From: a virus
Taxonomy: Duplodnaviria; Caudoviricetes
Strand: one strand, 5' to 3'
Virus record (IMG/VR): IMGVR_UViG_3300017778_005731
Span: 1 to 31,885 of that record
DNA length: 31,885 nucleotides
Every line of letters begins with the position of its first letter. Positions within the stretch are counted from its first letter, which is position 1. The position numbers and the translations under genes were made by a program. Below, one piece after another: positions 1 to 31,885 of this stretch. Under the pieces are notes generated by a model. The model made no database searches. It was not told the origin of the DNA and worked only from the letters and a program-made list of their open reading frames with translations.

Positions 1-16
1 CGAAGGAGTTGATCGC

Positions 17-220
17 GTGAGGTACAAAGCCCTCAACGATTTTACAGTTCAAGCAATTATTTTTCTGTGGTCAATTAAAGTTCCAGTTGGTCATTTCGTA
101 ATCTGCGAAACTTGCGACGCGGACGACATTGTCTTAACAAAAGAGAATGCTCGTAAGTTCCACGCCCTACATGGTGGGATGCACCGTCACCCAAGCAGAA
201 ACTTTAAGTTAATCGCTTAA
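17..220 (+). CDS. hypothetical protein (CxxC plus His-rich, possible metal binding)
   Basis: AAGGAG at 3-8 before GTG start; CETC and HALHGGMHRH in the translation; followed by a terminator. Confidence 0.65.
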   Translation: MRYKALNDFTVQAIIFLWSIKVPVGHFVICETCDADDIVLTKENARKFHALHGGMHRHPSRNFKLIA

Positions 221-228
221 GCCCATGA

Positions 229-260
229 AAAGCCCTCCGCCGAAACGCGGAGGGTTTTTC
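229..260 (+). terminator. intrinsic terminator
   Basis: AGCCCTCCGC/GCGGAGGGTT stem followed by a T-tract. Confidence 0.85.
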
Positions 261-263
261 TAT

Positions 264-292
264 TTGACAAACACCAAGAGATGCCGTAAAAT
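264..292 (+). promoter_or_regulatory. sigma70/SigA-type promoter
   Basis: TTGACA-17 bp-TAAAAT. Confidence 0.85.
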
Positions 293-336
293 TCAATTAT
301 GAAGTCAAGGGGCTTTATGAAAAGAAGGGAACTAAA

Positions 337-495
337 ATGGAAACAAGATTAGGATCCGGCGCAAGTTGCGCAAGTTGCGATCAGCAGAGTCCAAGAAAGT
401 TTGTATGGAACAACTGGCACATCTGGGCTTGTAACGTGGAGTGCGCTAACCAAGCGCGTTACGCTTACCTAGCCGTAATATTGGCTAAGAAGTAA
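337..495 (+). CDS. 52-aa Cys-motif microprotein (CxxC...CxxxC)
   Basis: Not in the ORF track; translated by hand as METRLGSGASCASCDQQSPRKFVWNNWHIWACNVECANQARYAYLAVILAKK; RBS GAAGGGAA at 324-331. Confidence 0.75.
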   Translation: METRLGSGASCASCDQQSPRKFVWNNWHIWACNVECANQARYAYLAVILAKK

Positions 496-496
496 G

Positions 497-598
497 ATGA
501 GTTACATTTATCTAAATTGCTGGCGTTGCGGTCAGGCTATGAAGGTGCAGGAAAGAAAGTACATTCACGGTTTGTGTTGCGGCAAGTGCAATAAATAA
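497..598 (+). CDS. 33-aa zinc-ribbon microprotein
   Basis: Translated by hand as MSYIYLNCWRCGQAMKVQERKYIHGLCCGKCNK; two CxxC pairs; starts 1 nt after the upstream stop. Confidence 0.65.
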   Translation: MSYIYLNCWRCGQAMKVQERKYIHGLCCGKCNK

Positions 599-627
599 CT
601 CAAATAAGAGTTGTGCTAAAGTTGAAG

Positions 628-748
628 AGTTCCGTCGAGCGGGTCTTTTCTCCCTTCGTCCTAGCTCCGGAATACGGATAGGGTAATCCCTTTAACCTAT
701 CCCTAAGCGCGTCACCTTATTCCCTTTTGGTGGCGCGTTTAGTTTTTC
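628..748 (+). ncRNA. candidate sRNA: three hairpins with UCCCUU loops, the last acting as terminator
   Basis: Stems 630-643/659-672 (imperfect), 676-682/696-702 and 703-716/729-742 followed by TTTTT; each loop contains TCCCTT; possible extended -10 TGcTAAAGT at 614-622. Confidence 0.6.
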
Positions 749-759
749 CTAAACGCGGT

Positions 760-788
760 TTGACAAGCTGGGAAATTGGTAATAGATT
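760..788 (+). promoter_or_regulatory. sigma70/SigA-type promoter
   Basis: TTGACA-17 bp-TAGATT. Confidence 0.8.
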
Positions 789-829
789 GAATAAATCAAG
801 TAATGACAAACTACAAAGAAAGGTAAAAA

Positions 830-1405
830 ATGTCGCGTTTAGAGGGAACAAAAAAAGTTGTCGTTGGACAACGAACTATTAAACAGCAGCACCAGGAGCT
901 TCCAGCTTCAGCAATAAAAACTATCGAGGGGTTAGATAATAGCTCAGATAGGGATGAATACATCAAGATGTTAAGAGAAGCTGGGTGGACACTACAAAGT
1001 ATTGCTAGTGCACATGGAGTGACTCGTGAGCGTGTACGACAGATTGCAGCAGAGCCTCGCATGTACTTTGAAGATGTCAAGTCTTTAGAAGTTCCAGCAG
1101 CTCCAAATCGAACTGTCAATGTTTTTAAGTCTATTGAAATAGAACTAGATCCTGCGGTAACTGCAAGAATGATTGAACTGTCTATACTGGCTCGGAAGCC
1201 TATAACTAACTCTGCGGAGGCGTTTGAGTTTGTTGCCTTACTGAATCAGGAGATTGAACGTGGGGTAAGTGGTATTCGCCTAGCCAAGGTGCTAGGAATT
1301 AACCACTCGTCAATTTATGCTCGGTTAGCCAGATACGGTTACCGGGAAACCAAAGCCGTGTCAAAGCACATGCAATTAAATAAAAACTTAGTCGTGGCTA
1401 AATAA
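830..1405 (+). CDS. double helix-turn-helix DNA-binding protein
   Basis: GWTLQSIASAHGVTRERVRQI (sigma region 4-like HTH) and GVSGIRLAKVLGINHSSIYARL (second HTH). Confidence 0.8.
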   Translation: MSRLEGTKKVVVGQRTIKQQHQELPASAIKTIEGLDNSSDRDEYIKMLREAGWTLQSIASAHGVTRERVRQIAAEPRMYFEDVKSLEVPAAPNRTVNVFKSIEIELDPAVTARMIELSILARKPITNSAEAFEFVALLNQEIERGVSGIRLAKVLGINHSSIYARLARYGYRETKAVSKHMQLNKNLVVAK

Positions 1406-1408
1406 CGC

Positions 1409-1437
1409 TTGACTTTGTCAGACAGGTGTGTTACCCT
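1409..1437 (+). promoter_or_regulatory. sigma70/SigA-type promoter
   Basis: TTGACT-17 bp-TACCCT with a TG extension. Confidence 0.7.
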
Positions 1438-1464
1438 TATGTCATAGGCGGAAGGGAGAATAAA

Positions 1465-1692
1465 ATGCCTAAGTTAAAGTCAGACTTTCACACTCTGTAT
1501 TACAGTGGTTTGGAAGGCGCAACAATAGTACGGTTCGTAGAAATGCGAGGCGATGAATTCGGTGGAAAACCATTCCCCGTATTTTTAGTCAAGTTTGCTG
1601 ATGACTCAATTGGTGAAATTGAAATCTCGCAGGACGAGGAAGGAAATGGCGGAGGGTTCGTATTCGGACTCCCAAGCCCTTTCAGCGAATAA
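1465..1692 (+). CDS. hypothetical protein
   Basis: Start moved from 1426 to ATG 1465 because RBS GAAGGGAGAA lies at 1451-1460 and the promoter overlaps 1426; ends SQDEEGNGGGFVFG. Confidence 0.8.
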   Translation: MPKLKSDFHTLYYSGLEGATIVRFVEMRGDEFGGKPFPVFLVKFADDSIGEIEISQDEEGNGGGFVFGLPSPFSE

Positions 1693-1700
1693 GAAGTACG

Positions 1701-1730
1701 GAAAGCCCCTTGCGAAAGCAGGGGGTTTTC
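1701..1730 (+). terminator. intrinsic terminator
   Basis: GAAAGCCCCTTGC-GAAA-GCAGGGGGTTTTC. Confidence 0.9.
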
Positions 1731-1737
1731 TATTTTC

Positions 1738-1766
1738 TTGACTTATCCGAACTAGTTAGGTAGATT
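1738..1766 (+). promoter_or_regulatory. promoter, probably giving a leaderless mRNA
   Basis: TTGACT-17 bp-TAGATT; ATG 1773 lies 6 nt downstream with no SD. Confidence 0.75.
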
Positions 1767-1772
1767 AAAGTT

Positions 1773-1997
1773 ATGAAGTATGTAGTAACAATGATGAGCT
1801 CTCGAGGTAGAGAGGTAAAAATTCCTTTGGGAAGAGCCCAGGCTAGCCTTGGATTAGCGATTGCGTATGCTCACAAACAGATGTCGCTGGATAAGTCCTC
1901 TGCTGTTGCAATTATCAGAGAGGTAAGCCCTGGAGGAACTAGCAGAGTCGTTAAGACAGTTGCTCCAAGCGATAGATACACCACCGTTTTTAAGTAG
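1773..1997 (+). CDS. hypothetical basic protein
   Basis: 74-aa ORF directly behind a promoter. Confidence 0.65.
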   Translation: MKYVVTMMSSRGREVKIPLGRAQASLGLAIAYAHKQMSLDKSSAVAIIREVSPGGTSRVVKTVAPSDRYTTVFK

Positions 1998-2046
1998 TAA
2001 ATTCAAGGAAAAATAGCCCTTATAGAACTGCGGTAATCTCGCTACT

Positions 2047-2322
2047 ATGAGCAAATTAGAAATTGTCCAGAGCGCGTACCACACCAACCGAGATGGCGAA
2101 TCCTTTGTAGTTGCTATCGTTGATGACGCGGAGAACGATGACACTAAGCTGGTAATTATGTTTCAAGATGATGGATACACTGCGGTTCTATCTCTGGATC
2201 AGCTCATTGACGAAGAAGACATCTCGGAAAAAACTAATAACTGGGACCCAATTAAATACGAAGAGCGACTTCGCACACCGCTTTGGGATGAAGACGACGA
2301 CTCCTACGAGTTTGTGTACTAA
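2047..2322 (+). CDS. hypothetical acidic protein
   Basis: 91-aa Asp/Glu-rich ORF, 2 nt from the next gene. Confidence 0.75.
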   Translation: MSKLEIVQSAYHTNRDGESFVVAIVDDAENDDTKLVIMFQDDGYTAVLSLDQLIDEEDISEKTNNWDPIKYEERLRTPLWDEDDDSYEFVY

Positions 2323-2324
2323 CT

Positions 2325-2894
2325 ATGACAACTATCGCCGCCATTCAAGGGGATGGCTGGTCAATTATTGGCTACGACTCTCGCTTATCTCGCGGTGACT
2401 CTGGCGGTCGTATCTACACGCTGCCGAAAAGCAATGGGAAAGTTGTAAAAAGGGATAGATACTTAATTGGTGCAGCTGGTGATTTAAGAGCTATCAACTT
2501 AATTTCCGATGTAGTTAAGCTGCCAGATCCTGGGGAGCTCACTGGAGCTAAGCTTGATAAATTTTTTACCTCGTTTGTAGTTCCAACTATCCGCAGCTGC
2601 TTCGAGGCTGCGGGATACGGAAAAGATGGAGCTCAGGAATCTCAACTAATAGTTTCTATAGCTGGCCAGCTCTTTGAGCTCGGCGAAGGTTATGAGTGGA
2701 GTAAAGATACAAGTGGGCTGTACGGGATTGGTAGCGGTGGAGATTACGCAATAGGGTCATTACACTCAATCGTTGAAAAGAACTGCTCACTTGAAAGCGC
2801 TAAGGAACACCTAAAGACCGCTCTAGCAGTAGCAATAAATTTAGATCCATCCTCAGGTGGACCTATAAACATAGTTACGCAGGAAAGCCACTAA
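2325..2894 (+). CDS. proteasome beta-subunit/HslV-like Ntn threonine peptidase
   Basis: N-terminal M-T-T-I-A, DSR, a Lys near position 40, IGAAGD, GIGSGGDYAIG and DPSSGGPI match the Ntn-hydrolase pattern. Confidence 0.88.
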   Translation: MTTIAAIQGDGWSIIGYDSRLSRGDSGGRIYTLPKSNGKVVKRDRYLIGAAGDLRAINLISDVVKLPDPGELTGAKLDKFFTSFVVPTIRSCFEAAGYGKDGAQESQLIVSIAGQLFELGEGYEWSKDTSGLYGIGSGGDYAIGSLHSIVEKNCSLESAKEHLKTALAVAINLDPSSGGPINIVTQESH

Positions 2895-2986
2895 AAGAAA
2901 AAAGCCCCCCTTTCGGGAGGCTGGCCCGGATAGCAGCTGTAGCTGACTGGAGGTAAAAAAAGTATCAGCTACTTGGGCGCGGCGCA

Positions 2987-3014
2987 TTGACTTTCCTGGG
3001 GAAGCTGGTAAGCT
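2987..3014 (+). promoter_or_regulatory. promoter for the methyltransferase, probably leaderless
   Basis: TTGACT-16 bp-TAAGCT; ATG 3021 lies 6 nt downstream. Confidence 0.6.
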
Positions 3015-3020
3015 TACGGC

Positions 3021-3773
3021 ATGGGAAACTTTGTATCTTTATTTGCAGGTGTTGGCGGCTTTGATTTAGGTCTTGAAGCTGGTGGACATAAATGTGTTGG
3101 TCAGGTTGACATTGACAAGAAGTGCCTCGCCGTATTGGAAAAGCATTGGCCAGATGTGCCAAAGCATAATGATGTAGTAACAGCAAAGGAATGGGCTGAT
3201 GAGCAAAACCTCGTTGGAAAAGTTGACATTGTCTGCGGAGGATTTCCGTGTCAAGACGTTAGCGTTGCAGGAAAAAGGGCTGGGCTGGCTGGTGCCAGGA
3301 CTGGACTCTTCTTTGATGCACTCTCTTTCGCGACGCATGTCAAGGCAACAACTCTCATCCTGGAGAATGTCCCAGGACTTTTATCAAGCAACAACGGACG
3401 CGATTTCGGAGTCGTCCTCACTAGTCTGGCCGACGCAGGGTATAGCGACATCCAATGGCGCGTTCTTGATTCGCAGTTCTTCGGAGTCCCCCAGCGTCGC
3501 CGTAGAGTCTTCATTGTCGCAAGTCTTGGAAACGGAAGTTTCCCCGAAATACTCATTGAGCGCGAAAGCAGCCGAGGGGATCATCCGGCGGGCGGAGCGT
3601 CGCGGGAAAACATTACCAGAGCCGCTGAAGAAAGCGCTACAAACAGTAGTGGACGCAGCAGCAACGAGCAGCGAGTAGGTAGCTTCGAGCTGTGGACTTT
3701 CCCAGAAGAAGATAAATCACCAGCTCTTTCTGCTCGGAGAGCTAGTGACATGCTGCAGTATCCAGCTGAGTAA
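3021..3773 (+). CDS. C5 cytosine DNA methyltransferase, N-terminal catalytic part (motifs I-VIII)
   Basis: SLFAGVGGF (I), GGFPCQD (IV), ILENVPG (VI), PQRRRRVF (VIII). Confidence 0.95.
   Translation: MGNFVSLFAGVGGFDLGLEAGGHKCVGQVDIDKKCLAVLEKHWPDVPKHNDVVTAKEWADEQNLVGKVDIVCGGFPCQDVSVAGKRAGLAGARTGLFFDALSFATHVKATTLILENVPGLLSSNNGRDFGVVLTSLADAGYSDIQWRVLDSQFFGVPQRRRRVFIVASLGNGSFPEILIERESSRGDHPAGGASRENITRAAEESATNSSGRSSNEQRVGSFELWTFPEEDKSPALSARRASDMLQYPAE
3199..3678 (+). CDS. overlapping +1-frame ORF inside the methyltransferase (possible second subunit)
   Basis: Open 159 codons; C-terminus SLSQVLETEVSPKYSLSAKAAEGIIRRAERRGKTLP resembles the L-x-D-I-L-E...KYYLS segment that follows motif VIII in many C5 MTases; start uncertain (3199, 3337 or 3367). 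Confidence 0.6.
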   Translation: MSKTSLEKLTLSAEDFRVKTLALQEKGLGWLVPGLDSSLMHSLSRRMSRQQLSSWRMSQDFYQATTDAISESSSLVWPTQGIATSNGAFLIRSSSESPSVAVESSLSQVLETEVSPKYSLSAKAAEGIIRRAERRGKTLPEPLKKALQTVVDAAATSSE

Positions 3774-3785
3774 GGTAAAAATTCT

Positions 3786-4373
3786 ATGCCAAGCTGGTAT
3801 GTGAAAACTATTCGCAGCGGAGCTCGAGCTGCAGATGGCTCTCTTCCGGCGGATGTTTGGACTGAAGGAGTCGTGCATCCAACATTAAATGTGTTTGATG
3901 TTGGGGATACACGAGCTGTAGTAATAGTTGTTGAGGATGAAATGCCAGCTTACCCGATTCAAGGAACAGTAATTGGTCGCAAAGATACTGCTGGACCACA
4001 AGGAAAAGGTCATGGGGAAGCAGATGACCCAATGTACACGCTTGACACAACAGGAGGTCACGCCGTGGCTATGACAGAAGATAATGAAACAATCGTGTTC
4101 CACCCACACAGAACAGATGGATTCCGTATTCAGGGTGACACAGTCAATACGCTTACGGCTTTTATGGGTACGGGAGGATTAAATACGCCAATGGTTGCTA
4201 CAAGTAAGGTTCGCCGCCTCACACCAGTTGAGTGCGAAAGGCTGCAGGGATTCCCTGATGGCTGGACTGCGGTAGACGAAAAGACAGCTGATTCCCACAG
4301 ATACAAGCAAATGGGTAACGCGGTTACTACCAATGTGGTTGCTTGGGTAGGCAAAAGAATACCCGTTTTATAA
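3786..4373 (+). CDS. C5 cytosine DNA methyltransferase, C-terminal part (TRD repeats plus motifs IX-X)
   Basis: PTL/YTL/NTL TRD-type segments, RRLTPVECERLQGFPDGWT (IX), YKQMGNAV (X); same frame as 3021. Confidence 0.92.
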   Translation: MPSWYVKTIRSGARAADGSLPADVWTEGVVHPTLNVFDVGDTRAVVIVVEDEMPAYPIQGTVIGRKDTAGPQGKGHGEADDPMYTLDTTGGHAVAMTEDNETIVFHPHRTDGFRIQGDTVNTLTAFMGTGGLNTPMVATSKVRRLTPVECERLQGFPDGWTAVDEKTADSHRYKQMGNAVTTNVVAWVGKRIPVL

Positions 4374-4422
4374 CGATTTGATAACAACCAAAAAGCCCGT
4401 AGTTATTATCTTTTAGGTAGAT

Positions 4423-4451
4423 TTGACAATAGCAGCCTCTCGTGTTACCCT
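4423..4451 (+). promoter_or_regulatory. sigma70/SigA-type promoter
   Basis: TTGACA-17 bp-TACCCT with a TG extension; same GTGTTACCCTTA as the 1409 promoter. Confidence 0.75.
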
Positions 4452-4481
4452 TAAAGTAATCCTTAAGAGAGGGAGAACATA

Positions 4482-5069
4482 ATGACAAAAAACACAAATA
4501 CGAAAGTTAAACAAACAACTGGCGGAATTGAAGCTCCTGACTACTCAGACTTCATTGACGGTATGCCTTTATGGAGTAATGTCCTTGACGGGCTCTGGGT
4601 AGGCGGAACAGATAACAACGACACCCTAGGTGATCATCGCGCGTGGAGCGGTAGACAAGCCTTCATTACGCCTGAGTTCTTTGACACGGTAGTAACTATG
4701 TACCAATACGCCAATCCAGTTGATTGGTTTGTAAAGGAATACCGCTACTGCATCTATGACTCAGACGTTAGCCACTTCGACTGGAGCGAATTATTCGATA
4801 CAGCCAAATTTGCACACAAGGAGTGGAAGGCTGGGAAGCGCTTGTTGATTCGTTGCCAAGCAGGGCTCAACCGTGCTGGACTTGTTACGGCTCTTGTGCT
4901 TATCCGTGAGGGCTACTCACCTGAAGAAGCAATCGCTTTAATCAGGAAGAAGCGGAGTTCTATGTCTCTATTCAACAAGCAGTTCGTACAGTTCCTTAAG
5001 ACAATTGACGTTGAGATGTGGCGTGGAGATGTTTATATTCCCCGCGTGTCGGACATTGACACTAACTGA
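4482..5069 (+). CDS. dual-specificity/tyrosine phosphatase family protein
   Basis: GLWVGG, LLIRCQAGLNRAG (CX5R P-loop), EAIALIRKKR; RBS GAGGGAGAA. Confidence 0.9.
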   Translation: MTKNTNTKVKQTTGGIEAPDYSDFIDGMPLWSNVLDGLWVGGTDNNDTLGDHRAWSGRQAFITPEFFDTVVTMYQYANPVDWFVKEYRYCIYDSDVSHFDWSELFDTAKFAHKEWKAGKRLLIRCQAGLNRAGLVTALVLIREGYSPEEAIALIRKKRSSMSLFNKQFVQFLKTIDVEMWRGDVYIPRVSDIDTN

Positions 5070-5085
5070 GAAAGTGTGATACCTT
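5056..5085 (+). promoter_or_regulatory. sigma70/SigA-type promoter
   Basis: TTGACA-18 bp-TACCTT with a TG extension. Confidence 0.65.
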
Positions 5086-5124
5086 TAGAAAGTCGCAAGG
5101 GCGACAAAAACAAAAGGAGAAACA

Positions 5125-5283
5125 ATGAACCTCACAAAGCGTGGAGTTATAGTACGAAACATTTCTATCGTTCTACTAGTTCTTGTAGCGGTTGTAGTGG
5201 CTGAAAGAGTTACCACACCAGATGCTTGCAAGGTAGAATTTAGTCAAATGTCGCAAGGTTGTAAGGACTTGCTCTACCCATAA
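5125..5283 (+). CDS. 52-aa single-TM membrane protein
   Basis: Translated by hand as MNLTKRGVIVRNISIVLLVLVAVVVAERVTTPDACKVEFSQMSQGCKDLLYP; RBS AAGGAG. Confidence 0.8.
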   Translation: MNLTKRGVIVRNISIVLLVLVAVVVAERVTTPDACKVEFSQMSQGCKDLLYP

Positions 5284-5315
5284 GGGTAGGGCTTGTCCTA
5301 TTTCTAAGGAGAAAA

Positions 5316-5468
5316 ATGAATAGCACTAACATAATTTGGACAGCTGTTTTGTCAGCTCTCTGCGGTATTGGCTGCATAGCAGCTGCACTTGCACACAACA
5401 CGGACCTGGTGATTGGCCTTGGTCTCGTTTCAGTTTCAGCTGCTCTTCTGTCCGGACGCGAGCTCTAG
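5316..5468 (+). CDS. 50-aa two-TM membrane protein
   Basis: Translated by hand as MNSTNIIWTAVLSALCGIGCIAAALAHNTDLVIGLGLVSVSAALLSGREL; RBS AAGGAG. Confidence 0.75.
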   Translation: MNSTNIIWTAVLSALCGIGCIAAALAHNTDLVIGLGLVSVSAALLSGREL

Positions 5469-5547
5469 GTAAAAATTTTAAACTAGGCTGCTGCGGCTCA
5501 AATTATAATTAGATCCAACAGTCCTAGAAGAAACAGGTAGACATACT

Positions 5548-5856
5548 ATGACAGAAGAATCCACTCCCGCGGAAGAACTAACTGAAGTTGCAGAAGTTGT
5601 AGAAGAGTTAGAAGCTGAGGTTGAGGTTGCGGCTGAGGCTGCGGCTGAAGAAGAAATTGCAGCAGTTGTGCCGGAGGATAATACTTCGCGAGGTAAAAAA
5701 TTTAAAGCTGCATCGGAAGCTGCGGTAGAAGTTGAAGCAGCTGAGCTGCAAGAAGTTGTTGAAGTTGTAGTACCAGCGCCAGCTGCAACACCAGCTACGG
5801 TATCGCCAGCTGCAACAAGTGGAGGAATGTCACTTTCAATTCGCAACCGGAGATAA
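5548..5856 (+). CDS. Glu/Ala/Val-rich low-complexity protein
   Basis: 102-aa very acidic ORF with a basic tip (IRNRR); followed by a terminator. Confidence 0.7.
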   Translation: MTEESTPAEELTEVAEVVEELEAEVEVAAEAAAEEEIAAVVPEDNTSRGKKFKAASEAAVEVEAAELQEVVEVVVPAPAATPATVSPAATSGGMSLSIRNRR

Positions 5857-5869
5857 TAACTTTACGAAT

Positions 5870-5917
5870 TAGCACCCAATCACTGCGATAAACTTGCGGT
5901 GTTGGGTGCTATTTTTT
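5870..5917 (+). terminator. intrinsic terminator
   Basis: TAGCACCCAAtCACTGCGA/TTGCGGTGTTGGGTGCTA stem followed by a T-tract. Confidence 0.8.
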
Positions 5918-5952
5918 AGCGCCGGTGTGAGATCAATGGAAGGACGACACCC

Positions 5953-6216
5953 ATGACAGCAATAAATAAACTGCGACAGGTTAGCCTACGCATCGTTGCG
6001 GTATTCGCTGCTTCAGGACTTTCAGTCATTGGAGCGGGTGCACTTGCTGGAGTTGAACTCTGGCAAGCGGTGTTTATGGCAGGTGTAAGCGGAGTAGCTA
6101 CGGTAGTCGAAGGACTATCCCGTGCCTATCTCAAAGACGGACAACTATCAATGGAAGAAATTGATGAAGTATTCGTTGCGGTAGATAAGAAGAATGCTCA
6201 AGCCACAGGCAAGTAA
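5953..6216 (+). CDS. two-TM membrane protein (holin-like topology)
   Basis: Two hydrophobic segments and a charged C-terminus; no endolysin nearby to confirm a holin role. Confidence 0.6.
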   Translation: MTAINKLRQVSLRIVAVFAASGLSVIGAGALAGVELWQAVFMAGVSGVATVVEGLSRAYLKDGQLSMEEIDEVFVAVDKKNAQATGK

Positions 6217-6222
6217 TCACGC

Positions 6223-6266
6223 AAACAAGTACGCCCCTTACCTTGCGGTAGGGGGCGTATCTGTTT
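6223..6266. terminator. bidirectional terminator between convergent genes
   Basis: TACGCCCCTTACC-TTGC-GGTAGGGGGCGTA between the 6216 (+) and 6276 (-) gene ends. Confidence 0.8.
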
Positions 6267-6275
6267 AGTTTGCGG

Positions 6276-6485
6276 TTAGCAGTGGCAGTTGTCACTACTG
6301 CAACAAGGCGAAGTGTCTTCAACGGTTACGGTATTCTCGTATCCACACTGCTGGCAATCAACTTCAATGTCGTTACCCATTGAACTGAATGAACTTGTTT
6401 CTATGTCTGTATTACGGTGTGCACACTCACTGCACTCAAAACTTACGGTGTAGTCGTAAGTCTCTGGGTAGTCGTAGTATCCCAT
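6276..6485 (-). CDS. zinc-ribbon protein with a Cys-rich tail
   Basis: CSEC...CQQC plus PCCSSDNCHC; RBS AAAGGGAGAA. Confidence 0.8.
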   Translation of the reverse strand: MGYYDYPETYDYTVSFECSECAHRNTDIETSSFSSMGNDIEVDCQQCGYENTVTVEDTSPCCSSDNCHC

Positions 6486-6516
6486 TTGCTTTCTCCCTTT
6501 CCTTTACGGTATCTCT

Positions 6517-6545
6517 AGTATTACACCTATGTTAGGTGTTGTCAA
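6517..6545 (-). promoter_or_regulatory. minus-strand promoter
   Basis: TTGACA-17 bp-AATACT with a TG extension; near-copy at 6858-6886. Confidence 0.7.
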
Positions 6546-6564
6546 GTCATTACCATTGCGTGTC

Positions 6565-6603
6565 AAAAAGATAACCCCCTAACCTTAAAGGCTAAGGGGC
6601 TAA
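6565..6603 (-). terminator. intrinsic terminator
   Basis: Minus strand TAGCCCCTTAGCC...GGTTAGGGGGTTA then TCTTTTT. Confidence 0.75.
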
Positions 6604-6615
6604 CTCTTATTGGAT

Positions 6616-6810
6616 TTAGATAACTGTCTCGCCTAACTTGTTTCCATAGATAGCAGAGTAGAACTCTAACTTCATAGGCAACTCTGCTTCAACTGATAGA
6701 ACCTCTACGCCCTGAACTATCTCTCGTGCTTCTTTCTGTGCCTGTGCTTCATCACTAGCCTGTACGCGACACAGGTCTCCATCTATGAACTTGACCTTGT
6801 AGTAAGTCAC
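6616..6810 (-). CDS. hypothetical protein
   Basis: Start moved to GTG 6810 behind RBS AAGGGAGAAGCAA; MTYYKVKFIDGDLCRVQASDEAQAQKEAREI. Confidence 0.75.
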   Translation of the reverse strand: MTYYKVKFIDGDLCRVQASDEAQAQKEAREIVQGVEVLSVEAELPMKLEFYSAIYGNKLGETVI

Positions 6811-6857
6811 TTGCTTCTCCCTTGTTAGAACTTCACACAACTCTGTGTGTTGTCTTT

Positions 6858-6886
6858 AGTATTACACACACTATGCTTCTTGTCAA
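6858..6886 (-). promoter_or_regulatory. minus-strand promoter
   Basis: GACTTGACAA...GTGTAATACTA shared with the 6517-6545 promoter; 17 bp spacer. Confidence 0.7.
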
Positions 6887-7322
6887 GTCAATAGCACTAG
6901 ACACACACTTATTAACTTCTCAAACACAATAAGAATCTCAAACACATAGGCAGCTCAGATGCAAATAAATTTATTAAATTATTTTTGCATTGCATCAGCT
7001 TCAGATGACGCGCAGCTGGGAAGCTGAAGAAGCAAAGAAATTTAGGAAACGATTTCATCAGAGTCCCGTATATAGCGCAGCCGTCTTGCAGGCCAAATCC
7101 AAATAAAGTAACTGTTCACTCTTTCTGTCAAATCGTTCAATAATGACCGACCTCAAGTAGTTATAAAATAAAGTAACCGAAAGGGTAACTTCTTGTCCTA
7201 CTCCTCCGATCCATATGCCCATCTATGGACCTGCGACTGGTGTAAAAAACATTATGTAGTTCCGCAACTTGCCAGGGACTGCGAGGATAAACACTTAAAA
7301 GAAAACTCTGTACAATGGGACA

Positions 7323-7793
7323 ATGAAGTCGCTACCTGATTACGAAATTAAGTATCTAAATGCGTTTCCCTACCCGCCCACGCGCCGCCTAGCAACCCTT
7401 CGGGCAAAAGGGTGGTCTCTGTCTGTTCTTGGTAAGGCGCTAAACCCTCCACGTTCTAAAGCTACTATCCATAATTGGACTGCAAACGAGGGAATTTTTG
7501 ATTTTACAGAGCCAATCCCGCTTCCTGAAAAAAACCCACTTCCAGCCCATTCCCTGGCTCCTCTAGTTCCTTTAGAAACTATTCCTGAACTTCAGCGACT
7601 AGCCCCTCTAGCCCAGAGATACCGCTCCAGAACCCCTAAAACTTCAATTTATGCCGAATCTAACGAGAAATTAACAGAATTAGTGGTTTCGTTATATCTA
7701 AGAGGTGTCCCAGTTAGTGCTATTGCAAAGGCAACACAGGTCTCTAATCGGGCAATGTACCGTAGAGTCAACAGAGGATTAGGAAAACTTTAA
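7323..7793 (+). CDS. double helix-turn-helix protein, paralog of 830..1405
   Basis: LRAKGWSLSVLG...TIHNW and RGVPVSAIAKATQVSNRAMYRR; TACAAT -10 box 6 nt before the ATG suggests a leaderless mRNA. Confidence 0.75.
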   Translation: MKSLPDYEIKYLNAFPYPPTRRLATLRAKGWSLSVLGKALNPPRSKATIHNWTANEGIFDFTEPIPLPEKNPLPAHSLAPLVPLETIPELQRLAPLAQRYRSRTPKTSIYAESNEKLTELVVSLYLRGVPVSAIAKATQVSNRAMYRRVNRGLGKL

Positions 7794-7794
7794 T

Positions 7795-8103
7795 ATGACA
7801 GATGATAGAGCCCAAGTTTGCGTATTTTGGTATAACGCTGACCGTAAAACCAACCCACAGTCTAGATATTTGCAAGCTCTTTCAACAGACTCTAGGCCAA
7901 TTACCCCTTTATCTTTTGATGTTACTGATTTAAGCGGTTTAGATGCCTTTAAAAACGCTATTTTTGTCACTTCAGAGGCAGATTTATTTAAAAATCTACC
8001 TATTTCTAGTAGAAAAGTTCCACTTATTATGCCAACCCACATCGCCCGCCAACTTCTGGGGTGGCAGAACTTTGTCCCAACTCCAGCCCCAGAAACCCTA
8101 TGA
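7795..8103 (+). CDS. hypothetical protein
   Basis: 102-aa ORF tightly packed in the operon. Confidence 0.65.
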   Translation: MTDDRAQVCVFWYNADRKTNPQSRYLQALSTDSRPITPLSFDVTDLSGLDAFKNAIFVTSEADLFKNLPISSRKVPLIMPTHIARQLLGWQNFVPTPAPETL

Positions 8104-8495
8104 AAATGGCAGAAAATAAGCCAGCACGAACTTTTGACATATTTCCAGCAAATGTTGTTATCTGTCCTCAAAACTCTGCTGACTCACTTGATCCAGAAAG
8201 TGTTACAGCATCAAGGCATCACGGGGTTGCAGGGGCAAAATACATAGAAACAGCCAGAGTTATTGCATCTTCGGGCATTATTTACATAGGCGTTGACTCA
8301 TCTGCAGGTCCGGTTACAGTTTTTAGCGAGACTTTTACTCAGCAAAACAGTGAAACCAACTCTATTACCCGTTTTGTTACAGAATCTGGAAAAATTATTG
8401 CCGCCTCAAAAGACAGGGGTTGTGGGTGTGGCTCGCGTCTAAAGAACTGGTCTCCGATAACCTCTTTAAATAGGGCAAACCGAAGGGACACCTAA
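8100..8495 (+). CDS. hypothetical protein with a C-terminal GCGCGS motif
   Basis: Likely start at the ATGA overlap at 8100 (track gives 8061); TAATG coupling to the next gene. Confidence 0.7.
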   Translation: MKMAENKPARTFDIFPANVVICPQNSADSLDPESVTASRHHGVAGAKYIETARVIASSGIIYIGVDSSAGPVTVFSETFTQQNSETNSITRFVTESGKIIAASKDRGCGCGSRLKNWSPITSLNRANRRDT

Positions 8496-8791
8496 TGTCT
8501 GACATTAGTTTTATTACTTTTACTATTCTTGCACTAGCAACGTATCGCGTTACTAGATTTCTAACAACAGATCATCTCTTTAACGGTCCGCGGGAAAAGA
8601 TTTTTAATCGGTTCAATCCATCCGAGACAAAGATTGGATACCTATTCACTTGCGAGTGGTGTATGAGCATCTGGGTAGGATTAGGGTTTGTTTTTTGGTA
8701 TACAATTAGTCAAGAAATTACTTGCTTTTTTGCGATAGCTTTTGCTCTGTCTGCAGTAGCAAGTTTGTTGTCCGCATATGAGAATAATTAA
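8495..8791 (+). CDS. DUF1360-like membrane protein
   Basis: LALATYRVTRFLTTD...GYLFTCEWCMSIWVG pattern. Confidence 0.8.
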   Translation: MSDISFITFTILALATYRVTRFLTTDHLFNGPREKIFNRFNPSETKIGYLFTCEWCMSIWVGLGFVFWYTISQEITCFFAIAFALSAVASLLSAYENN

Positions 8792-8834
8792 ATGCTCATC
8801 TCATATTCCGCAGCGTTAACGACAAGGAGAAATA

Positions 8835-10883
8835 GTGGGCGTATTTAGCCGAGATACTGCAGAACCAACGCGTTCTACACGGCCTACTGCTGGTTCCTTA
8901 GGAGCATTCGTTTCACCACAGGGGCAAGTGCAAGCACTCCCTTACACCGCTATACGTTCTCTCACCGCTGCTGCAACTCAAATTCGGGTAGGCGACAAGG
9001 CAGAATTTGAACAGTTTAAGAGTCGTCGCTCTGCAAACTCTTCTGCATGGCAGTCCGAGGCCTGGGAATATTACGACGCAATTGGCGAAATAAAATACGC
9101 ATTTAATCTTGTTGCAAGTGTTATCTCACGTATCCGAATTTACGCGGCTGTTGTAGAAAATCCTGCAGAAGCCCCTACATCAGTTCGCACAACAGCCAAC
9201 ATTGATCCAAGTCTTGCTTCTGCTGCCGAACGCGCATTAAGTCGTCTTGATTCCGCTTACGGTGGTCAGGCTGGACTTTTGCGCGATGCTGCTCTCAATC
9301 TTTCTGTTGCTGGCGAGTGCTACCTAGTACAGGTTCCAGAACGTCCAGGATACGGAATTCCAGAATCTTGGGATATTAAATCTGTAGACGAAGTTCTTGC
9401 TGGACAAAAAGGTGGCTACAGCCTTATTGGCCGCCGCGAACAGTCAACAAGCACTGGTTACAGCGGTGGCAACGGTGGACAGGGGATGCAACTTAACAAC
9501 AACGCTTTTGTTGGTCGCATTTGGCGAGCACACCCACGCTATTCAGATGAAGCAGACTCATCACTGCGCGGTCTGCTAGATCTTTGCGCCGAACTTCTAC
9601 TTCTTAACCGTACTTTCCGCGCAACTGCGCGTTCACGCCTAAACGCTGGCGCTTTATATATTCCAGATGGCTTAGCAGTTTCCTCTGGCGCAGCTCCTGA
9701 CTACCCTTACGCAGATGACTCTGATTTAGATCCAGCAATACTTGCTGAAGAACAGCAAGATGATTTTGAAGAGCAACTTATCGACGCAATGACAACTCCT
9801 ATTAAGGATGAGGATTCAGCAAGCGCAGTTGTTCCACTTATTATTCGTGGTCCTGCAGAACTTGGCGATGCTATCAAGCAGTTCAAGTTTGAGCGTTCTT
9901 TTGATGCAACTCTTGTTCAGCGTGCTGATCGCGTTCTAGAACGTATTCTGCAAGGCATAGATGTGCCTAAGGACATTGTTACCGGTCTTGCTAATGTCAA
10001 GTACTCAAATGCGCTACAAATCGATGAGACGCTTTACAAGACTCATATCGAACCTCTTATGCTTTTGATTGCAGACGCACTTACTGTTGTCTACTTACGT
10101 CCTTACTTAATCGCTAACGGATACTCAGAGAGTGAAGTAAGCAAACTTGTTGTTTGGTATGACCCATCAGCAATCTCAACTCGCAATGACCGCGCCTCTG
10201 ATGCTGATTCAGGTTTCGAGAAGATGGCAATCTCGCTGGCTACTTGGCGACACACTCACGGTTTCTCTGAATCAGATGCGCCAACCCCAGAAGAACTTGC
10301 TATCCGTATGATCTTTGAAAAGGGCGCTATCACCCCTGAACTTACACAAGCTGTTCTTTCTGCTCTTTCTCCAGAATTTATGGATCGCGTTCAAGGCGCT
10401 CAGCAAGAAGCTTCAGTTGCTCCGCTTCCACAAAATGTTATTGATGCTCTAGACGGTAATATTCCTGAAGCGCCAGTTACAGCTGCCGCTGGAGATGCTT
10501 GTCCTCCAGCAACTCAAGACATTGTTATTAATTTAGATAACCGTAAAAAGGCTATTGACCAAGCAATGTACGGTCCGCTAAATCCTGGCGAACCAAACGA
10601 AGAGTACTGGACAGAACTAGGCCAAGAGTGGAATGTTTCTGCTGAAGAAGCCAAGAAGCAACGTTGCGGTAACTGCGCTGTATTCATTCAAACTCCTTCA
10701 ATGATGAGTTGCATTGAAAGCGGTCTCACAGACAACACGGATGAGTTTGACGCAATTGATGCTGCTGGCGAATTAGGTTACTGCGAAATCTTTGACTTCA
10801 AGTGTGCCTCGGCGCGGACTTGTCGCGCTTGGGTTGCTGGCGGCCCCGTAACGGAAGAAAGTGAAAGTAAAAATAATGTCTAA
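8835..10883 (+). CDS. portal protein with an appended Cys-rich C-terminal domain
   Basis: WQSEAWEYYDAIGEIKYA, NLSVAGECYLV, RIWRAHPR...ADS and SAVVPLII are actinophage portal-type motifs; first gene of the head module; RBS AAGGAG. Confidence 0.88.
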   Translation: MGVFSRDTAEPTRSTRPTAGSLGAFVSPQGQVQALPYTAIRSLTAAATQIRVGDKAEFEQFKSRRSANSSAWQSEAWEYYDAIGEIKYAFNLVASVISRIRIYAAVVENPAEAPTSVRTTANIDPSLASAAERALSRLDSAYGGQAGLLRDAALNLSVAGECYLVQVPERPGYGIPESWDIKSVDEVLAGQKGGYSLIGRREQSTSTGYSGGNGGQGMQLNNNAFVGRIWRAHPRYSDEADSSLRGLLDLCAELLLLNRTFRATARSRLNAGALYIPDGLAVSSGAAPDYPYADDSDLDPAILAEEQQDDFEEQLIDAMTTPIKDEDSASAVVPLIIRGPAELGDAIKQFKFERSFDATLVQRADRVLERILQGIDVPKDIVTGLANVKYSNALQIDETLYKTHIEPLMLLIADALTVVYLRPYLIANGYSESEVSKLVVWYDPSAISTRNDRASDADSGFEKMAISLATWRHTHGFSESDAPTPEELAIRMIFEKGAITPELTQAVLSALSPEFMDRVQGAQQEASVAPLPQNVIDALDGNIPEAPVTAAAGDACPPATQDIVINLDNRKKAIDQAMYGPLNPGEPNEEYWTELGQEWNVSAEEAKKQRCGNCAVFIQTPSMMSCIESGLTDNTDEFDAIDAAGELGYCEIFDFKCASARTCRAWVAGGPVTEESESKNNV

Positions 10884-11895
10884 TGAAGATTTAGATACTT
10901 TTGCTAAAGGTAAGAGAACCGTTTCCCAGACTCCTGCCCCAAAGAAGGATCGGATTTATGGATCAAACAAAAACAAAAAAGGATCTGCTTCTTCTGGCAA
11001 GTCTGGCGCGGTTAAGTTCTCAGCAAAAACTGAAAACTCGCTTAAGAAAAAGGTTAGCGAACATAATGAGAAAGCTCGTGAAGGTCGCAAAGTAACTTTA
11101 GGGATGCTTAAGGCTGTTTACCGCAGAGGTGCTGGAGCGTTTTCTGGAAGTCACCGCCCAGGGATGGGCCGCGACCAATGGGCTATGGCTCGTGTTAACG
11201 CTTTTTTAAAACTTGTTAAAAGCGGAAAGCCGTCCAACCCTAACTACAAAACTGATAACGACCTACTACCTGCATCACACCCTAGAAGCACTAAAAAATC
11301 ATCTTCTAGCGAGTCTTTGGTTGCTTCGGCAAACCTTGTTCCTGAAGAGCAGGATTTGGCTGAAGCACTTTTAGACATTGTTGCTAAGCACGGAAAGTTT
11401 AACGAAGATCAAATCGGAGTTTGGGCAGGTTACACTCCTGCAGCCGAAAATGAAGTTGCTTCTATTGGTGTTAAGTGCGCCAACTGCGTTTTCTACCAAG
11501 GCGGAGAACTTTGCGCAATTATATCTCTACCAGTTGAGCCAGAAGGTAAGTGCCGTTTTGCAGTTCTACCTGAAGGCGCTGTAAATGATGACGCTGTTAT
11601 TGAATACGAGAGAGCAAATCTTAAGCAAGATATTGATGACATTTATTACGAACAAGAACTTTCAGTTTCTGTAGAAGATATAGAAAACTATGAGTCACCA
11701 GAGAAAGCTATTCTTGCTTTAGCAGAGTTCTCCGGTCTTGGATATGAAATAATTGATTCCTTACGAGCATCTTGGCTTCGAGGTGTAAAAAACGGCGATG
11801 ATCCATATAGCCGTGCTAGAAATCTGGCAGAATTAGGTTATAAGAGTGTTGATGCTGATCTGCTTCCTACCTTTGAGAAGGGTTCTTATTCGTGA
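10876..11895 (+). CDS. head-module protein: basic DUF5824-like domain plus HiPIP-like Cys4 domain
   Basis: LKAVYRRGAGAFSGSHRPG...QWAMARVNAF; CANCVFY-C-GKC; start 10876 (ATG) or 10861. Confidence 0.7.
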   Translation: MSNEDLDTFAKGKRTVSQTPAPKKDRIYGSNKNKKGSASSGKSGAVKFSAKTENSLKKKVSEHNEKAREGRKVTLGMLKAVYRRGAGAFSGSHRPGMGRDQWAMARVNAFLKLVKSGKPSNPNYKTDNDLLPASHPRSTKKSSSSESLVASANLVPEEQDLAEALLDIVAKHGKFNEDQIGVWAGYTPAAENEVASIGVKCANCVFYQGGELCAIISLPVEPEGKCRFAVLPEGAVNDDAVIEYERANLKQDIDDIYYEQELSVSVEDIENYESPEKAILALAEFSGLGYEIIDSLRASWLRGVKNGDDPYSRARNLAELGYKSVDADLLPTFEKGSYS

Positions 11896-14800
11896 GTAAT
11901 AATAGAGATTCAGTTATGTCTCAAGTAAAACTAATTCAGTTGCAGGTTTTTGCTGCTATTGAAGAGGCAAACGCTGGTGTTCCCTTTGAGCGTCGCGTAA
12001 CTCCTGGCTCTGCTCTTACTGTTGTTAAGCGTTCCCTAAACTCAACTCGCAGTCTGCCTTTTGAGGTACGCGAGTTTCACGCAATGCGAGAACTTTCTGC
12101 CTTTATTAATCTTGTTCAGAAAAACAAGTTTAGTGACACTTTTACTAATCACACTGATCTTTTAATTGTTGCTCACCCCTCTTCTACTCGCAATCACGGG
12201 TTAGCCGCTTCTGCGCTCTCTAAAGCAAGGCTGCGATGGATTCTCTCTGATGCTCGTATCTCTGAACAGGCTCTCCCTTTACTTGCTTCCGTATATACTT
12301 CTTCTGAAACATCCGCAGAGTATAGATATGCAGTAGTTCGTCTTGCCTCTCTGCCTAGAGGTTCTTACCCATTAGAAGCACTAACTGCAGCTTTTGGCGA
12401 TGGAAACTCTAGACTTGCTCGCAGCGCTCGTGCAATGCTCCAGCGCCGTGACCGCAAGGGCCGCTTCGCGTTCCAAGGCGGCGGTGCAAGTGCATTAGTT
12501 GAGCGTGCAAATGGTCAAGTACAACGCCTCACAGGCCGCGTTGTGTCGCAAGGCGAAAACGGAGACACCGTACGTATTCAGCTTCCTAACGGTCGTTTAG
12601 TAGATATTCCTACAGATGGCGCAGAATTTATTAAGGCTGTTATTGGAAAGAATAAAGATGGCTTTAGTGGCGTTAAGGCTGACTACAAAGCTGGCGACAT
12701 TATTCTTAACGAAGAAGATTTACAATTCTTTGATGCTCCTCATGGGTTTCGCAAAGACGAGGATTACAACGGACCTGGTGTTAAGTTCACTGATGATGAA
12801 TACGATGTTGTAAAAAATGGCAAAGACTTTGCTATTGCTCGCCGCGACAATGGGTTAGGAGTAGGTAATGCAGATAACTGGGCTGATGCCCAGAAGATGA
12901 TTTACGATGATGAGCCTATTGCTGATGCTTCAGCCGGCCGCGAACCTATTGCTCGTTTGACTCAAGAGCAAATTGACAGAATGTACGACGATCCTAATTT
13001 TGACCCTAAAGATATTCTTACCCCTGGAGGGGCTGTCTCTGATGAAAGTGCTGGTCAAGACGAAACACCTGAAGCAGGTGAGTTTAAATACAACTACCCT
13101 GAGGGCGCGTATCAACTTCCTCTAGATGTTAAGTATGCTGACGGATTTTTTGACCCAGCAAATGACAGCAGTGATTTTACCGATGACCCTAAAGAACTTG
13201 CTCAGAAGTTTTCTAGTGAGGCTTTGGTTAGTGCTCTTCGTAAAGGCCTGCTCCCTGGTGATGGTAGCAAGGCTAATGGCGAAGGTGTCCTGCAGTTTAA
13301 AAATAAAGAACCAATCCCTGTTGAAGCGTTATATCTTGCTCTTGAAGAAAAAGGCAACAACGCAAAACTTGAAGTAGCAAAAATTTATGATGCTGCCAAC
13401 GGCGACAAAAAGAATCAAGAATCCTTAGCTCGTCTAGAGGTTAAGCCTATCCCGTCCAAAATCGATGGTTCTTATGTGGACTCAGAGGGAGTTCGTCGCC
13501 CATGGAACTACGAACCTGACACTAAAATTACTCAGGGGACTCCTGCTTCAAAAACTCCTCTAGAAGAATCTACAAAAGTAGCACTTCTAGGACCTGGACC
13601 TGTCACAGAAGAAGAAGTTGCAGTAGAAGTTGCACGTCGCAAGGCATTGACTCCGACAATGATTACGGACTCCAAAGGTAACTTGGTTTATAAGAGTTCT
13701 TACAATGACCCTGACCCAGATGTTGTTCGTGAGCAACTTAAAGAATTAAAAGCTTCGCGAGCTAAAGCAACAGATGATACTCCCACACCAGACGTTTCAG
13801 AATTAGAAGAGCAACCAACAGAACCTCCTGCAGCGCCTATGCGCAAGGGTCAGGTTTCTCCTGCCGGTGATTGGCAGTGGTATCCAGCAATTGGTATGGG
13901 CGGCCAAAGGCTAGAAGGCTTCTGGGGAAGAACAGAAAAAGGCATTGCAAAACTTCCACCTAAAGAAGCAAAGGCTCCTTATGTTCCTCGAGAGCCTGTT
14001 CTTCCAGATGAAATCGGCGGTGGCTGGGAACCAGGTAATGATTTAGACTACGTGGGCAAAGGACCTGTCTACGAAAAAACAATTGACGGTGTTACCTATA
14101 GGTTTATTCAAAACTCTGATGGCGCTTGGGATGTTGTTGAGATGCGCGGCGGGGAACGCTACAACGTTGGCGGACCTAACCAAGTAGATATTGCTGACCC
14201 TGCCGTTTTTGATGACAAAATTGCTCAGATTGTTGATGCTAAGCAGAAGTTAAATCGTAATGCTGTTAAGGAACTTCTTAGCCAGTGGGGGTTTGACAAA
14301 GAAGTTATAGATTTAATTGATGAAGCCGACGCATATGAGATTCTTGCTGCTGTCACGGCTGACCCTGCATATGCTGATCTACAAGCCAAGCATGAAAGAT
14401 TCTTAGCTGGAGAACAAAATGCTCCTTTCCGCGCTGAATCAAAAGCCTTCTTAGATATCAACAGTAACCTCGACAAAATCAGGGACAACTATGTTCCTGA
14501 TGATGAGCCAGATATTGCCGACACTGTTTCCGATGTTAGAGGCGGTATCCCAACTTCCTCAGAGATTCAGAGAATGCTTGATGGCGAAGATATTGGTTCT
14601 GAAGATGAGATTTCTGGAGATGCTCCCTCTGAGGTGCTACCTAGAGCTAAAGCAGTACCTGGAGAAAAGAAAGAACAAGATCCAGAAAAGCGAAACGATA
14701 TTCTAGAAGAACTTAATGTTTTTGCTGAACGCGCTAACAAAGCCTCAGACTTGATGGATCAACTTCTTGGTAACTCGGATTTAGATGAAGGTATGGACAC

Positions 14801-17800
14801 CAACCGCGCTCTTAGCGCCGGCGCATCCGTAAATCTTGCCGAAGATATGTTAGCCGAAGCTATGGTCAGTGTTGACGATCCTTCTGTTCTTGATAACAAT
14901 ATTCAACAGGCTGGATGGCACTTAACACAAGCCATTGCTACCCTTGCCGATGTTGATCTCCCTGAAGCTCAAGGAGTTCGCAGCGAGATTCTAGAACTTC
15001 GTAATGAACTTGAAACCTACCGTGGCAATCTTGAAGCAGAACTTAAAAAAGATAAAATATCTATTGATAAACTTGTTAAGCACATGCTTGTCGATCAACA
15101 CTCAGAGATTAAAGTTGAAGACATAAACCCTCTTGTTGATGGCGACAAAGAAGAAACTCCAGAAGTTCCTGCAGAAGCCCCCGTAGAAGCTCCGGCAACT
15201 GGTAGACCTCGCCGTGTGCGAAACAACAATGTTGCTGCTAATCGTCGTTGGCAAGCCCGCTTCGGAATCAAACCACCCGTGTTCTACAAAAAGAACCGTG
15301 GAATGTTCTACGACATCAATGGCGTGCCAATAAATGTTGGCGATAAGGTGACTCACAATAATCCTGACAAGGATGAGAAATACGGCGAAGGCGTAATCAT
15401 TTCCCGTATCCCAAATCTAGGTCGCTGGCGCTTAGGCAGAGCCGGAGAACAAGTCAAGGTTGATTACGCTTCTTATGTTTGGGTTCAGTTCGCTAACGGT
15501 AAAAAAGCAAAACTTGCAACTCGTATGCTTATCAACAAAAATCCTGATTCTGTTGAGAATCCAGCTAACGTAGTTAAGCCTGTACTTGATGCTGAAATGC
15601 CGCCACCAGATGTTTATATTGATGACTGGAAGAAGTTTGGCAAGGCTCTTGAAGAATTTGGCGTTGAGCCAGGCAAAGATGCTCGCGGTAACGATGGGTT
15701 CCAGGCAGATGCTGGTAACGCTCAGCAAATGGTTATTTCTAAAGATGCTGATGGTGACTATGCCGTCTATCTAAAAGAAGAAAACATCTGGCGTAACCGT
15801 CAGGTAGAGCCTTTGTTTGTTTCTAAGAATCTTCCAGAAGCTGCTAACTACTTTATTGCTGAAGTTCATAATCGTCGCTACCAGACTGACTTCCCAGCCA
15901 ACCCAGTATGGGCGGGCGAGAAAGCACCTACAGCAGTTCCTAATCCAGAAACTAATGTTGTTGAAGTTCCTGAAGCCGGTTCTGTAAGTAATGCCGGTAT
16001 GCCTAGTGTTGTTAACCTTGACACCAGTGGCAAGTTTGAAGATCTACAAAAGCAAATTCAAGATGCTATTGATAGTGGTCAAAAGATTGCATTCAACTAC
16101 AAGGGTGAAGACCGTCTAGTCACCCCTAAGCGCATTTGGACTAACCCTAAGAATGGCAACATTAATCTTGATGCTGTTGGTGAAGATGGTTTCAAGGTCT
16201 ACACCATTGTAAATATGGAAAACCCTGATAGTCCTGTTGAACCAACTCCTATTCCTGAACCAACTCCTATTCCTGAAGATGTTGCTCCTCAGGCAAGCGA
16301 TAAGCCTTTCCTAGAAGCAGTTCCTCTTGAAGATCAAATGGCTAACGCTAAAAAAGATTATGAAAATTTAGGCAATGAAATTGTTGACAAGGCTGTAGAT
16401 GGCTTAGGCGAAAGCAACTCAGAGGTTGCTGAACTCTATAAACTCCGCGATGAGGCATTAAATAAAATAGTTAACCTTAATAAGCAGATCAAAGAACGCG
16501 ATGCAACCCCTTCTCGTGATCCTCAAGAGCGTATGGATGCACTTAAGGATGAGTATAAGGCTCTTGGTAACGAAATCCTTGACCTTGAAATTAGTACCAG
16601 TCCTGACCGCGAGGCCATCTCTAAAAAGCAAGACCGCATGGCCGAGATTGTAAAGCAAATGGAGCCACTTCGCGCAGAAGTCAACAAGGATGTAGTTCCT
16701 GTAGCTGACGAACCTAAGGCAGACAATCAAGATCCAGATGCAGCCCGCGCCAAGCAACTTGAAGATATTGTTGCAGAATTTAACGACACTCCTGAAAACG
16801 CTGAGCAAGATTTTGAAATCATCAATAATGATGGAAAATCTGTGAGTGTCTTTGATTCTAGGACTGGTAGACAATTTGAAATTTCTTGGGACGAAAATGC
16901 TAACATTTGGGCTAGTAACCCTGTAGGTTTTGAAAGAAATGTGGATCGTAAATTCTCTCCTAGTTTAAATGAAGCAGTAGATACTGCTGTTACAGATTTA
17001 AGCAAAGAACGCGAAGGTGTAGATAAGTTCAAAGACTTCAAAGAATATGTTGATGGTCTTGTCAATGAACCAGAATTCCAAAAGGAATACGACTTTAATG
17101 ACTTAGGTGGAGATGGAATTCTTCGCGTTCAAGATAAGAACAACAAGAATCAAGCAAATATTGAATGGGATGAGGATGCTCAAGGATACGGAGTTGACTT
17201 CCGTCCACTTGATTTAGGCAAAAAGGAAGTCTTTGCAGACATTCAAGAAGCCGGTCAATACGCTATGGATGTTCTAGACAAGAAACGGGACATTCCAAGG
17301 CCTGGAAAGCTGATGGTAGAGGCAGCAGAAAAAGAACTTCTTGAAGGAGCACCGCCTGTTGTTAAAGGCGATGCTTTTGATAAATTAGATGATGGAAATG
17401 CAGTAGCAGATTTGTTAGGCGCACTTGGAGCCAAACTTCCTAAATTCCGAAATACTCGCGGGGAAAGGAATGCTCGCTGGGCACATCGCTATATTGATGA
17501 AGCCGCTGCGGAATTCCGTACACAGTCTATTGACAAGGCTGGTATATCCGAACTAAATCAGGCTCTTTCATATGCAATCCGTATTCCTGGAACCGAACTA
17601 AGAGATTCTGTTGTATCTGAGATTAAAAGACTTCAGGAAAATCTCGTTGTTAAACGTGAAGTGCTTAAGCAAAGACGTATTGTAAAGCTCAATAAAAGGT
17701 ATGAAAACTCTCTTCCAAAAGGTTTAGTACCTACTAACCCTGCTGATCTTGATATAGAAAAAGCCTTGGCAATTGCTAAAGAATTTCTAGAAATACTTCC

Positions 17801-20375
17801 CGAAAAAGACAATTATGATATTGATAAATTTGGCGATAAAGCCGCTGCGTACCTACGCTATTTTGTAGAGTCTGCGGAAGGAAAGCCCAACGACACTCCA
17901 CTCCACAAAGTAAGCGGTTATCAGTATCTTAAGACTGCTGCTGGCTACTTAAAAGATGCTAACTTTAACGAGAATCAAAAAGTTTTAGCAAGCGAATTAG
18001 AAAAATTCTACGACTTGTTTGATCAAAAACGAGATCTAGATAAGGCACAGGCAGACAAAAAAATGTACGACAATCTTGCATTACCTATCGATGATGCTAA
18101 TTGGCCTACAGAAGAAAATATTGACAAAGACAAGGCTGTTATTGCTCTAGACGAATTACTCAAGCGTCTTCCAGAATATGATGACTACGATGCTGACGAT
18201 AATATTCGCACTGCTGCTGCCAGAATTAGAAGGTTTAAGCAAGAATTAATAGATAACAATAAAGAACTAGATCAAGCTGATATTGATTATATTGAATCCG
18301 CTGTTAAGTATCTAAGAAAGGGATCTAATCCTGCTCAGATAGCTCTTGCAGATAAAATTGAAAATCTTGCTTCTGTCATCAATGCAAAGAGAGAAGAAAT
18401 CAGAAATAAGCGTCTAGAAGAGTACAAGAAAAATTTAGCTGTTCCCTTTCCTGATGGAGTTATCCCAGCAAACGGAGATGGTGTAAACAAAGATCAACTA
18501 GTTGCTCTATTTGATGAATTAGTTAAGCGCCTTCCAGAGTCGAATAACAGAGACTTTAACTACGAGATGCGTCGCGCTGGTGAATACGCTAATAATGGTC
18601 TGGCTGAGGCTCAAGGTATTCTAGATGGAAACCCTGATCCATTTATTCGTAAATTTGATTCCACATATCTTGAAAAAATTATTAATAATTTGGCTGAGCA
18701 CGGAGATAAGGATGAGCAAGCCCTTATTCCTCAGTTAGAGAAGGCAAAGAATGTCCTTGCTGATAAGAAAAACTCTCTTAATGCTGATGTTAGAAACAAA
18801 TATCTAGCCCGTAGAGATGTCCCTATCCCTGAAGATGCTGTCCTTGACGAGCAAAAAGAAGATAAGCAAGACTTCCTTAATGCTGTAAATGAAGTATTTA
18901 ATCGTCTACCTGTTGACACTGATGAAGAAGCAAATAATTCTGTTATTGTTGCTCGCGATCAACTGAAAAAATACATTAGTCAATTAGAATCTAACGACGA
19001 TCCTTTTGCTGCTAATACAAAGTATCTAAAAGACGTTGCAGATGCTTTAAACAAGATTAGCGATGCAAAATATTCAGAGTTTGCAGATTTCTTAAATGAA
19101 ATTGCTGATTATGCTGTTGGTCGTCGTTTAGAGCGTCCTGTACCTGCTCTTGCTCCAGCAAATATGGATGCGATTGACCCAGCTGAGTTAGCAATTAAGC
19201 GTATTCAAGCAGGAGAAAACCCTTACACATCCCCTGAGGGATTCAAGGAATTATTTGCTGGCGAGGACATATTTAATAATAATTCTTATTTAAAGCCTTT
19301 CCAAGAGCAGATTCAAAAGTTCTTTGACGGTAACGAACATCCTTTATCTGATTTAGATATTAGATCTCGTCAAGCAATGTCCCAATGGGTTGCCAGCCAA
19401 CTTCACAACCCTCCTAAAGTTATGGACGAAAAAGCTATAGAGGATGTTCACAATTTAGTATCTCTTATGGCAAAACTTGATGATGAAAAGGCTGTCTATG
19501 AACCTAGTCGCAATGAACTCGGGGTTGGAAGCAGACTTCTAGAGTATGCTCCTGATGATTTCTTTGCAGTTGCTAAAAGAAGTGGTCCAGATAAAGAAAT
19601 AGTTATGGATGGCGTCCCTACTGGATTTAAGGCTAAACAGGCTCAAACAGGTATTAACTCTCAGAATAACTTTATTGTTACTGATATTGCAACTGGTCAA
19701 CGTTTTATTTTCAAAAAAGAGGGAAGCGCTGCCCAGGCAAGGGGCGAGAAAGAAGTCGCTTTTATCTCTTCTGGCTTAGGGATACATGGTCGCATATATA
19801 CAGAAAACCATCCTCTAGATAAAAGAGCGATAATTCAGACATTTGCTGCCGATGCCGTTAGAAAGTATGGCGACCCAGTCAACTTCAATTCGATTGGTAA
19901 TGTTTCAGCGGGAGAACCTGCTAAAGAACTCCACATAAAAAACACTCTTGTTATGCATATTCTTGATGCACTTATTAGTAATAGTGATCGCAATTCGGGT
20001 AACTTTATGATTGTAGCCGCTGACAACCTTGGTGTTGATGACAATGGGCATCACAACTTGTATTTAATCCCTATTGACCACGGTTATGCCGCTGCTATTA
20101 ATGATCAAAAGGCTGGCAACCTTTCAGGACCTAAGAGATTCCTTCTAAATCCTAGTTCTTCAGGTGGTCATATCGCTGATAAGGTGGCAAAAAACATTGG
20201 TGCTACAGCCTTCAAAGATATTCTTGATATGTCCCTACAACAACTAGAGCAATACTTAAATCGTTTAGGTGGCGGAGAGATTAGCCAGCAAACACTTGCT
20301 ACAATTACAACAAGAATGGCTGAACTTAAAGGCATTACTCTTGCTGAACTAGAAAGTTGGATAGGTAAAAAATAA
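11892..20375 (+). CDS. giant (2827 aa) multidomain head-associated protein with WYL-like and C-terminal HipA/PI3-4-kinase-like domains
   Basis: Uninterrupted ORF between portal and protease; RDRKGRF motif; WYL-like segment ~16030-16220; FIFKKE, LDALISNSDRNSGNF and IPIDHG at the C-terminus. Confidence 0.75.
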   Translation: MSNNRDSVMSQVKLIQLQVFAAIEEANAGVPFERRVTPGSALTVVKRSLNSTRSLPFEVREFHAMRELSAFINLVQKNKFSDTFTNHTDLLIVAHPSSTRNHGLAASALSKARLRWILSDARISEQALPLLASVYTSSETSAEYRYAVVRLASLPRGSYPLEALTAAFGDGNSRLARSARAMLQRRDRKGRFAFQGGGASALVERANGQVQRLTGRVVSQGENGDTVRIQLPNGRLVDIPTDGAEFIKAVIGKNKDGFSGVKADYKAGDIILNEEDLQFFDAPHGFRKDEDYNGPGVKFTDDEYDVVKNGKDFAIARRDNGLGVGNADNWADAQKMIYDDEPIADASAGREPIARLTQEQIDRMYDDPNFDPKDILTPGGAVSDESAGQDETPEAGEFKYNYPEGAYQLPLDVKYADGFFDPANDSSDFTDDPKELAQKFSSEALVSALRKGLLPGDGSKANGEGVLQFKNKEPIPVEALYLALEEKGNNAKLEVAKIYDAANGDKKNQESLARLEVKPIPSKIDGSYVDSEGVRRPWNYEPDTKITQGTPASKTPLEESTKVALLGPGPVTEEEVAVEVARRKALTPTMITDSKGNLVYKSSYNDPDPDVVREQLKELKASRAKATDDTPTPDVSELEEQPTEPPAAPMRKGQVSPAGDWQWYPAIGMGGQRLEGFWGRTEKGIAKLPPKEAKAPYVPREPVLPDEIGGGWEPGNDLDYVGKGPVYEKTIDGVTYRFIQNSDGAWDVVEMRGGERYNVGGPNQVDIADPAVFDDKIAQIVDAKQKLNRNAVKELLSQWGFDKEVIDLIDEADAYEILAAVTADPAYADLQAKHERFLAGEQNAPFRAESKAFLDINSNLDKIRDNYVPDDEPDIADTVSDVRGGIPTSSEIQRMLDGEDIGSEDEISGDAPSEVLPRAKAVPGEKKEQDPEKRNDILEELNVFAERANKASDLMDQLLGNSDLDEGMDTNRALSAGASVNLAEDMLAEAMVSVDDPSVLDNNIQQAGWHLTQAIATLADVDLPEAQGVRSEILELRNELETYRGNLEAELKKDKISIDKLVKHMLVDQHSEIKVEDINPLVDGDKEETPEVPAEAPVEAPATGRPRRVRNNNVAANRRWQARFGIKPPVFYKKNRGMFYDINGVPINVGDKVTHNNPDKDEKYGEGVIISRIPNLGRWRLGRAGEQVKVDYASYVWVQFANGKKAKLATRMLINKNPDSVENPANVVKPVLDAEMPPPDVYIDDWKKFGKALEEFGVEPGKDARGNDGFQADAGNAQQMVISKDADGDYAVYLKEENIWRNRQVEPLFVSKNLPEAANYFIAEVHNRRYQTDFPANPVWAGEKAPTAVPNPETNVVEVPEAGSVSNAGMPSVVNLDTSGKFEDLQKQIQDAIDSGQKIAFNYKGEDRLVTPKRIWTNPKNGNINLDAVGEDGFKVYTIVNMENPDSPVEPTPIPEPTPIPEDVAPQASDKPFLEAVPLEDQMANAKKDYENLGNEIVDKAVDGLGESNSEVAELYKLRDEALNKIVNLNKQIKERDATPSRDPQERMDALKDEYKALGNEILDLEISTSPDREAISKKQDRMAEIVKQMEPLRAEVNKDVVPVADEPKADNQDPDAARAKQLEDIVAEFNDTPENAEQDFEIINNDGKSVSVFDSRTGRQFEISWDENANIWASNPVGFERNVDRKFSPSLNEAVDTAVTDLSKEREGVDKFKDFKEYVDGLVNEPEFQKEYDFNDLGGDGILRVQDKNNKNQANIEWDEDAQGYGVDFRPLDLGKKEVFADIQEAGQYAMDVLDKKRDIPRPGKLMVEAAEKELLEGAPPVVKGDAFDKLDDGNAVADLLGALGAKLPKFRNTRGERNARWAHRYIDEAAAEFRTQSIDKAGISELNQALSYAIRIPGTELRDSVVSEIKRLQENLVVKREVLKQRRIVKLNKRYENSLPKGLVPTNPADLDIEKALAIAKEFLEILPEKDNYDIDKFGDKAAAYLRYFVESAEGKPNDTPLHKVSGYQYLKTAAGYLKDANFNENQKVLASELEKFYDLFDQKRDLDKAQADKKMYDNLALPIDDANWPTEENIDKDKAVIALDELLKRLPEYDDYDADDNIRTAAARIRRFKQELIDNNKELDQADIDYIESAVKYLRKGSNPAQIALADKIENLASVINAKREEIRNKRLEEYKKNLAVPFPDGVIPANGDGVNKDQLVALFDELVKRLPESNNRDFNYEMRRAGEYANNGLAEAQGILDGNPDPFIRKFDSTYLEKIINNLAEHGDKDEQALIPQLEKAKNVLADKKNSLNADVRNKYLARRDVPIPEDAVLDEQKEDKQDFLNAVNEVFNRLPVDTDEEANNSVIVARDQLKKYISQLESNDDPFAANTKYLKDVADALNKISDAKYSEFADFLNEIADYAVGRRLERPVPALAPANMDAIDPAELAIKRIQAGENPYTSPEGFKELFAGEDIFNNNSYLKPFQEQIQKFFDGNEHPLSDLDIRSRQAMSQWVASQLHNPPKVMDEKAIEDVHNLVSLMAKLDDEKAVYEPSRNELGVGSRLLEYAPDDFFAVAKRSGPDKEIVMDGVPTGFKAKQAQTGINSQNNFIVTDIATGQRFIFKKEGSAAQARGEKEVAFISSGLGIHGRIYTENHPLDKRAIIQTFAADAVRKYGDPVNFNSIGNVSAGEPAKELHIKNTLVMHILDALISNSDRNSGNFMIVAADNLGVDDNGHHNLYLIPIDHGYAAAINDQKAGNLSGPKRFLLNPSSSGGHIADKVAKNIGATAFKDILDMSLQQLEQYLNRLGGGEISQQTLATITTRMAELKGITLAELESWIGKK
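16238..16277 (+). repeat. perfect 18-bp tandem duplication (EPTPIP x2 linker)
   Basis: TGAACCAACTCCTATTCC repeated twice. Confidence 0.9.
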
Positions 20376-20746
20376 TGACCTCCCAGGTGTATAGATTTTA
20401 CAACAGTAACGGTACAAATGAATGGAATTACGAGTTTTCTATTGTTGCTTCGGAAGAGGAAGCCCGTTTTGTGATCCCTCTCGGAAGACCTGATTATGCT
20501 GTAATTTATAATCAAGACCGTATTACTGATCATATTAAAATTTTAATAAGAGATAATGAACCACTTCCTACTAATCCAGAAGATTGGGCGCTACTTAGTG
20601 CTTATAACATAAACTATAATCTGCTTGCTATTGACAATCAAACGTCAAGATTTTTTGATCTCTTAGTTGATGAAGAACAAGAATATTCAGATAAAACATT
20701 CAAAAAATACGAAGATATCTTATTCCCGCCAGGAAGCAGGTTCTAA
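20375..20746 (+). CDS. hypothetical acidic protein
   Basis: 123 aa; TAATG coupling to the giant ORF. Confidence 0.8.
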   Translation: MTSQVYRFYNSNGTNEWNYEFSIVASEEEARFVIPLGRPDYAVIYNQDRITDHIKILIRDNEPLPTNPEDWALLSAYNINYNLLAIDNQTSRFFDLLVDEEQEYSDKTFKKYEDILFPPGSRF

Positions 20747-20748
20747 TA

Positions 20749-21036
20749 ATGTCCGCATCACAAAACTTATATCAAGGTCTTTTTGCTAGTATCAACGAAA
20801 AAGACGAGACCACCGTTACTTATCTGTTCTATGCAAATCCTACAACTTACCTAAAGCGGTATAATAAAGAATGGATTCCAGTAGACAACATTGATGATGA
20901 AAATACCAATGGTGACGAACAAATCCCTGTGACTGATGAGTTTATTGAAGCCTTTGATCAATCACAAGAGGATGGCGTTCCACTAAGTATTGATGATGCC
21001 AATGAGTACCTACGAGAGCTGGAGCCCTGGGAGTAA
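20749..21036 (+). CDS. hypothetical acidic protein
   Basis: 95 aa; TAATG coupling to the protease gene. Confidence 0.8.
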   Translation: MSASQNLYQGLFASINEKDETTVTYLFYANPTTYLKRYNKEWIPVDNIDDENTNGDEQIPVTDEFIEAFDQSQEDGVPLSIDDANEYLRELEPWE

Positions 21037-24000
21037 TGAAGTTCATCGGTCGTATCGAAAATAATGTTCTTTTTGCGTCTAACAGCGTTGGCGTTGTTGT
21101 AGACGAAAAAACAAATATGGTTGTTGATACTGGCTCTGTTCAAGCATTTATCTCGTCTAATAACTGGAATCTTAATTTAGAAGAGCCAAACGATGTTTCT
21201 CTGGAACTTGCTACAGCATCAGTATCAGACTTAAATATCCACGTTCTTTCTAGTACTCGTATGTACACAATCCCAAAGGCTGCTCAAACAGAGGCCAAAC
21301 GCGCACTTGAATGGCGTAAAGAGCATAAACGTGGTGGCACTCCTGTTGGAGTAAACAGCGCTCGCACTCTTGCCGCCGGTGGTCAAATTGGTATTGAAAA
21401 AGTTCGTCACATTGCAAAGTATTTCCCTCGTCACGAAGTTGATAAAAAGGGTAAAGGGTATAAGCCAGGAGAAGATGGATTCCCGTCAAATGGTCGCATT
21501 GCGTGGGCTCTTTGGGGCGGAGACGCTGCTCGTCGTTGGGCTAGTGCAATCGTTGAGCGCGAAAATGCTCACGAAAAAGAGGCCGCTACTTTTGAAGAAA
21601 TTAAAGCAGTAGATTTTTCTTACTTTAATTCAATTAATGAACCAGAATTCACAATCCGTGTACAAGATAATGGCGTTGGGGTTGACCGCCTCTACATGAC
21701 TAGTGATGACGGAGCCACATCGGTATGGGACGATGGAGTCTGGTCTAACCTTGGAATCTTCACTAGTTCGTTTTCTGATATTGACTCAGAACTTGACACC
21801 GAGCCAGACGGAATTATTCGTTACTACTTCCCAGTAGATTCAGAAACTGCTGTAGTTGCTTCTGCACTTTTTGATAGCACTCCTTTTCTAATCTCAAGCA
21901 TTGACAATTTTAATGTTGATGAGGCCGAGTTAGTAGCCTTTGCTATTGGGGAAGTTGATTGGTCATACATTGACTTCTTAACTTTTGCTGAGGGCGATGG
22001 AAACTACACTCCAGAAGAACGTTCAGAGAATGTTAAAGATCAGTACCGAGACGCAACTGGTCAGTTTGCCAAAAAAGGTTCAACAGTAATCATTGGTAAA
22101 AACCCTGCAGCTTCTGGAACTGTTGTAGGTATTAACCCTCAGGACTCAACTGTAAGAGTTAAACTGGCTAATGGAAATGAAGTAAATGTTCCAGGAGATA
22201 CTACAAGTCCTGCTTCTGCATCTACTGCTAGTTATAAATCACAGGTCACTAATGTAGAACGTTTCGATGTTTCTGGAATCTTAGGGGAGCCTCGTGACTC
22301 AAGCAACCCTGCAATTGCTGGTCGTATTCCAAACCGCCTACCGCCTCTAACCGGCGCCAGCATACAACAAATGATAGGTGACTGGTCCTCTTGGGTAGCG
22401 GATCAAAGAACTTCTTTTGAAAGTACTAAAACACAAATTCCTCAGATTAAAGTTAGTACTCAAGAGGATGACATTCTCGCTCCTAATGCTTACAACGACC
22501 CGTACTTACGTAATTGGTTGGATCAAAAAACTGGTAAAGGTAAGAAGTCAACATACCCTAACCGCGGTTGGTACAACCCTATGCGCACTGACGATGTTGA
22601 ATCAAAGAAAGATGCTAAAAAACTTGGTGGAATTACAGCCGCTGGAGAAGCAAAGAAACTTACCCCTAAAACTTCAGATGTTCCAGTAATCTATATGGCT
22701 ATTGTTGCTCAAGATGACCCACAGGCCGTAATGGATCTAGTTTCCTTGGTTCCTACAACAGATCAATCTACGCAACCTGTGGCATTCTCTCGCAAGGACG
22801 GCAAGTGGGTAGAAAATAGTCAGATTATCTCTGACCTAAACAGCCCTACCCCGCCGCCAGTTGTAGTTCTAGATGATGAAACTCTTCTTGAGGTTCTTTC
22901 GCAGATTGATCCTAAAAAGGATGCACCAGTAACTGCTTCTATCTATAAAACTTTATCTTTGCTCTGGGACACAAACGGAGATTTAATAGGCGTTACTGCT
23001 GCAGGCGGAGCAGATCGTAATAAAGGAAATGCTGAAAAACTTCGGCGCTACTGGACTGTTGGCAAGGGCGGCGCAAAGATTCGCTGGAATACCGGTGGAG
23101 ATTGGACTCGCTGTGTACGTCAACTTTCTAAGTACATGGGCCCTCGTGCCAAAGGCTACTGCGCCCTACGCCACAAAGAAATGACAGGCATGTGGACTGG
23201 AGACAAAGAACATCGTCAAATGTATGGAAGTAAGAAAGCATTTACCACCTACAGCGATGACTTTATCCGCTCTAGTGAAGAAGTTATTTCTTTTGCCGAG
23301 TTAAGTGCCCAAGCAGCCGAGGCTAGAAGCAGAATTGTTGCATCCGGTGAGCCTATGGAATACGGCGCAGAATTCTATATGCCTTTGGTTTTACCAGAGG
23401 ATACTGAATCTGGCGATGGACGTAAGTTTGCTAAGGGTGCTATCTCTATGAGAGAACTTCCGCTTCCTTTAATGTGGCAGATTAAAACTGCTCAGGGGCA
23501 TGACGGCTCTGTAGTTGTTGGTCGTATCGACAAAATGGAACGTTTAGAAGCTGGCGGTGTTGGAAATGCCTATGGCGTTTTTGACTCAGGCGATTATGGC
23601 AAAGAAGCAGAGCGTTTAGTACGAGGCGGATTCATCAGAGGAATCTCCGCTGATTTAGACAAATTTGAAGCAGATGAAGAAGAAGCAGCTTCTGACGAAG
23701 ATAAAAAAATTGGCACTGGAAAGATTAAAATTACTAAAGGACGCATTATGGGTGTCACTTTAGTTCCTAAGCCAGCTTTCCAAGAGTGTAAAATAGTGCT
23801 ACTAGAGGATATGAAAAATCCACAGGAGGAACAAGTGATCCCAGACGGCGAATATGTAGAGGATCCTGCAGAGCAGGACACCGCGGCTTTAGTCGCGTGC
23901 GCCGCAGTAGTGGCCTCTATCCCAGTAACCCCCCCATCTTCATGGTTTGAAAAGCCAGAACTAAATGGACCTACACCACTAACTGTTACAGACGACGGTC

Positions 24001-26165
24001 GCGTGTTTGGTCATATTGCTGCTTGGCATGTAGACCATATCGGTATGGCATTTGGTACTAAGCCTCCTCGCTCAAAGAGCAAGTACTCTTACTTCCACAC
24101 AGGCATTATTCGTACCGAAGAGGGAACAGACGTTCCAGTTGGTCAACTAACTCTTGCTGGTGGACACGCATCCCTTGAGGCCTCAGCCCGCGCTGCCGCG
24201 AAGCATTACGACGACACTGGCTCAGCGTTTGCTGATGTTCATGCCGGCGAAGATGCTCACGGTATCTGGGTAGCCGGTGCGCTTCGCCCAGCAATCTCAC
24301 CAGAGCAAGTACGCGCTATTCGCGCTTCTGCTCCATCAGGTGACTGGCGACCAATTCAAGGCTCACTTGAACTTGTTGCTGTATGCCAAGTAAATGTTCC
24401 AGGATTCCCAATCGCTCGTGCCCGTGTTGCATCAGGTTCTGTTATGGCTCTTGTTGCTGCTGGCGCTCGCGTTTTGGCTCAGATGAAGTCTGATCCTGTG
24501 GCAGAACTTGCTGCTCGTATTGAGCGCCTTGAACAAGAAAAAATGGAACCATTTATTGCTGCTGCAGAAGATGCTCGCGCTCGCTTTGCTGCATTAAAGA
24601 GCGAGTTTATTGTTTCTGAAGAACCAATGACTGCAGGTGGCGGATGCGGATGTTGCCCTGCTTGCTCATCAATGTGTCAAGGTGAATGTTGCTCTAAGTG
24701 CACCTATCCGATGGGTCATAGCGACGCTGGGAACTCAGTAGAGCCATTAATGATTGGCGTTCTTGAGCGTTTATTGTCTGACGTTGTTTCTTTCTACTTC
24801 CGTGCTCACGGATATCACTGGAATGTTAAGGGTCAAGACTTCTCTCAGTACCACAAACTATTCAAAAAAATATATGAAGATGCATACGAGTCAATTGATC
24901 CTATGGCAGAGAACATCTTAAAACTTGGATACAAGGCTCCTTTCAACTTAGGCGAGTTTGTGTCTATGCGTTCAATCCAAGATTCCGAAGGAGTTACTAT
25001 GACTCCTCAGGCTTTGACTGCTGATTTAGCCCGCGCCAATGATGTTTTAATTGACGAACTAAAAGCTACATTTGATGTAGTAGAGGCCGCTAATGAGCAA
25101 GGAATCGCAAACTTTATTGCAGAGCGTATTGACTCACACATGAAGTGGTCTTGGCAATTAAAATCCTCTCTAGTACCTGAGGGCATGGAAATGGCTGAAA
25201 ATGAGTCTCAAGAAGACTTTTTTGTGACAGTTTTTTCAACACTAGAAGAGCAAGGTTTAATCGCTGCTGGCGGTCCTTCTGAAGATGTTCGTATGAAACT
25301 TGCTGAAACTGGTGAAGCCCTTAAAGACGGTTCATACCCAATCAGAAATGTTTCCGAACTGAAGAAAGCAATTAAAGCATACGGTCGTTCCAAGCCAGGA
25401 GATCGCGCAAAGGTTCGTAAGCACATCTCTAAGCGTGCTCGCGCATTGAAGCACCCAGAATTGATCCCAGATGAGTGGAAGAGTCTTTCCGTTAGTGGTA
25501 TGGAACTCTCTATTGCAGTTGCTGATCTTCGTAGTCGTTTAAACACAAGAACTATTACTGCAGCAGGCCAAGAAATGGAATCGGATGCAACCGAAGAGGC
25601 TTCCGGTGGTGTTGACCCAAAAGTGCCAGCCTCTAAAGAGGCTTCTCGGTCTGAAGGTATCTATACTGCCAAAACTCAACCTAGAGACGCTCAGGGCAAG
25701 TTTCGTACAGTACTAGCACGCCTTAAACAAGATTTAGGTGTTGCATCACTAGACAGCGTTGCTGAAAAAGTAGAAGAAGCAGAGAATCTAGACAATGTTG
25801 GAGACTACTCTGAGTCCGCAAGGGCTGCTAGTGATGTTATTGGCATTGTTGATCGCTTAGAAACTGGCGCTTTAGATGCAAAACTAGTGGAAAACGTACG
25901 AGCTGGTACAAAAGCGTTGGGCGAAGCAATTGCAAACCTACCACTTCCTTTCCAAGATCAATCACAAAAGATTCGTTTTAGCGATGTTCCACCTGCTCTA
26001 GCCAAGTTAATTGAAGACATGCTTGAGAAGGTAGAAAATAAGATTGGCGTAGAGGACTCTGCGGAAGCCACCACAAAATTAAAGGCATTTATGAGTGGAT
26101 CAGACGTATTTAGCCAAAGCGAAATATCTAGCGAAATGAATAGGCTTCTTAGGCTTCTAACCTAG
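21036..26165 (+). CDS. capsid maturation (prohead) protease fusion protein with an embedded Dps/ferritin domain
   Basis: SGDGRKF...LPLPLMWQ...GHDGSVVVGRI...GISAD...GVTLVPKPAF (HK97-type protease His/Ser pattern); GRVFGHIAAW...SGDWR...VNVPGFP domain; HGYHWNVKG...YHKLF...IDPMAEN (Dps); directly upstream of the capsid gene. Confidence 0.88.
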   Translation: MKFIGRIENNVLFASNSVGVVVDEKTNMVVDTGSVQAFISSNNWNLNLEEPNDVSLELATASVSDLNIHVLSSTRMYTIPKAAQTEAKRALEWRKEHKRGGTPVGVNSARTLAAGGQIGIEKVRHIAKYFPRHEVDKKGKGYKPGEDGFPSNGRIAWALWGGDAARRWASAIVERENAHEKEAATFEEIKAVDFSYFNSINEPEFTIRVQDNGVGVDRLYMTSDDGATSVWDDGVWSNLGIFTSSFSDIDSELDTEPDGIIRYYFPVDSETAVVASALFDSTPFLISSIDNFNVDEAELVAFAIGEVDWSYIDFLTFAEGDGNYTPEERSENVKDQYRDATGQFAKKGSTVIIGKNPAASGTVVGINPQDSTVRVKLANGNEVNVPGDTTSPASASTASYKSQVTNVERFDVSGILGEPRDSSNPAIAGRIPNRLPPLTGASIQQMIGDWSSWVADQRTSFESTKTQIPQIKVSTQEDDILAPNAYNDPYLRNWLDQKTGKGKKSTYPNRGWYNPMRTDDVESKKDAKKLGGITAAGEAKKLTPKTSDVPVIYMAIVAQDDPQAVMDLVSLVPTTDQSTQPVAFSRKDGKWVENSQIISDLNSPTPPPVVVLDDETLLEVLSQIDPKKDAPVTASIYKTLSLLWDTNGDLIGVTAAGGADRNKGNAEKLRRYWTVGKGGAKIRWNTGGDWTRCVRQLSKYMGPRAKGYCALRHKEMTGMWTGDKEHRQMYGSKKAFTTYSDDFIRSSEEVISFAELSAQAAEARSRIVASGEPMEYGAEFYMPLVLPEDTESGDGRKFAKGAISMRELPLPLMWQIKTAQGHDGSVVVGRIDKMERLEAGGVGNAYGVFDSGDYGKEAERLVRGGFIRGISADLDKFEADEEEAASDEDKKIGTGKIKITKGRIMGVTLVPKPAFQECKIVLLEDMKNPQEEQVIPDGEYVEDPAEQDTAALVACAAVVASIPVTPPSSWFEKPELNGPTPLTVTDDGRVFGHIAAWHVDHIGMAFGTKPPRSKSKYSYFHTGIIRTEEGTDVPVGQLTLAGGHASLEASARAAAKHYDDTGSAFADVHAGEDAHGIWVAGALRPAISPEQVRAIRASAPSGDWRPIQGSLELVAVCQVNVPGFPIARARVASGSVMALVAAGARVLAQMKSDPVAELAARIERLEQEKMEPFIAAAEDARARFAALKSEFIVSEEPMTAGGGCGCCPACSSMCQGECCSKCTYPMGHSDAGNSVEPLMIGVLERLLSDVVSFYFRAHGYHWNVKGQDFSQYHKLFKKIYEDAYESIDPMAENILKLGYKAPFNLGEFVSMRSIQDSEGVTMTPQALTADLARANDVLIDELKATFDVVEAANEQGIANFIAERIDSHMKWSWQLKSSLVPEGMEMAENESQEDFFVTVFSTLEEQGLIAAGGPSEDVRMKLAETGEALKDGSYPIRNVSELKKAIKAYGRSKPGDRAKVRKHISKRARALKHPELIPDEWKSLSVSGMELSIAVADLRSRLNTRTITAAGQEMESDATEEASGGVDPKVPASKEASRSEGIYTAKTQPRDAQGKFRTVLARLKQDLGVASLDSVAEKVEEAENLDNVGDYSESARAASDVIGIVDRLETGALDAKLVENVRAGTKALGEAIANLPLPFQDQSQKIRFSDVPPALAKLIEDMLEKVENKIGVEDSAEATTKLKAFMSGSDVFSQSEISSEMNRLLRLLT

Positions 26166-26316
26166 AAATAGGGTGTTTGAGAATACTGTAATATTTGTCT
26201 TGGGTATAGTGCCTCCCCGCTCATTGATGTGTGGAGTCCCTCAACCCCGACTATATAAGCCAGGGAAACCGTATACATAGATGGTTTCCCCCGACTGCCC
26301 CGAAGGAGGGACAGTA

Positions 26317-28344
26317 GTGGACCAAATCAGAAACATGATAGATCAACTCTCTGAACTATCTGACGAACAAATCGTTGAACTTCAGAGCGAAATCATCGGT
26401 GAATTTGAAATGGTAGAAGGCGAAGAACCAACTCCACAGACAGTTGAGGCAATGACCTCACTCGCTGACATGCTTGATTCAGTTCGTTCTGAAGTTAAGA
26501 ACCGTGAAGTACAGGCCAAGGAACTTGCTCAGCAAGCAACTGAAGCCGTATCTCGCGTACATGGCGATGAAGCTAATGTCGAAGAAAACATCGACGAAGC
26601 TGCTGTGAGTGAAGCTGCGACCGAACAACCAGAGGAAAACAGCATGCATGAAGATAAAGATATGCCTGTTACTCCCGAGGAGCCAGTTGCTCCTGCAGAG
26701 GAGCCAACAGCGCTAGACGCAGAGGCTGCACCAGCAGAAGCTGCTGAAAAGGTCGGGGACGAAACTCCAGAAGAGGACAAGAAGGATGATGAAGAGGAAG
26801 AACCAGTAATGGCTTCAGCCGAAGATTCAGCCGTCGAAGAAACCGCTTCCGTGGAAGAAGTTATCGAACTTTCTACCGAAGACCCAGAAGTTATTGAAGA
26901 AGCAGCTGCTGAAGAAGCACCTGCAGAAGCAGAACTTGCCGTAGAAGAAACAGTTGAACTTTCAACCGAAGAATCAATTGAAAACCCAGATGTGCCAGTG
27001 GCACAGGAAGAAATCGTGGAGGCCCCCTTGACTGCCGACGCTTTTGATGCTCAGGATGTAACCCCTGAGGTCCCAGCAGACCGCCGTCCATCTTCAATGA
27101 CCAGCGCAATCCCAGTAGCAATTACTGCAGGTGCTGACATTCCAGGTGTGACAGCCGGTACAGAACTATCCAACATGTCTGATGTTGCAGACGCTTTCTC
27201 AAAGCGCTTACATGGCTTACGCCGTGTAAACGGTGGAGATGGCGAACAGCACATCGTTGCTTCATTTAGCACACAGTATCCAGAAGCTTACCAGCTTGGA
27301 ACTGATGCCGAAGCAAATATGGCAAAAATCAATGAAGTAGTAGCACCAGCAGCATTAACCGCTTCTGGTTCTTACCAATCACCATTCGCAACTCGTTACG
27401 ACATCTTTGGAGTTGGTTCAAACGTTCGCCCAGTGCGCGATTGTTTCCCATCATTCCAGGCTGACCGTGGCGGTATCCGTTTCATCACACCACCTGCTTT
27501 GTCCGCATACGGCTCAGCAGTAGGCGTATGGACAACTGCTCTTGATACAGCATATGTAACCAACTCTGCCACATCTAGTGCAACTAAGGATAGCTTAGTT
27601 GTTACAGCTGCAGCAGAAACAACCGCAGTTGCAGATGCAGTAACACTGCAGATGCAGTTCGGTAACCTTGCAACTCGTGCATACCCTGAATTGATCGCTC
27701 GTCACAACGAGCTTGGTCTTATTCAGCACGCACGCGAAGCAGAGCAGAACATCCTAGCCAAGCTAACAGCAGCTTCAACTGCCGTTACAAGCACTTCGGT
27801 ACTTGGTCTTGGTTCAGATTTCTTGCTTCAGGTTGGTCGCGCAGCTTCTCTATATCGTGCTCGTCACCGTATGGAAGATGGCGCTGTACTTCGCGTTGTC
27901 GCTCCATCGTGGGTTAAGTCCGCTATTCAGGCTGACTTTGCTCTACAGATGCCAGGCGATGGTCGCACAGCTGTAACAGATGGCGATATCGAAGGATTCC
28001 TTCGCGCTCGCAACGTAAACATCTGCTTCCATATTGATGATTCAGGTGCAACAGGTACACAAAGCGCTGCCGCTTTGGCCGAGTTCCCTGATACGTTCGT
28101 ATGGTACTTGTTTGCTGAAGGTTCATTCTTGTTCCTTGATGGCGGCACGCTTGATCTCGGTGTTATCCGTGACTCAACCCTTGTTGGCACCAACGACTAC
28201 AAGATGTTCGTTGAAACCTTTGAGGGTCTAGCCTTTGTTGGCGTAGAGTCTCTAAAGGTAACATCGACAATTTCGATTAACGGCGCACGCGCTGCTCTTC
28301 GCGATACCTTGGGCGCTACAACAGCAACCACAATTGAGTTCTAG
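26317..28344 (+). CDS. major capsid protein with a long acidic N-terminal scaffold region
   Basis: Strong RBS AAGGAGG before GTG 26317 (track start 26281); ITAGADIPG, RPVRDCFPSFQADRGGIRF, FLFLDGGTLDLGVIRDSTLVGTNDYKMFVETFEG. Confidence 0.9.
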   Translation: MDQIRNMIDQLSELSDEQIVELQSEIIGEFEMVEGEEPTPQTVEAMTSLADMLDSVRSEVKNREVQAKELAQQATEAVSRVHGDEANVEENIDEAAVSEAATEQPEENSMHEDKDMPVTPEEPVAPAEEPTALDAEAAPAEAAEKVGDETPEEDKKDDEEEEPVMASAEDSAVEETASVEEVIELSTEDPEVIEEAAAEEAPAEAELAVEETVELSTEESIENPDVPVAQEEIVEAPLTADAFDAQDVTPEVPADRRPSSMTSAIPVAITAGADIPGVTAGTELSNMSDVADAFSKRLHGLRRVNGGDGEQHIVASFSTQYPEAYQLGTDAEANMAKINEVVAPAALTASGSYQSPFATRYDIFGVGSNVRPVRDCFPSFQADRGGIRFITPPALSAYGSAVGVWTTALDTAYVTNSATSSATKDSLVVTAAAETTAVADAVTLQMQFGNLATRAYPELIARHNELGLIQHAREAEQNILAKLTAASTAVTSTSVLGLGSDFLLQVGRAASLYRARHRMEDGAVLRVVAPSWVKSAIQADFALQMPGDGRTAVTDGDIEGFLRARNVNICFHIDDSGATGTQSAAALAEFPDTFVWYLFAEGSFLFLDGGTLDLGVIRDSTLVGTNDYKMFVETFEGLAFVGVESLKVTSTISINGARAALRDTLGATTATTIEF

Positions 28345-28409
28345 TCTTAACTAGTCTCAAAAAATAAACGCAACGGCGACACTCAGGATATAAGGAGCAC
28401 GTAGGAAAA

Positions 28410-29558
28410 ATGGCAAAAGATCTATCAATCACGCCAGCTCACCCCTTAACTCCGTACCCTTTTGGGGTCCTGAGTGTCGCCAGCGTTTCTCAATACTCAG
28501 AGTCAGAGGATCACTGGGCTCGCTATGCGGCCCACGAGTTTGACTCAGACGCATTTGCTTTGCGCCTACTGACCATTAATGACGACGATGTCACTAATGG
28601 TGAGTTGTACGACGGAACAACTAAACAACGTTTTACTAATTATGTTCCTTTTGGGATTGAAGTTGAAGACTTCTCCTCTACTTTTAGCCTTCCTGCACAA
28701 GACCGTTTTAAGCGTGTTGAAAAGATTATGGAAGCATCAACCCAGAAAGCCATAGAAAGTGAACTATGGCTTGGTTCTGCTGCTCAGCACTTTACTGGCT
28801 ACACCTCAAGTGTTGTATCTAGCGCAACTGTGGCATCAAACTTTGCTACCGTAACAACAGCAACTGCTCACGGGTTTAAAGTTGGCGACATTGTTACTGT
28901 ATACAACTTAACTTCTGCAAGTGGTTACGATAACTACGTGATTACTGTTGCAACCGCAACAACATTTACTTTTGCTTACACTGCTTCAAACGGTGCCGTA
29001 ACACTTGGCACAAGTCCTATTGCTACTCTAAGCAACAACTATCTTGTAAAAGAAAAAGCATCTACAGATGTAACAGTCACTGCTGGTGGAGATTCTCCTC
29101 GTGTAGCACTGGCTCGTCTAGAAGGCGCACTTGCAGGTGGTCCTGCAGGTTTACGCGGTGTTATTCACATGTCACGCCGTATGGCTGGTATTTGCTATGA
29201 CTTCCTAGAGCGCATGGATTTTAATGCTCGTCTTGATATGGATGATATAAATAAAAAGGGTCAGATTCTCATAACCGCACTAGGAACACCAGTAATTGTG
29301 GGTTCTGGATACACAGGAGTTGGTCCAATTGGACACGCTAACCGTGCAGTAAGCAATACAACCGAGTGGATGTTTGCTACTGGTTATGTAGATGTACACC
29401 TTGGCGAAACCAAGGTAGTGAATGAAAATTTGGCTCAAGGCATTACTGCTTCGTCCAATACAAATGACATGCGCATAAAAGCCGTTCGCGCAGCGGCTGT
29501 CCACTTTGAACCGGACTGCCATTACGCAGCACGGGTCGACTTTTCAGCATCCGTTTAG
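28410..29558 (+). CDS. capsid-associated structural protein (minor capsid/decoration-like) with an inserted beta-rich domain
   Basis: Lies after the MCP; GVIHM, TALGTPVIVGSGY, WMFATGYV, NTND motifs; TAHGFKVGD insert. Confidence 0.65.
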   Translation: MAKDLSITPAHPLTPYPFGVLSVASVSQYSESEDHWARYAAHEFDSDAFALRLLTINDDDVTNGELYDGTTKQRFTNYVPFGIEVEDFSSTFSLPAQDRFKRVEKIMEASTQKAIESELWLGSAAQHFTGYTSSVVSSATVASNFATVTTATAHGFKVGDIVTVYNLTSASGYDNYVITVATATTFTFAYTASNGAVTLGTSPIATLSNNYLVKEKASTDVTVTAGGDSPRVALARLEGALAGGPAGLRGVIHMSRRMAGICYDFLERMDFNARLDMDDINKKGQILITALGTPVIVGSGYTGVGPIGHANRAVSNTTEWMFATGYVDVHLGETKVVNENLAQGITASSNTNDMRIKAVRAAAVHFEPDCHYAARVDFSASV

Positions 29559-29584
29559 TTAACAAAAATAGGAGATAGCCAAAC

Positions 29585-30628
29585 ATGGCAACTCAAGATT
29601 ACGCAGCTAGCGTTCAAGGTGCGGCTATTCGCGTCACTCGTTTAAGTTCAAGTGGCGCTTTATTGACCGGAGACTTGGACAGCTACACAACGTCCGCATT
29701 TATCCGCATGTCCTTCACCCCAGAGTACGAAGATGGTGAAGAAATTACAGAGAAGGCCGCTAACGGAACCGTATGTGTGTCCTACAAGGCTCCAGACGTT
29801 CTAAAGCGCGTCACAATGGAACTTGCTATCTGTGAACCAGATCCAGAATTAACAGCCCTACTTGCTGGTGGTGTGCTTCTAAGCCGTGACCAGTCGACAT
29901 CAACGTCAGTGGCTATTGCATCTGGTACTACTATTGCTAGTAGTGCCACCACTATCACTACATCCGCTGTTCACGGTCTGGCTGTTGGTGACAACATCAC
30001 CCTTACAGGTCTTACTCCAGGAACCTCTGGAACACTTAACGGTGTGGCTAGAGTTGTGACAGTACCAACAACAACAACATTTACTATCTCAACGACAGCT
30101 GTTGGTACAGTAACAGCCTCTAGCGCAACTGTAACAAAGCGTGACGATACTAGTGTTGGTTATGCAGCACCAGCAATCGGTGACGATCCTGCAGGTAACG
30201 GCGTTGCTATTGAATGTTGGTCACACGCAGTTGCATCTGGAAAGCGCACATCAACAAATCCATACTTCCACTGGATCTTCCCTTACGCTCGCCTACGTCA
30301 ATCAGGTGATCGCGTAATTGAAAATGGTTTGCTTGCAAACACATTTGAAGGTTACGGAATCGGTAATAGTACATTCGGTGTTGGACCAGACGGTCGTTGG
30401 GAATTCCCAGACGTTACTGATCGTCCATACGCATATGCTCGTAACACGTACTCACCATCAACTAGTCAACTTAAGGGCTTCTACATTTGGAACACCACTA
30501 CTGGCGATGCAACTGCGGTCGCTAACTTGCCTGTTGCTGATATTGACACCACCTACAACATTCCTGGTGGCGAAGTATACGCTAGTGGAAGCGTTACAGA
30601 CATCATTGTTAATTCGGACGCTGACTAA
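29585..30628 (+). CDS. major tail (tube) protein with an inserted beta-rich domain
   Basis: IRVTRL, PEYEDGEEITEKAANGTVC, ICEPDPEL, AIECWS, YFHWIFP, IENG, FGVGP as in actinophage tail tube proteins. Confidence 0.82.
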   Translation: MATQDYAASVQGAAIRVTRLSSSGALLTGDLDSYTTSAFIRMSFTPEYEDGEEITEKAANGTVCVSYKAPDVLKRVTMELAICEPDPELTALLAGGVLLSRDQSTSTSVAIASGTTIASSATTITTSAVHGLAVGDNITLTGLTPGTSGTLNGVARVVTVPTTTTFTISTTAVGTVTASSATVTKRDDTSVGYAAPAIGDDPAGNGVAIECWSHAVASGKRTSTNPYFHWIFPYARLRQSGDRVIENGLLANTFEGYGIGNSTFGVGPDGRWEFPDVTDRPYAYARNTYSPSTSQLKGFYIWNTTTGDATAVANLPVADIDTTYNIPGGEVYASGSVTDIIVNSDAD

Positions 30629-30660
30629 AATATAAGCTGGTAATTAACTAAAACATTGGA

Positions 30661-30708
30661 GGCGGGCGTGGTAATCGGTAACTCGGTTTCTACGCCCGCC
30701 ACTTATTT
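30661..30708 (+). terminator. stem-loop, probable terminator after the tail tube gene
   Basis: GGCGGGCGTGG/CTACGCCCGCC stem with a weak T-tract. Confidence 0.6.
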
Positions 30709-30726
30709 CACGAGGACTTTATAGCT

Positions 30727-31885
30727 ATGACAAATCTTTGGGTGACCCCTACCGATTTGAGTACGACATACTCCGATTCAGAGTACGCCGATGATGCTTG
30801 TCAAATGGCTTCCAACATCCTTTGGGCTATGTCTGGTCGTAAATACTCTGGAATTACTACTGTAACTGAGCGTTACATTACTGCTATTGATTCTTTTCGA
30901 TACCAAGGATCCTCTGCAAAAAACTTTTCCCCTCAATTATCCGGTGGTCAGGTATATAACGTACCTAGCGAAGACTGGAATGATTCGGCTTATCAGTCAG
31001 ATGGAACATCTTCCATTTCCCGTATCCGCCTCCGCGGTAAGCCAGTGCAAGAAATTCACCTTGTTCGCTCAATGTATAACGGTCTTATTGTTAATCCAGA
31101 CAACTACTACGTTGCCGAACACAGCACTTTAATTGCTTACTTAGGCACTCCATGGCCGCCGGGAAATCTTGAAGTAACCTATACCCATGGTATGCGTCCC
31201 CCAACGGCAGGTAGACAAGCAGCTCGTTTGTTTGCAATTGAATTAGTCAAGCTCTGGGAAGGCGATGACTGCGCTCTCCCAGATCGCGTAACTTCTGTAT
31301 CTCGTCAAGGTGTTTCATACACAATTCTTGACAATCAAGACTTCCTTGAAAATATGCGTACTGGCATCTATGCCATTGATTTATTTATTAAAACGGCAAA
31401 CCCAGCAAAGGCTCTTGCTCCGTCTAAAGTATTTAGTCCAGATATGCCTCGCGCTCGCCGTGCTGCACCTGTTCGTCCGCTAGTTCTTTCTGCATCTGCT
31501 ACTTATGATGCTTCCTTAACAGAAAGTAATGAATGGAACGCTACGCAGACTCACACTATTAGTGGGGCTTTAGCAGGTTTATCAGCATACAACAACGCAA
31601 ACTACACCCTACGCTTAGATGCTTCTAGTTGGTACGGGTACACCGTTAAGTCCTACCCTGCCGATGCCGCAGAATTTAGAACTGTCGGTGCTACAACTTT
31701 CCTAGATCTAGATTTTACTTACAACACAACTTATGAAGCAGTTGGACCAAACGATCCTGGAACATGGACTTTATATGCTGTCGACACTAGCGGAGCTACG
31801 ACTCAACTTTTACAGGCAAATCTTCAAATCAAGAAAGTTATTACCAGTCAAATCAACCCAACTTCAACTGGAAGCGGTCCTACAA
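30727..31885 (+). CDS. head-to-tail adaptor (truncated by the window end)
   Basis: Not in the track because it has no stop; hand translation MTNLWVTP...ASNILWAMSGRKY...VTYTHG...CALPDRVTSVSRQGVSY...TGIYAIDLFIKTANP...SPD, still open at 31885. Confidence 0.8.
   Translation, partial: MTNLWVTPTDLSTTYSDSEYADDACQMASNILWAMSGRKYSGITTVTERYITAIDSFRYQGSSAKNFSPQLSGGQVYNVPSEDWNDSAYQSDGTSSISRIRLRGKPVQEIHLVRSMYNGLIVNPDNYYVAEHSTLIAYLGTPWPPGNLEVTYTHGMRPPTAGRQAARLFAIELVKLWEGDDCALPDRVTSVSRQGVSYTILDNQDFLENMRTGIYAIDLFIKTANPAKALAPSKVFSPDMPRARRAAPVRPLVLSASATYDASLTESNEWNATQTHTISGALAGLSAYNNANYTLRLDASSWYGYTVKSYPADAAEFRTVGATTFLDLDFTYNTTYEAVGPNDPGTWTLYAVDTSGATTQLLQANLQIKKVITSQINPTSTGSGPT

Follow-up and report, generated by a model that had tools for sequence, protein, structure and literature searches.

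The window, by which we mean the whole stretch of 31,885 nucleotides of DNA from an uncultured phage analysed here, carries at positions 629–747 of its plus strand an element of three hairpins that is a real, previously unclassified phage RNA family. The fold reaches –48.8 kcal/mol (z = –6.78) and none of 200 shuffled sequences folded as well. From its sequence and that of its relatives, the element is probably, on balance, a small RNA that would pair in trans with the ribosome-binding sites (RBSs) of the phage's own early mRNAs and damp their translation.

Architecture of the three-hairpin element

The original prediction had placed the motifs TTCTCCCTTC (648–657), TCCCTTT (687–693) and TTCCCTTTT (720–728) in the loops of three consecutive hairpins. 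The motifs lie at these positions, and the fold of 629–747 puts them in loops. The extent of 628–757 proposed with them was too long; the element instead stops at a U-tract near 747, and positions 760–788 are the promoter of the next gene. Its parts are as follows.

612–622, plus strand: predicted promoter of the element itself, an extended –10 box of the pattern TRTG-N-TARRST (hexamer 617–622) without a TTGAC –35 box
629–673, plus strand: hairpin 1; predicted +1 is G629 at the stem base; loop 646–657 (UUUUCUCCCUUC) with the invariant core CUCCCUUC
676–702, plus strand: hairpin 2; loop 683–695 with CCCYUU; stem rewritten between clades
703–747, plus strand: hairpin 3 and U-tract; stem 703–716/729–742, loop 717–728 (UUAUUCCCUUUU), U-tract 743–747

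In all 18 copies of the element (see below) the extended –10 box is followed by six variable nucleotides and then by a conserved +1 G at the base of stem 1, and at least four T follow stem 3 in 15/18. The TRTG-N-TARRST pattern, which was derived from the element copies themselves, occurs 26 times in the 786,542 nt of the seven carrier contigs and once in the window. Hairpin 3 with its U-tract is predicted to be a terminator that also exposes a seed loop; it is missing from the listing of the terminator scan because the loop limit of that scan was 8 nt. A TTGAC promoter lies downstream of the element in 18/18 copies, and at L197 a strong hairpin stands between the upstream ORF and the element's promoter. 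This layout looks like the anatomy of a stand-alone small RNA of ~119 nt with an extended –10 promoter, which could be active from the start of infection. A proposal that this promoter belongs to the same class as the late-operon promoter was unsupported and was dropped.

The phage and its early region

The capsid protein encoded in the window shares 64.6% identity with its counterpart in Actinomycetia phage DSL-LC01 and ~50% with those of large Microbacterium phages. PHROGs matches in the window include portal, capsid, HslV, methyltransferase and HTH genes, and WhiB-like motifs are present in contigs carrying the RNA element. We infer an actinobacterial host. The first 7 kb of the window consist of small genes in promoter-terminator cassettes with TTGAC promoters, and from promoter type and gene size we infer that they are the early region. 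Three of its features flank the element.

264–292, plus strand: early-type sigma-70/sigma-A promoter (TTGACA-17-TAAAAT)
497–598, plus strand: 33-aa CWRC...CxxC zinc-ribbon-like micro-ORF, the constant upstream neighbour of the element
760–788, plus strand: early-type promoter of the HTH gene 830–1405, which sets the 3′ limit of the element

A transcript from the promoter at 264, covering a 52-aa ORF and the 33-aa Cys ORF, would read into the element, which would then form an mRNA 3′ end; the terminator scan of the window (loop limit 8 nt) listed no U-tailed hairpin between 292 and 629. The CWRC...CxxC pattern is found upstream of the element in 17/18 copies and is unmatched in L205, and at L248 the micro-ORF is interrupted by a stop while the RNA there stays intact. 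The 33-aa ORF had no match in Pfam or PHROG and gave weak zinc-ribbon leads only.

Several other features of the region were observed. The leader that follows the promoter at 264 (298–322) forms a short hairpin with an AAGGGG loop ahead of the RBS, and in relatives such leaders (GCAAGGGGC) often precede early genes, in many cases. The HTH gene at 7323, at the head of the run toward the portal gene, looks leaderless (window 7288–7325): a –10 box TACAAT is followed by 6 nt and the ATG, an arrangement kept in G046–G049 and G001. The DNA methyltransferase is split over two consecutive ORFs (3021–4373), the first of which is overlapped in a different frame by a 159-aa ORF (3199–3678). The 1709-aa ORF at 21036–26165 is a long head-protease ORF and its part at 24754–25200, with an HWNVKG...IAER motif, seems to resemble Dps/ferritin. 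In the early regions of G046, G047, G048 and G001 (example contigs L329, L324, L337 and L341), the asymmetric motif AACTGAA(A/C)TTTTTT occurs ~14–30 times per contig in both orientations. The window has it at 817–829, 1809–1821, 2951–2963, 3769–3781, 5467, 5691 and, on the minus strand, 2558–2573, and it is found even within the HTH gene. In the G046, G047, G048 and G001 clades it adjoins the extended –10 box of the RNA on the upstream side; at this position G045 and G049 have GGAAAAAATT and the window has AGGTAAAAA. We take the motif to resemble a stoperator-like or activator site.

The fold is conserved by compensatory changes in 18 copies

Pattern scans detected 13 viral and 21 metagenome loci, which reduced to 22 distinct cores; four of these (L242, L251, L252 and L261), none of which matched model R2, were dropped before counting, and 18 true copies including the window's own were retained. 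Most of the 106 matches in one pattern scan and of the 31 in another were repeats or did not fold. A structure-fitted alignment of the 18 copies has 95.7% of its 601 cells paired and two-sided changes at 19/34 pairs, a level reached by none of 500 shuffles, and slid controls on the same model-fitted alignment paired 32–45%. Two-sided changes occur at 7/13 pairs of hairpin 1, at 6/7 pairs of hairpin 2 (86% of cells paired) and at 6/14 pairs of hairpin 3 (100% of cells paired). A plain, unguided MAFFT alignment recovered hairpin 3 only and misaligned hairpins 1 and 2, for which reason model R1 was abandoned; all three hairpins appear in single-sequence folds of the copies. Folding and covariance analysis across related phages, which the original prediction had put forward as one of its checks, thus upheld the fold. 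The loops, whose lack of conservation would have spoken against the idea, are conserved: the loop-1 core CUCCCUUC is invariant in 18/18 copies, with an unpaired probability of 0.87–1.0 in every one. UCCC is present in all three loops of the window, and the unpaired probability of the loops is 0.72–1.0 across the 18 copies. Invariant positions also occur outside the loops, for example in the GU-N-GAG bulge region of stem 1.

The Rfam search suggested at the outset returned no family at gathering or E-value thresholds; the best weak match, rli32 (16.3 bits versus a cut-off of 100), and an Enterococcus-1 hit were rejected as chance-level. A tRNA/tmRNA search of the element found none. A coding function was likewise rejected, as the six copies checked share no open frame and 1-nt indels occur. 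The carriers are the nearest relatives of the window (portal identity 74–87% versus 64–67%). Model R3, run over 49 related records, found the six known carriers and one weak match, and none of three near-complete records matched. Model R2 was unmatched in the cultured relatives DSL-LC01, Cece, Pumpernickel and Atuin in a search run without a positive control. The 42-kb regions of Cece, Pumpernickel and A3Wally had neither a uniform RBS nor a convincing multi-loop element; those of Cece and Pumpernickel contain one plus-strand intergenic C/U-loop hairpin each. Among prokaryote genomes, none of 49 pattern matches matched R3 at E ≤ 1 in a search that found its positive control and excludes close copies only, and blastn of window positions 200–1500 matched none of the annotated phages. 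G032 holds two three-hairpin elements with C-rich loops (L442:11930–12036 and 14774–14884; remote model matches of 29.3 and 28.4 bits), possibly distant family members. Both matches were lost in a larger search, and remote copies thus may exist. A literature search found no earlier description of such a phage RNA, which may sit unnamed in the 2023 viral structured-RNA survey (PMC10690425).

Loop 1 matches early RBSs in the window

Loop 1 is, as originally predicted, the exact 10-nt complement of 1451–1460, the sole other copy of that 10-mer in the window. The exact 10-nt match likewise claimed for 6490–6499 needs a small correction: the minus-strand sequence there, AAGGGAGAAA, pairs over 9 nt with the 10-mer at 648–657 and over 10 nt only with 647–656. 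Near-complements expected at ~325, ~4470 and ~6815 were found at 7, 8 and 9 nt, respectively. The predicted targets are listed below.

1451–1460, plus strand: RBS of the 75-aa ORF at 1465; 10 nt to loop 1; –17.7 kcal/mol, the best non-self duplex in the window
324–331, plus strand: RBS of the 52-aa ORF at 337; 7 nt to loops 1 and 3; possible cis target too
4470–4477, plus strand: RBS of the dual-specificity-phosphatase-like gene at 4482; 8 nt
6490–6499, minus strand: RBS of the 69-aa Cys-rich ORF starting at 6485; 10 nt with 647–656
6815–6823, minus strand: RBS of the GTG-start ORF at about 6810; 9 nt

The sequence AGGGAGAA occurs five times in the window (1.17 expected; 0/100 shuffles reach five). 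One of these sites is loop 1; each of the remaining four is the RBS of a gene that comes first after a TTGAC promoter. Portal, capsid and major tail genes do have the GGAG-type RBSs (AAGGAG/AGGAG) first ascribed to the portal, capsid and tail genes, but the split is not clean, and some late RBSs pair with loop 1 nearly as strongly as the early sites. The 98-aa gene before the portal gene has the RBS GAAGGGAC (loop-1 duplex –13.9 kcal/mol), and the capsid RBS forms a bulged duplex of –13.7 kcal/mol, versus –14.1 to –17.7 kcal/mol at four early sites.

Loop-complementary RBSs are concentrated in the early regions of carriers

RBS usage was compared in 35 related contigs, in which genes were called by a simple script, with approximate starts and hand-set early borders; p-values are optimistic, since neither genes nor contigs are independent of one another. 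RBSs of the AGGGA type in carriers are concentrated in the 20–30 kb of dense promoters that surround the RNA and are near-absent from the replication and structural regions. AAGGGAGA was RBS-positioned in 39/45 occurrences in carrier contigs (407 kb) versus 22/55 in non-carriers (2.15 Mb). Complementarity to loop 1 of at least 8 nt was found at 48/314 early RBSs versus 2/268 other RBSs of carriers, and at 6/173 early RBSs of non-carriers (in three contigs). Because early RBSs are generally stronger, the test was repeated on strong-SD genes only, using the three loops of each contig's own element; matches of at least 7 nt were observed for 113/225 early-region genes versus 7/82 others, with the same direction in 7/7 carrier contigs.

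The RBS class drifts among the phages under an invariant loop 1. Early genes with loop-1 matches of at least 8 nt number 2/61 in G046, 2/52 in G047 and 1/24 in G001, and the L025 ortholog of the best window target has GAAGGAGAA, with one G lost. The canonical anti-SD also pairs more strongly with early RBSs than with others in 10/10 genomes, and G003, a non-carrier without this RNA family, yet has 20/45 strong early RBSs that fit the window loops. Loops and early RBSs could both track host RBS usage. Set beside the 13-bp Start-Associated Sequence (SAS), the AGGGA RBSs, though clustered in the early region, show less uniformity.

More distant relatives build hairpins that mirror their own RBSs

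G003 has a different early RBS consensus and C-rich hairpins of its own. One element among them consists of three hairpins (L366:1820–1945) and follows a Cys-rich ORF; its loop fits best to G003's own RBS plus spacer (rank 1 of 35 contigs at 8 nt). Tracking of loops and RBSs was examined with 72 candidate hairpins, 27 of them strong and sense-oriented, in a post hoc test whose thresholds were chosen after looking at the data. The own genome ranked first at 8 nt for the window, G049, G003, W01 (DSL-LC01), G041 and G027; G002, G005, G042, one W01 loop and one G003 loop were misses. Permutation over nine units gave p = 0.002–0.004 at 8 nt and 0.007–0.04 at 7 nt. A motif-blind count detected 38 anti-SD loops among 2230 intergenic hairpins versus 20.4 in shuffles (maximum 34 in 300 shuffles).

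A further comparison used positions fixed beforehand, the 120 nt after AAA ATPase and VWA orthologs. VWA 3′ ends complemented their own RBS over 6.95 nt versus 5.42 nt for orthologous RBSs (19 units, p = 5e-5), and AAA 3′ ends over 5.65 versus 4.90 nt (20 units, p = 0.0013); the control set of 1730 other genes had no effect (4.43 versus 4.40 nt). The matches extend past the SD core into gene-specific bases, up to 12 nt, and anti-SD loops are present at 15/48 AAA/VWA ends versus 60/1928 control ends. Because complementarity to the own RBS exceeds that to the orthologs' at these ends, we conclude that phages of this family build loops mirroring their own RBSs; adaptation to the host would by itself be a poor explanation of this. 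These hairpins of the relatives are other elements than the window RNA and may act in cis.

Some of these 3′ structures were seen in particular clades. A conserved, structured element that follows immediately on the VWA gene in the carrier clade contains UCGUCCUUCCA in G045 (L336), G047, G048 and G049, with a shorter match in G046. UCGUCCUUCCA is the 11-nt complement of the RBS of a holin-like gene in the window (gene at 5953; RBS at 5937–5947), so that a possible role of the element, read from this complementarity, is that of an RNA brake on the holin-like gene. A second hairpin with a UCCCUU loop directly follows the AAA ATPase stop codon and is complementary to that gene's RBS over 7–8 nt. 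In DSL-LC01 (L370 ~11173; OQ999401.1 about 30173), a long hairpin after VWA has a loop complementary to the commonest RBS of that genome. The AAA ATPase hairpin was located as follows.

L335:16700–16790 (G045); G047 at 55835, minus strand; G048 at 29253, minus strand; G049 at 13382, plus strand: AAA ATPase 3′ UCCCUU hairpin

Proposed mechanism and alternative explanations

We favour trans-acting repression of the phage's own early mRNAs over action on host or competitor mRNAs, a cis brake, protein binding, a minus-strand sponge and a plain terminator, in that order, and hold it to be somewhat better than an even call. The element's own promoter would give rise to a small RNA of ~119 nt, which would probably also be supplied as the 3′ end of the upstream early transcript and would accumulate in stable form during infection. 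Its three exposed C/U loops would pair in trans with the RBSs of many of the phage's early mRNAs and block translation, loop 1 covering AAGGGAG and the A-rich spacer ahead of the start codon and loops 2 and 3 covering AAAGGG/AAGGGG variants. Most replication and structural genes, with RBSs poorly matched by the loops, would be spared, and the RNA would curb early protein synthesis after a delay, much as T4 does with RegB, which works by cleavage. The original idea of a switch silencing an AAGGGAG class of early mRNAs is partly borne out, insofar as covariation, promoter, early bias and loop/RBS tracking point to a discrete plus-strand anti-SD RNA; the class itself is wider than AAGGGAG, and leakier. 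What favours repression in trans, of many early mRNAs, is that the upstream gene and its RBS vary under a constant loop 1 and that the RBS of the constant neighbour is poorly matched.

Instead, the chief targets of the RNA might be G-rich RBSs in mRNAs of the host or in early mRNAs of related, competing phages; its fit to the phage's own early genes would then be a by-product of shared RBS usage. An invariant loop 1 over a drifting phage RBS class is what a fixed outside target would produce, and actinobacterial 6C RNA is described as repressing host mRNAs via C-rich loops (PMC6486639). However, a phage that silences its host in this way should keep its own RBSs off the loops, which only the non-early genes do; the CCC of the loops mismatches AAGGAG-type SDs; and in relatives the loop matches reach past the SD core into gene-specific bases. 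We consider this explanation unlikely. Doubtful, and ranked one place lower, is a cis-acting 3′-UTR brake of the icaR type, in which the tail of the upstream early transcript would fold back on its own RBS. The lack of a listed terminator between the promoter at 264 and the element, the 7-nt match of the first gene's RBS and the AAA and VWA 3′ hairpins of relatives, which track their own gene's RBS, fit such a brake. Among the copies, however, the upstream first gene and its RBS vary (best match 5–9 nt) while loop 1 is constant, the Cys ORF as the constant neighbour has an RBS matched over 3–6 nt only, the internal promoter is kept in 18/18 copies with an insulating hairpin at L197, and three seed loops suit several targets. 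A fixed cis partner for the window RNA is therefore unlikely.

Repeated similar loops, as present here, are typical of protein sponges, and the plus-strand C/U loops might bind a pyrimidine-binding factor, a host RNase (as a decoy) or the Cys micro-protein instead of mRNA. The invariant features outside the loops would be in keeping with protein binding, as would the constant presence of the Cys ORF, loosely like that of CcaF1 beside CcsR RNAs (PMC8034643). Protein binding leaves the early-RBS bias and the loop/RBS tracking across clades unexplained, however, and the RNA outlives its broken Cys ORF at L248; we regard it as improbable. Very improbable is a minus-strand RNA that serves as a GGGA-loop protein sponge, which had been offered as an alternative to the anti-SD reading. 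GGGA does occur in the complement of each loop, but promoter and U-tract are both on the plus strand, G-U pairs outnumber A-C pairs 38 to 4 in the plus-strand reading, the sense strand is the more stable in 18/18 copies, and the minus strand of 620–770 has a z of only –1.86. The loops on the predicted transcribed strand are C/U and not the GGA of CsrB/RsmY-type sponges. A terminator, 3′ stabiliser or DNA-level structure without any pairing role would account for hairpin 3 and the U-tract at the expected terminator position, yet it is scarcely credible given that the 12–13-nt loops are invariant while their stems are rewritten, that two further hairpins are present and that the element has a promoter of its own; RNA is favoured over DNA-level structure because one-sided stem changes go to G-U.

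Comparison with known regulatory RNAs

By analogy of loops and layout, the element likely works like LhrC, 6C and cuckoo RNAs but is a member of none; 6C and cuckoo RNAs, named as analogues in the original prediction, hold as such, and membership fails in each. The 6C RNA has two loops with runs of about six C. Window loops are C/U 12-mers with CCC only, on three hairpins and phage-borne, and runs of C longer than this are confined to loop 2 in some of the copies; Rfam model RF01066 (6C) gave no match to the element in a search whose control rang only in Corynebacterium, below the cut-off. What the two would share is C-rich loops on G-rich RBSs and, given the probable host, an actinobacterial setting; in 6C, loops L2 and L3 are described as pairing with G-rich RBSs independently of a chaperone (PMC6486639). 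Cuckoo RNAs (CcsR/AbcR-like, Alphaproteobacteria) consist of 2–4 hairpins side by side, the stems of which vary while an anti-SD-like loop is shared (PMC4615179). The element has the same arrangement of adjacent hairpins with conserved loops on variable stems, and a small protein gene lies upstream in one cuckoo case (PMC8034643). In contrast, the motif CCUCCUCCC given as defining for cuckoo RNAs (PMC4615179) is absent in 18/18 copies, and these RNAs are alphaproteobacterial whereas the window phage is related to actinobacteriophages and probably shares their hosts.

Closest in plan is LhrC of Listeria, for which three UCCC sites, one in the terminator loop, and no need for Hfq are reported (PMC4132741). 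The element resembles this UCCC-loop class (RsaE, RNAIII) in its length (~110–120 nt) and its three redundant UCCC sites, one in the terminator loop (PMC4132741), and several unpaired UCCC sites including the terminator loop were indeed found in it. SD-region pairing without Hfq, proposed for LhrC (PMC4132741), is predicted here from complementarity. It differs in having no Rfam-level homology to LhrC, RsaE or rli32, in being phage-encoded and in that its predicted targets are early genes of the encoding genome. In icaR of Staphylococcus aureus, a 3′-end UCCC motif complementary to the SD leads to 5′/3′-UTR pairing (PMC3868564). This fits the AAA and VWA 3′ hairpins of relatives; the window element, in contrast, has its own conserved promoter and lacks a fixed cis partner.

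Among phage systems, T4 RegB is an endoribonuclease that inactivates the phage's own early mRNAs at the SD (PMC3014915). The window RNA is predicted to be likewise a phage product directed against the phage's early mRNAs at the SD, by RNA pairing rather than as a protein nuclease. The P1/P7 c4 antisense RNA blocks a phage RBS region with loop sequences (PMC12197685) and has one dedicated target operon, whereas a class of many early RBSs is predicted to be hit here. The SAS of cluster K mycobacteriophages and cluster EF Microbacterium phages are unusually uniform RBS motifs, confined to non-structural genes (PMC3203893, PMC7302621), for which Pope et al. left an RNA or a protein ligand open (PMC3203893). 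They differ from the early RBSs of the window in sequence and in phage group.

Implications for the timing of phage gene expression

To our knowledge, the small RNAs with anti-SD loops described so far are stress regulators of bacteria and act on host genes, and the known phage device that shuts early mRNAs at the SD is a protein nuclease, RegB. A broader proposal, which we offer tentatively and at less than even credence from the sequence comparisons above, is that these phages may sort their mRNAs into temporal classes by RBS sequence and that one small RNA with three seeds would read this code and shut the early class, as an RNA-only counterpart of RegB. The RNA would then be the freed, promoter-bearing form of the RBS-mirroring hairpins found across the family, and an RNA ligand would be suggested for the SAS of actinobacteriophages. 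The element is predicted to be a compact, probably chaperone-free translational repressor, open to reporter tests including AAGGGAGAA reporters, and it makes testable whether the uniform RBS repeats of actinobacteriophages bind RNA or protein. A three-seed phage small RNA tuned to the phage's own early RBS class would, if true, be a different way of timing the lytic cycle.
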